The notes under the pieces are model-generated. The model worked only from the letters and a program-made list of their open reading frames with translations. It had not been told where the DNA came from and made no database searches. Positions 1 through 64,000 of a stretch of DNA of 64,000 nucleotides are shown one piece after another. How positions within the stretch are numbered: the stretch's first letter is position 1; every line of letters starts with the position of its first letter. Position numbers and translations under genes: made by a program. This DNA comes from Dimorphilus gyrociliatus (lineage: Eukaryota; Animalia; Annelida), in the NCBI GenBank assembly GCA_904063045.1, contig CAJFCJ010000021.1, positions 620,001 to 684,000 of the forward strand. Direction: 5' to 3'.

Positions 1-2730
1 ATATTACAAGTGATATCAGCAAAGAATTATTCGGAATCGACACGTGTCATATTACAACTATTAAGATTCCATAATAAACATTATATAGTACATTTAAACT
101 TTTGGAAAGAATACGATCAAGTTATATGCGAAGATTCAATTAAATTAGGTTTTCTAGCTCAAAATTGTTTAACTCCTGGTTTTTCAACATTAATATCTAA
201 TCTATCTAACGTTCAATGCGAAAAAGAGGTTATTATCTTCTGTCTTATTTCCATAATTATAACAGTAATATAATTATTGTAATAATCCATTTAAAAAGAT
301 TCTTACTACGTCGTTAACAAAGGATACTGAACAGCATAGACAAAATTGGAGGTCAGATTATGTGAAAGGTGCAGATATGGAAATTTATGCTAAGAAATTC
401 CCTTCTGCCTTACATAATTATCCTATAACCGAAGCGGTTAAGTAAGAAAGTTGAATATTATATCTTCAAAAATACATCATTTATTCATTCTTACACTATA
501 TACTGTACATTTACTTGTAGATTCTATTATAAAGAAAGGAATATTCTTCTTCTTGGTATTAAAACTATTGAAAATAACGAAGAAGAGATTAAACTAAATC
601 CTAGTTCTAATTATATCATTGATAAAAGTACTACTGGTTTCTTTATTTGTAAATCCGAAAAGGTTTTACGAGAATGTAACAAGTCATTTAAGAAGAGGGA
701 ACTACACCAATCAAGTATATCATTAGGTTAATATCGTTAATATGTTAACTTAGTAAATTATTAACATATTCATTATCACTATCATCTTTTCTCTCTTTCT
801 CAAATAGAAACAATTCAACTTTCTGAATCTTCTCTAAGGTTAGTTTCAATTTTATATACTATACAGTAGACAGTATATACAGTATATGCACGTTACGTCC
901 TCTTTTCACAGTAATCAATGCAATTCGGAAAGTTATGCTGATGAAAATAATCAAATAAGACGTAAATTAGACGCCACAAATAACTTTCATTGGTCAGAGA
1001 GTGTAGATTTCGATACTATTTCATTGGTAAATAAAATATTGTATTTCTAATTTCTAATTAAATTATGTTTCTTTCTTTTTCTTTTAAAAAGACAGACGAA
1101 AATATGATGAGATTTTCAATATTAAAAAACCATATTGTAGTCTGTCTATTCTGCGATGAAAATTCACCTTTGATTGGTCTCTACAATTTCGTACTACCAT
1201 TGAGATCTTCGTCAATTGACTATAAACAACTTTCGAGTATTGTATTCTTGGGTGACGGGTATTACTTAAGAAAAGAATGGCCATTGCTCAAGAATTTTCC
1301 AAAAATATATGTGAAACAGGTCTTCATTAAATTCATTGAAATAAAAATTCATTATTATTACTAATACATCAATATTACGATATTAACAAAGGGTTCACCT
1401 TTAAATCGTAAAGATCTAAGAGCGACAAATGTTGATTCATCAAGAATGTGCGTTGTTTTAAAAAGTCCTAAATGTACAGTCTGCGAGAGAGAGGATGAAG
1501 AAAAATCTTTGGACGATGACGTTATTATTTGTACACAGCTTATTAAGTCAATGGAATTTCACAATCCAGAGGGTATAGAAAAATGTAAAAATTTAACGAA
1601 TAAGCAAAAATTTCAAAGTAGGGAGAATAATTAAAAAGTCATCTCCACTATGTTTTCCCTATATTTTAAACCAAATCCATAGATATTGCGAAAAAGATAA
1701 TGAAAGAATATTTAATTGAAAGATTAAGGTCCAATAGTTTTGCTGATATAGTATTAAAGAGGGAATTGATAATTCATAAACGAAAATCGTCAAATAGAAG
1801 AACAATTAAGGAAGATAAAGGTACATAGTTGAATTCTATCTTTATCTATGCTGTGTTACTTTGTCCTTTAATATTAGAAATATGGAAAAATGTTGAAGAA
1901 AGTGGTCAAAATATTGAAATTGTCAGCGATTTAGGTAACAATCTATATAAACAATATTAAAAATGTATAGTACCATTTCTTATGTACGGTTATAGATTGT
2001 GATAGTAAAGTTCGTCTGCTTAATCTTAACGGCGATGGTGAAGATGATATACCCTTTAGACTATCTCAACCATTCGCTAGTGGAAAAGTTATCACATCAA
2101 ATCTATTAGAATCGCTGCTTTGCTCGGTAGAAATTGAAAAAAAACTAGCAATATCTATTATGAGTATATACAATTAACTATTTTGTATTATTTCTCCACC
2201 AATAGGTCTACTTTAATCCGGATTTATTAAAATTAATAAAATTACTTATATCTGGTACTGTTACTAATGAATGCGAAGAGCTTATTGACGAAGGATTTGG
2301 TATCGCCAAAGGTCTCGAACAAGACGGTGAAACTGAAAATGAAACTAAAGGAAAGTGCACTCTGGTTCAATTGGATTTAGAGAAAGGAGATTTAAATGCT
2401 AAAAATTTGAAATACTACTCTGAATTATTCAACTATTTATACGACAACTATAATATCTTACCAATTGGTGTGTATAGACAAATTGAGAATAGTCAATGTT
2501 ACAAGTCGAAAAGTATACTATCTAACGAAATTATCTCTCGTTACGTAATAACAAACCCAAGTGGAGAATTCGTATTGAATAGGAATGACTATGTAATAAG
2601 AAAAGTTTTCTCTCTTTGACGTTTACAAAAAATATATATTTTATCTTTTTATTCATAGATATTTTGTCTTCTGCCGTTGCATTCAAGTATTGAGGCTCAT
2701 ATCTTTAAGAATTCCGTATTGTGCGCATAG
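1..2730 (+). CDS. Slo/BK-family (KCNMA1-like) potassium channel, C-terminal RCK1-RCK2 part; 5' end lies outside the window
   Basis: Exons 1-228, 299(or 323)-441, 521-726, 808-838, 912-1026, 1092-1319, 1392-1617, 1683-1820, 1878-1934, 1996-2126, 2206-2592, 2659-2730 join in frame via GT-AG introns. Motifs match Slo1: KLGFLAQNCLTPGFSTLISNL, KLDATNNFHW, NHIVVCLF..SPLIGLYNFVLPLRSS, GSPLNRKDLRA, LSQPFASG, RYVITNPSGEF. Paralog identity (Slo1 vs a divergent copy) is not resolved. Confidence 0.92.
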
Positions 2731-3052
2731 GGTGATGATGTGCCTGTTTTATTCTCGTGAATTTAATATCATAGTACTCGTGAGCTGCAAATGAAATATT
2801 TCAATACAAAAATACACTTTCGTTTGTAAAAAGTCTTTTGAAAACAAGTAAAGTAGTCTTTAGCTATAATATTTTATGAGTTTCAATACATATAACACTG
2901 CTTTAGAAAGCAGGGTCCTTTAAAACCCCAACCTAGTTACACGCGAAAACTATTGTTGATGGAGCAGTTAGTCTAACTGGATAGAATAGTTAATATTCTA
3001 TAATCAAAATAGTAAATTTAATGATTTAAATTAATATATTCCGTAGGGAATT

Positions 3053-6000
3053 ATGGGGAATATTAAAGATGAAAAAATACCTTTAAAAAATTGTAAGTAA
3101 AGTAAAAATATTGATATTAATACAGGTAATTTTAATATTTCTTATTTAAAAAGCATTTTACTCTCATGAGAGTAAAACTAAAGAAGAAAAGGATAAAAAT
3201 TCAAGAAGAGAAGAAGATTTATCCTGTTTTTCTAAAACTTTTCTTTGGTATGTACACTGTGATTAGTAGATAACAGCCTATGTTTAAATATTTAGAATGA
3301 GTTATTTATTGAAAATATCTTAGTAGTGTACGTTAATGTATTCGAATATAGTAGATTATTATTCAAATAAGTGTTGGCTATTAACTTATGACTAATAATT
3401 TTATTAGCTGGGCTAATGATATCTTTCGAGCCGGATATAAAGGAAACCTTGAAAAATACGATAAATTTTATTCTTGTGATAGAGAAGAATGTGAAGATAT
3501 TAGGAATAGGTAAGAAACAAACAAACAAATTATTTATGACGTAACACTTTCATATTTAATATTTGTGTCGCAGGATTAATGTTGAAACTTTAAGAATTTC
3601 AACATTTAGAGCAGTCTGTCATGTACTATATTCTCAAAAACTACTTCTCCTCGGTACAATATCTGCTCTTTTCATATCGGAAATGCTAAAATTTGTTATT
3701 ATAATTCAAATGAAATTGCTGTTCAACTCCTTTGAAATACATAACACTTTAAGCACAACAAAAATTTATGTCACAGCCGTTTCGTTACCATTCGTCATTT
3801 ATTTATTGCTTAAATTGAATGGAATTTCGTTTTACTATCAAACTAGGCTACAAGCTAGAGTTAGAAGTGGATTTTGTTTATTAATTTACGAAAAAGTAAG
3901 ATATTTATTATAATAGAATTGTTATTCATTAATTTATCCTTTGTTAAGATATTAAAAATACCTACTCATATTCTTCAAGATTTATCTGTTGGAAAAATTG
4001 TCAATTTGCTATCAACGGACGTTGAAACATTTGTTAACAACGATGTAATCCTTTACATATTTATAGGACCTTTTCAAATTTTCTTTGCACAACTGCTATT
4101 ACTAAAAATATTTGGACATATTGCTCTGCTATATCTGCCATTAATGATATTTTTCATGACTCTAAATTCATTCCCGGCATTTATTGAAGGAAATTTAAGG
4201 AAGCAAGTGGCTGAAAGAACAGATAAGAGAGTAACTTTAATGAATGAATTGATAAATGGAATCAAAATAGTAAAGATGTATGTTTGGGAGGAAAGTTTTA
4301 TAAACATGATTGCAAAATTAAGAAAAAATGAAATGAATATTTATATTATAACTTTTACTTTGAAAAGCTTCAGATACGCATTAAGCCATACCTCCACTGG
4401 TATAATACTATTGATCATATTTACTATATTCGGAGAGAGTAACCAATCTCAACCTCTTCATTTATCATCTTCGTATGCTGCCATAGCTCTACTTACAGAT
4501 ACGGGTCAGTCTCTCTTTAACTTCTCGACAGAAGGTATTGCTCAGTTAAAAACTATGCAAAAGAGTGTAGTGAGAATTCTGGTACGTTTAACATATTTAA
4601 CAAAAGATTTATGTTACATAACAAATAACTGAAGAATTTTTGTTTTTTAAAAAACAAAACAGGACTTCATTAATAATCCAGAAGTCGTAAATGAACTTGT
4701 CAAATACAAGAAGAATTATGATGTCAATACACTTTCTATTGATAAGATTACATCATACTGGAACAAGTCCATGGATTTAAAATGCGTTGAAAATATTAGT
4801 ATAAGCTTAGAGCGAGGTGAAAAGCTCTTTGTCGTTGGTGCAGTAGGCAGTGGAAAGACTGGTTTACTACTTTCAATTATCGGTGAACTACACGGTACTG
4901 GTACAAACGAATTCAGGAAAAAGTTTTCGTTTAGCTATTTTTCTCAAGAATCGTGGATATTTAATGGAACCATTAAAGAAAATATATTATTCCATTCAAC
5001 ATTCGAAGAATGTAAATATAATAGGATTCTCGAAGTATGCGCATTAAAGAAGGATTTAGAGATTTTCCCTGCAGGCGACACTACTTTAGTAGGAGAGAAA
5101 GGTCTAATGTTGAGCGGAGGACAAAAAGCAAGAATCGCTCTTGCTAGATGTCTTTATAAAGATTCTGACGTTTATCTACTGGATGATCCGTTAAGCGCCG
5201 TTGATAATAAAGTTAGAGATCACATCTTTTACAAATGCATAAGTGAATATCTAAAAGATAAAATTGTCATTCTCGTTACGCATCATCCAGATTATATGAA
5301 AGATAGGGAAAAGCTTGTAATAATGGAGAAAGGTAAAGCTGGTTTTTATGGTACTTATGAAAGTTATAAAAAGGAGGGATGTTATAGTAATCTTGTTAAA
5401 TCAAGGAATGATGATAATAACAACAATAATAACAATAATGTAATATATGCAAATGAAATTGATTTGGGATTACCAAAATATGAAGCAGTGGATAAAAAAA
5501 GTTCGGGTAGAATTTCTTGGAGTGTTTATAAAAGTTATATACTTTCTGGTAAAGTATGGGCACTCTTCCTTTCGTTGGGCATAGCTTGTGTTCATATAAC
5601 GCTTACGCTATACTCCAATTATGTATTAGCTTCAATCTATAAACCAATTATAAGTACAAATAGTAATATTACACTCAATGAAACAATACCCTCTTTGCAT
5701 AAGACAGTTTCCGAAAAAAAGTCTCTAATAACATATTGTATTGCTATAGTTCTGATATTTTGCCTGGAAATTTTAAACAAGATCTTCTTATATATCTTTT
5801 GCTTCTCAGCCAGTTACAATATTCATAATAAACTCTTCTCAAAAGTTATTAGAGCAAAAATGGAATTTTTTGATAAAACTCCATCCGGCAATATATTGAA
5901 TAGATTTTCAAGAGACTTGTGCTTTATCGATTTTGTTATAACTAATTCTATAAGAAGAATCTTGACAGTGAGTTTATATCTCTTATCAGGAATTGTTACC

Positions 6001-7399
6001 TGTTTATTAGCTCTACCTTGGTTAATTATTCCAACTATTATAGTACTACTTTCTATTATATTTTTATTTAATTATTCAATACCTACAATAAGAGATATGA
6101 GAAGATTGGAGGCGGCTAAAAGGAGTCCATTTTATTCTCACGTTTCAGAAACTATTAGCGGTTTAAAAGTTATAAGAAGCTTACAAAAGAGCAAAAAATT
6201 CAGGAGAATATGTGTGCAACACTTGAATAATCATTCAAAAACGTGGTTGACTCTTTTAACCGTTATGAGATGGTTTGGATACAAAGTTAATAAAATGGTA
6301 GCAATCTTTATGCTATCAATAGTTGTTCCGTGCGTTGCTGAGAGAAAGCATATAAATATTAACCTATTTGCCGTAGGTGTCATTCAAATTATAGGACTAG
6401 CTGAACTATTTGAATATCTCTTCAGAGTGTTTGTTGAACTTGAAAATGCGGTTTGTATTCAATTCTCCCTTATCTATTCCCTCTCCTATTTAATCTATTT
6501 TTACGTTAACTTTTATAGATGACCTCTCTCGAAAGGATAAACGAATATTCGAATTTGAGTACTGAAGATCCCTTCAGTAACACTGCAAAATTACCAGATG
6601 AATGGCCTGAAACAGGTAATTTAGAAGTAAAGGATCTTTCGTTGAAGTACACTGGCAACAATTATCATTCATTGAAGAGCATAGAGATATCATTTAAAGA
6701 TGGCGAAAAGGTAAAAACTAGGGCAAAGAAATAAAATTCATTTATATTTTCTAATCATAAATCTTCTTTCAGACGGGTATTATAGGAAGAACTGGAGCTG
6801 GTAAAAGCTCAATTTTAGCGGCTCTCTTCAGGCTGCAGGAACCTGAAGGGAGTATTTTACTCGACCATATCGATTTGACCAAAATTGCCCTGAATCAGGC
6901 AAGGAAAGTACTTGGTGTTATACCACAAGATCCGGTTATCTTTATAGGAAACATCAGAAACAATCTAGATCCGTTTAATATATTTTCAGACGATCTTATT
7001 TGGGAAGTTTTAAGGAAGACTCAGCTATACGATAAATTTAATAATTGTAGCGAAAAGCTTGACTTTCCCATTGCAGAAAATGGAAATAATTTAAGTGTTG
7101 GTGAAAAACAGTTAATCTGTCTAGGAAGAGCTCTACTAAGAAATCCAAAAGTTCTTGTTATGGACGAAGCAACTGCAAGCATAGACAAGCAAACCGATGA
7201 TCTAATACAACGTATAATAATGGATAACTTTAAAGAATGTACGAAAATTGTTATAGCACATCGTTTGGATACTGTATCTGATTCGGATAAAATAGTTGTC
7301 CTTGACACAGGTGAAATAGTTGAGATTGGTAAGCCTCAGGATGTTTTTAGTAAGATTAACGGAACATTTATGAAAAATATTAACGATTATTTAAAATAA
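3053..7399 (+). CDS. ABCC4: ABC transporter subfamily C, MRP4-like (TMD1-NBD1-TMD2-NBD2), 1265 aa
   Basis: Exons 3053-3092, 3154-3247, 3408-3509, 3574-3895, 3949-4581, 4663-6450, 6519-6710, 6773-7399 total 3798 nt, in frame. NBD1 GAVGSGKT / LSGGQKARIALAR / YLLDDPLSAVD; NBD2 GRTGAGKSS / LSVGEKQLICLGRAL / VMDEATASID; GNILNRFSRD and RRLEAAKRSPFYSH. No TMD0. The ABCC family is certain; the ABCC4 label is the best-fit subfamily. Confidence 0.9.
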
Positions 7400-7459
7400 T
7401 CAGTTTTGAATGAATTGTTATATGAAAACTTTACAAATTTTACAATACAAGTAAATTAA

Positions 7460-7473
7460 CCAACAGATGGCGG
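7460..7473 (+). promoter_or_regulatory. CTCF-like motif CCAACAGATGGCGG (also YY1-like)
   Basis: 13/14 match to the CCASYAGRKGGCRS CTCF core, 60 bp after the ABCC4 stop codon. Confidence 0.45.
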
Positions 7474-7979
7474 TGTCAGTTTTAAGAGTCCAAAGGAAAA
7501 AAAATAAAAGACTAATGTAATACGCGCACACAATCCGAAATTAAGCCTACGGGAATGGAGCGTGCGTCTCCTTATTATTTTGTGAAAATTTCTAGTCCGA
7601 CGCTTTTCGCGATAATTTAACGTTTACGTGACGTTACGTTCTCAAAAATTTCTGAATAGCGTGAGGGACACTAATTCTGAAGTCACGAGTTGGTTAATTT
7701 TTCTGAGTGAATGAAATATGTAAAAGACAAAAAAAGGCGAATATTATTACTCATTCGCAAAGAACTCACTATTTCTCTTCCTCTCTCACTCTTTCTTGAA
7801 TGTTGTTTTTACCTTTCCTTTCTTAGTCTGTTCAGCTTGATTTAACATTTCTTTAGGCAAAGAAGAAACTTACCAATTATGAATAGAATTTATAATAAAG
7901 ATGGTATTTTTCATTTTTCATAATTTATTTTTATCTATCTATCTATCTATCCAGCCATCAATCTATCATTCATTTATCT

Positions 7980-7995
7980 TCATTCTTACTTTCTA

Positions 7996-8038
<43 letters not shown>

Positions 8039-8045
8039 TCTCTCT

Positions 8046-8078
<33 letters not shown>
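7980..8078. repeat. Compound (CT)n-(CA)n microsatellite
   Basis: Directly visible; it produces the spurious ORF 7901..8167. Confidence 0.95.
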
Positions 8079-11000
8079 TTACATACACATCCTCCCTATC
8101 TCTTCCTATCTCTTCCCCTTTTTTTACATTGATGAATATTAAGGCAAACGAAATTTTAGGCTGTTAGTCATTATGCAACATAAAACACAATGTATAAAAA
8201 TACAACTCTGTATGGAACTACCGTTACCAAAAGGCGTCATACGGCGTCACGAAATAAACTTTTCATTTAGTCACGATTTGATTTAGGTGTGCAAGAAAAA
8301 TTGATTAATTAAAGTTTTACCATCTTTCCCTTATAATAGTTTGTCATTTAAACTTATTTGTTTGTCAATATATGTATACATTTTCTAATATATGTGTAAA
8401 GAGAGATAGAGATAGAGAGAGAAATGGTGAATATACAATATATATATATATAAATATATATATACTGTATGTATAAGACAGAAGACTATCTCGGAAAAGA
8501 AAGCCTTTCTCGTGTAGACTTGAGAACGTTAGGAAAACAATTAATTTATGCAGTAAGCGTCCAGTAACGGAAAACATTATACTGAGACCCCATGGCTAAA
8601 GAGTATCATTGCAAAAGTTGTAGTAAGATTGCTATGATAGGTTGCACTGCTCATTGTATAAACATTTTTTTGAAAGAGATAATTGATAATGAAAGACTGT
8701 GAGTCATATAATATTAAAAAAGGCAGGGAGAAGCAGCGGAGGGATTTATTAGACATAGTAAAAAACCTTTAGAACATAAATTATACGAGAGATATATAAG
8801 ATAGGACGAAAAATCACATTGAAAAGTCCCAAATAAAGTTGAAGATTATTAAATTATAAAGAGAAAGTTGATTAACTTTTTCCTCTTTTCATTAGGAATA
8901 TTTCAAAGAGAAAGAGAGAGAGAGATAGAGATAGAGGCCACGAAATTAAACAAAATAGATACTATCCAGAAGGGATAGTTGAGAACAATTAAAGGGGAAG
9001 ATGTGGGCAAGTAGAGAGCAGATCTGCACTGCAAAGAGAAGTAGAGAACAAATTTTAGAAAAAGTGCTGGATGATGGGAAAGCTGATAGATTATGCGTTA
9101 AATTGCTATAATACTTATAATATACTTCAAAGGATAAGAAAAGGGATAGAGGGAAGAGTGGACAAAGTTAGGGATGGGAAGAGGCGAAAAAGTGGTATGA
9201 AGTGGGGAGGTTGGTGGATGGTTGGAAATGAAAAGACTAGATAGTAAATTCTTTTGTTAGCTATTTCAAATGAATTTCGTTTTCTTTTATTCGCTTTAAA
9301 TAATATATACGACCGAATATAATTAGGTTAATTCGGCCTCAACCCCGAAAACATCAGACGATGAATTTCATTGCCTTCACCATCCAATTTCTTTTATATA
9401 TATATATGATTCTATACGTGTATCAGCAAACATTTGTAGTGTATGTTTTATTATTACGTATCTCTTTATGTTTATTCTTTTTTTATTATTTATTTCAAGT
9501 TTAAATTATCAACTTAATATTTATTTCTACAGCGTCGCGTTCGATCGATCAATTAATTAAGGTGTCTACAGAGAAATTGCCTTCAGATTACCATGCACGA
9601 CTTATCAACACCAAATTTTTAGCATGTTATGTAATAAAGAGTCACGGTTTACCCCACACGGAGATAAATAGTGGAAATAATTACTATTATCATCATTGTC
9701 TGTCTTACGAAGTTTTATGTGACATTCCTCTGTCCCTCCTCATCCTCTCCCATTTCCCTCCGCCTCCGCCCATCTCTTCCTCTTCCTATTTCCACCCTTG
9801 GCCATCCTTATATTCTATGTTTGTAATATGTCCCATTTTATTGCCACTCTGCCCTTCCCCTCCCCTAGTTTTACTACTATAAAACTGTATAAATATGTAC
9901 AGATTATTCAACATGAAAGTTTTATATAATTATATATGTTTATGTTTATACATGAAATGTTTGTAAACAAATAACGCGCTTTGTGTGCGTGGAATGTATA
10001 CTGGGAGACGTTGCGCATATAGAATCCCTCTTTACGAAGTAGCTCTTGAATGTTTTTATATAAAGACTCTATATAAGAGCCAGACAGGAAGTGCTAGTTT
10101 GTTGGTATGTCAGCAGTGTAAACTGCCAAACAAAAAACAATCGAATCCCCAGTTTTTTAAATGAGATAAACGCTAGTGGCGACATCTCTAGCCCACTTTT
10201 TTTCTTCCTTTTCTTCTTCGTCTTTCTCTGTTTATATATACAAGTTATATAAAGGATATCAGTAACCTAATGGGGATTTATGGGCGTTTTTCGGGCACGC
10301 TAAGGGATTTACTTACTTTTTTCGTTACCCCTATTTAGCACAGCTTTACTTTTCCAAGAAAGCGAAGAAATAAATGAGCTACTGTTGTATTGTGCTTTTT
10401 AATTCTGGAAATAGCCATAGCTTAGGCCTATTTATTAATTTTTTTTGTTTAATATTAGATATATATATATATATATATATACTGTATAAATGGAGAGAGA
10501 AAAGGAAAAATATATATATATTAGTATATATAAAGATATAAGGAGGGAAGGAAGAAGATAAGAATAAAGGATGAGAGAGAGGATAGATAGATAGAGAGAG
10601 AGAGAGAGAAGAGTTTGATAAAAGTTTATTCTCTTTAAAAAGTCATATAGACAGCATATATATTACTTTTCTGTCAGTGAAAGAATAGAGAAAGTATACA
10701 CTGTTAAAAATAAATAGAATTTACCTTTAACAGGTTAGTTAATCCTCTGTGGATTAACCCACTATAAATCTGAATGTCTATAATCGCTAAGACAATAGAT
10801 TGTACAACAGAAAAAGTATAGGCTATAAGTAATGGTAATAAAATGAAGTGAAGTGAATAACTTTAGAGTGAAACAATTATAGAAAAAGTCTATAAAATAT
10901 TAAATTTCCAATATAGGGAAGAGAAATAAGAAAGAAAAACTATCAATTCTTGCGGTCATTTAGCCAATTTCAAGTGGACGCTTATTCCGCATCGGCCGTC

Positions 11001-11746
11001 CCAATATGAATAATGCAATTACAATTTAGCTTACATAACAAGTAGTCCCTAGAGGTGCGTCCTAGCCGATGGGCATGCTGGAATCAAATTGTGGCGTGAT
11101 GCCCGCTACGAGGGTTATCTGTTTTACTCGGGCAAAAATTTCCTCTCTCCATACCTACTAAAAATTCTTTATAAACTTTTACAAGATTATCTCTAGTTTC
11201 CTTTTCATTCTTAATCTCTTTTAATTCTTTTATCAGTTAAGTTTCTAATATATACAGTATACTTTTACTTTCTTCTCTCTTATCAATTAATACTTCTTTT
11301 CTATAAATTTTCATAGTTTATACTAATAAAGAGGAAATATTTGGGGAAAATAACAAAGAAGTCATTGGGATGAATAGACTATAAAGGAATTTAGTATTCT
11401 TTGTGCAAAGTATCCTGCTCTTCGGCATACGAAAGGTTAGGGAGCGTTCCCTTCTTCTATGCAGTCAATGTCGATACGATCGCAACAATTTATACCGTGT
11501 TGCCTCCGGGCTTTAAGGATTTAGAAAATTTTCCTAGTTTCTAACCAAAATTACCCTGTTTATAAACGAACAGCTTTAAACGATCATATCGTCATATAAT
11601 ATTTCTTTTTACTTTTTTCCCTACCCTTTTCCTTAATTCTTACCTTATTATCCATTCGAATATTAAGGTAACCCTTGTAAATTTTAATTATATTTCATAT
11701 TACAAAAGGCTAATTAACGGTGAACAGACGAAAAGGTAGAAGAAAA

Positions 11747-11786
11747 GGAGGAGGAGGAGGAGGAGGAGAAGGAGGATGAGGGAGGA
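11747..11786. repeat. (GGA)n purine-rich repeat
   Basis: aggaggaggaggaggaggaggagaaggaggatgagggagg, directly visible. Confidence 0.9.
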
Positions 11787-12299
11787 GTTTTACATTAATT
11801 TGCATATTCAAAGCGAATAATTAAAAAGTTGAAATTTATGTAAAAATAGTTAACGTTTTTTAGACAAATCTATATGCATTTACATGAGTATAAACATATA
11901 TGTATAAAGAAGCAAAAGACACGTAGACATACACAACCGCAATGCATACACACGCAAATAGATGGAAAAAATATAAGAAAACTGAATGTATTGTAATAGG
12001 AAGGAAGGAAGTTGAATTAATAATTATATAGAAAAAAAATGAAGAGATGTGGCAGTTCTCAACATTCGAACAAGATATAATTTCATTCTCAATTAAAGGA
12101 AAAAAGGGAGAAAATTGATCTTTTACATTAAGATAGAATGGGAAACGGACTACAGTGTAGAATATATACGTAATAATTAGGCATACGTGACAACAATTCT
12201 AAAATATCACGCATCCGAAAGTTGCTAATGAATGGAATATATAAATAGGGAAAGATCGTCGGCCTGGTCTCTGATGTAAGGTATCCGAATACGTTGAAA

Positions 12300-12791
12300 A
12301 TAATTAACTATAAAGGATAGGGAGGCGTTCCTACGAACTCGACAAACCCCTTGGGTTTTTTTTTAGTTTCAATCCAAGACGACAGAGCGAAAAGAAAGAA
12401 AAACGCCGTCGAAAAGACGCTAATCGGATAGATTGCACGCTGCTTTCCAACGTCTGTCATCTCCCGTTGAGCGGCCGTTTCTCTTTTTAACACAGCACTC
12501 CGTGATACGGACGTCGGCATTGCTAGTTTCGGTAGCCGGCTTCAAAAAGTGACGGGGCAGAGACAGAGGGGTTGAAAATAAAAGAGGAAGGGTTGAGAGC
12601 GGGGTGGGGGAAAAAAGCACCTTTTCATCCGGTCACGTTTCGTAGGCAAACTGTCCTCGCCTCGCCGTTCGTGACGTTCTTTTCAGCGTGCGTGATCGGT
12701 AAATGAAAGAAGTCGGAGCGTGCGTGATTGATGAATATAGAATATATGCGTGCTGTATTTCGAGTCACGCACTCACAACTTTACCGCCGCC

Positions 12792-12822
<31 letters not shown>

Positions 12823-13459
12823 GGCTCTCTTTGGCTCTTTTTTTACTCTTTTACTATTTAAATTCCGCCTCCCCGGAATCATAATCAATGTATAATTTCT
12901 TAACTTTTCACTTTTGAAAGAGAGTTTAGAAGAGAAGAAATGCAAACCTTTCAAATGTTTCCAGACTATTTCATGGCAATTTTTAATCAGAGACTTTTTT
13001 ATCGACCATGCTTAGCTCTAAGGGAAAAAAAAGCTAGATCGCGATGACCGTTTCTACCCCGTAACCATTACCTCCTGCGGCGAAAAAAATAGACTGGTCA
13101 AAAGCTTTGCGAACGGGGGAAAAGCAATCTAGTCCCTTTTCTCTCGTTTACCCTACAGCAAAACTATTTTCGTCCTATGAACAATAAAAGATAACAAGTA
13201 AAAACCCCCCATCCCCTCCCAACCCCCTCTCCCCTCAGTCCGTTTCCCCTCTAGCCTTTAACCTCTTCCCTCCAGTGCTCTCCGTCTCTCTCTCTCTCTG
13301 TTTCTTTCTCTCTCTCTCTCTCTCTCTCCACCCCTTTGCCGTTCTGTTTGCGTCCCCCTCAAACCATTTCTACGTCGTCCCCTCATCTTCTCTAACTCGT
13401 TTTGCTCGGTGCGCATGCGCGTACGAATCTTTTGCCATCACTCCAAGTTATTCAAGAGC
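12300..13459 (+). promoter_or_regulatory. CpG-rich promoter / 5' region of IRF2BP with CT tracts
   Basis: GC/CpG-rich island in AT-rich surroundings, immediately upstream of the IRF2BP ATG; (CT)n tracts near 12797-12822 and 13285-13328. Confidence 0.55.
13410..13421. promoter_or_regulatory. NRF1-type palindrome TGCGCATGCGCG
   Basis: Matches the YGCGCATGCGCR consensus, about 40 bp upstream of the IRF2BP ATG (13460). Confidence 0.6.
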
Positions 13460-16400
13460 ATGACTAGCAGGCGCCAGCACTGTTATCTATGCGATCTTCC
13501 AAGGACGCCTTGGGCGATTTTGCACGATTTTTCAGAGCCTGTTTGTAGAGGTTAGTAATAAAAATGTATAAATATATGAAAAATATTAAAAGAAAAGTTA
13601 TAATAATTACTTTTAATAGTCTTATTTCTCTATGTTAAAATTTTAAAAATTTGTATACGTTTCATGGATTTTATCTTAAAAAAAAGGGGAGAAATCATTG
13701 TCTCATCTTTATTATTATCTAGGACATTTGAATATATGGTACTTAAGATTTTTACATATATAAGTAACTAAAAAATGATTCCATTCAAATAAAAATTTAC
13801 TTTTTTCCCCACCCAATACGTTATCTTGTAAAACTTTCTTTTTCTTTTCCTTTTGCATTCGCTCTCTCTCTCTCTCTAGTTTCTTTAGTTTTCTTCTTAA
13901 GGGGATAAACACATATAAACCTATTGATAGTTTCTTTTCTCTTTTTTTTTACATTATGCCTAAAAAGAGTTACAATATTTGCAATGGATAGTTATAAAAT
14001 TTTTGTATATTTTAATTATTTTCCTATATAGTCTTGTATGAATAGATTTGGACTGTAGGTGAGAAAAAAATTGAACAATAAAACTAGATTTTCATGAGTA
14101 AAGACTGCTTTTTTTTTCCATTCTTTTCTCTGGTCTGCTTATCTTCTTTTTACTTTTTATTCATTCTGTTAAATATATATATAGATGTATTTGCTTTTAA
14201 TTAATAATCATATGCTTTAATATAGTTGTACGCTGAGATAAACAAACTTTTATTTAAAATTTATATAAATAAGATAAAGTAGGTTAAATTGAGAAAAAAT
14301 TATCAACAATTTTATATACTTTTAATGTTTTATACTATTAATAGAAACAATCGTTAAAAAAATATTATTAAGTTAACTAATGTTTGCTTTTAAAAAAACA
14401 AAAGGTAAATTAATAAGTTGTTATATTTTTTTTTAAAAAAACAAAATATTCTCTATAGTTGTTTTTTTTTTTCTTCTTTTCCCACTAATAAAAAGTACTT
14501 TATAATTATTATAGAACAATTGTATACTTTATGAGTTGGTATAAATTTTTTATAATAGAAAAAAGAAAAGTAAACTGTAGGCCTAATAAAGAGTCAATTG
14601 GTAAGAGAAAAGAGGAAGAATTGATGATAAAAAAATATTGATAAAAGTGTAATAATATAATGAGAATGATTGAAAAAGATATATAAATATATATGTAACA
14701 AGTACAGAGTTTGCCCTTTTTGATTATTATCAGTAATTTATTATAGAAACTTTTGCGATTTGGGTAACGCTTATCTTGAACGTGTCCTTTTTACAAATTA
14801 TGTGTGTATACGCACCGAGAAATATATATATATATATATATATATACATAATATTATTCATTCAAACTCTCAAAGGACCCACCCATAAGTATACTTAAAA
14901 TAGTGATCATTGTCTATTCCACGTATTTTAAATATCGATGAAGTTGTACCTTAAAAGTTATTATATCATAATAACACCCTTGTTTGTTTTCTAAAGCATT
15001 TCATATATGAAAAATCTATAGAATAGAATATATAACATTTATATATAATTTATTAGATAGATATTTTAACAATTACTTGTATAATGAATACTATTGTATA
15101 TACATATATACTGTATATATTCAGTTTATAGTGTATGCTAACACCGGAGGGGACATAGCAAGAGGGAGGGAGAGAGCGAGGGAGAAAAAGAGAAAAAACA
15201 CATTTTATAGTTTCCTTTTTACAAAAATTAAATGACTGTAAATAATTTGTGTGTTCATCGCTTTGGAAAATAATAATAATGGTAACAATAATGATGTTAT
15301 TTAAATGTAGGTTGTGTAAACTATGAGGGAACGGAAAGAATAGAGATGGTACTGCAAGCCGCAAGGCAAATGAAGAGGATGCACGAATTAAGTAAATCTG
15401 ACAGATGCCTGAATTTTCCTCACCCGCCCCTTCATCTCCTACAAAATCCCTTACCTCCTCCCGCACATCTTAATCCTCCGAAAAGAGACGAAGCTTACGA
15501 GATTGAAAAGGAAGTTATTCTAGCCCTAACTGCCGTTTCACCTTTCCACGTGCGATGTAAGGACGATTCAGCTGCAGTTGGACGAGCGTTCGCTTTCGAT
15601 ATCGTAAAATCTGGAGGTGAATGTAACGAATTGAAAATGTATGTCGAATATCCTATCGGTTCTGGTCAAGTATTCAACAACGCAGCATCACTCGTTAAAC
15701 AAATGTCTGACACGTCGAAATCGGATAAATTGAGCGTCTCCTCTGCCCTAAGGATGCTCGAATACGAGACGAAGCATTCGCCCAACGAATGGAAAACCTT
15801 GTCCGAATTACTCAACGACAAAGTTAGATTCTTTAAAGAGAGAGTCAGGTACGGAATAGAAATTACTCTTTTTTATTATCCTTACGATTATACATAAATA
15901 TTGTAGTTACTATAGAGATATTTCAATAGGGCAATTTTACAATTCACGTTCGACAGAAAATATAAAACATAGGGAAACATTTATTGTAGATCTAAAGTCA
16001 TATTTCAGTCGTTTGTTTTTAGCACGTATGTACTTAATAATTACATTTTCCCCCTCTCTGTTAAAATACGTAATCGGCAAACCCTATACGTAACGTGCTT
16101 TCTCCTATGGATAAAAAAAAACAGTGGCCTAAGGACGTTCTTTAACGCAGAAGCACTTATTTTTTTTCTCTCTGGTGAAACGCCCTCCAAGGCTAATTAA
16201 TTTTTAAGAAAGATAAAAGAAATTGAAATCAAAAAAAAAGCAAAATCTTTCCCTTGGCTAAACTGAAATATTAAAAAAAATACCAACATTATTAATATAT
16301 AGTCCTATTATTCAACTATTTATAAGTAATTATAATATACAAAAAGAAATCTGTACAAACTAAAGGCAAGAAGTACAGCAGGAATAACCGAAAAAACTTG

Positions 16401-17531
16401 AAAGTTTTTTTTTTTAAAAAAAACAAAGAAAATTGAAATTGTTATCATGAATATTAAAAATATTACGTTTAATATATCGGAATATGCTTGGCCTAATCTG
16501 CCTTTTAGTATATTATAGTATTCTCTACATTTTTAGATGTATATACAGTATGTGCGTATGTGTGTTTGTGTATTTGTTTCTTTTTCATTGTTGTTGTTGT
16601 AGTTGTTTGTCGATTTATTCTGTGTTTTTAATTGAAATTCCCTAGGACTCTCTTTCCGGATTTCGTGCATAAATGTAGGGACTTTTAAACAAGGGAGAAA
16701 GAGGAACAATTAGTCTTCTATAGTTTATTTTCATTCTTCCTGTTATTCCATTATATATATTGAATTTTACTTTCTCTTTAATTGGAACTTGAATAGTTAT
16801 TTCATACATTTATATGTTTTATTTCAATTTCTCTCTCTCTCTCTCTCTCCCTATTTATTCCTTATTTCATGGGTTGCATTACTTCCTGCTGCTACTTCCA
16901 CCCCCAGCTTCTTACCATTACATTTTCTGTCAAACTGAGATATTCGTATTACCTAATGCAGGTGGGCGACAAATACTTTTACAGTGGTTGCTGATGTATT
17001 GAATAGTAAAAAAAGGGAATTTTAAATGCGGTTATTTCTAGGTTTTTCTTTAAAAAAATAATATATATAAATGGAAAAATCATGTTAGCCGTCATAGTGT
17101 TACGTATAACGATCTCTTTTTCCTGCAGGAAAGAATTACTGCCATCGGCCGAATGTGCTAGGTATCTGGGTATAGCTAAAAACAGGAAACGCAAATCGGA
17201 AGAAGAGCCAACAACAACATCGAATATTACAGCATCAAGATCGCCGGAAGCCGAGTTACGCTGCACTGTCTGCGATAAACGTTTGGAAGACACGCACTTC
17301 GTACAATGCCCAACTGTTCATAAGCATAAGTTCTGCTTTCCCTGCTCTAGGGATTATATCAAGCAGCAGGGGGTCACTAACGAGATATATTGCCCGTCGG
17401 GTCAGAAATGTCCACTGTTGGGTTCCACCGTACCTTGGGCGTTTATGCAGAATGAGATTGTGACGATTATTGGAACGGATAGGCCTAAATCATCGTCACC
17501 AACCGATCTAAAGATAAAGAAAGAGAAATAA
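13460..17531 (+). CDS. IRF2BP: Interferon regulatory factor 2-binding protein family (IRF2BP / Drosophila Pits-like) co-repressor, 343 aa
   Basis: Exons 13460-13550, 15311-15848, 17129-17531 total 1032 nt, in frame. The N-terminal C4 zinc finger [26 protein letters not shown]|GCVNYEG is split by intron 1 and exon 1 is absent from the ORF track. Middle domain [26 protein letters not shown]; C-terminal C3HC4 [60 protein letters not shown]. Confidence 0.96.
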
Positions 17532-18428
17532 CGACAAATTGAAAAAGAATTTCCTCTTTTTTTTTCTAAACTTTTACTTGTCAGGCTTATAAATATTGTA
17601 TTGCATAAATCTACTTCTATATATACATACATAGAGAAAAGGGGGTTTCAACACCTATACGCATAAATATAAATGTATATACAAAGTAGTAAATACATTT
17701 ATATCTTAATATTATATATGTTTCAAATAGAATATATACAGCATATGAATTACTATGTTTTATATACATTGTATTAGTCAAGTATCGTTTGTAACAGACA
17801 AAAAAAACATATTGTTAAACGCTTTCTCTTCTTTTCCTTCTTCTTACTCTTCTTCTCCTTCTCTACGTTAATGTAACAATTTACTAATACTTTTCAAATG
17901 GTAAGGGAAAAGTTTATTCTCTTTGAAACTATTCAAATTTTTAATTCTCCAATCAAATGTTTACTTTTTCTTTAAAAATAGGAAGAGATATCGAAAACTC
18001 GAGGATATTAAGATTGTTTGCTGTTTATTCAGGATCTATATATCGCCATTAACGGCCCCTTATAAGTCGTCCTAATACGTAATAGTATATTTTATAAGTC
18101 AATACGGTTTGGTGCTATCCCTGTGGGCGGTATATAGGGGGACCGACTCGCTATGTCCAATAATTGCCCGTGCGATATTGAATTGAAAGGGAAAGAAACC
18201 AGCCAATTACTAGGCCTATAAAAATTCTGACCACACAATAACAGTAAAGGTTCCCAAGGGTCTTGTGCGGGAGGGTTTTTTTTTATGTAAATCATGCACA
18301 TTTTTACGCAATCCATAAATGTTAAATTCCAACTAAAGCTCTTATGTTTAGACATTAAGGACTAAGAAGTAAAAACAATATAATTTCATAAATTTTCATA
18401 AAATGAACAAAATTGAAGAATGAATGAA

Positions 18429-18461
<33 letters not shown>

Positions 18462-21400
18462 AAGAAAAATTCTTTTTTTTTTATTTTAGAAAATTGTAAA
18501 GAAAGAATTTTCCCTCTTCTTAGTGCTCTTTTATATTTTTGATAATGCCTTAAGGAAACAATTTTTTGACTATTAATTTCGTACTTTACGTACTAAAGTT
18601 GATATAGGATAAAAAAAATGAGTGGAAAAATAGTTTGTCTGTCAATCACAAACTGCAAAATGAAAAATTTTATTTTAATTTCCTTTTTCCCCTTAAAATT
18701 AATAGGAAAACAGAAAGAAAAGCAATTCTGAGTAAAACTCTTCATTTTCTCTTATTAATCTGTCTATCTACGCTTTTACCATATTTTAGAACCTTGTCAA
18801 AGCCAAAATACATACCGCAGTCGACAATATATATATATATATATACATTATGTACTCTCTTTTCCTCTACCACTTTGCTCTCTTGCTCCCTCTTCCCCCC
18901 TCCCCACTCTATTTATCTCTCCTTTAGCCTGTTTTATATTCACGTCATGTATATTACTTTTATACAATATGAAAAGTAAAGAAAAGGTGAGAATTTCATA
19001 AAAATTTTTCCATCATAAAATCACTTTGCAAGATTTTCATTCACCTCTTGCGCAATAATAATGGAAAGAGAAACGGCACGGGAGTTTTTATATTGGAAAA
19101 AAAAAGGAAAAGAAAAGTAAGAGGATCTTCTTATTCGTATGTAGAATTAATTGGACAAGTATCACACGGTAAAAAGGCCAAAAGGAAAAGAAAAACCAAT
19201 TCTCGATTTCTTCTTGAAAACGACGACTGGTCATTAATTAAACTGAGAGTCCGCGTAAATATGCTAATGAGCTCCCTAATGAGCGTATAGAGAAAATATG
19301 CATGACGTAAAACTGGGCGCACCTGGCGTTCGATTAGTACGGTTCGAACATGCAAACTTTCGTGCTTCTAATCCGTCGAACGTGCTGTCGAATACCTAAA
19401 AAAAAACTGCGAAATAAGACTGAAAAAACTTTTCGTGTCGAGTTACCCTAATTTTTGCACCTGGAAATCGATTTGTTAAAATATTTGAATAAATTCCATG
19501 TGTTTCTCTTTTAATTGAGTATTTATTAATAAACGTTCTAAAGGTAATTTCATCATGAATTAAGGCGATACAAGATAATAGCAATAATTAAATAAATATA
19601 AACTTAAACTGTTAAATAGTGAAAATATAAAAACTGGTATAAATGAAAATTTTATTTAAGGAAAAGATGAAGAAAGGGAAAGTGAAAGCAATAATTTGAG
19701 ATGAAATGAAAATAAAGGTATCTATAGGATCTCGTCCCCTTTTTTATTCATACATATAAAATTACGTAAAAAAAACATGGCGATCGAAGACAAAAACGTG
19801 ACAGTTTTTGAATAGAAGTGACTAGCGGTGGTAAAAAAATCAAATACGTTTGAATAAAAAACTTTCTAAAGCAATTTGATAGTTTAGATTGAATTTCGGT
19901 AAGCGTCACCCTCTCTTTTTTCTTCTATTCATTCATAGCCTCTGCCCCTTATACTATTTATTTCTCTCTCTCTCTCTCTTCTTTCATTTTACCTTCCCCT
20001 AAGCATCTATATTCCAACTCTTTATCACTTTTCTTTACAAGTCTCCCATTCGAAGAAAACCTTGGCGGCATTAAAATGCAAATAAAAGCAATTAACTGGT
20101 AGAAAACTTCCACATCACCGCCTCTGAGTTGACTAATTATTTGAACGCAGCTTTAGCTATATAAGTCCAAACCGACTTAACTGACAGGCTAATTCTCTTG
20201 ATATAGTAAGATGCTCGCTGAGAGATAGAGAGAGCAGAGAAAGAGAAAGGGAGAGGGAAAGAAGGCAACTTTTTACGTCCACGAAAGAAGATCAAAAACG
20301 GATAAAGAGCATTCACAGTTTGATAACAAAGAAAATATAAAAAAACTAATTACGTAATAATATTTAAGCTTCCCGCGTTATGTTAATTAATTAATTAATT
20401 ATTAATTAATTAACACAAAAAAATATTATCGTTTAAAAGGTAACAAAAGAACGTTATCAATTTATTGAATATTTACAATAGATATATATTTTTGTTATTA
20501 ACGTTATTAAATTTATGCTTCGGTTTAATAAATGGAATAAATCACAGCGCTTTCTCTTTGATCTTTTAAGTATATTTAGTATTAGTTTTATTTTAAGTAA
20601 CTCTTACTAAAATCAATCCAAACTTTTTCTATTCTTATATATACAGTATAACTTTAATATAAAAGATATAGTAAAGAATTGCGAATAATCATTATTTTGT
20701 CATTTTCTTTAATTATTATTAGATTAAATCAATTAAATCAATTATACTATCTAGTTTTTTAGTAGAATTTATCAAAAATTTGAAATGGAATTAATTTCAT
20801 CAACTTCGATTAATACCATTAACCTTTTCATTTTCTTACTCTTTATTCTCTTCTTGTTTTTCTTTTCTCTCTTCCTCTCAATCTCTTGTTTTATTTTACT
20901 GTACTTAAGCATAGAATGAATAACAAATGTAATTGTAACTAAATAAACTTAACAATACTAAAAGAGCATGCTTTATCTTCATACTCTTTTTATTCACTCG
21001 TTTATTCACTTTCTCTCACCATCTCCCTCCTTCTCTCCCACTCTTCCCCCTTTCTCTCTCTCTTCGTAGACCAATCGAAGAAATAACTTTTCATCAACTT
21101 TTTTCTTTTCTTTTACCTATTTAAAAAAATCAATGAACAGTAAAAACATTATGTGGGGGATATTTTGTAACATGACTGGTTCCGCTACGTTAATCTGATA
21201 GGATCTGTTACACTTATAAAATTTCCACTATCGCTCTTTTGGAGGCTCGTTTCATGTGTTTATATCAAATTTCTCTAAATAAAAAAAAACCTCATATATA
21301 CAAAACGTGTTTGACCTTAAAGTTAAAATTTTATTAGTTATAAAAGGTAACAATGTTAACACTTTCTATTTTTATGAACGATATTGAATCATTTTCATCA

Positions 21401-22800
21401 TTAAAGCAAATTTAATATATTCAATATTCAGAAACTAATGACGTTATTTTCATTATCATCATAGCTATCTGTACCATTATCGCATTTTTCTTCTTCTATT
21501 TCTTCTCTAGTTCTCTCTCTCTCTCTTTCTTTTTGCACTATCCTGTTTTCTTCTTCTCCTTCCTCCCCTCCTTCTCCTCCTACTTCTACCCCCTTCGCCA
21601 TTTAATTAGTTCATTAATTATTGAAGAGAAGCCCCCATTTTCCTCTTATTCGTAACAATACATAAATACAACTGGATATATTCTACATATGTAAATACTT
21701 TAGCTTTGATTGTGTTCTCTTCTTTTTCAAGTTTAGATTCTTTTATATCAGTTTAAATTGTCTCAAATCCTTTGCAATTAGAATAAGTACAGCGTGAAAG
21801 TTTGTTCCTTCGCTAAGCGTCTCACTCGGTCCAATAGGCCGATAACAAGAAATAAAGAAAGAACTATGGAAGAGAAGGACAAAGGGAAAAATGTATTTCG
21901 GAAAAAGTTTACAAGGATGATAATAAAGGAATTTGTTTTTGTTTTTTCTTTTTGAATCATTCTTAGGATAACGCTTGCATTTGAAAAAAGAATTTCCTGT
22001 TTTATAAATAGACGCCCCATCGCTTGACAGTGTGCAAGAAAACATAAATGCAATGAAGCGACGGCTGAATTGCTTGAGTCTATTCGTTCAAAGGTCAAGG
22101 TCTTTTATTTGTTAAAAAATATGAAGCTAGATTTAAATAGAGAAAAATAAGAGAGACTAAAAGCGGGAAAAGGAAATTTCCAAACCGACGCCCCCTAATC
22201 CTAAATTCCTAGCACATTCGACGGCCAAATGAAGTGACGCCGTCCTGCATTAAGTATTGTACTTTCAGCGTCGCTACGTCGGTCGAATACCTAATTTATG
22301 CCTACGACTCCGCTTTCGCTTATCCGCAAACTTCTACCGACGCCGTACGTGACTCGAAATACGCTATTCGATACGATCTAAGCTCCGTACCGCCGTTCCC
22401 GTTTGACCACGTGACCTACGGGGGAATAAGGAAAAAGCTAAATTAATATATTTAAACAATATTATTTGAAGAGTTTGTGAAAATTAACTTTTTAAATTAT
22501 AATAAAAAGCTGTTTATTACTTAAAAAAAAACAACAAGTAGTTCTAAGAGGGAGACAGAGAGAGAGAGAGAAAGGTGTACAAGAGGAGGGTGAAGGAGAA
22601 GAGACAGAGAGAAAGAGAGAGGAAGAGCGAGGAATAGATATATAGACAGAGAGAAAAGGAGAGAAAGAAAAGAGAAGACTATATGCAAAAAGGAAATGAA
22701 ACGAAATAGAGTGTATGAAAGTATGAGAGAACATGGAGGGAATTGAAGATACGAAGACGAAGCCAGACAGCAACGACGAAAAAAGGATAAAATTATGAGA

Positions 22801-22809
<9 letters not shown>

Positions 22810-22849
<40 letters not shown>

Positions 22850-22855
22850 GGGGGG
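22810..22855. repeat. (GA)n tract followed by a G17 homopolymer
   Basis: Directly visible; G run at 22839-22855. Confidence 0.95.
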
Positions 22856-24202
22856 AAGAGGGGGAGGTGGAAAGAGAAAGAGAGAGAGAGAGAAAAAAAC
22901 GTCACGTCTTTATAGGCGTCACGCGAGAATTTTATCGGGACGTGCTCGGAGTTCGATGAATGAGCACGGCGTCGAACTCGCACTCTCGTTCAGTGCGTTG
23001 TTATTATTATTATTATGTATTTTTCTTTTTGATTATTGTTAAAAATTTATTTGAAAAATGATTAAAGTATTAAGAAAGGATAGAAAATAGCAATTAAAGG
23101 AGACAAATTAAAAAAAACGTGAACTAGAACGGGAACGGGACGGCAGATAGATGCCCTTAGGCATCTAGTTGGCTTAGGCCTAGGGGCCATCTACGTGAAA
23201 TGCTCGCTTTTCGGAGACGACGCGCTAATTAGAACGGATCGGTCGAATGCGAGTTGAATTCAGAAATCGGTAAGGCCCCGAGTTTTTCGTCTCATCGTCC
23301 CCCGCCGATTGTTTCTATTTACGAAGCGTTTACATAGGCCTGAGGCAGTGAATTGGCCTCCCGGCATTTATTTCGTTAGGTGGCCAACTGTAATTAGGAC
23401 ATAAGTGTTCCTCTTTCAAAATAGCGACATCTATTGCCTGGTTATACCTATATAATAACACTTTAGGGCGAAAATCGTAGTTTTTGGATCAATTAAGTAT
23501 ATTTTAATGACGTAAGTTTTAAAACGCTAAATTATTCTAAATAGAATATAAAGTATTTACATTACCGTTTTATTTTGCAAACTAGTACGATCACGTGATG
23601 AGGTTTTCCAGTTAATTCTGTTGTCAGAGAGCCTATACGTGAGAAGGTTTTATTCTGATAAAACGCTTATTAATATGCAAAGGGACTATTTTGTATTTTA
23701 GTATTAGTTTGATTTCCATGCTTTGTAGCATAAACAGATTTTATAGCTGGAATCTTTTGCTTTTATTTATTCTTTTAATATAAGTCAGTTAGAAGGAAAA
23801 TATCACAAAACTCTTCAATTAATACTTTAAATCTCTTATTATTTCCCTTCTATTGCAGGTTATAACAGAATTTTTAGTGTGTGGTGTGTTTGTGTGTATA
23901 TGTATGTATATGTGTACTCGTACGTGTGAATATAGGTGCGTGCGCATGTATGGGTGTATATATAAACAGTATTCTAATACATCATTAATTCTTCTTCCGC
24001 TCAGTTTTAACGGTCGATCCAATCATATTAATATTCAATTACATAAATAAATTAATGAATCTATATATATATACATAGATATATAGCAATCCTATAATTC
24101 TTTATAGTTAATTAATAACTGTTACATAACTTGCCTTCCTCTTTTAATGCTGGTAAACAATTTCCCTTTTTATATAGCAAACATTTAATTTTTTCGATTA
24201 GT

Positions 24203-24212
24203 GCGCCATCTA
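24203..24212 (-). promoter_or_regulatory. CTCF-like motif TAGATGGCGC
   Basis: Perfect match to the YAGRKGGCRS core on the minus strand, between the IRF2BP block and ERI2. Confidence 0.5.
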
Positions 24213-24330
24213 TAGTATCTATAAATGATATATCTACAAATTTGTATATTCTATAAATGTAGATTAATTCTTTTATAGGTAATTTATAAACAGAAAATGT
24301 TCTTTTCTTCTATATATATCCATATATACT

Positions 24331-24365
<35 letters not shown>

Positions 24366-25075
24366 ATATATCTAAATACAGTATATGATTGAGGAAAGAG
24401 TAGTTTAGGAACTTATTAACTCTGATTACATTATATATTTATATATTTAAACAGGTTTCCATTTATTGTACAAAGTTATATACATGATTTAAAGTACAAG
24501 GAACGTTTCAAATACATAAAAGTAACATATTCGTTTTATATTGAATTAGAAAAGCTTTAAATTTATTACATAATCCAATCATAACTTTTATATTTCCATC
24601 AAAAACAATAGAAAAAGGAATCATCTTCTCTTCTTTCATCCTTTTTCAATTGATTGATTTATTTAAATGATGTAATATTTACAAGTGGAACAAAAGATTC
24701 ATTTTATTGCTTTTCATCTAGTTTTAAATGAAATAAAGCTACTTCTTTGATATTCTATTTTTTATTATATTTAGTGAAAATTTTAAATTACTTTCCTTTC
24801 CTATTTTTTTATGATTATTAAATGAAATCCATCAGTCCCTTATAGTTTCTTCTATATTCCCTCTCCTTTCCCTCCCACTCCCCTTCTTCCGTTCTGCTCT
24901 CCTATTTCTTAGCTTCCTTATTTTATGGATACCGCACTTTTTTTAAAAAATTAGAACTATTTTTTATCGACACCCATTTTTTTTAAAATATATATTCTAT
25001 TATTTTAAGTTATTATCTTTTATTTATTTCGTCTTACTTATTTTTCACTTATTATTATACTTTTAAAAAATATTT

Positions 25076-27417
25076 ATGCCGTCAACTGCTAAAGACTATG
25101 CAAGGTAAGGTTTGTTAACTATCTAAATTGGTTTAATAGGTTGTTTACATTGAGCGATAATACAAACAATTTTCTAATAGGCAATTAGGTATTATAAAAA
25201 AGTGCAGTTTAAAAGGCAGATCGAATCTGAGAGTATGTTCACGTAAGTTTACGATTAATCATCTTTTAAGAATTGTTTTTGTATATATTTTAATAATTGA
25301 TGGACAGGTCAAAAATTTAGTTATTTTGTTGTTATCGATTTTGAGAGTACTTGTTGGAAAGAGGAGAAATCAATTGTTCAAGAGATCAGTAAATATACTC
25401 GTATCTTTATTTTAATATATATAATACAAACAAATTATAAATAACTTAGTTGAATTTCCTGCTGTACTAATAAATTCATCAACTGGTAAAGTGGAATCAG
25501 AGTTCCACTATTATGTGCAACCGCAAGAACATCCAATTCTAAGTGATTTCTGTAAAGAATTAACAGGAATAACGCAGGTAGAGATTCGGAAAATATATAA
25601 CTTATCCATTTTATGATATACAAGAAATTTAGTTATCAATTGATTTTGATAGGCTCAAGTAGAAAGAGGAATACCATTAAGACTATGTCTCGACCTATTT
25701 TGTAAATGGATGAGGAAGATGTCAGAGGAAAAAGGATTCGTATTCGATAATCGTTTAGGGAAAAAAGCATGCGCTTTTATTACTTGGTCAGGTAATAATT
25801 AATTGAAAATAAACGAATAGTATAAAGTGTTGCATAATAAATAGAATAACATATATACATCTTTATAGATTGGGATTTAAGCGTTTGTCTACATAATGAA
25901 TGTAAGAGAAAACAGATAAGAAAACCCATCGAATTAAATAGTTGGATAGATTTAAGAAGAGTTTTTAAGGTATTTTTTTATCTTATCTTTTAACGAATAT
26001 GTCTCTGACTGTACTACAATGTTTTTTGCTATGTTTAGAGATTTTATGGGAAAACTCCCGCTGGTCTTGAAGGAGGACTAAAATATGTAGGTCTAGAGTT
26101 TCAAGGAAGACAGCACTCAGGTAATCTAGTATATTTCTTATGTCCAAACTAGTATATGTCATCTAAGCTACAGTTACAGCAATAATAATTAAGAGCACCT
26201 ATATAATTACCTATAGGTTTAGAAGATTCGAGAAATACTGCAAAATTAGCATACAAGTTAATATGTGATGGCTGCGTTTTAACTCTGACAAGAGATTCTA
26301 AAGATGTATGGCAATATTTTGTTATTATTATCAATTTACAAGAGTTTTTAATAAACTTTTTTTCCACTTGTAGATATGCGCTACTACTCTTACAACTAGA
26401 ATTATTCACTCTCCGGATGTTAGTATTGATAATAACGATGATAATAACAAGAATAATATCATTAGTTTAAGGGAGAAAGAAACAAACAATACAAGAAGTA
26501 CATATCAATGTATTAATAGAAAATTTACAGCTGTTGATAAGATCAGTTCACCAACTATTAAGAAAGATAATAATAAGCTCTTTGCAATATCCGAAAATGA
26601 ACAACGAAAGATGAAAAAGAAAATACTATTGAATCCTTTTCAAATAAAGGATAATTCAAGAGAAATTAGTAAAGAGAATAAGGAAGAAAGTGAAAAAACT
26701 GAGAAAATGACGAACAATCATGATAATGGTAATGAGAAGCTGATTACAAAAAGTCGTATTATTATTAAGACTAGAAAGTTTAGTAGACCTCAATATGAGA
26801 TAATTCAGGAAAAGATTCCTATTAAGGACGCTTCAAAAAATCAGTTATCGGAATGTAAATGGGCATTGTCGAAGACTAGAAAGATTAATGATCAATTGAA
26901 AGAAAAAGAACAATTGGGTAAAGCGTCTACACCTCAAAGAACAAATGGAACAAGTAATCAGTCCAACGAATTCAAAACGCCGAATAGTATTGTTTTAAAT
27001 ACATCGAAAAATAAGAGTAAAATGTTAAAAACGCCACCGATGTGCCAATGTGGGCGAAGAAGTAAACGTAAGTGCGTTCAAACACCCGGTCCAAATATGG
27101 GAAGGAATTTTTATACCTGTTCCTACGGAAGAAGAAGTTCAGGATCTGGTGAAGGTTGTAGTTTTTTTTCGTGGGAAGGAGAAGATAAATCTGCTACAAA
27201 CTTAAAATCGGATTCAACTTACAGTTATTCGATAAGAGAGGAATATATGTCTCCAGAAATGAAGAGGGCAAAAATGAATTTATCATCCGAGACGGTTGAT
27301 ACAAACAGAAAGGAGAAGATTATCGAAAAGAACCAAGAGAATGTTTTTAAACCAGTATTAGTTTACTCTGCAAAAAATCAATTAAAGAGTAATCTTTTAA
27401 AAAATCCGTTTTTATGA
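25076..27417 (+). CDS. ERI2: ERI2-like DEDDh 3'-5' exoribonuclease with C-terminal GRF zinc finger, 584 aa
   Basis: Exons 25076-25104, 25181-25242, 25308-25388, 25450-25577, 25653-25791, 25869-25969, 26039-26120, 26217-26305, 26374-27417 total 1755 nt, in frame. Motifs VVIDFESTCW, EIIEFPAV, FCKELTGITQ, TWSDWDL, QHSGLEDSRNTA; GRF finger PPMCQCGRRSKRKCVQTPGPNMGRNFYTC. Confidence 0.95.
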
Positions 27418-28696
27418 TTTTGTTAATTTTTAGATTAAGAAGAGAGAGAGACACTATACTATTTATAATTATGACTAAGAGATTATATGTAATTTTCCGC
27501 TTGCTTTTTAATCAATAAAAGTAATAAAAACTATATTTGAAAGATAATATCTAGATGCAAAATTAGATGAAAATTAAAAGTAAACCTATCTTGAGTGTAA
27601 ATATTTATTTAACCAAATATTGATGAGTTTTACCATTAATCCATAGTTTCTTTTTATTATAATATAAAAAGAATTAAATCCAGATTTATCAAGTATTTCT
27701 ATAAAAGAAGTTATATAGTAAGAATATTGATAATTTTCATTATTTAAAAATTTCTTTTCTTATTTCTTATTGTCAGTTTAAAGGTTTTGAAAAATTCAAA
27801 CAAGGAGCGAAAGATTATTGAACTGTTAAAATATAAAGAGAAAATGATTGCTATTTAATTATAATTATAAGCATCGTCTATTAAATTAATTGATAATTTT
27901 TGTTATTTTTCTATAAAAATACTAATTATAATTGATTTTAAATGTATAAAAAAGGAATGTTGTATGCTGCCTTTTATCTACAAATGAAGATACTTATGTA
28001 AAGTTTATGTATATATCAATTATATAATAAAAAAAGAGAATAAATGCGTTTTTTTTGTTATTTATAAACAATCACTTAAACGTTACAGAGAGTTGAAAAA
28101 CAGTTTTCTTTGTATTTATCGATTATTCATTGAATTGAACAAAAAAATATTCGATATCAAATATTTCGACTTTTAAAAATCATTCAACGTACACTGATTC
28201 CCTCTCTCTTTCCCTCTTTCTCTATCCGCTTCACTGATTTCCCGTGTCCTTGAACATTTTTTCTACTTGATAAACTCGTTCTTGCACCTTAATTTGTTCA
28301 CTCTCTCCCTCTCTCTCTCTCTACAATATCGATAGATAAGTAGAGCATTATAGGTAGTTCTCCTGTTCCAAGAAAATTCTTTTCCATTCTTCTTTCATTT
28401 TTGATTAAAAGTAGAAATTATTCTAGGTTTTTATTGATTAGATTGAATTATTATTAACGTTCAATAGTTGAATAAATGACTTTTGATGATTGTATTGTTA
28501 CTTGACAAAAAATGCATCTATTTTCAGTTGGGGAAATATTGAATAGATCTTTTGTAAATGTTATAAAATATGTAAAGAGAGATTTTACTTGTTTAAAAAT
28601 CATCTTCTTTAACATTTTACTTATAAAAAGTTTATATAATTTTTCCTTTCTTTCTTTCTTTCTTTCAAACAAGAAAAAAACAAAACCTTTTTCATT

Positions 28697-28704
28697 TGAC
28701 GTCA
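28697..28704. promoter_or_regulatory. Full CRE palindrome TGACGTCA upstream of the polycystin-1-like gene
   Basis: Exact CREB/ATF consensus 90 bp before the ATG at 28794. Confidence 0.5.
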
Positions 28705-28793
28705 TCAATCTTATTAATATTCAAAGTAGATGGTAGCGACGCAGTCATTTAAAAGAAAATTAGTACTCAGTTACCTTTAATATCAGCTAAAGA

Positions 28794-30072
28794 ATGAAAT
28801 TTGTTCAAAAACTTCACTTAATAATCTGTTTAACTTTGTTTGTCTATAACTTGAAAAATTTGTTGATAAGAGCAGCGGCAGCCAACCAAGGTAAACAAAC
28901 AAACAAACAAATATTTTTTAATATAATACTACTTTGTAAAGAAATATTAACCAATTAACTTTTACCTTTTTCTCTCCGGAGTTTAGGAAACGTTCTTTTC
29001 AATCTTCTATATAAAAAAAACTATATAGATATACACTGTATATATATTCTCTTTCATTTCTAATGCATTTAAAGAAACTGAAAGAGCCGATATTTTTCAT
29101 TGAGCACTGGTCTTTTTATTAATATTATTATTAAATGTATATGTACATGTATTCATGCTTATTCGGAAAAGAGGATTATCTTCCGTCTCTTCTAGTTTTT
29201 CCCTATTTTTTTCAGTCTTTGAAATTTAATTATAAGTTATATTTTAAATGTAAACTTTTTCATTGACTGAAAGGATCGAGGGAAAGAAAAAGAAGGGTAT
29301 GAATAATCCCTAATTAATCTATAACATTCATCTTTCAGATCCTCCTCCCACTCCCTCGTGCGACGGAGATGTCTGTACTTGTTCACAAGCAGATTATGAT
29401 CCAATAGATAACAAATGCTTGAAAGGTTTCAATCATCAATCAAACTAGTATCAATTTACTTTCTTTAAACATAAATCATCTCCCTTTTAGGGGTTGAGTT
29501 GGGTCAATCTTGTAACGAAGACAATCTTTATTGTCTGGATATAAACAGCCATTGTTTAACCACTTGTCAATGTAAAGCTGGTTTTGAGAACGTTGGAGAA
29601 GTTTGCCAAATAAGTTTGTTATTCTAAACTAATTATATAAATATTAATATCTCATTTATACATGTAAATATGCAAATATATATTAAAGGACTTCATACTG
29701 GGAGTGATCTTGCTCAACAATTCAGTGGTGGGGTTCAGCCGACAACCGAACGAAATACAATTTTCCTTCTCGAAAATTCTGTTATAAAGGCTAGCGGAAC
29801 ACTTTTGCAGTATCAGTATAAGCCTAGCTCAGGTATTACGAAATGTTTCAAAGATTTTTTATATATATTATATACAATTATTGTATATTCAATTTAGAGG
29901 GTTCTTTCACAATACAAATATGGAGGCTAATGAAAGTTATCGCTGAATCAAACTTTTATTATAAGCTGATACATGAGAATGAATTAGTGGTATCCAATCA
30001 ACAATTAAACTCAATCTCTAGTTTTACCTTAGCAACACCTATAAGGGTAAAGACATATTAATCATGCTCTCT

Positions 30073-30103
<31 letters not shown>

Positions 30104-33100
30104 GTCTTATCCTAATTATTTTCTCTGTATTAAGGTTGAAGCAAATGATATAATTGGCTATAAGACGGTAGAAAGTGCAAACATCGGAAATGTTTTATCT
30201 TATATTTCAACTGCCTGCCAATCGGATACTGAGCGCGGTCAATTATTAGCCAACTATCAAAGTTTATCACCAAATTCAGTTTTAAAATTTACTAAAAGAC
30301 AAGATTCGTCAGATTGCCAAATAAGAAAATATCCAATAAACGCAAAAATCCGACCAGGTAGTAATTAACTATTATAATTTATTCAAATTAATAAACTAAT
30401 GAATATTAATATTGTAGACGATCCTATTCATAGGGGATGTGTTAAGAGTAGAACAAGTGACGAAGATATGTCGATTTTAGTACAGAGTTCTAAATTATCA
30501 GTTGACCAATGCTCCCATTACTGCTGGAATCTGGGATATCTCTACTCCGAATTGAAATACGTAAAGAATAAGAAATATTCCACTATATATTCATGTAGAT
30601 AACAATAATTCTATTTAAATAGCCGAATATGTGTAGATGCGGTCCATTCTTTGGTACTAAAGATGATGATTCAGTCTTCGCCGCTAACATACGCTGTTCT
30701 TCATCTTGCACTAGAATCGGTTCAAATAGCAACTGGAAATGTGGAGCCAGTTCATACGCTTCAGTCTATCAATTTCCATGTACAGCATTAAATATTAATA
30801 ATTACTTAGATTTATATATTAACTAATTAATTGATTTAATTATAATCAGCAACATTTATCAATCAAAAGATTGATTCGCTATTCAATTCCGCAACTGAAT
30901 TCTATTATGGTATAAACGCCACTATTAAACAGCCGCAAGGTTCTGAGATTTGCAAAGAGGTTGGCGGTACTTTAGTAGGTGATCCTACTTTTCTAAATCA
31001 AAATGGAGGAAGTAACATGTATAGAAAATTTCATTTATATCTGACTTAAATAGTAACAATAAGTTGTAATCTTTCATTTTTTGCAATTTTCAAATGAAGA
31101 TATGTTACTGGAATTATGAAAATATATGACTTACCATCGGCCAATGGTCAAGAATCAATCCAATTACTTATGAACGAAAAAGGGAACGTTGTGAATAAGG
31201 ATAATATTGAATTTTTACCTAATAGACCAGATAATGTACAAGGAATAGAGGTATTTCAATTAACTTTTAACTAGATAGATTAATAAAACGTATTCATCAA
31301 CTCGCAGAATTGTTTAACTTTCCGAGGTAATAGCAAATATGAAGATAATAGATGCGATGAGAGTTCCGGACGTTTACTTTGTATATTTGACAAATATCCA
31401 TTTGATAATTCATTCGGTTAATTTATTATATAATTGCTTAAACTAATTAATAATTACTACGTTCATCTTTAGATACAACTCAAGAGATAACCTTATCATT
31501 CGATAATGAAATTAATACAAAGTGGGCTCAAACTGGCGGAGTAATTTCCTATGTTGAAGGCGTTATTAACAAAGCTATATCTATAACGAATAACGCATAC
31601 ATTGATATATTATACAATCGTTTGAGTTGTTTTGATCTTCCGGCTCAATGCCAATCAGGATTCTCGTTTATGTTTTTCATGAAATTACTATCCACAAAAG
31701 ATCAAATAATATTTGGATTAAGTTCAGATACCGGAAATATGAAAACAATAAAACTGCTATACATCAGCCAACAATTGAAATTATCTTATCCAACAGTCGG
31801 AAATCTGGAGACAACTATATCATTAATATCAAGCACGGATTTCACTGCTTGGAATCATTTGGCAATCATTCAGAGTGTTTGTAAATTGATATTTTTTATA
31901 TTAATGTTATAAATAGGAGGGAAAAAAGTACTTTTGTCAATTTGTTTGTTTTCGTTTTCTACTTTATAGATCAATGGACAAACAATAATATGGAAAGTGT
32001 ACGTTAATGGGGAACTCTTGCAAACAGTAAATATAGGATTGGTCGAAATGACAAATTTTATAGGTATTAGATACGGTAGATCTATTAATGACCAAAACCT
32101 TCAATATAATTCTGATATCTATTTGGACGAGTTAAAAATATCAAATAGATTACTTCTTGACGATAATATCTATAGAGAATACGGTAAATACTATATTAAG
32201 ATAATTCAATTGAATTGAATGATTGAATGAATGAATAAATATATTTTTTGTTTTATTATAGAAAAAGCTGCTTTAAAATTAAACAATGAAATGACTTTTA
32301 AAGTATCAAAAGAACTGTTGGAATTAAATAATAGAAATGTTGAAATTTCACTTGGTATTCAAGATATTGGCTATAAATTTAATAGTATTCAATCCGGTTT
32401 AAAAGCTCAAATAGCAAGTGTCTGCAATTCATTATGTACTAATGGTTTTACTTTATCAATTTGGTTGAGGATAAGACAACCAATATCCAATTATAATATA
32501 TTAAAAAATGAAGGCAATGGATTTCAATTAAAGTACATTTCTTATTATTTATATATTCACACACGTATTTAATGTATATTTTACATATATTTTCATCATT
32601 TCTTAGATATTTAGTATCAAGTAATAAGTTTCAATTAAAGAATAAAATCGGAAATTTTATAACAAATGCAGAATTTTCACTTCCATTTGATAGTTGGTTT
32701 CACTTGGCTTGGAAATCTCATAGACAATTTGGAACATATGTCTTCCTGAATTCAAAACAAATTAAGAATGTTCAATTTGTACAAGATCAATCCAATACAC
32801 CGTCTACTTCCGATACAACAAACTTTAATAGTTTAGTTATTGGAGAAGAAACTAGTAGTAGATGTCAACAAGGTTGGGAAAAGTATGGTGAAAAATGTCT
32901 TTATGTTTCAAAGACGAAATTTAATTATAAAAGAGCAGAGATTTTTTGTAAACACAAAGAGTCTATACTGCTCAGAATATCTAGTTTGGAGGAACATAAA
33001 TTCGTGAAATCTCTTATGATGTAAGTTCATTACATTCTCTTCTTAAATATAATAGTCTATTGTTATTTTTAATTAAGACTGAAAGGTATTTCACATATAT

Positions 33101-36100
33101 GGTTTGGTTTAACTGTAAGTGGTCCTGATAATAATACATGGACTTATGATGGTATAAAACCTAATTATATTCCTCCTGATCGAAATCCATCTATGGATGA
33201 ACGTTATGGAAAATTATCAAAATCAGATACGGATCTACACGATTCTGACTATAAAGATAGTTATCATATTATTTGTGAAAAGCCTCTTTCTATTAAGCCT
33301 ACAAATGGTTTGTTTTTATCATGCAGTTACTTCATTCTATCTTAATATAGTTATTAAATCACTCTTCTTTTCGTAAAAACGCAAAATTACAGATAGAGAT
33401 GAAGCTTTACCCAATTGGAAACACTTTAATGGATTCTTTTATTATATTTCAACATTTTCATCGTCTAGAATGGAAGCTATTGAAAAATGTAACAACTATT
33501 CGTCCAATCTTGTTTCCATACTCTTCGAGAGAGAATATGAATATTTAAATAATCAATTAAAAGGGTATGTAAACAGTACATTCATTTATATACTTAATTA
33601 GGCTTATAAGAGAGAGATAATGTTTTTCAGTAAAGGATCTTTCTTTATTGGTATGGACTTTAATGCTAACGCTAACAAGTACTTTTGGAAAGATGGTAGT
33701 CCAGTTACTGCTGAGAATATTAATTATATAAACTTGGAAGGTTCAAATGGACCAAATATTCTACTGGAATGTAACTCTGGACAAAATTGCTCTATTGTTA
33801 AAAGCTCATTAGAACAAGCACGATTTATTTGTAAAAGAAAAGAAAGAGTATTAAATAGAGGTGGTTGTAACTTTGGAGATTATTCTTTCAATGGACGATG
33901 TCTATCAGTTATTCAAGAAGCTGGAAAATATTATGATATTGTTAAAAAATGTAATTTATTGGGTGGTGAAGCTGTTTCTCTGACTAATCAGGAAGATGTT
34001 CCGGCTCTCGAATCTATTATGATCGCTCTTAATCAAAGTAATGCTGTTGTTACAAATTGAGAAACTTTTTATAATGATATACTTAACCATTTTTAGACGG
34101 AAAGTCATTCTATATCGGAGGTCATAGAACTGTTTCAGGAGGTGATTACTACTGGATAACTGGCGAGATTGTAACATCTATAAATCTAAGAGATGAGGGT
34201 TCCTCACCGTCTTTCTGTAGCATAGCTAAATTATCCAATGACAATACTATGTACATGGAAAGCTTATGTAATAATGAAGATGGATTATTATGCGAATACG
34301 GTATGATATTTCATATGTGTTTATCATGTGTTTCTATTATCTGATTTACTATCTACATAGATGCTGGAACGGTTATGGAAATGGACGACCTTAGACTTTA
34401 TTCTTCAGCTTTACCCGATACAGATATCACCAACATCTATAAGGAACAAAGTTGAAACATTAACGAATCGAATAATAATTGCAAAGCTAAAATATTTCTT
34501 ATTTACTATTTTAGATGCCAACTTGAAAATATTAAAAATACCTTGCAGTACAAAGTTGACGGATAATACGGTCAGAGGTCAAAAGATAAGTGGATCTGGA
34601 AAAAGTTATATAGATATTGCAGCTACGTCAAAGTTAATTTACGATTCATCTATAATGAAGGATGTTCTAGATATTAAAGATAGTGAATTTATTAAATATA
34701 CTATTGATTCAAATTGGAATGCTTGTTTGATGAGTTTAAGCAGTTGTCTTGGTGGTTTTTCAATTGGTTTTTGGGTCAAATTTATGGGAAATAAACCACT
34801 GTTTCAATTGTTATCCATTAGAAATCAACTAACAATTTCTGTTGAGACCACTCTAAATATTAAGTATATATGCTTATTAATTAATCTAAATAGGTGGATA
34901 CATTACTAATAAATATACGTCTTCGATAGATATCTAAATTTGGTTATTAATGAATTGAATATAAATGAAAAAGCTTTTCTTCCAACTGTAAACGATTGGT
35001 TCTATCTATCAATTGCTTATCACTTAAATCATGGATTGGATGTTTATGCTAATACGCATAAGATTTTATCAAGTCCTACTCCAGTAGCTTCAGCGGGTGC
35101 ATTCGCCCCAGGAGCTTATTTACAAATTGGCGGAGAACTACCAATGAGACTAAGAGATTTTATGTTTCAAACAAACTTTTGGAATGAAAAGATAATTTTT
35201 GATGAAGTTTGTAAGTGAAATATTACAGAATATCTTTGCTTTTCCTTGTATCAATTCGTAAAAAGAATAAATTTTATCTTTTAATAGATTCATTAAAACG
35301 ATTATGGAATGAGAACTTTAATAGTCAACTCGCAGGTAGTTCAGCAGTATTGGAAGAACATAATCTAATATTTGGAAAGTCTTTAAGAATGTCCCCAAGT
35401 GATCAGAGTTATATTATAACTACAGACCAATATGCTAATTGTTTAACGAACTTTGGTAATAAACAAATAATAAGGAGAAAACAACATCTTAATTATTTTC
35501 CTTTTAGATAATTGCCAGAATGGAATAACAATATCTTTCTTTATGTTTTGGAAGGAGTTTACTCAAACATTCCTTAGATTCTATATAAATAAAGGAAATA
35601 ATAACTTCTTACTGAGTATTATTGGAACAGGAAACAATTTCAAATTAACTATTCCTGGTCGAATGGCGTCTATTAATATACCAAGTAGTATTAGCAAACT
35701 TAAATGGTATCTCTACGTCTTTACAATCGATTTTAAAACGAATACTTTCCTGTTATACATCGATGGGATTAGATACGAAATGACTTCAGTATTTTCTGAT
35801 CATTCATTCGATCCAACACATTTTAGTCAAATTCAAATTTCACCTCCTGAGGAAAGTCTACTAATTGATGAATTAAGAATTCATAACAATATCGTTGGTG
35901 ATTGGAGTTACGCTATTCGTTAGTATCTTATTAGAATTTTGTTCAATATAATAATATATATATTTTCTCATTCAGCTTTTAAATCATGCTATGAATACTA
36001 CGAGAATGGAATACTAACTAATGGTGATTATTACATAGATCCAGATGGTATAGAGAGTCCTTCACAACCAGTACTTGTCACTTGCGAAATGGACAATAAT

Positions 36101-39100
36101 AGGGTTCAAAGTCAATTTGCGCATGACAGGAATGCTAAATTATTTATTAATCCATCTGTAATGCAAGTGGACAATGAAGGAAACGCAAAAATTTTATTAA
36201 ATTATCAACTGGATACTAAAGTTTTAAGAGAAATTATTAAATCTTCTGTTCAATGTTATCAACAGCTAACTTTTGAATGTTCAGGTATCATATTTACAAT
36301 ATAGTATTCATATACTATATTGTTCTCACAAAATAAATCTTTACCTAAATAATTATAGGAACTCAGAATCCTGTAAGAATGATGAGACAGTCTATTGAAG
36401 AAACTACTATCGATTTTTGGAAGTCAACTCCAAAAGAAACGTCAACAATTCAATGTTCAACTGGTCAAAATTTCATTCAGAATACAGTTTTAAAAGCAAA
36501 AGATCAACTACCTATAACATCGGTAGTTATACAAGGAATTGAATCAAATTCAGGCGAACAAATATGGTCTGTTGGACCCTTAGTTTGTCAAGGACCTGGT
36601 ATACTATTAATTAATTGTTAATTTAATAATTTGATCATTTTTTTCTATTTAAATAGATAAAAGAGGCATTAAATTTGCCTTTAATAAACCAGACTTTAGT
36701 AATATAATAACTGAAGAGGGAATGCAAATATCATCTGGACAATCGGATGGACTAATTCAAACTTATACATCTGAATCTATCAATAAAGATGTACTACTTG
36801 TTATTGGAAAAGAAATTACCATAGAAGGGTTTCATACAAGTTCTTGTTTTTTAAATAAATCCAATTGTAATTATGGATTTAGTATAAATCTTAATATAAA
36901 CATTCAAAATATGGAGGATTCATTTTCAATATTTTCAAGTCCTCTATTGAAAATCCAATGCAGTCCTCAACCCTTCAATATCCATCAATTAACTTGTGTA
37001 GTTTCAATATCTACCTTCAATTTAGAATTTACAGTTTTATCCTATAGATGGATTTCAATAGGTGTTCTATGGAAAAACGTTGATACAGGTAACATTTTCG
37101 ATCCTAATTCTTTGTTATTTGATTTTACAAGTTATTTATTTATGTAGAAACGGCGAAAGTTTATTTAAATGGTTTTGAATTGGCAACGACCCCTTCTTCT
37201 ATAAGTATTGATAGAAGTTCAAATGAGAAGGTTGTCATTGGTTCAGCTAGTTCAATTAAAAATCAAATACTAATTGAATCATTAATTCTATACGAAACTT
37301 TTGTTGAAAAATCAAAATATGAGGAAAAATTTCCAAGATTTCAACTAAATTACAACTTTTTTATGGACAGAGTTGTTGAGATAAGAGGTCAAAGTAACTA
37401 TATTGTTCCATCGAAAGATAATAAAGACCCTTACTTTACTATAATAACCGATAATCCAATGTCTCTTATGGCTAAATTAGATAACAATATAAATGGCATA
37501 AAATTAACTGATGGAGCGTTAACGGCATATTTTTATAAGGAATGTATAGTTAATTTAGAAGCTTGTAATCGTGGCTTTAGTTTAGGATTTTGGTTCATTA
37601 CAAATTTCAGAGCGAATAGAAAGATAACTGTTCTAAACTTTGGCAGTAACTTTAAAATAAGTATCATCTTTGAAACAACCACAAAAATAGAAGTTGCATT
37701 AACAGAGGTTAATTGATTGTCCATATTTTTTGCTATATATTAATATATATATATATATCGGTATATACATTTATTTTATATTAACTATAGAATGACGGTT
37801 CAAATATAATCAAAATGGCTCCTATAAGTTTTAGCCATTGGTCACATATTGGAGTTGTGTATGATAAATCAATGAATGGAGCAGTAAGACTCTATGTAAA
37901 TGGTGAAAATATTGTATCTAGCTCAACGGGCAGGAGGAAAAGGTCAGCGTCTTCCAATTCACAACAAAACATTCCTAGCGAAGTAGTTATAGGATCAAAG
38001 GAGTCTTCTACTAGAATGCCATTTATAATTGATGATGTAATATTTAAAGATGACATCGTAGACTTCAATGAAGTCTATAATTCTCCAGGTAAATCAATTC
38101 AGTATCTTATTTCATAAATAAGTGTGACCTGTATAACATTATTCTAGGATTTCAACGGTCCAGTTCCTCGAGTACATCTTCTACAAGTGGATTCATTAGA
38201 AGAATTCTATTTAACGAATTTGAAGAATCTTCACAAACTATTCCGTTATATCCTAAACCAGCAAGTGGCTCGTTACCGAATGGAGCTGTTAAAACAAATG
38301 ACTATATCTCGTTGAACGGTGAAAATCAATACATTAGCACAACGACATCGTGGAATTCTGATTGTATAACAAATCCTTCGACTTGTGGTAACGGATTTGC
38401 ATTAGCTTTTGAATTTAAATTTGATGAAATAACTAGCCAAGATCAATATTTTCTAACATTGGGAAGTTCTGGTATTAATGAAAATGGTCTAGTTTTTGGC
38501 TTTTTACCAACTGATGATACGCTACCATTTAGAAGGCATTTTACTATAATATATAAAGATCGTTATAAAAAGCATTCGATATGGTTTGATGGTGAAAAAG
38601 ATACTTGGTATAATATGTTTATATCAAAAAGTAGCTCTATCTCTTCGGGATTAACGGTTTTTCTAAACGATCAAAAATTAACGAAAAATATCTTAACCGA
38701 AAATCTACAAGGTTCACAGACCGAAATACGAAGTTGCATTATTGGTAAACATGATAAGGAAAACAAGAATTTTGCAAAGATATCGATAAGAACATTTACG
38801 TTTTGGTCTCATAGCGCAGACCATCCATGGGGTAAATAAGAAATTGAATAAAGTTTTCTTTAAATATAACACCTTTATTAATTGATTCCTCTTTTCTCTT
38901 CTTCCCTATAAATGTAGACAATAACATTTGGCTTTCTATAAGCTTAACAAAATTAACTGAATATTTTGCTTACTTTCCAATGTCTGGAGGAAAACGATGT
39001 CAGGACATGTGTAAGAACAACGACGCTTGTCTATCATTTAGTATAAGAGGCATCCACTGTTATCTATCAACTAAGACACGAACTCAGCTGACAGCCTTAA

Positions 39101-42100
39101 CATCTAGTCAGACTAATAGCAATTTTGTCGAAAGACTATACCATTATTTACCAGATGAAAGTAAGTATATTACACTGTTTGTCGTATTAATTAATTACTA
39201 GAATTCATGTATTTTAATATGTTTTAATAGAATGCCAAAGTAAAACTGGATTCGTTGCTAAACTCTACGGTTCAAAATGTTTGCAATTCTCCCAATCAAC
39301 TAAATCTTTTACCGAAGCCAAATCAAGTTGTGAGAGTTTAACTGGTAAACCTTATAAACTATTTAAGATAGACGATGAACAAATCTCTTGGTTTAACTCA
39401 AATGAAGACAGGTTTTTATAAATACAATTAAATTTTGATAAGAATAAATAATAATATATAAACATACGTTATATGTTTTTAGTTCACAGTCGACCTTTTT
39501 CACTGGTTATACTTTGGAAGATTACGATAAATTGACCTATAACAACTGGGCACCGAAGCAGCCAGACTATTTTAGACAGAATTCGGCCAATTGTGTACCG
39601 ATTTTTGGAGGGAAAACTGCTTCCTGGTCAATGAACGATTGTAATAACAACGAAAAGTCATATTATATATGCTCCACTAATCGTAAGATTCAATTAATAA
39701 CAAGATTGTTGATTATGAATATTCAATATAATAATAATGCCATTTTCCCTAATTATAGTGTATCCAATTAGCTACAAGGGTTGTTTTAGTGAGAGTCTCT
39801 TTTCAAATACTGTTATTGCGAGTATAAGCAATGTTACCGTGGAAAAGTGCGCCGAAGAATGTAAAACCCTACCAGAAATGCGTTACGCCCTTTTAAAAAA
39901 TGGAAATATTTGTAAATGCCTAAAGTTTTTCGATATTACAACTATATATAATTCAAGACACTGTATGATACCTTGCGAAGGTGACATCGAACGTTATTGC
40001 GGTGGTCAATCGTCATTCGACGTCTATCAGATTGACTATACAACCTCCATTAGCGTTACTGGCGTAGACGATTTCAATGCGATTATCCTACCTTCAACGA
40101 TACTGAAAACTGGACAAATTATATCCATAGAAATTAATACTGACGTAACTGATAAAGCAGGTTTCTATTTTAGTTTTTCGGATGGTACTAAGAAACCGTG
40201 GTCGTTGGTAAATAAGACAGAGCACGAATTTACATCACCAGGCGTCTATTACGTAGACGTCAGTGTCAAGAATGAACTAAGCTACTTGAACAAGACCTAT
40301 ACGATAATAGTTCAAGATGCTATCGAAAATCTCGAGATACAATCGGACGATAGGATAAAGTTTTCACAAGAATATTCTATAGATTTATCGTTTACGAAAG
40401 GAACAAATGTTACTTGTAAAATAACAGATGAAAAAGAGATAACTATTAACCGTTTTTTCCCTACTCATATCTCTCAAGAGAAAATAGTAATTCCTTTCTC
40501 AAAGGTCAATAATTATACTATGAATATTACCTGTTCCAATTTACTAAATGCTGTTTCAAAAGAAATAAGCGTTATTGTACAAGAAGAGATTAGAGATTTA
40601 ACTTTAAGTGTGAAACCTGATAAGGCTCCATTTGGTAAAACTATACTTATTATTTGGAGTATTGGCAAAGGCACTCTCGTCTCCTTTGTAGGCCTATTAG
40701 ATAATAAAATAGTGCCTATTGATTATGTTCATGGTCAATTATCTGGTAGTTATAAGACATCAACAACACCTATTGGCAATCATACATTTATGTTACAAGC
40801 TTCTAATCTTGTTTCTGGACCTTTAAATAAGACAGTTAAATTTCAAATAACGAATGGCATATCAGACATGAAATTAAGAGTTAATTCTCAAATAATAAGA
40901 ACAGGGTATGAAACTATAGCAACAGTTTTTCTCTCAAAAGGTTCCTTGTTTACAACAAAGATATGGTACGGTGACGGTACAGTTGAAACTCATCAAACAA
41001 ATGATGAAATACAAAATTTTGAGAGAGTTTTCAAATATAAATACAAACAACCAGGCGTTTATTTATTAGTTGTTCAAGTAACAAATGGTTTAAACTCATT
41101 TACTGAAAATTCAACAATTTACGTTCTCAACACCGTAAAATTCATTACAGTCGCCACTCAAAATGTTTCTGCTAGCGAGGAAGCTGTATTCTTTAATTTC
41201 CTATCCTATAAAAACAATCCAAAACCAACTAACGCAACTATGACAATAGATTTTGGAGATGGCGAAAAATTTAAGACTATTGATGTTAATAACATAATAT
41301 TTCCCTATTACGAAAGATACCGATACCTAAGGGAAGGATTTTATCGACTTCAAGTAAACATAAGCAATAAATTAGATGACAATACTTTTACAAGAGATGT
41401 TCAAGTTGGTCACCAAATTAAAGGATTAACCTTAACTGCTCCAAAGACCACTGTTGCGACTAACGTACCATTAGTATTAACAGCCGATATGGTTAAGGGA
41501 ACAAAGTGTCGTTATTCGTTTAGTTTTGGTGATGGAGAAAGTTATATTGACCAGAAATTAAGAACTGCGCCATTCGCTGAGAAATTCTTGTCTCATTCTT
41601 GGAAGAAGGAAGGATCATTCGATATTTTATTAAATGCTACAAACATGTTTGGACAAAAATCATCTAAATTAACAATTATTGTACAAGAACCTATTCTAGG
41701 CTTACAACTTACAAACAACGGACCACAAATTCCTGATAAACCAGTAAATTTTGTACTAACGATATCAGAAATTGGTACAAACAGCTGTTTTAAATGGGAA
41801 TTTGGTGATGGTAAAGAATTTTTGTTCGGCTATCCACTTTGTCCAGATAAGAATTCAAACTCAAATTTCTTAGTTATTGAATCGTCTGTCTTGAAAATAT
41901 CACATAATTATACAACTTCCGGTTTGTATAAAGCGACAGTAACTGGATGGAATAGCGTTTCAAATACTAAAGCTTCGTCGGAGGTAGCTATAGATAAAGT
42001 ATTATGCAATATACCGGAAGTTGATTTGCAAAATACCGGTAAAATAATTAAAGAGGCTAATGAAGTTTACCGTTCCGAGATCGTACAGATAAGTTCTACT

Positions 42101-45100
42101 GTACAAATGCAGTGTAATCCACCGAAAAAAGCTGTAAATACTTGGTCTCTCTATCAAGTAAGCTTTTATTTTAATGGCACTGAAAAATTAACTAGAATTC
42201 AAATCCCACCTCAAATAAATCAAATGTCATTAAAATTGCCAAAACGATATTTAGCTTTGGGAATATATAAGGTAGTTGTTACCGTTAATCCCGAAGGTTT
42301 AAAAACTATATCTAAAGAAGCTTGCGGTTACTTTTTAATTGTATCTTCACCTCTACTACCAAATATGGAAGGAGGAAGCAGAAGAACAGCACCTAATAAT
42401 AGAGATCTTTCATTAGATGCCTCTAAATCTTACGATCCAGATGTAGATAATCCAGCATTCTCAGAATTAAGCTATAACTGGTATTGTAGACTTGAACACG
42501 AAAAATTTGCTAGAGATTCAAATGAAAAGTTAATAGACACTGCGACACAAGCTGGTTCAGGTGGGTGCTTTGGCGATGGACCAGGAAAATTAACATATTC
42601 GACAGCCAAAGCCGTCGTAGATAACAGACTATTAAAATATGGTCATATTTATGTATTTAAACTTGTAATCTACAAAGATGATCGATTGGCCGAATATGAT
42701 CAAACTGTTGAAATAATTGGCGGTCAAAATCAAAAATTATCAATAGAGTAAATAATTTACATAATTTACTTGATTAATTAATTAATATTCATTTTATATT
42801 CAATCAGATGTAAGTCGAATTGTATGAGAAAAGTGGATGCGAGTCAAAGTTTAAAAGTGATTGGAAAATGTGATTCGTGCGATATGGCTAAACAACATGC
42901 TTTAACTTATTCGTGGTCTCTATACGAACAAGAGGATAACACAGAAAAGTTTAATTTAGTTAAAGAATTTCAAGATCTAACGAATTCAGGTAAAATAAGG
43001 CATCAATTAATATTATACAATATTTGTGCAGTATATATGAAATGAAGACATTCACTGTATAAGCATATAGTATACGCGTAGTTAATCAAGTACAGTTAAA
43101 ACAGAAGTTAGCAGAGAGATAGAGGGAGAGAGTGAGGATTTGCCAATTTTTTATCATACGATCGTATGAAGGATCAGCAGACAAATTCTTATGTAATATC
43201 CCGCAGATTTGAAGGATAAAAAAAAACTAGTTGAAACTATTAAATTTCTAATTTCAATAAGTTGGAAAAGTTACTTAAGTTGGCAAAAGGATGAGGAGGA
43301 GTAGGAAGAGGGGAACGACGACGAGAAGGTTTATTCTCCTCGCCCTCCCTGCAGCCGATATATTTAAGATATTCAAATCAATCATTTCATATTGTTTATT
43401 ATAAAAGATAATATATTTATCACAATAATTCTCACCTTTATGGTTTAAACATCTGGGTTAAATAATTATAATAGGTCAATAAAAATTGTAACTAGATCAT
43501 TCGTTTCGGCTTTTAAACTACTAACCCTCTTCTTTAATTATTCCTTTCGTCTTTCAAGGTTATAATATAAAATAATTGGCACAATCCCTGCCTTTATCAC
43601 GTAAAATCCTTAACATCCTTCAAGGTTATTCATACTGAAATAATATTCATTTAATATCCTATTGTAATATCAAAAGGTAGTTTATATGGGAATTATATCT
43701 TTTTTCTTGAACAACCTTGACCCGTTTGCCAGTTTGAGTATGATTAATGATGACGGATTTGGATATGTAAATTTGGAGGAGAAGAACATAGTTTTTTCTT
43801 TCTAATTATCATGTTTTCTCCAATTTAATTCTATAATTAAAAGATCGAGAATGTCATTGATAGAATTCTAATGAAATATCTCATATTATACGTTCGCAGG
43901 TGTTACAAAGAGATTTCTAGTCCTTAAGGAAAACGTTCTGACCTTCGGTAAAAGTTATAGGTTAAGATTTGGAAATTTGGAGGCATATAGCGAATACGAT
44001 TTTAGCGTTAATTACCCGCCTTATAACGGTCATTGTGCCAGTAATATTCCTATAGGTAATTTAAATGCAAAATATGCTGATGAAGCAACATTTTTTGATA
44101 ATTTTTTATTCTATAAATGTTATGTTTGATAGGATTCGCTTTGGAAACATATTTTATCTTTAAATGTGAAAAATGGTTGGACGAAGGTCCCAGACAAAAA
44201 CGAGATCCTATAATGGATGCGAAACAGCCGGTTACGTTGTCTTACATCTTCCAATATGCTGTTCGAGGTCGGGATACTACGCCTATACTGCTTTTTGAAT
44301 ATACAGGACCAAAGGTATAATTGCTAGCGTTCCTTTATTAATAAATTAATTACTAACTAATTTTATTGTTTAATGATAAATATGCTTTGTAACTAACTAT
44401 AAATCTCTTAAACGATTAAAATGGTGATTGGTACTTGAAGCGCCAAGTGATGATGGATGTAACAATTTTTTGACATTTATATTATTACAGCTACTACTCT
44501 TATTTAACATAGTAGCTTCTTTGTAAACGCCCTCTTTTTTTTACTAATTGATCTATTAAACTATTAGTACTGTATACTTTCTCTTCAGCCTGAAACTAGA
44601 AAGATTCAAATGCCTCAAGGAGAAGAGATGCACGATAATCTTATCGATATTTTTGTTACAATAAGGGATAAGCAGAACACAGCCGCTCAAGTACAATTTA
44701 AGATACAAGTTCTTCCGAGTAGAAGAACTGCTAAAGAAATACAAAATTCTACCGCATTGGAGAAACTCGAAGCCGACGGAGATCTCGTCGGAGTGTTTAG
44801 ATTCTACGGTCAAATATCTGAACTTCGAACCAAGGTTAGCCTATTTTTTTATATTTTACTATTTGTAATAGATAGTTAACCACGGTTATAAAGATACGCA
44901 GAGATTGTTATATGTTATCTTACCCTATAAAAAATATTTAGACGCCATTTTTGTTATCACAAAGCTAATTGAAACAATCCAAAAAAAGAAGAAAAGTAAC
45001 TTTACTTCCGATAAAGATACTAAAAGAAAAAAACATTATTTTTATAAGAAACTTTACTCTTCTAACTTAAAATGAATTGCTAAGAAGATAAGCAAATCTT

Positions 45101-47206
45101 TTTCATTTAGCCTTAGGGGTTATTGCGAATGTTTCGTTTTCCTCTTCGTCTTTTTATAGCAACCACCCCCTCCCCTCTATTCTGTTTCTCTCCATCCTCC
45201 TTCTAAAAATAACACAGAACGTATCCATAGAGAAATAATAAGTAATTAATAACTTTGAAATATAAAAATCCATCATAGTCTATATTTAAAAAATTGATCA
45301 AAAGTAAACAAAGAAAGTAAAGATAAAAACATTCTTTTCTCCAATCTTTTTGTCTTGATTTAAGTCTTTAAGAAAAGCTAAAAAAGAGAAGAAAAACTAA
45401 GAAAAAAACTAAAAACAGACATGTTAATAATCAATAGAATATCTATTCTTTTAACTTATTTTATTATCTATGGAATTGCGTCTGTTGAATTGGAATCTGT
45501 AAATTCGACTATAGAGAATTTAGAGAATGGAAATGAGCGAACGAAATCAATTAATAAGCATGGAATAATTCCAAATGATAATCCACTATTAGATAGTAAT
45601 AATAATAATACTAGAAAAGTTGGAGTAGGACTAGAATATTCAAAAGATTTAAACAGTAGTTTAGTTTCAAAAAGAACATTTCGAGAAAAGGTTGGAGCGC
45701 ATAAAGCTATTCTAGATACGAATAACGAATCTAATTTATCAAATAGTTGTAACCAGGTTCTAATTATTCAATTATCTCTATGGTTTTATCTAATTACCAT
45801 AAATATGATTATTAATTATTAAACAAAATGAAAAGATTACTGTAAGATAAATAAAACAAAGAACAAGTAAAACTTTATCCATCCTTTTTTGAAAGTAACG
45901 TTAGTATTCCTTTAAATAACTGTTACTCGGATGCGGTTCGACCGAATTACAAAGTACACAAAAACTGTTTAACCTCTTTCGCTAACCCCATTGGAAAATT
46001 TTTGGTTAATAGAAGACCAAAACAACCTAATTAACAGTACACTTGTCCTGAACTCTTTCTTTTCTTTTTCAATTCTCTGTTGTTTCCAATTTATTTACGT
46101 AAATAACAGTGAAATTTGAACTAATTTTGGGACTGTTAACTAGACTTTTTGCGCCCTTTACCATCTGCTTAGAATTTTCCCTTTTCTCCATCGTTCTCTC
46201 TGCTTCATTTTACAATTAGATAGTAATATACATAGACAATAAAGTTGAAGAAACGGGTAATAAGATACAAAACTTAAGCATGAGTACATTTCTCTTTGTT
46301 ATTCTCTATCATATTTAAAAAAAAGAGTGTTAAATAAATATACTATTTCTACTAGTGATTATGTACAATGTACATGCTTTATACAAATATGCAAATTAGC
46401 TATTTTTAATATGTTAATTACTGTATAAAGTGAACATAATGTTTTATAATCTACTTATCATATAGTGAAAAAAAAAGAGAGAGGAATGTTATCAAGTGGT
46501 TTTCCAAGTGCAAACTTTACGTGCTATCAATAAACTTTATCAGCCTAGTTTACTTCTCTCACCTCCCTTCACCCCTCCACAAAAAAATTCGATATATTGT
46601 TATGGCCTTTACTAGGCTTATTATTTAAAACAGGCGTAGTGTTTTCTTGTAATATTAATAACAAGAATAAATAAACAGGAGCTTATGATTTTAGTTTGAT
46701 AATACTAAATAAATTTATAAAAGAGATAATACTATTAATGAAGGAATAGCTTATTATAAACCAACTGCGGATTATATTCTACAGACATTGATAATTAGAT
46801 GAGAGTCTAAAGAGAAGGTACTATATTGACCTTACAGGTCATTATGTTGTTCCTTATTGTTTGTATCCTTTGGTGCTTGCTCTCATTTCACTATAGACTT
46901 GTATATGTTCCAAGTATAAAGTTTTCGTCCTGTATTACGGGACTTTGTTTTTTTACTTTCCGTTTTCACTCAATAAGCAATAAGAGGGAATTGTTAAATT
47001 ATAGATAAGCCTATTTGGTTGAAATGATATAAAGGCAAAACACGTTAACAAGTAATTTTTCAAGTCTAAAACACTTTTTTCCTTAGATGATTAATAGATT
47101 AAAAGATAAATGGATATATAGACGGATTGAAAGATAGATAGACAGAGATAAACAAATTCAATATACATATATGTATATATATTAAAGCCTATTAATATTC
47201 AAAGAA

Positions 47207-47237
<31 letters not shown>

Positions 47238-48401
47238 TACGAATGATACAAAGCTAGAGACCAAGACGATGAGAGGGTAAAGTTTATTTAATAGCTAATT
47301 GATTTGTCGTCTTATTTTTCGCTTGCTTCTTTTTCTTGTTTAAAGTTTCTTAAGTGTAAAAAAAAAAGAAAACAAAATCTGATAGTTTGCTAAGAAGAGA
47401 TTGGAGTAGGGTAGGATATATTGATGTTAGAAGGAGAAAAATTCTCTTTCGGGAAGCACTATAACGGATCTCCTCTAGTAGGCTTAATGATAATGTTTTA
47501 ATTAAATTCTCCTTTTTATCTTGTTTAATTTCAAATATAATATTACATATATATATTATATTTTTTAACTGTTTTTTTTAAACTTTATAATACTGTTCTT
47601 CTCTCTCTCTCTCTCTCTCTCTCTTATTTCTTGTAGATTTACGATAATTCTAAATAGACAAGAAAAATTAAACTTTATAATAAAACCATTCATATCTTGC
47701 CTTCAATAGGCCTAATTTTCAATTTATTGCTCTTTGATTACTCTTTATTTAATTTCCTGCACTTGAACCATCTCTATCATCTTCATCACCTCCTTAAGAT
47801 TTGTTTTGCCTTTTAAAAATCCTAGACTAAACAACTACGTAAGAGTAATATATTAGAAATAAAGTTTGTAATTTCTCTTCGGAAAACAATAGAATAAAGC
47901 CTTTATAATAGATTTAAATAAATTGTAGTAGAAGTTTTATTTGTAGTTGTAGTTGTCTTAAATTTACTAGTAGTATTGGAAAATGTATAGATGGAGAAGA
48001 ACTATGAAAGACTGGATAAGTGGAAGAAAGGGGCAGCAGGAGCCAGACAAAGAAAAAAAAAGTTATTTTTTTATATATAAGTAAATAATCAGTACATTAA
48101 TGTCAAAGAGTTCATTATTTTTTATACGCAATAAGGGATATCCTTACCGAAAATTTAGCCTATAGAACGCTCCAAAAACCTGTCTCTTTTTTCACCTATA
48201 TGTATAAATTTTTATATATATTTATATATACATACAGTCCATATATTAAGAAAGGTAAATTATCACTTAAACTTTTATCAAGTACAATATTCATACAAAA
48301 TTTTATTACGAAAAGGAAATTTAAAAAATAAATAAAACTTAAGCCATTAAATTATTAAATATGAAATACGTATAGTGTACATATACAGTATATATATATA
48401 C

Positions 48402-48449
<48 letters not shown>

Positions 48450-50455
48450 TCAATAAATGCAAAATATATTAGTACTTATATACATAATATATATATATAT
48501 ATATATATATATTACCGTATAAATATAAAAAAAGGCAGGAAGCAGGTTCAACCTGAGATATACTATTGTCCATAAATTGCTACGAAAACAAAGAGTAGAA
48601 CACTTGTAATGCTCCAACAAATTTGGCTACTTCCGCTATCGGTCGAGTGATTTTCGGCATTCCCTCCAGAACCAAATTCTTTCTTGGGCCTTGTAAGCTT
48701 TTTTACTTTCGAGACGGTTGTTGGTTCAACTTCTTCATCTTCGTCTTCTTTGTCCTCCACTTCATCTACTCTCTTTACCTTTTCATGCTTTACGTCATGT
48801 TCGTCATGATCGTCGTCATCTTTTTCGCCCTTTGTATGTATTTCAGACGCGTCCGGCTCAAAAGTAGTCATTTGAACTTCACCAGAACCTTCTCCGATAG
48901 CTAATCCATTTTCCATTTTATTCTCCGACTTGGTTAAAGTAATAAGAAGAACTGCCGAAAGTAGCAACAACAGTTTAGCGAATTCCATAGTAGTAGTTTT
49001 AGTATGTTTCTGCCAGTAAATCTTAAAATAATTCTATAAATGTTTATCGCTTGCTTTTGGCCGTTCTCTTTCCCTTTGAAAAGTTTTTCGCTTAGAGTTT
49101 TTCACTCTCGACCAGGCGGCAATTTGATAACGTTTCAAGCGCTAAGCTGTCTGATAGAAATGTGCGGATGCTAACCGTTTTTATGCCGAGTCTAGATGCC
49201 TCCCTCTCTAAATTTCTTTTTTCTAAAATTACACTAAACTTACGGATTTTCCCCCTTAATGACGTACATACCTATATGTTTATTGGTTAATTCAAACTCC
49301 GCCTGTAATTTATTCACAAAAGAAAGCCTAACTGATATAAAAAAAGGAAAATTTATTACCGTCAATTGTTTTTCAGTACAATTAAACCTATTTACAATTG
49401 TGAAATATTCTCCTTTCTCCCGACGTTTAATCTTAAGAGTTTACATATCGTTTACTCATACTTCAATAGCACATTGACCTTTAAGCTTTGTCTAATTGGT
49501 TTGTCTGTTGACGAGTTATTAATAATTTCTATATATTAGTTTATATAAATACTGTATATCCATATACATTTTAACATTTCAATTTTCTCACGTACGAAAG
49601 ACTACGAACAAGTTAATATTCTTTTAATTTGATATTTTATATTTTTTTGTTTGTAATTACTATCAATGATAAAAAAATGTTCCCTATTGATTTATCCTCT
49701 TCGGTAATCATCTACCATTTCTAACTATAGTAAGATTATCCCCGATGTTACGTAATATCTCTTTTTTTCGTTATTAAAACAAGATTCAGTCTGGCATTTG
49801 GATAGATTTTTTTTTAGTTTTTAAATAATTAAGTATTAAAGATACCCCGATAAACTAAAATTGTCTTTGTTCTTAAGAAAATCAGGCTGGAGAGGAGGGG
49901 TCAAGGCTGTTTGTTCACTTTGTAAAAGACTTTACAGATATGATTATATTGTTTTATTTAGTCTGATTTTTTGTATTTATATATTATAGGAGAATCAAGG
50001 TAAAAAGGTTAGCGCCGAAGATGAAAAAGAGGCTGAAGAGGTGAATTTCTTATATTAAAATATAAATCCTTTTTATTTCCTTCTCATAAACAAAACAAAT
50101 ATGATTAGATAACGACAAGAGCATTGAAAGCTGTTGAAGAAAATGTTGATAAACTATTATCATTCCCCGAAAGGTTATTAGCATCACAAACAACCGAAAA
50201 GCTATTAAACTCAAACGCAAAGATTGGCAACGATACCAAAGTTTGTAATAATAATATATAAGCAATACTTTTAATTGACTGATTGATTTGATGATTGATT
50301 AGTCGATTTTATAGGTAAACTATTTATTTAACGATAATTAATCTTTTTAAGGAAAAAGCAGCCGATGCATTATTTAAAATTTTATCGAATGAAGATAACG
50401 ATCTAACATCTGAAAGTGTTGATTCCAAGCAATTACAGGATATGTCCAAATGTTT

Positions 50456-50504
<49 letters not shown>

Positions 50505-53500
50505 TGCCTAACTGTATTGATGAACTATCTTTATCTTCTAACATTAATAATATCAGCCAGAGAACTATAAACTTTTACTAGTTACAGGACTTTCGCACTT
50601 TGTATAGTCGCGTGCTTACGTCGTGCGATTTTTACCAGAAAGACTGGGAATTTAAAAAAAGAAAGGCCTATACTTTTCCACATTTCTTTTCTTTCCTTTT
50701 GTAAACCTTATACGTACATGTCATAAAAAATCTCTTATACAAAACTCTATACTTTATTAGTAAACTTTTAATCGAATTCTATTCATAAGTTATTATAATT
50801 AAATTCCTAGTAGCGTTTCACTTGTTACTCATCGCGAATAATTAATAGATTAATATAATAATACTATACATTCTATGTATATTGTATGTAATTTCTTATA
50901 AATACTATAGATGTAATAAACAAGTATTTTCTTTATTTGTAGCCTGTTTAACGAGTTCAATTTCGTTAACGGAGGGGTCAAAGGGTGTAGCTGCTTGCCC
51001 AGAACCTATTCTTGACTTTGGAGATGTTTCGCCAAAAGTCTATGCAAGACTTAAGAAAGAAGCCGTTGAAAAAGCCGAAAGAGACTGTAAAGAACAGAGA
51101 ATAGAGGTTGTATATACAGTATACATTTCTGAAGTTTATTTTATATTAAACGAGTTATTTCTTAACTTTTAAAGGCTTCAAAATTACATTTAAAACTAAG
51201 AAAACTAAATAAAAAAGTTAGGAAATTGGCATTAAAAAAGACAATTCAGGGAGAGGGAATGACTCATTCTGTTGGCGATAAAAAGGTTTGTATCATTTTC
51301 TATAAAAACCAAGTAATATATCGTAGTTTATAATTGAAAAACATTTATGACAATAAATAAAAAGGTTTGTAGGGAAAAGGAACAATGTACCTTAAAAACT
51401 GTTAGTAAACAATGTCCCTTGTATATTATTTTTACAAAATTTGATCTCTCCATTTTCCTTTTACTTTACTTTTCTTACATGAAAAACATATCTAATTTTT
51501 TACATGTTCATATTTTATATTAATAGATTTCTATGACTAAATTTGATCCTCTCGACGTGTCTAAAGAATCTTTGAAAAGCGATAAAGGTAGCTTCAAAAT
51601 ACCATCTTCGGTCAGAAGTAAATTTTCTCAACTTGACCAAATTGAAGTTGAAGTGAGTGCATAAACAATAAACAACTAAACCAACCCTATAATAATATAA
51701 TTAACCATCTAGATTACGTCGCGAAACGATAATCCATATGCCTATGATGATTCAGCACAAAAGGTCAATTCGTCCTTGACCTCTCTATCTTTCAGCCGCG
51801 GAGACGATGATATATCAATTACGAATGAGAATGAACCAATAGAGATTTCTGTTCGAAAAGACGATGCAACATTACCAGAAAGTGTAGTGGTAGGTTAAAG
51901 AAAGAGAAAAGAGCATTTCACAAATATAATTAATATTCAATTTTGTTAAAGGTATCCTTTAAGAACGGTTCCAATCCTCAAAATCTTTATCTTCATAAAT
52001 TCGATGTAACCGACCCTAACGCTGCAATAATAATTTTTATACAAGAAAACGATCCATTACAAGAATTAAACTATTATATCAATTTTGATCAAGTTGTTAA
52101 CGTATCGAATGCTTTAATAACTGGTCAAATTCCAAATAGAGATGAAAGTGAAGAAAACTCTTGGAGAATCTTCATAAATCCAATTGAACATTTGAATAAT
52201 GAAACTTTAATTAATTCATCACTTTCAATTGGTTTTAAACCTGTCAGTAAGTTATATTTAGTTATTTTTTCAACTTTAAATTAGAGTATTATTTACAAAT
52301 CTCTCTCTCTATCTATCTATCTTTTATATCATTCTTCATCTCTACTTAAAGCTCTGTAAATTATAGAAAAAAAAGCATTAGGTTAACAACCTAACAATAG
52401 GCAATTTACATATACTATATATATATATATGTATGTGTGTATGACATAGTAAAACAATCATCAGTATCCAAGTTAGAAATTAATACACAGTATTATGTAA
52501 TGATACGTAATTAAGAGACTTATAGATTGATATGGTCGACGAAAAGACATTTAAACTTTGTACTTTTACCGAAAGTATACAATACAGTATACTATAAATA
52601 TACGTATATATAAAAGAAAACAATTGTAATTAACAAAAACATATAACTAGGATGCACCGTAGAGATATATTTATACATTGAATGTATAAACAAGTAACTA
52701 TTGTTTCAATTAGAAGAGTACCAATTATCTTTTATTACATAATCTCTCTTTCTCTCTCTCTCTTTTAACTTAATTCAAATTTCTCTGTTGATTATAGAAA
52801 AATATTTTTTGCTCCATTTTTCAGACGATACAACAACAAAACTTACATTTAATATTACAAGTTATAGTTCAGCATGTGTATTCTTTGACGAAGATAAGGA
52901 ATCTTGGTCATCGGAGGGTTGTAAAGTTTCAAGTAAAACTCAATTGAACGAAACTGTTTGCCTTTGTAATCATTTAACATTATTCTCAACTTCCTGGTTC
53001 GTTCCACCCAATACGATTGATTTTAGTACCGTCTTCGATAATTTTGGAGCTAAACTATTAGAAAATATACACGTTTTCGTAACAATTATTATACTAATTG
53101 TTATATATTTCATATTAGTTGTGATTCTAAGACGTTACGACAAATTAGATATAATTAAGGTAAAATCTATTCGTATACTATTTAAAAGTTGACAAACAAT
53201 CAAAGTTATTCCATTATTACTGTTTTTATTTATATTAGTGGGGTGTCAGTCCGTTGAAAGACAACACTGCTACGGATCTATATCATTATCAATTATCAGT
53301 TCATACTGGTATGAGGAAGAATGGAGGAACTGACTCTTCGGTCTTCTTTGTACTTGGTGGCGACGATAGTGACACCGAAGTTAGAAAATTGGAAGGAGTA
53401 GCAGATAAGGTTCCGTATTTGTTACTCATATCTACTTTTCTTATTTCTAAGACATTTTTTTTAAAATAGAAATTGGCTAGAGGTTCAATAAATAATTACC

Positions 53501-56500
53501 TATTGAGCGTCCCAGACAAGCTTGGAAATCTACTTTATCTAAGAATTTGGCACGATAATTCGGGTGAAGGAGATAACGCTAGTTGGTATTTGGATCATAT
53601 AACTATACAAGATGTTCAAACGAAAGAAAAGTCGGATATTTTTTACATTAATTAAATAATTATATTTTATATTTTGTTTTTTAATAAAAAAAAATATTTC
53701 CTTATTATTTTAAAGGTATGTATTTATATGCGATCAATGGCTAGCTGTTGATACTGGAGATGGGCAAATTGAGCGATTATTACCCGCAGCATCCAGAGAA
53801 GAATTAGCCAACTTTCAGTATCTCTTTTATTCATCTACTAAAAAAGATATGACTGATGGTTACTTATGGTTCTCACTTGTATCAAGGCCAACTAGGTCGA
53901 GATTTACTAGGGTACAACGTTTAAGCTGTTGTCTGGCACTCCTTTTCGCAACAATGATAGCCAATGCCATGTGGTAAGTAAAAATTTTCCTTTTCTTCAA
54001 TACTCGACTAAAGAGTCTGAACATGTTAACGCCATCTATCTATCATTCTTTAAACGTATTTTTCTCTTTTGAAAGGTACAAGACGGATAATAACGAAAGT
54101 AATGATAAATCCGTTCAAGTTGTAACGTTGGGACCATTCAGATTTACACCTCAACAAATATTCATATCAATCTCTTCTTCTTTAGTATCTATACCAATAT
54201 CACTATTAATAGTAACGCTGTTTAGAAAGGTAATTCAGCCTAATTTCCGTAAATGTATTATTAATTTATTCCACGAAAATAGAGTGGACCTAAGCCCAAG
54301 AAAAGAAATCCTACCAACGATAGACATAATGCGGAAAATCCCATTTCCCTAAACAACTCTCAAGTTTATGAAATGAAGGTAAACTTGTTTTCTTTTTTTG
54401 TGATTAATCTATTAAAAGTAATAACCAAAATCATGTGTTTACAGAAAACCGATGAAATAACTACGTCCAAATCATCCATATCGAATGATAGAAAGAAAAA
54501 GAAAAAGAAACCATTCTTACTACCTTGGTGGTTTATCTATATAAGTTGGATATTGGTATTTATTACAGTAGCTGCTTCTGGATTTTTTACTCTACTGTAT
54601 AGCTTTGAATGGGGTAGAGAAAAGTCTAGCGAATGGTTAACGGCTTTCCTTCTCTCATTCTTCCAATCTGCTCTCATTATTCAACCTTTTAAAGTTATTA
54701 TTTTAGCTGTTACATTATCAGCTATTTTCCGAAAGCCTAAAGACGAAGATGAAGATGAAGGTGAAAATGATTTGGAAGAGGATGAAATATTAAACGTTTC
54801 AACAAAGAATTCGTACCAACGCTACGGTGTTTCAAGTAAATCTTAATTATATGAAATTCATTTGAATAGATTAACCTATTCAATATAATATTATATAATA
54901 TACTGTAGAAATAGTATAATAGACAATTTTTGGACATTTTTAAGGATTTATCAACAACTTTCTCTAATTAGTTACCCGTATGTAAATTTCTAGCAAATGC
55001 AATTAATCTTGGTAAACAAGTCAATATTTAGAAAATCAGACGAATAAGTTATTTTAATATACAAAAAAAACAAGTCTTTTCTTTTACAGAGCATAGAGTG
55101 CCCTACGAAAACTCAGCTGTAAGACACGATGAATCTAGATTAAAGGAAATGAAGGAAACTAGAGAAAAAGAACTTAAAATGTTTAGTATACTCAAAGAAA
55201 TTTTGGCCTATCTGTTCTATTTAGCCGTTGTTTGTACACTTGGATACGATAATAAGGATACAAGATCATTCCTTTATAAGGATCAAATTCATCAAACATT
55301 CGTAGAAGGAATTGGAAAATTTGGAGCGGTATGTTTTATAATATATACAATAAATTCTCTTATTTAAATATATATATATATATATATATACTGTATAATC
55401 TCATTAATCTCCTCAAAAAAGATAAGAAATTTCGATCACTTCTTCAAATGGACGAATACTACTTTAATACCCGAATTATATTCGAAGCAAGAATACAACG
55501 GCGATCCTGTTCATTGGAGGATTGAATATTTCTTAAATGATGGAGTAAACTATAGAGTAGGATCACCAAGATTGAGACAGGCTAGAGTCGTTAAAAGTAA
55601 TTGATACATCAACAGATAAATTATCTATATACTGTAATAATCATTAATGTATTGTTTTTACGTTTATTCAATTAGACGATTGTTCAATACCCAGTCCAGT
55701 TGAGGCTTTGATAAAAACCTGTTATCCAAGCTATTCAGCTACCAAACACGACGATGCAGCTTATTATCCCCAGTGGGTAAAGGCTCCTAATTCTTCGGCG
55801 GTTGATAAAGATTCACCGTGGAATTATAAAGGAACACTCGAATTAGACGGTCTACCCTACTTTGGAGTGTATTCTGTGTATTCTGGAGGAGGTTTCGTTG
55901 CTAGTTTTGGCGATGAAATAGAACAAGCTATTAGTACAGTTGAAACTTTAAAATCAGATGGGTGGATTGATAGGGGAAGCAGAGCAATTTTTGTCGAATT
56001 TAACGTTCATAACCCGAGTGTAAATCTTTTTTCGGCTGTTAGTTTGGTCCTCGAAATTCCAACGATAGGTTCAATGACTCCAACTGCAGTTATTAAAACC
56101 CTTAGATTGTACAATTACGTTGGTCAAAGAGCCCTGTTCAGATTAATACTTGAAATAATATTCGCCTGTTTCCTCCTCTATTTTCTAGTGGTAGAAGGTA
56201 AAAAGGTAAGAATATCTATATAATTCATTGAATATTTATTATAATCATAAAAAAACAACACTAGCTAAAGAAAATGAAACGCTCCTATTTTACATCCTTT
56301 TGGAGTATTTTGGAAATATTAAATTTAATTGGATCCGTGACGGCAATAGTCCTATATGCCCTTCACTATACCTTCACTCGATTGACTATAAAAAAATTCC
56401 AAGAGAACAAAAGTAATAGATTTTCATAATATATAAATAAACGAATGAATTAATTAATTATTAAATCATTACAGAGAAATTCATTACTTTTGATTATGTC

Positions 56501-57349
56501 GTTAGTTGGGATGAAGCTTTTACTTATTGTCTAGCTTTTATTGTCTTTATTGCTTCCATTAAATTCTTGAAATTGCTAAGATTCAATAGAAAGGTTTAAT
56601 TAATCTATTTATTTTCTCTTTATTCAAAAAAGAATTGAACATGACTATTTTTTTTTTTTAAAAAAAGGTTACTGAACTAATATCAACTTTATCTGTTGCA
56701 ACTAAACCGCTATTATCTTTCTTTGTCTTCTTTATTGTGATTTTCTTATCTTATGCCCAATTTTGTTATTTAATTTTTGGACAAAAATTAAAAGACTATT
56801 CAACTTTTATCACAACAATGGAAACTTTATTTTCAATGATGCTTATGGAATTTGACTTTGAAGGATTGAATTCAGCCAATAAAATAATGGGACCATTCTT
56901 CTTTATTTCTTATATAATCGTTCTCGTATTCGTTGTTATGAATATGCTAATAACTATTCTGAACGAGAGTTTCTATACGTAACTATAACAATTGATTCAG
57001 TTTATTAATACTATTACCTATTATTGTTCACAGAGTTAAATCTTATTCATTGGAAACTTGTACCGATTATCAAATGGTTGACTTCATGATTGGTCAATTT
57101 AAGAAATTGATTGGTTACGATAATTGGTCGATGCCCAGTAAATATTTATTATTTATTATGAAATTGTTAATTGAATAATGTTTTCTTTATAAAGCGATAA
57201 CAAAGAAGAAAAAAGCTAAACCAACAACAACTATGTCGGTTCAATGTGATTTTGACGATTTGGGAAAAATATCAACTGTCTCTAATTCTGGATATGATTG
57301 GTGGACAAATGACCAATCGAATAATTTTAATCGTTATCAGCATTTTTAA
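28794..57349 (+). CDS. Giant polycystin-1-like (PKD1L family) 11-TM receptor/channel subunit, about 61 exons, roughly 5000+ aa (estimate)
   Basis: I traced every exon junction by hand and all join in frame via GT-AG introns, with no internal stop. Signal peptide exon 28794-28890 (MKFVQKLHLIICLTLFVYNLKNLLIRAAAA). Ectodomain: EB-like Cys-rich, unassigned beta module, WSC, CTL, seven LamG/pentraxin-like, CTLs, fibrinogen-like, PAN, CTL, WSC, ~7 PKD repeats (FGDG motifs, 40040-42000), REJ (LDASKSYDPD, 42010-44834). GPS CVFFDEDKESWSSEGC..CLCNHLT (52866-52980); PLAT (YQLSVHTGMRKNGGTDS..LRIWHDNSG..WYLDHI); TOP/channel (YSGGGF, WIDRGSRAIFVEF, LLRFN, NMLITILNESF). Stop at 57347-57349. Confidence 0.92.
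45421..45756 (+). CDS. Orphan signal-peptide exon inside the PKD1L intron 44835-49989 (alternative first exon or nested secreted gene)
   Basis: 133-codon ORF in very AT-rich intron DNA; N-terminus MLIINRISILLTYFIIYGIAS looks like a signal peptide; phase-0 donor CAG|GT at 45756/45757. Confidence 0.5.
48404..48513. repeat. (TA)n microsatellites just downstream of the nested minus-strand gene
   Basis: Directly visible; main runs near 48404-48445 and 48487-48513. Confidence 0.95.
48563..48988 (-). CDS. Nested single-exon gene: small acidic secreted protein, probable GPI-anchored proteoglycan, 141 aa
   Basis: Complete ATG-to-stop ORF. Signal peptide MEFAKLLLLLSAVLLITLTKS; EGSGE glycosaminoglycan-attachment-like motif; D/E/H-rich core; small-residue stretch (STDSGSS) followed by a terminal hydrophobic tail (ICWSITSVLLFVFVAIYGQ). 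Lies antisense inside the PKD1L intron. Confidence 0.85.
   Translation of the reverse strand: MEFAKLLLLLSAVLLITLTKSENKMENGLAIGEGSGEVQMTTFEPDASEIHTKGEKDDDDHDEHDVKHEKVKRVDEVEDKEDEDEEVEPTTVSKVKKLTRPKKEFGSGGNAENHSTDSGSSQICWSITSVLLFVFVAIYGQ
50457..50503. repeat. (ATT)n microsatellite in a PKD1L intron
   Basis: Directly visible. Confidence 0.95.
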
Positions 57350-57973
57350 AAATTGAACAAGAGGGGAAAGAAGAAATGAAAATTCACTTGCAAAGACTAT
57401 AATCTATCTTTTTATCTATATCTGAATGAAAATTTAATCACTGCTACTAGCACTTAAGTGTCTTTTGCTATTTTTATCTATCGTTTCCCTTTTTAAACCA
57501 AACATACTCACTTACTGTTTTTTTTCCACTGCAAAATGAAACGAAACAAAAAAATAATAACTAACGAACTGCAAAATACATTGCAGAGAATATATTAGTA
57601 ATATTATCTATATAAACAGATATATTCACTATATACAGTATAATGTAGATTGTTCTAGATATATTCTGTAGAATCTTCTAGAAAGGTTAGAGAATATTAA
57701 AAGAAAACAAACAAACAAGACTTGTTCTTTCATTTATAATAATTTTTATTAAAATTTAAATCTTTCAACATTTCTTCAAAAAAGAAAAAAAGAATCTCAA
57801 ACCAAAAAAACCCAAAATTAAAGGTAAGATGACCTACTTAACTAAGGATACATTATAAAAAAGAAACAATTATTTTCTTTTTACTGTCTTTTTCTTTCTT
57901 TCTTTCGTTTTTGAATTGTTTTTATAAATGAACGTTCAAAATATCTCTTTGAATTTGATAATGTTGAAGTATT

Positions 57974-58558
57974 TTAAGATTTCCAGAAATTTGGATCATT
58001 ATCAATCTTTCTTAGGAAATTTTTATACCACCCTTGCAGAGCTGACATTGGGACAAAGGTCTCTGATGCTGCAAAGTGTATTTGCTCCCTTTTAATACTA
58101 AAAGAGGAAATATAGTTAAATAAGTTCTCGCACATCTTGAACGAGAATTCTTGAAAATTCGCTAAGTTTGATGGAACTGTATTACTAGCCGGAGTTTGAT
58201 TATATATTTCTGCTGCACTTTCAATTGCTATACCAAGTTGAGCACAGGTTGACGACATAGCAACAGAATTCATCCCATTACCCGATTCTTTCGGTTTTAC
58301 GCCGCTTATTTTAAACATTGCACTCGGCTTCTCATTGGTTACGTGTCCCAACAAAGTCCAACTTTGCTCGGAACCACTACCAGGCCAGCTAAGATAGATG
58401 GCTGCTCCGTAATTGTCAGGTATTGGTGTTTGTCCGGTCAAAAATACGACAATGTGATGAACATTCTCGTGGTCAGGAATATTGCAGACTATTTGATTTT
58501 CAGATATTTGGACAAGTTCAGTTTGAACCATTTTACCTGGAACAATTACTCCAAACAT
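57974..58558 (-). CDS. HIKESHI: Hikeshi / OPI10-family Hsp70 nuclear import carrier, 194 aa, intronless CDS
   Basis: Starts MFGVIVPG (ATG at 58558-58556). Family motifs HHIVVFLTGQTP, GAAIYLSWP, WTLLGHVTNEKPSAMFKIS, AQLGIAIE, ENLFNYISSF, FVPMSALQGWYKNFLRKIDNDPNFWK. Confidence 0.93.
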   Translation of the reverse strand: MFGVIVPGKMVQTELVQISENQIVCNIPDHENVHHIVVFLTGQTPIPDNYGAAIYLSWPGSGSEQSWTLLGHVTNEKPSAMFKISGVKPKESGNGMNSVAMSSTCAQLGIAIESAAEIYNQTPASNTVPSNLANFQEFSFKMCENLFNYISSFSIKREQIHFAASETFVPMSALQGWYKNFLRKIDNDPNFWKS

Positions 58559-58836
58559 CTCTCTGTTTATTTGGGTTAAGCTAATGATATAAGTGTTGGA
58601 AAAGTCACTTGCGGGGAAAAGACTATAGCGATAATACAATAGTTTTAAGTATAAAAGTTGTTTTCGTATTAAATAAGTTCGCAAATTTTCCAAGTTCAGC
58701 CCCTGCTCTCTCCCCTAGACAATACCTAAATGTCGGTGAGTAGTTTTACAGCTGAAATACTACTCAATTACATAAACAGAGCGATCAATAGTGCAACATA
58801 ATGAAATTGTAAACTGGTATAATTTTCAAGTGATAA

Positions 58837-58845
58837 GGCGGGAAA
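58837..58845 (+). promoter_or_regulatory. E2F-like site GGCGGGAAA in the HIKESHI / PRXL2B divergent intergenic region
   Basis: Consensus match only. Confidence 0.3.
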
Positions 58846-59643
58846 GACTTTTTTGTTGTCTACAATAAAGATCAGTAAGTCGTAGTCCTAAATAAATGTT
58901 ATTTATCTTTTCTTTTACATTTATTGCAAACATCCGTTAAATTTCAATTTATTAGTAAAGACAGCTGAGCAAACAATTTTTCACCTTCTGCACTAGAAAG
59001 ACCTAGTTATTATTTTGTATACGTGGAAGAACTAGATAATAATTGATTATAGTAGACGTATAGGACTGATTGATTTTAATAATAGAACGAAAGTAGCACA
59101 GTTACTAAACTTGTAGAATCAAGAATCATAAAGAATAAACAACAAAGTGTATTCGTAAGGTCGTTTTAAGAAAAGTAAGAGTTAAGGGGCAGAGAGAGAG
59201 AAACGTCCTGCGGATAGAAAGAAAGTACATATTAAATTGATGCTTGTAAACAATAAACAAACACACAGAATTTTGACCAGCAAAATCGTTCGCTTTTACA
59301 ATGACCCTCTTTAAAATGAAGTAAAAGAAGGATAAATGAAATTATCAGACTGATTACTATTTCTTCTCCTTTTCCCAAAGTTGAAAAAATGATGTGTTGG
59401 CAAGTTCATAGTTTAAAAATCACGAGACGTATATCTAACATAAAATATAGGCTTATAAAAATTATCTTATTTTTTTATTATCAATAGGATTACTTACTGT
59501 TCAAATTCCAATTTCAATCGGCCTTTAGCTTTAATGTAGGACAATTTGTTTTCTTTTTGAGTATCAGACTTGTTTAGTTTTACATTGAAGAAAATTTTGC
59601 TATTTTCTAAACCCTCCCCTTTTAAAGGACTGAAGGGTTAAAA

Positions 59644-60493
59644 ATGGCTTTAGAAATCATAGGAAAGAAGACCGTGACGAATCCAACGAACAATGAGGTT
59701 AGACGAAATACTTAAATCCTTTGATATTAATTAATTAAACTATTAATTACGGGTGATATAATCAATATTTAGGTCGTTCAACTGGAAGACTTGTGGAAAG
59801 AAAGGAACGTAGTAATATACTTTTTAAGGAGATTTGGATGATCTCTTTGCAGATTATATATTAAACAGGTACGGTATGAAACTAACTATTGGACTGTATT
59901 GTAAAATGCTTTGCTGTATTCTTTTTGGTAGTTATCGGAAGTTGCAAACATTTTAAAAGAGCATAATACAACATTTGTTGTCGTTGGCGTAAGAGAAGCT
60001 GAAAGTAGTTTTAAAAGCTTTGTGGATGGGAAATATTTGGATGGAGGTAATAAACTATTAATTGTTCTAGAAGCTCTTTAACTATTGGGCACTACATCAG
60101 AATGTTAAATACTAAAATCTCTTTCTTTCAGAGGTATATACAGCTCATAGGAGACTCTATAGAGAAATTGGACTTAAAAGATATTCTCTTAAGGAAATTG
60201 GTTGGTATATGTGTACAATGTTCTGTAGAAAAGCGTCTCTTTCCAAAATGGTGAATATTATGAGAAAAAATATTTCCGGTGATTTAAGAGGCGATGGTCT
60301 TCGACTTGGTGGAACATTCGTGGTCAAAGACGGCCATTTAGCTTATAGTCACGTAATGGAAGCCCCTGACGATCATCCAGATGTCGCTACAATATTGAAA
60401 GCCCTTGAAATTCAAACTGCCACTAGCCAAAAAACAATTACACAACAGCCGAAAGTTATCTGTGATGAAGATGTTTGCAAACCGATATATTAA
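59644..60493 (+). CDS. PRXL2B: Peroxiredoxin-like 2 / SelU-family thioredoxin-fold selenoprotein (closest to PRXL2B/FAM213B), 208 aa, with Sec (TGA) at 59839-59841
   Basis: Exons 59644-59697, 59773-59868, 59932-60046, 60132-60493 join in frame. Sequence VQLEDLWKERNVVIYFLRRFG-U-SLCR..LYREIGLKRY..ISGDLRGDGLRLGGTFVV..HVMEAPDDHP..VICDEDVC parallels human PRXL2B (ELRSLW..LRRFGCVVCR..LYKELGFKRY..PQCDREV). SECIS in the 3' UTR. Confidence 0.88.
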
Positions 60494-60551
60494 ATAATAT
60501 ATAGATAAAGTGTATATAATGTAAACAGTATCGAAACTCGTTTTCACTTAG

Positions 60552-60623
60552 GTTGAATATTAATGACGTTAAAATGGATAAACCATTTATGGATCCATTT
60601 AACTGATATATATATACGTTTTT
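60552..60623 (+). promoter_or_regulatory. Type II SECIS element in the 3' UTR of the PRXL2B-like gene
   Basis: ATGAC core (60563-60567); helix II gttaaaatggat (60568-60579) pairs with atccatttaac (60593-60603) with one bulge; unpaired AAA (60580-60582); apical mini-stem cca-ttta-tgg; 3' core TGAT (60604-60607). AATAAA follows at 60667. Confidence 0.88.
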
Positions 60624-61782
60624 AACTGATATTGTAAACGATTCATGCTGTTAGAAGTAATTAACAAATAAAATTTTTAATAATACACTCAATGAGAAAT
60701 AATCCAATTCTTTATCAGATATTCATTATATTCATTTTTCTTCCATATCTTAAGAATATGAAAGATTTTCCATTACATAACGTTGGGAATAGATAAGGCT
60801 ATTTTAGTGGGGAAAAAGAAAACAGAATAGCTCTTTAGTCTAGCCGTTCCTTTTTTTTTGTCACCGATTGTAGAAGTCGTGTAATTACTTATCTGTCTAC
60901 ACTTTCTTATCAATTCTGTTTTTTAGAGTTTTCTCTTTATCTTTAAATTTATCTTTCATAGAAAACCGTGGTGTCAAGTTAAATATTTCTAGTAAAGTTG
61001 TTAATACTTAAACGATATTCTTTAGAAGGATTAGTAATAATCAGAATCTTTAAGGTTATCAATTCGACCTTTGTTAGTTTTTCTATCACTCTTTCCTTAT
61101 CCTTTTAATTATTATTAATTTATTAATTGAATAAAGCTAATGTAAGACATGAACATTATAAACTTCTAGATAAACAGACAGATAGATAGATTGGGATATA
61201 CACGTTGTAAATTTACTATATTTACATTTCTATTAATATATAATGATGCTAAGTTGAAGGGAGATTAAAAAGGAAAATTAAGCTAAATAATGTTAAATAG
61301 ATAACTCATATTAATTTATTAATTGATAATTTCACTAGACTCTATAACTATTAGCCTAGAAAGAGGAACTTTAAACAAGCTGTTAAGAGTTGTCGACTTT
61401 TCTCCGTTGAAGGTAACAAATAAGGGTTGCAGTATTGATTTTTTTCCCCCCTGACTTTCTTCTGCAATTTTATCAACACCGCTTTATTTTATTATTATTA
61501 TCAAATTTCCAATCTTAGTTTACAAAACATGATTTAAACTAGATTTAAACCCGGCTTAATATTGGATTAGCTTTGAGAAATACTATATTGAATGAGGATA
61601 CTATTTTAAGTAAAAATTAGAAAAAAACATAGCCAATTAGCAACCCTGTCATTTAGTAAGTGCATAGCTATTGACTAATAATAAAGTTAATAGTCTTTCA
61701 GCAATTTCTCCTTTTCTTTTTTTTTTGCTTCAAAAGAGAAAGAATAACAGTATTATTACAAGTGATTTCAATGGCGTCCTTA

Positions 61783-61800
61783 CTAACCCTAACCCTAACC
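61783..61800. repeat. Short interstitial telomeric repeat (CTAACC)3 = (TTAGGG)n on the minus strand
   Basis: ctaaccctaaccctaacc, followed by degenerate ttcctaagcc. Confidence 0.8.
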
Positions 61801-62197
61801 TTCCTAAGCCTGCAATACATGTTTGCATGTATTTTCTAAGATAGCGAATTGTGTTTATTCGCGTATTATCTATAATAATTAGTAAAACTTATAAGATATA
61901 TTTACACTAGTATATAGTATGCATGCTATTTACATAGTATACATGCATAGTACATTTATATTACAATAATCTTATTCATAAGCAGTTGACCTTTTCCACG
62001 TATCCAATTCTTTTTTTTGTTAACCGGGTCAAAATATTTCATAACGAGAATCAATAGGATTTTTTTAGTCCTATGTGAAATACATAGAGAGCAATTATAT
62101 GCCAAAAAAAGCATTAGACTGGCTGTATCTCAACATTCGTTTCGGATCCTAAAGAGTTATCAGATAAGATAAGAATCCACACTTTATAAGTAGCAGA

Positions 62198-62206
62198 CGC
62201 CATTTT
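62198..62206. promoter_or_regulatory. YY1-like motif CGCCATTTT near the FABP start
   Basis: Consensus CGCCATNTT, about 65 bp upstream of the FABP ATG. Confidence 0.35.
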
Positions 62207-62270
62207 CTCTACCCATTTCTTTTTTAATTGTTGTCCGGTTTAGGAAAGAACTAAAAAAACTAACTTAATC

Positions 62271-63614
62271 ATGTCTTTCTCTGGTATGTGGAAATTGGTT
62301 GAAAGCGATAAATTCGATGATTATATGAAGGCAATCGGTTTGTATTTTTTATATACAATTTGCTTTTTTTCGTTTATAAAGAAAGAGAAAAAAGCATCAT
62401 TTTCTATTAGAAATCGACTAATCTTCGTTTTTGATCGATATAAGTACGTTTATATAAAGAATATATATATATATAAATTTATATATATGGAATATAAGTG
62501 TCTATATTTGATTCAAGAGCTTAAATGGAGCAAACGCTGGTTGTATCCTATTGTAGGACTAAAACACTATAAAAGTATCTTATTACATGCTTTAAACAAT
62601 TGTTAGCAAGCTATTTCTTTCCAAGTCTTATCGCTATTTATATCATTATCGCTGTTTTCGTAGTTGTAAACTCTCTTTTGAATGAAATTATAAAAGAGTA
62701 TGATTAGGATCAATTAAAAAGAGATCTCTCAGATTACGGATACAAAATGTCCTTATAACTCATCTTAATTATCTTCCCCAGACAGCAAAAAGTAGTTGCA
62801 TCCTGTGTAATAATTTTCTTTATCTAGCAGAAGTTAGATTACAGTGATATCGTATCCTCTTTATATTATAAATTTTTATCTGAAAGTACCGTATTTGTAA
62901 AAGATTAACGACTATTCCCAACCTACTATGTACTTAAACCGTAATATTTATCAACATAATTAGTCATTATAATCTTTCATTGAACAATAGGCGTTGGCTT
63001 GGCACTCCGAACCATCGGTAACAAAACTAAGCCATCTCAAGAAATCATCATCGATGGAGATAACTACACCATCAAGACTATTTCTACTTTTAAAAATACC
63101 GAAATCAAGTTCACCCTCGGTACTGAATTCGATGAAAAGACCATCGATGGAAGAAACGTAAAAGTAAGTAGAAAACAATAAAATAAATGTTATAGGTGTG
63201 GTTCAGGAAATAACTATTTCTTCACTCTCTTTTTAGACTACTCCAACTAAAGATGGTAATAAGATCGTCTTACACCAAAAGGGTGATCCCGATTCAATCA
63301 TCACTAGAGAGTTGGTCGATGATAACACAATGAAAATGGTAAGCAATATGTCCTAAAAAAAAACAATAAAACCTTACTAAGAAAAAACAGAGCAAACATT
63401 CTGTTTACATGGATTTATCACAAAAAAACACATTTAACTTTACTATTGTTTAGTGACATTTAAACAAGATAAAGTCAACAAATAGTATTAGTTATCTTCT
63501 AATATAATAAAAATAGTTAAATAATAAAAACTATTAAAATTTATAATATATTTCAAATTTCAGGTTCTTACTTGCAAAGGTGTCGTTTGTACAAGAGTTT
63601 ACAAGAAAGAATAA
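62271..63614 (+). CDS. FABP: Fatty acid-binding protein (iLBP family), 130 aa
   Basis: Exons 62271-62337, 62991-63163, 63237-63338, 63564-63614. FSGMWKLVESDKFDDYMKAIGVG..TISTFKNTEIKFTLGTEFDEKTIDGR..ITREL..CTRVYKK, with the R..RxY fatty-acid carboxylate-binding residues intact. Confidence 0.96.
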
Positions 63615-63871
63615 GCACTTGGCTTTTGGTCTTAGTCTCTAGTTGCCTAGAAAAATAAAATGTTCTTACAATTTTTAATTGTCTTCTTTGCTTTATTTTA
63701 CTATTCGTTAGATGAAAATTTTCGCACTGCTTATACAGTATATACTATATATATATGTGCAGTATATATATATATTGTATAATATAAATGTTCAACAATT
63801 ATACGTACATAGTTTATTCCGGTCAAAAGATGTCAACTATTTTAGACCGACTACTACTAAGATTATTAATT

Positions 63872-64000
63872 TTAAATCGGTTGAAAAAGCTTTTTAAGAG
63901 ATTCCTTGTCGTCATTCACGGCGATTTGTAAAGCTACATCAAAATCTGGAACGTAAGCGGCTTGTTTAGCTTTCTCTTTCATTTCGACTTTAAAATCATT
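63872..64000 (-). CDS. Probable terminal coding exon of an unidentified gene that runs off the window edge
   Basis: Minus strand is open for 42 codons from the window edge (NDFKVEMKEKAKQAAYVPDFDVALQIAVNDDKESLKKLFQPI*), with coding-like composition. Family not recognised. Confidence 0.45.
   Translation of the reverse strand, partial: NDFKVEMKEKAKQAAYVPDFDVALQIAVNDDKESLKKLFQPI

Follow-up and report, generated by a model that had tools for sequence, protein, structure and literature searches.

Does the in-frame UGA in a small gene of the annelid Dimorphilus gyrociliatus end a short reading frame, or does it encode selenocysteine (Sec) in an oxidoreductase that annotation has failed to recognize? 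The standard code reads UGA as a stop, and the position of a catalytic cysteine is a typical site for selenocysteine. We analyzed the locus within a window of 64,000 nucleotides (the whole stretch of DNA considered here; all positions count from its first letter), in which a reading of the letters alone, hereafter the sequence-only reading, had proposed a Sec-containing PRXL2B-like gene hidden from annotation. Our analysis supports that interpretation: the locus is very probably a functional selenoprotein gene, encoding a thioredoxin-fold oxidoreductase of the PRXL2B type ('SelU' family) with 208 residues and a predicted selenocysteine at position 41 (Sec41).

A four-exon gene with a single in-frame UGA

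Four coding exons, joined across three GT..AG introns, give 627 nt and 208 codons in which, as re-derived by script, the single internal stop is a TGA in the context IYFLRRFG-TGA-SLCRLY. Around the start codon, positions -3 and +4 are A and G, respectively. The features of the transcribed region up to the true stop are listed here, with X1 and X2 denoting the two public RNA runs described below.

59577..59643, + strand: 5' UTR, from the transcript contig starts at 59577 (X1) and 59590 (X2, with adapter letters directly before)
59644..59697, + strand: coding exon 1, 54 nt, 18 codons, MALEIIGKKTVTNPTNNE, with ATG at 59644; from the sequence and an RNA splice joint
59698..59772, + strand: intron 1, 75 nt, GT..AG, spliced in contigs of both runs
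59773..59868, + strand: coding exon 2, 96 nt, 32 codons, with the redox motif RRFG-U-SLC-R; missing from the public protein DgyrCDS12822
59839..59841, + strand: TGA codon 41, read as selenocysteine and aligned with the first Cys of CxxC; unchanged in RNA contigs and kept in the relatives L001, L003 and L004
59869..59931, + strand: intron 2, 63 nt, GT..AG, from RNA contigs
59932..60046, + strand: coding exon 3, 115 nt, from the sequence and RNA contigs
60047..60131, + strand: intron 3, 85 nt, GT..AG, from RNA contigs
60132..60493, + strand: coding exon 4, 362 nt, holding the AhpC-TSA_2 domain core with GDLRGDGLRLGG, a CxxxC motif (CTMFC) and a C-terminal CDEDVC; stop TAA at 60491-60493

The sequence-only reading had placed the TGA of FLRRFG-TGA-SLCR exactly where the family has the first cysteine of CxxC, and this position is borne out by the sequence, by the script and by 106 aligned homologues with cysteine there. 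It had also followed the frame through two further exons to a protein of 208 aa, which agrees with the 627-nt reading frame, its one in-frame TGA and its three GT..AG introns. The open reading frame list for the locus holds just the last 94 aa (60209-60493), as had been pointed out.

The mature mRNA retains the UGA exon that the public gene model omits

Transcript evidence came from two public runs containing the locus, whose assembled contigs were placed on 59400-60900. X1 is a coral-tank metatranscriptome that is about 1% different from the window and is therefore independent of the genome assembly; it carries a synonymous C>T at 59658 and a T>C at 60321 that changes Val to Ala. X2 covers the transcript at high word depth. 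The contigs of both runs remove exactly 59698-59772, 59869-59931 and 60047-60131, and the contig piece over exon 2 (59771-59866) has zero differing letters, so the TGA is present in the mature mRNA. The gene is expressed, and its four-exon mRNA includes the UGA exon. The confirmation of the TGA in RNA for which the sequence-only reading had called is thus supplied by contigs, not raw reads, from two runs that keep both exon 2 and the TGA.

The public protein for the locus, DgyrCDS12822 of Dimorphilus gyrociliatus, has 176 aa and carries PF13911. It consists of exon 1, exon 3 and exon 4, with the junction …TNPTNNE/LSEVANIL… (the slash marking the joint). Exon 1 is fused directly to exon 3 in this protein, which means that the annotation pipeline passed over the UGA exon, 96 nt long and in frame. 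DgyrCDS12822 is an annotation artefact without the UGA exon and the redox motif. The earlier claim that annotation would truncate the gene holds in one part and fails in the other: annotation does lose the selenoprotein, but it does so by skipping the UGA exon, as seen in DgyrCDS12822, and not by truncation.

The public model could instead be right, with exon 2 normally skipped to give a 176-aa product without a redox motif, and with inclusion of the UGA exon an occasional and non-productive event. The protein was deposited in just this skipped form, and skipping a 96-nt exon preserves the frame. Against this, exon 2 is present in the contigs of both runs, among which no exon-2-skipping joint from 59697 to 59932 is reported; contigs drop rare variants and are unable to prove a rare isoform absent, so a minor exon-2-skipped isoform may exist. 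The excluded exon also comprises the catalytic RRFG-UxxC and the preceding beta strand, and the skipped protein would have no active site. We consider it very improbable that the skipped form is the normal product, and the comparison with relatives below bears on the same point.

The encoded protein is placed with PRXL2B

Pfam AhpC-TSA_2 (PF13911) is matched by the exon-4 piece at E 1.2e-8, the score of 35.8 bits lying above the cutoff of 27. When this piece or the public protein served as query in word-indexed homologue searches, nothing but the window's own protein came back; an exhaustive search with the exon-4 piece, together with a profile search, gave a set of 159 homologous proteins. 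RRFG-C-xx-C is found in 106 of them and RRFG-W-xx-C in 13, and the named profile matches are all prostamide/prostaglandin F synthase (PGFS). The W at the Sec site comes from metagenome gene callers that apply a code in which TGA is W. We checked the DNA of two of the 13 W forms, P0040 (from contig L001) and P0042 (from contig L003), and found TGA there in each; the genomic contig L004, which lies outside the 13 W forms, also has TGA at the Sec site. Homologues of 165-169 aa were considered as UGA-truncated Sec forms and rejected, as inspection shows them to be rotifer-type Cys forms.

Fold and structure matching used P0040 (208 aa, with W printed at the Sec site) as a stand-in for the D. gyrociliatus protein. 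In the AlphaFold model of P0040 (pLDDT 87), a strand spans residues 30-35 and a helix begins at 42, with residue 41 as the helix N-cap. A Foldseek search of this model against Swiss-Prot models ranked 11 PGFS/PRXL2B entries first (E 7e-19 to 6e-17), which align end to end with TM scores of 0.80-0.84 and 27-32% identity, followed by PRXL2A (E 4e-13 to 8e-11, 19-24% identity) and then PRXL2C (2e-10 to 1e-9). The solved structures matched are PGFS only, 9us9 (profile E 2e-55) and 9usa.

In a maximum-likelihood tree built without PRXL2A or PRXL2C sequences, and hence unrooted for subfamilies, the window protein groups with P0040 (99/93) and P0042 (100/95), and the group is nested in a clade (support 98/99) that also contains PGFS of vertebrates, tunicates and arthropods. 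Across this tree Sec forms are mixed in among Cys forms, and at least three state changes are needed. The Foldseek ranking and the names of the matches support a predicted placement in the PRXL2B subfamily, closer than to PRXL2A or PRXL2C. The PRXL2B-like branch proposed by the sequence-only reading thus agrees with the PGFS names of the matches, with the Foldseek order of PRXL2B over PRXL2A over PRXL2C and with the PGFS match in the PDB.

The 3' UTR carries a form-2 SECIS element

Two features follow the stop codon.

60554..60616, + strand: SECIS element, form 2; from the sequence, the centroid fold, Rfam and relatives
60667..60672, + strand: AATAAA, likely polyadenylation signal; from the sequence, with an X2 contig that reads on past 60900

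The SECIS core lies at 60563-60607. Its AUGA (60563-60566) starts 69 nt after the stop and is followed by a helix 2 of 11 bp with one bulged A (60568-60579 / 60593-60603), an apex with unpaired AAA (60580-60582), a 3-bp mini-stem CCA/UGG (60583-60585 / 60590-60592) with a 4-nt loop, and UGAU (60604-60607) as the 3' side of the quartet. The centroid fold recovers helix 2 with its one bulge, the unpaired AAA and the 3-bp mini-stem, which is form-2 geometry, and the Rfam alignment agrees. The element thus has the AUGA...GA quartet, the helix 2 of about 11-13 bp, the unpaired AA(A) and the apical mini-stem that define form-2 (type II) SECIS elements. A type II SECIS some 70 nt after the stop and upstream of AATAAA had been predicted from the letters, and its geometry, the 69-nt spacing and the AATAAA at 60667-60672 are all found.

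The Rfam SECIS_1 model gives a full-length match on 60554-60616 with 25.2 bits (E 0.0045 over a 197-nt 3' region), which falls short of the gathering score of 35, and a search over 3.5 kb did not report the element, which was lost in the filters; the Rfam score is therefore supportive and not decisive. A scan of both strands of the 64-kb window for the SECIS pattern plus a helix found three sites, where 30 shuffles average 0.6; the site at 60563-60607 has the longest and best helix of the three. By chance, a pattern site would fall on the correct strand and within the correct 200 nt in about one case in a thousand. The folding energy of an 81-nt stretch is not unusual against shuffles (z -0.42), which is no surprise for such an AT-rich hairpin (22% G+C).

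The sequence-only reading had also made its case depend on a 3' UTR that includes 60563-60607. A 549-nt X2 contig is collinear with the window from 60430 through the SECIS to past 60900, so the SECIS region is transcribed contiguously with the coding sequence. This contig spans the end of the coding sequence and the whole of 60563-60607; the assembly graph branches at 60459, and the contig joining the coding sequence to the SECIS continues beyond AATAAA. A junction from 60459 to 61965 was considered as an alternative 3' exon and rejected, since it ends in CT..AC on the + strand; the joint hints at a possible antisense transcript.

The UGA codon and the SECIS element are conserved in relatives

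Relatives of the gene were recovered from other samples: mRNA contigs L001 and L002, a genomic contig, L004, and the more distant L003. L004 has four exons of 54, 96, 115 and 362 nt, identical to those of D. gyrociliatus, with GT..AG introns and a TGA at codon 41. The mRNA contigs L001 and L002 lack introns and likewise comprise 208 codons, and L003 has 223 codons with a TGA at the aligned codon. The TGA is thus kept at the same codon in all relatives compared, and every one of them has an ATGA…GA SECIS hairpin 50-61 nt past the stop.

Among D. gyrociliatus and its relatives, dN/dS is 0.08-0.13 at a dS of 1.1-2.6. The nine codons right after the TGA show four synonymous differences and one non-synonymous difference between D. 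gyrociliatus and L001. Over the whole gene, 67 of the 208 codons differ non-synonymously from the closest relative, P0040, with about two thirds protein identity. As judged from these coding sequences, purifying selection is shown to act on the codons before the UGA and on those after it.

In the SECIS element, a four-sequence alignment has 92% of cells in standard pairs, and in four of the 13 pairs both partners are exchanged (U-A/A-U, G-C/A-U, G-C/A-U and A-U/U-G). As a control for covariation, the 3' partners were slid by one to three columns, which gave at most 58% of cells paired and at most one two-sided change. The SECIS_1 score is 26.9 bits for L004 and 17.3 bits for L003.

These comparisons return to the question of exon skipping, against which stands the conservation of exon 2 in three relatives, with mainly synonymous change past the TGA; a conserved SECIS would moreover be purposeless if the UGA exon were normally left out. 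They also bear on the simplest reading of the codon, in which the UGA terminates translation and the locus is either a decaying pseudogene or the source of a 40-residue peptide, with an mRNA open to nonsense-mediated decay. UGA is after all a standard stop, and the SECIS scores below the Rfam threshold (25.2 against 35). A terminating UGA is nevertheless hard to reconcile with the high word depth of the transcript in X2, with a dN/dS of 0.08-0.13 at a dS above 1 over all 208 codons, those downstream of the UGA included, with four lineages that have kept the TGA in the same place and with a SECIS conserved through compensatory changes. We therefore give this account next to no credence.

Equally little weight falls on the idea that near-cognate decoding or a variant code puts one of the standard amino acids (Trp, Cys or Arg) at the UGA in place of selenocysteine. 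The W printed at the site in 13 homologues would fit such decoding, but these calls reflect code 4 put on eukaryotic mRNA contigs, and with the standard set of stops neither of the two W contigs that were checked yields a translation matching the query. Selenocysteine typically occupies the catalytic cysteine position, as it would here, and each relative examined pairs the UGA with a SECIS. Sec forms of the PRXL2B branch are, in addition, documented in invertebrates (PMC3473315). A reading in which translation would continue past the UGA under a functional SECIS is the only one that fits all of the comparative sequence data.

A predicted route of decoding and catalysis

Established eukaryotic Sec decoding indicates how such a gene may be read: SBP2 would bind the AUGA/GA kink-turn of the SECIS and recruit eEFSec with Sec-tRNA[Ser]Sec, placing selenocysteine at UGA-41 with no termination. 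SPS2 is present in annelids generally (PMC4561486). A tRNA search within the 64-kb window returned no tRNA, and hence no tRNA-Sec. By analogy with the family, Sec41 would attack as the nucleophile and Cys44 would resolve, forming a Sec41-Cys44 selenenylsulfide that may be recycled by a thioredoxin-type reductant. The putative substrate is an endoperoxide or peroxide, as for mammalian PRXL2B; the reaction that characterizes that subfamily reduces prostaglandin/prostamide H2 to F2alpha with thioredoxin as the reductant.

Relation to known members of the family

More than ten Sec-containing SelU genes were described in six invertebrates by Jiang et al. (2012, BMC Genomics 13:446; PMC3473315), the annelid Capitella teleta contributing a single one; most invertebrate Sec-SelU genes belong to SelU3, the prostamide/prostaglandin F synthase type, whose Cys forms are restricted to deuterostomes (PMC3473315). 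Among vertebrates, selenocysteine occurs in SelU1 only (Mariotti et al., 2012; PMC3316567). Among the papers searched, none connects D. gyrociliatus with selenoproteins. The D. gyrociliatus gene shares with the invertebrate Sec forms of SelU3 (Jiang et al., 2012) its branch, the UxxC motif, a 3'-UTR SECIS of the AUGA type and the fate of being mis-modelled or lost by standard annotation. It differs from them in its lineage, Dinophilidae, the Capitella SelU being likened to it by published description, and the D. gyrociliatus protein and three relatives form a long branch of their own (100/95).

The best structural and sequence match is vertebrate PRXL2B / FAM213B (Q8TBF2 of human, Q6NV24 of zebrafish; PDB 9us9), which has RRFG-CxxC-R at the matching place, GD..GD..GG and a C-terminal C-x4-C (CNDDVC in Xenopus PGFS, CDEDVC in D. 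gyrociliatus) but carries Cys instead of Sec and has no SECIS. The SelU1 / PRXL2A selenoproteins of fish and birds likewise combine AhpC-TSA_2, UxxC and SECIS-dependent Sec, but they belong to another subfamily and match clearly more weakly than PRXL2B (19-24% identity). The gene is a further, expected member of a described family, such invertebrate genes having been known since 2012. As a data point, it adds to the published picture in which the PRXL2B branch kept selenocysteine in non-deuterostomes and switched to cysteine in deuterostomes.

One feature sets the group apart. A CxxxC motif in the helix upstream of GDxxGD is common to D. gyrociliatus and three relatives and absent from 89 other full-length homologues; it reads CTMFC in D. 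gyrociliatus, and L003 has a larger, Cys-rich CQYCCNSCTFCC...C stretch. This could mark a fast-evolving, dinophilid-type sub-branch of Sec-PRXL2B that gained a CxxxC on top of UxxC and the C-terminal Cx4C. Selenoenzymes bearing a metal site or a multi-centre redox relay might then have expanded within the lineage, in place of one ordinary orthologue, although we think this unlikely.

The analysis corrects the public gene model, DgyrCDS12822, which is without the catalytic exon; users of the deposited proteome would therefore score the enzyme as inactive and motif-less and arrive at too small a selenoproteome for a miniature annelid that serves as a model. Public metagenomic protein sets contain selenoproteins of the same kind, disguised by a W at the Sec site.

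Disguised Sec forms and additional cysteine pairs in PRXL2B-like proteins

Tryptophan is printed at the Sec position in 13 PRXL2B-like proteins from public metagenome sets (P0014, P0030, P0035, P0040, P0042, P0045, P0049 and P0054-P0059). In both of those checked at the DNA level, P0040, the closest relative of the selenoprotein, and P0042, the codon at this position is TGA (2/2). A protein of Mytilus coruscus named PRXL2B (P0114, 221 aa) is without the RRFG-CxxC redox motif, and may have been mis-modelled in a similar way.

The selenoprotein also carries two further cysteine pairs:

60213-60227, CxxxC (CTMFC), in the helix before GDLRGDG
60467-60484, C-terminal Cx4C (CDEDVC)

The first is found only in the selenoprotein of the window, P0040, P0042, where it takes the form of an expanded Cys-rich stretch, and L004, a genomic contig of a relative from another sample; no CxxxC was found in this helix in 89 other full-length homologues. 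The C-terminal pair is common to many PRXL2B proteins, including that of Xenopus.

The selenoprotein mRNA in a coral sample

The mRNA is present in a 2024 "coral metagenome" metatranscriptome (X1) at about 99% identity over 59577-60452, with a Val-to-Ala difference at 60321, within the GGTFVV motif. This suggests that coral tanks are home to D. gyrociliatus itself or to a very closely related strain.

Neighboring genes and a possible antisense transcript

The selenoprotein gene is flanked by two genes:

57974-58693, minus strand, Hikeshi homologue with Pfam Hikeshi-like N and C domains, upstream
62272-63620, plus strand, cytosolic fatty-acid-binding protein (FABP) gene, downstream

A transcript contig of the Hikeshi gene from a second public run (X2) shows a minus-strand intron in its 5' UTR (59435-59497) and extends to 59619 (piece 59498-59619), overlapping the 5' end of the selenoprotein mRNA (59577/59590); the two genes are thus in a head-to-head arrangement in which the 5' ends overlap. 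Exon 1 of the FABP gene opens with MSFSGMWKLVESDKFDDYMKAIG, and its exon 2 (62991-63163) has a Pfam Lipocalin/FABP match.

Another X2 contig, of 369 nt and with a word depth of about 2350, joins 60430-60459, in the last coding exon of the selenoprotein gene, to 61965-~62303, in the 5' region of the FABP gene. The skipped segment (60460-61964) begins with CT and ends with AC, a canonical minus-strand intron GT(AAT)..(CAC)AG, and the contig reads as a spliced antisense transcript with an end inside exon 4.

Other weak RNA-element matches

A crude pattern scan for SECIS elements also picks out two further sites in the window, each with 10 helix pairs: 26720-26770 (plus strand) and 62916-62967 (minus strand), the latter antisense to the FABP gene, inside one of its introns. 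No selenoprotein context is obvious at either site, so both probably arose by chance. An AT-rich near-palindrome at 61899-61959 (minus strand) has a mir-297-like match in Rfam that is weak, at 27 bits and E 0.09 where the gathering score is 90, and most likely also a product of chance.
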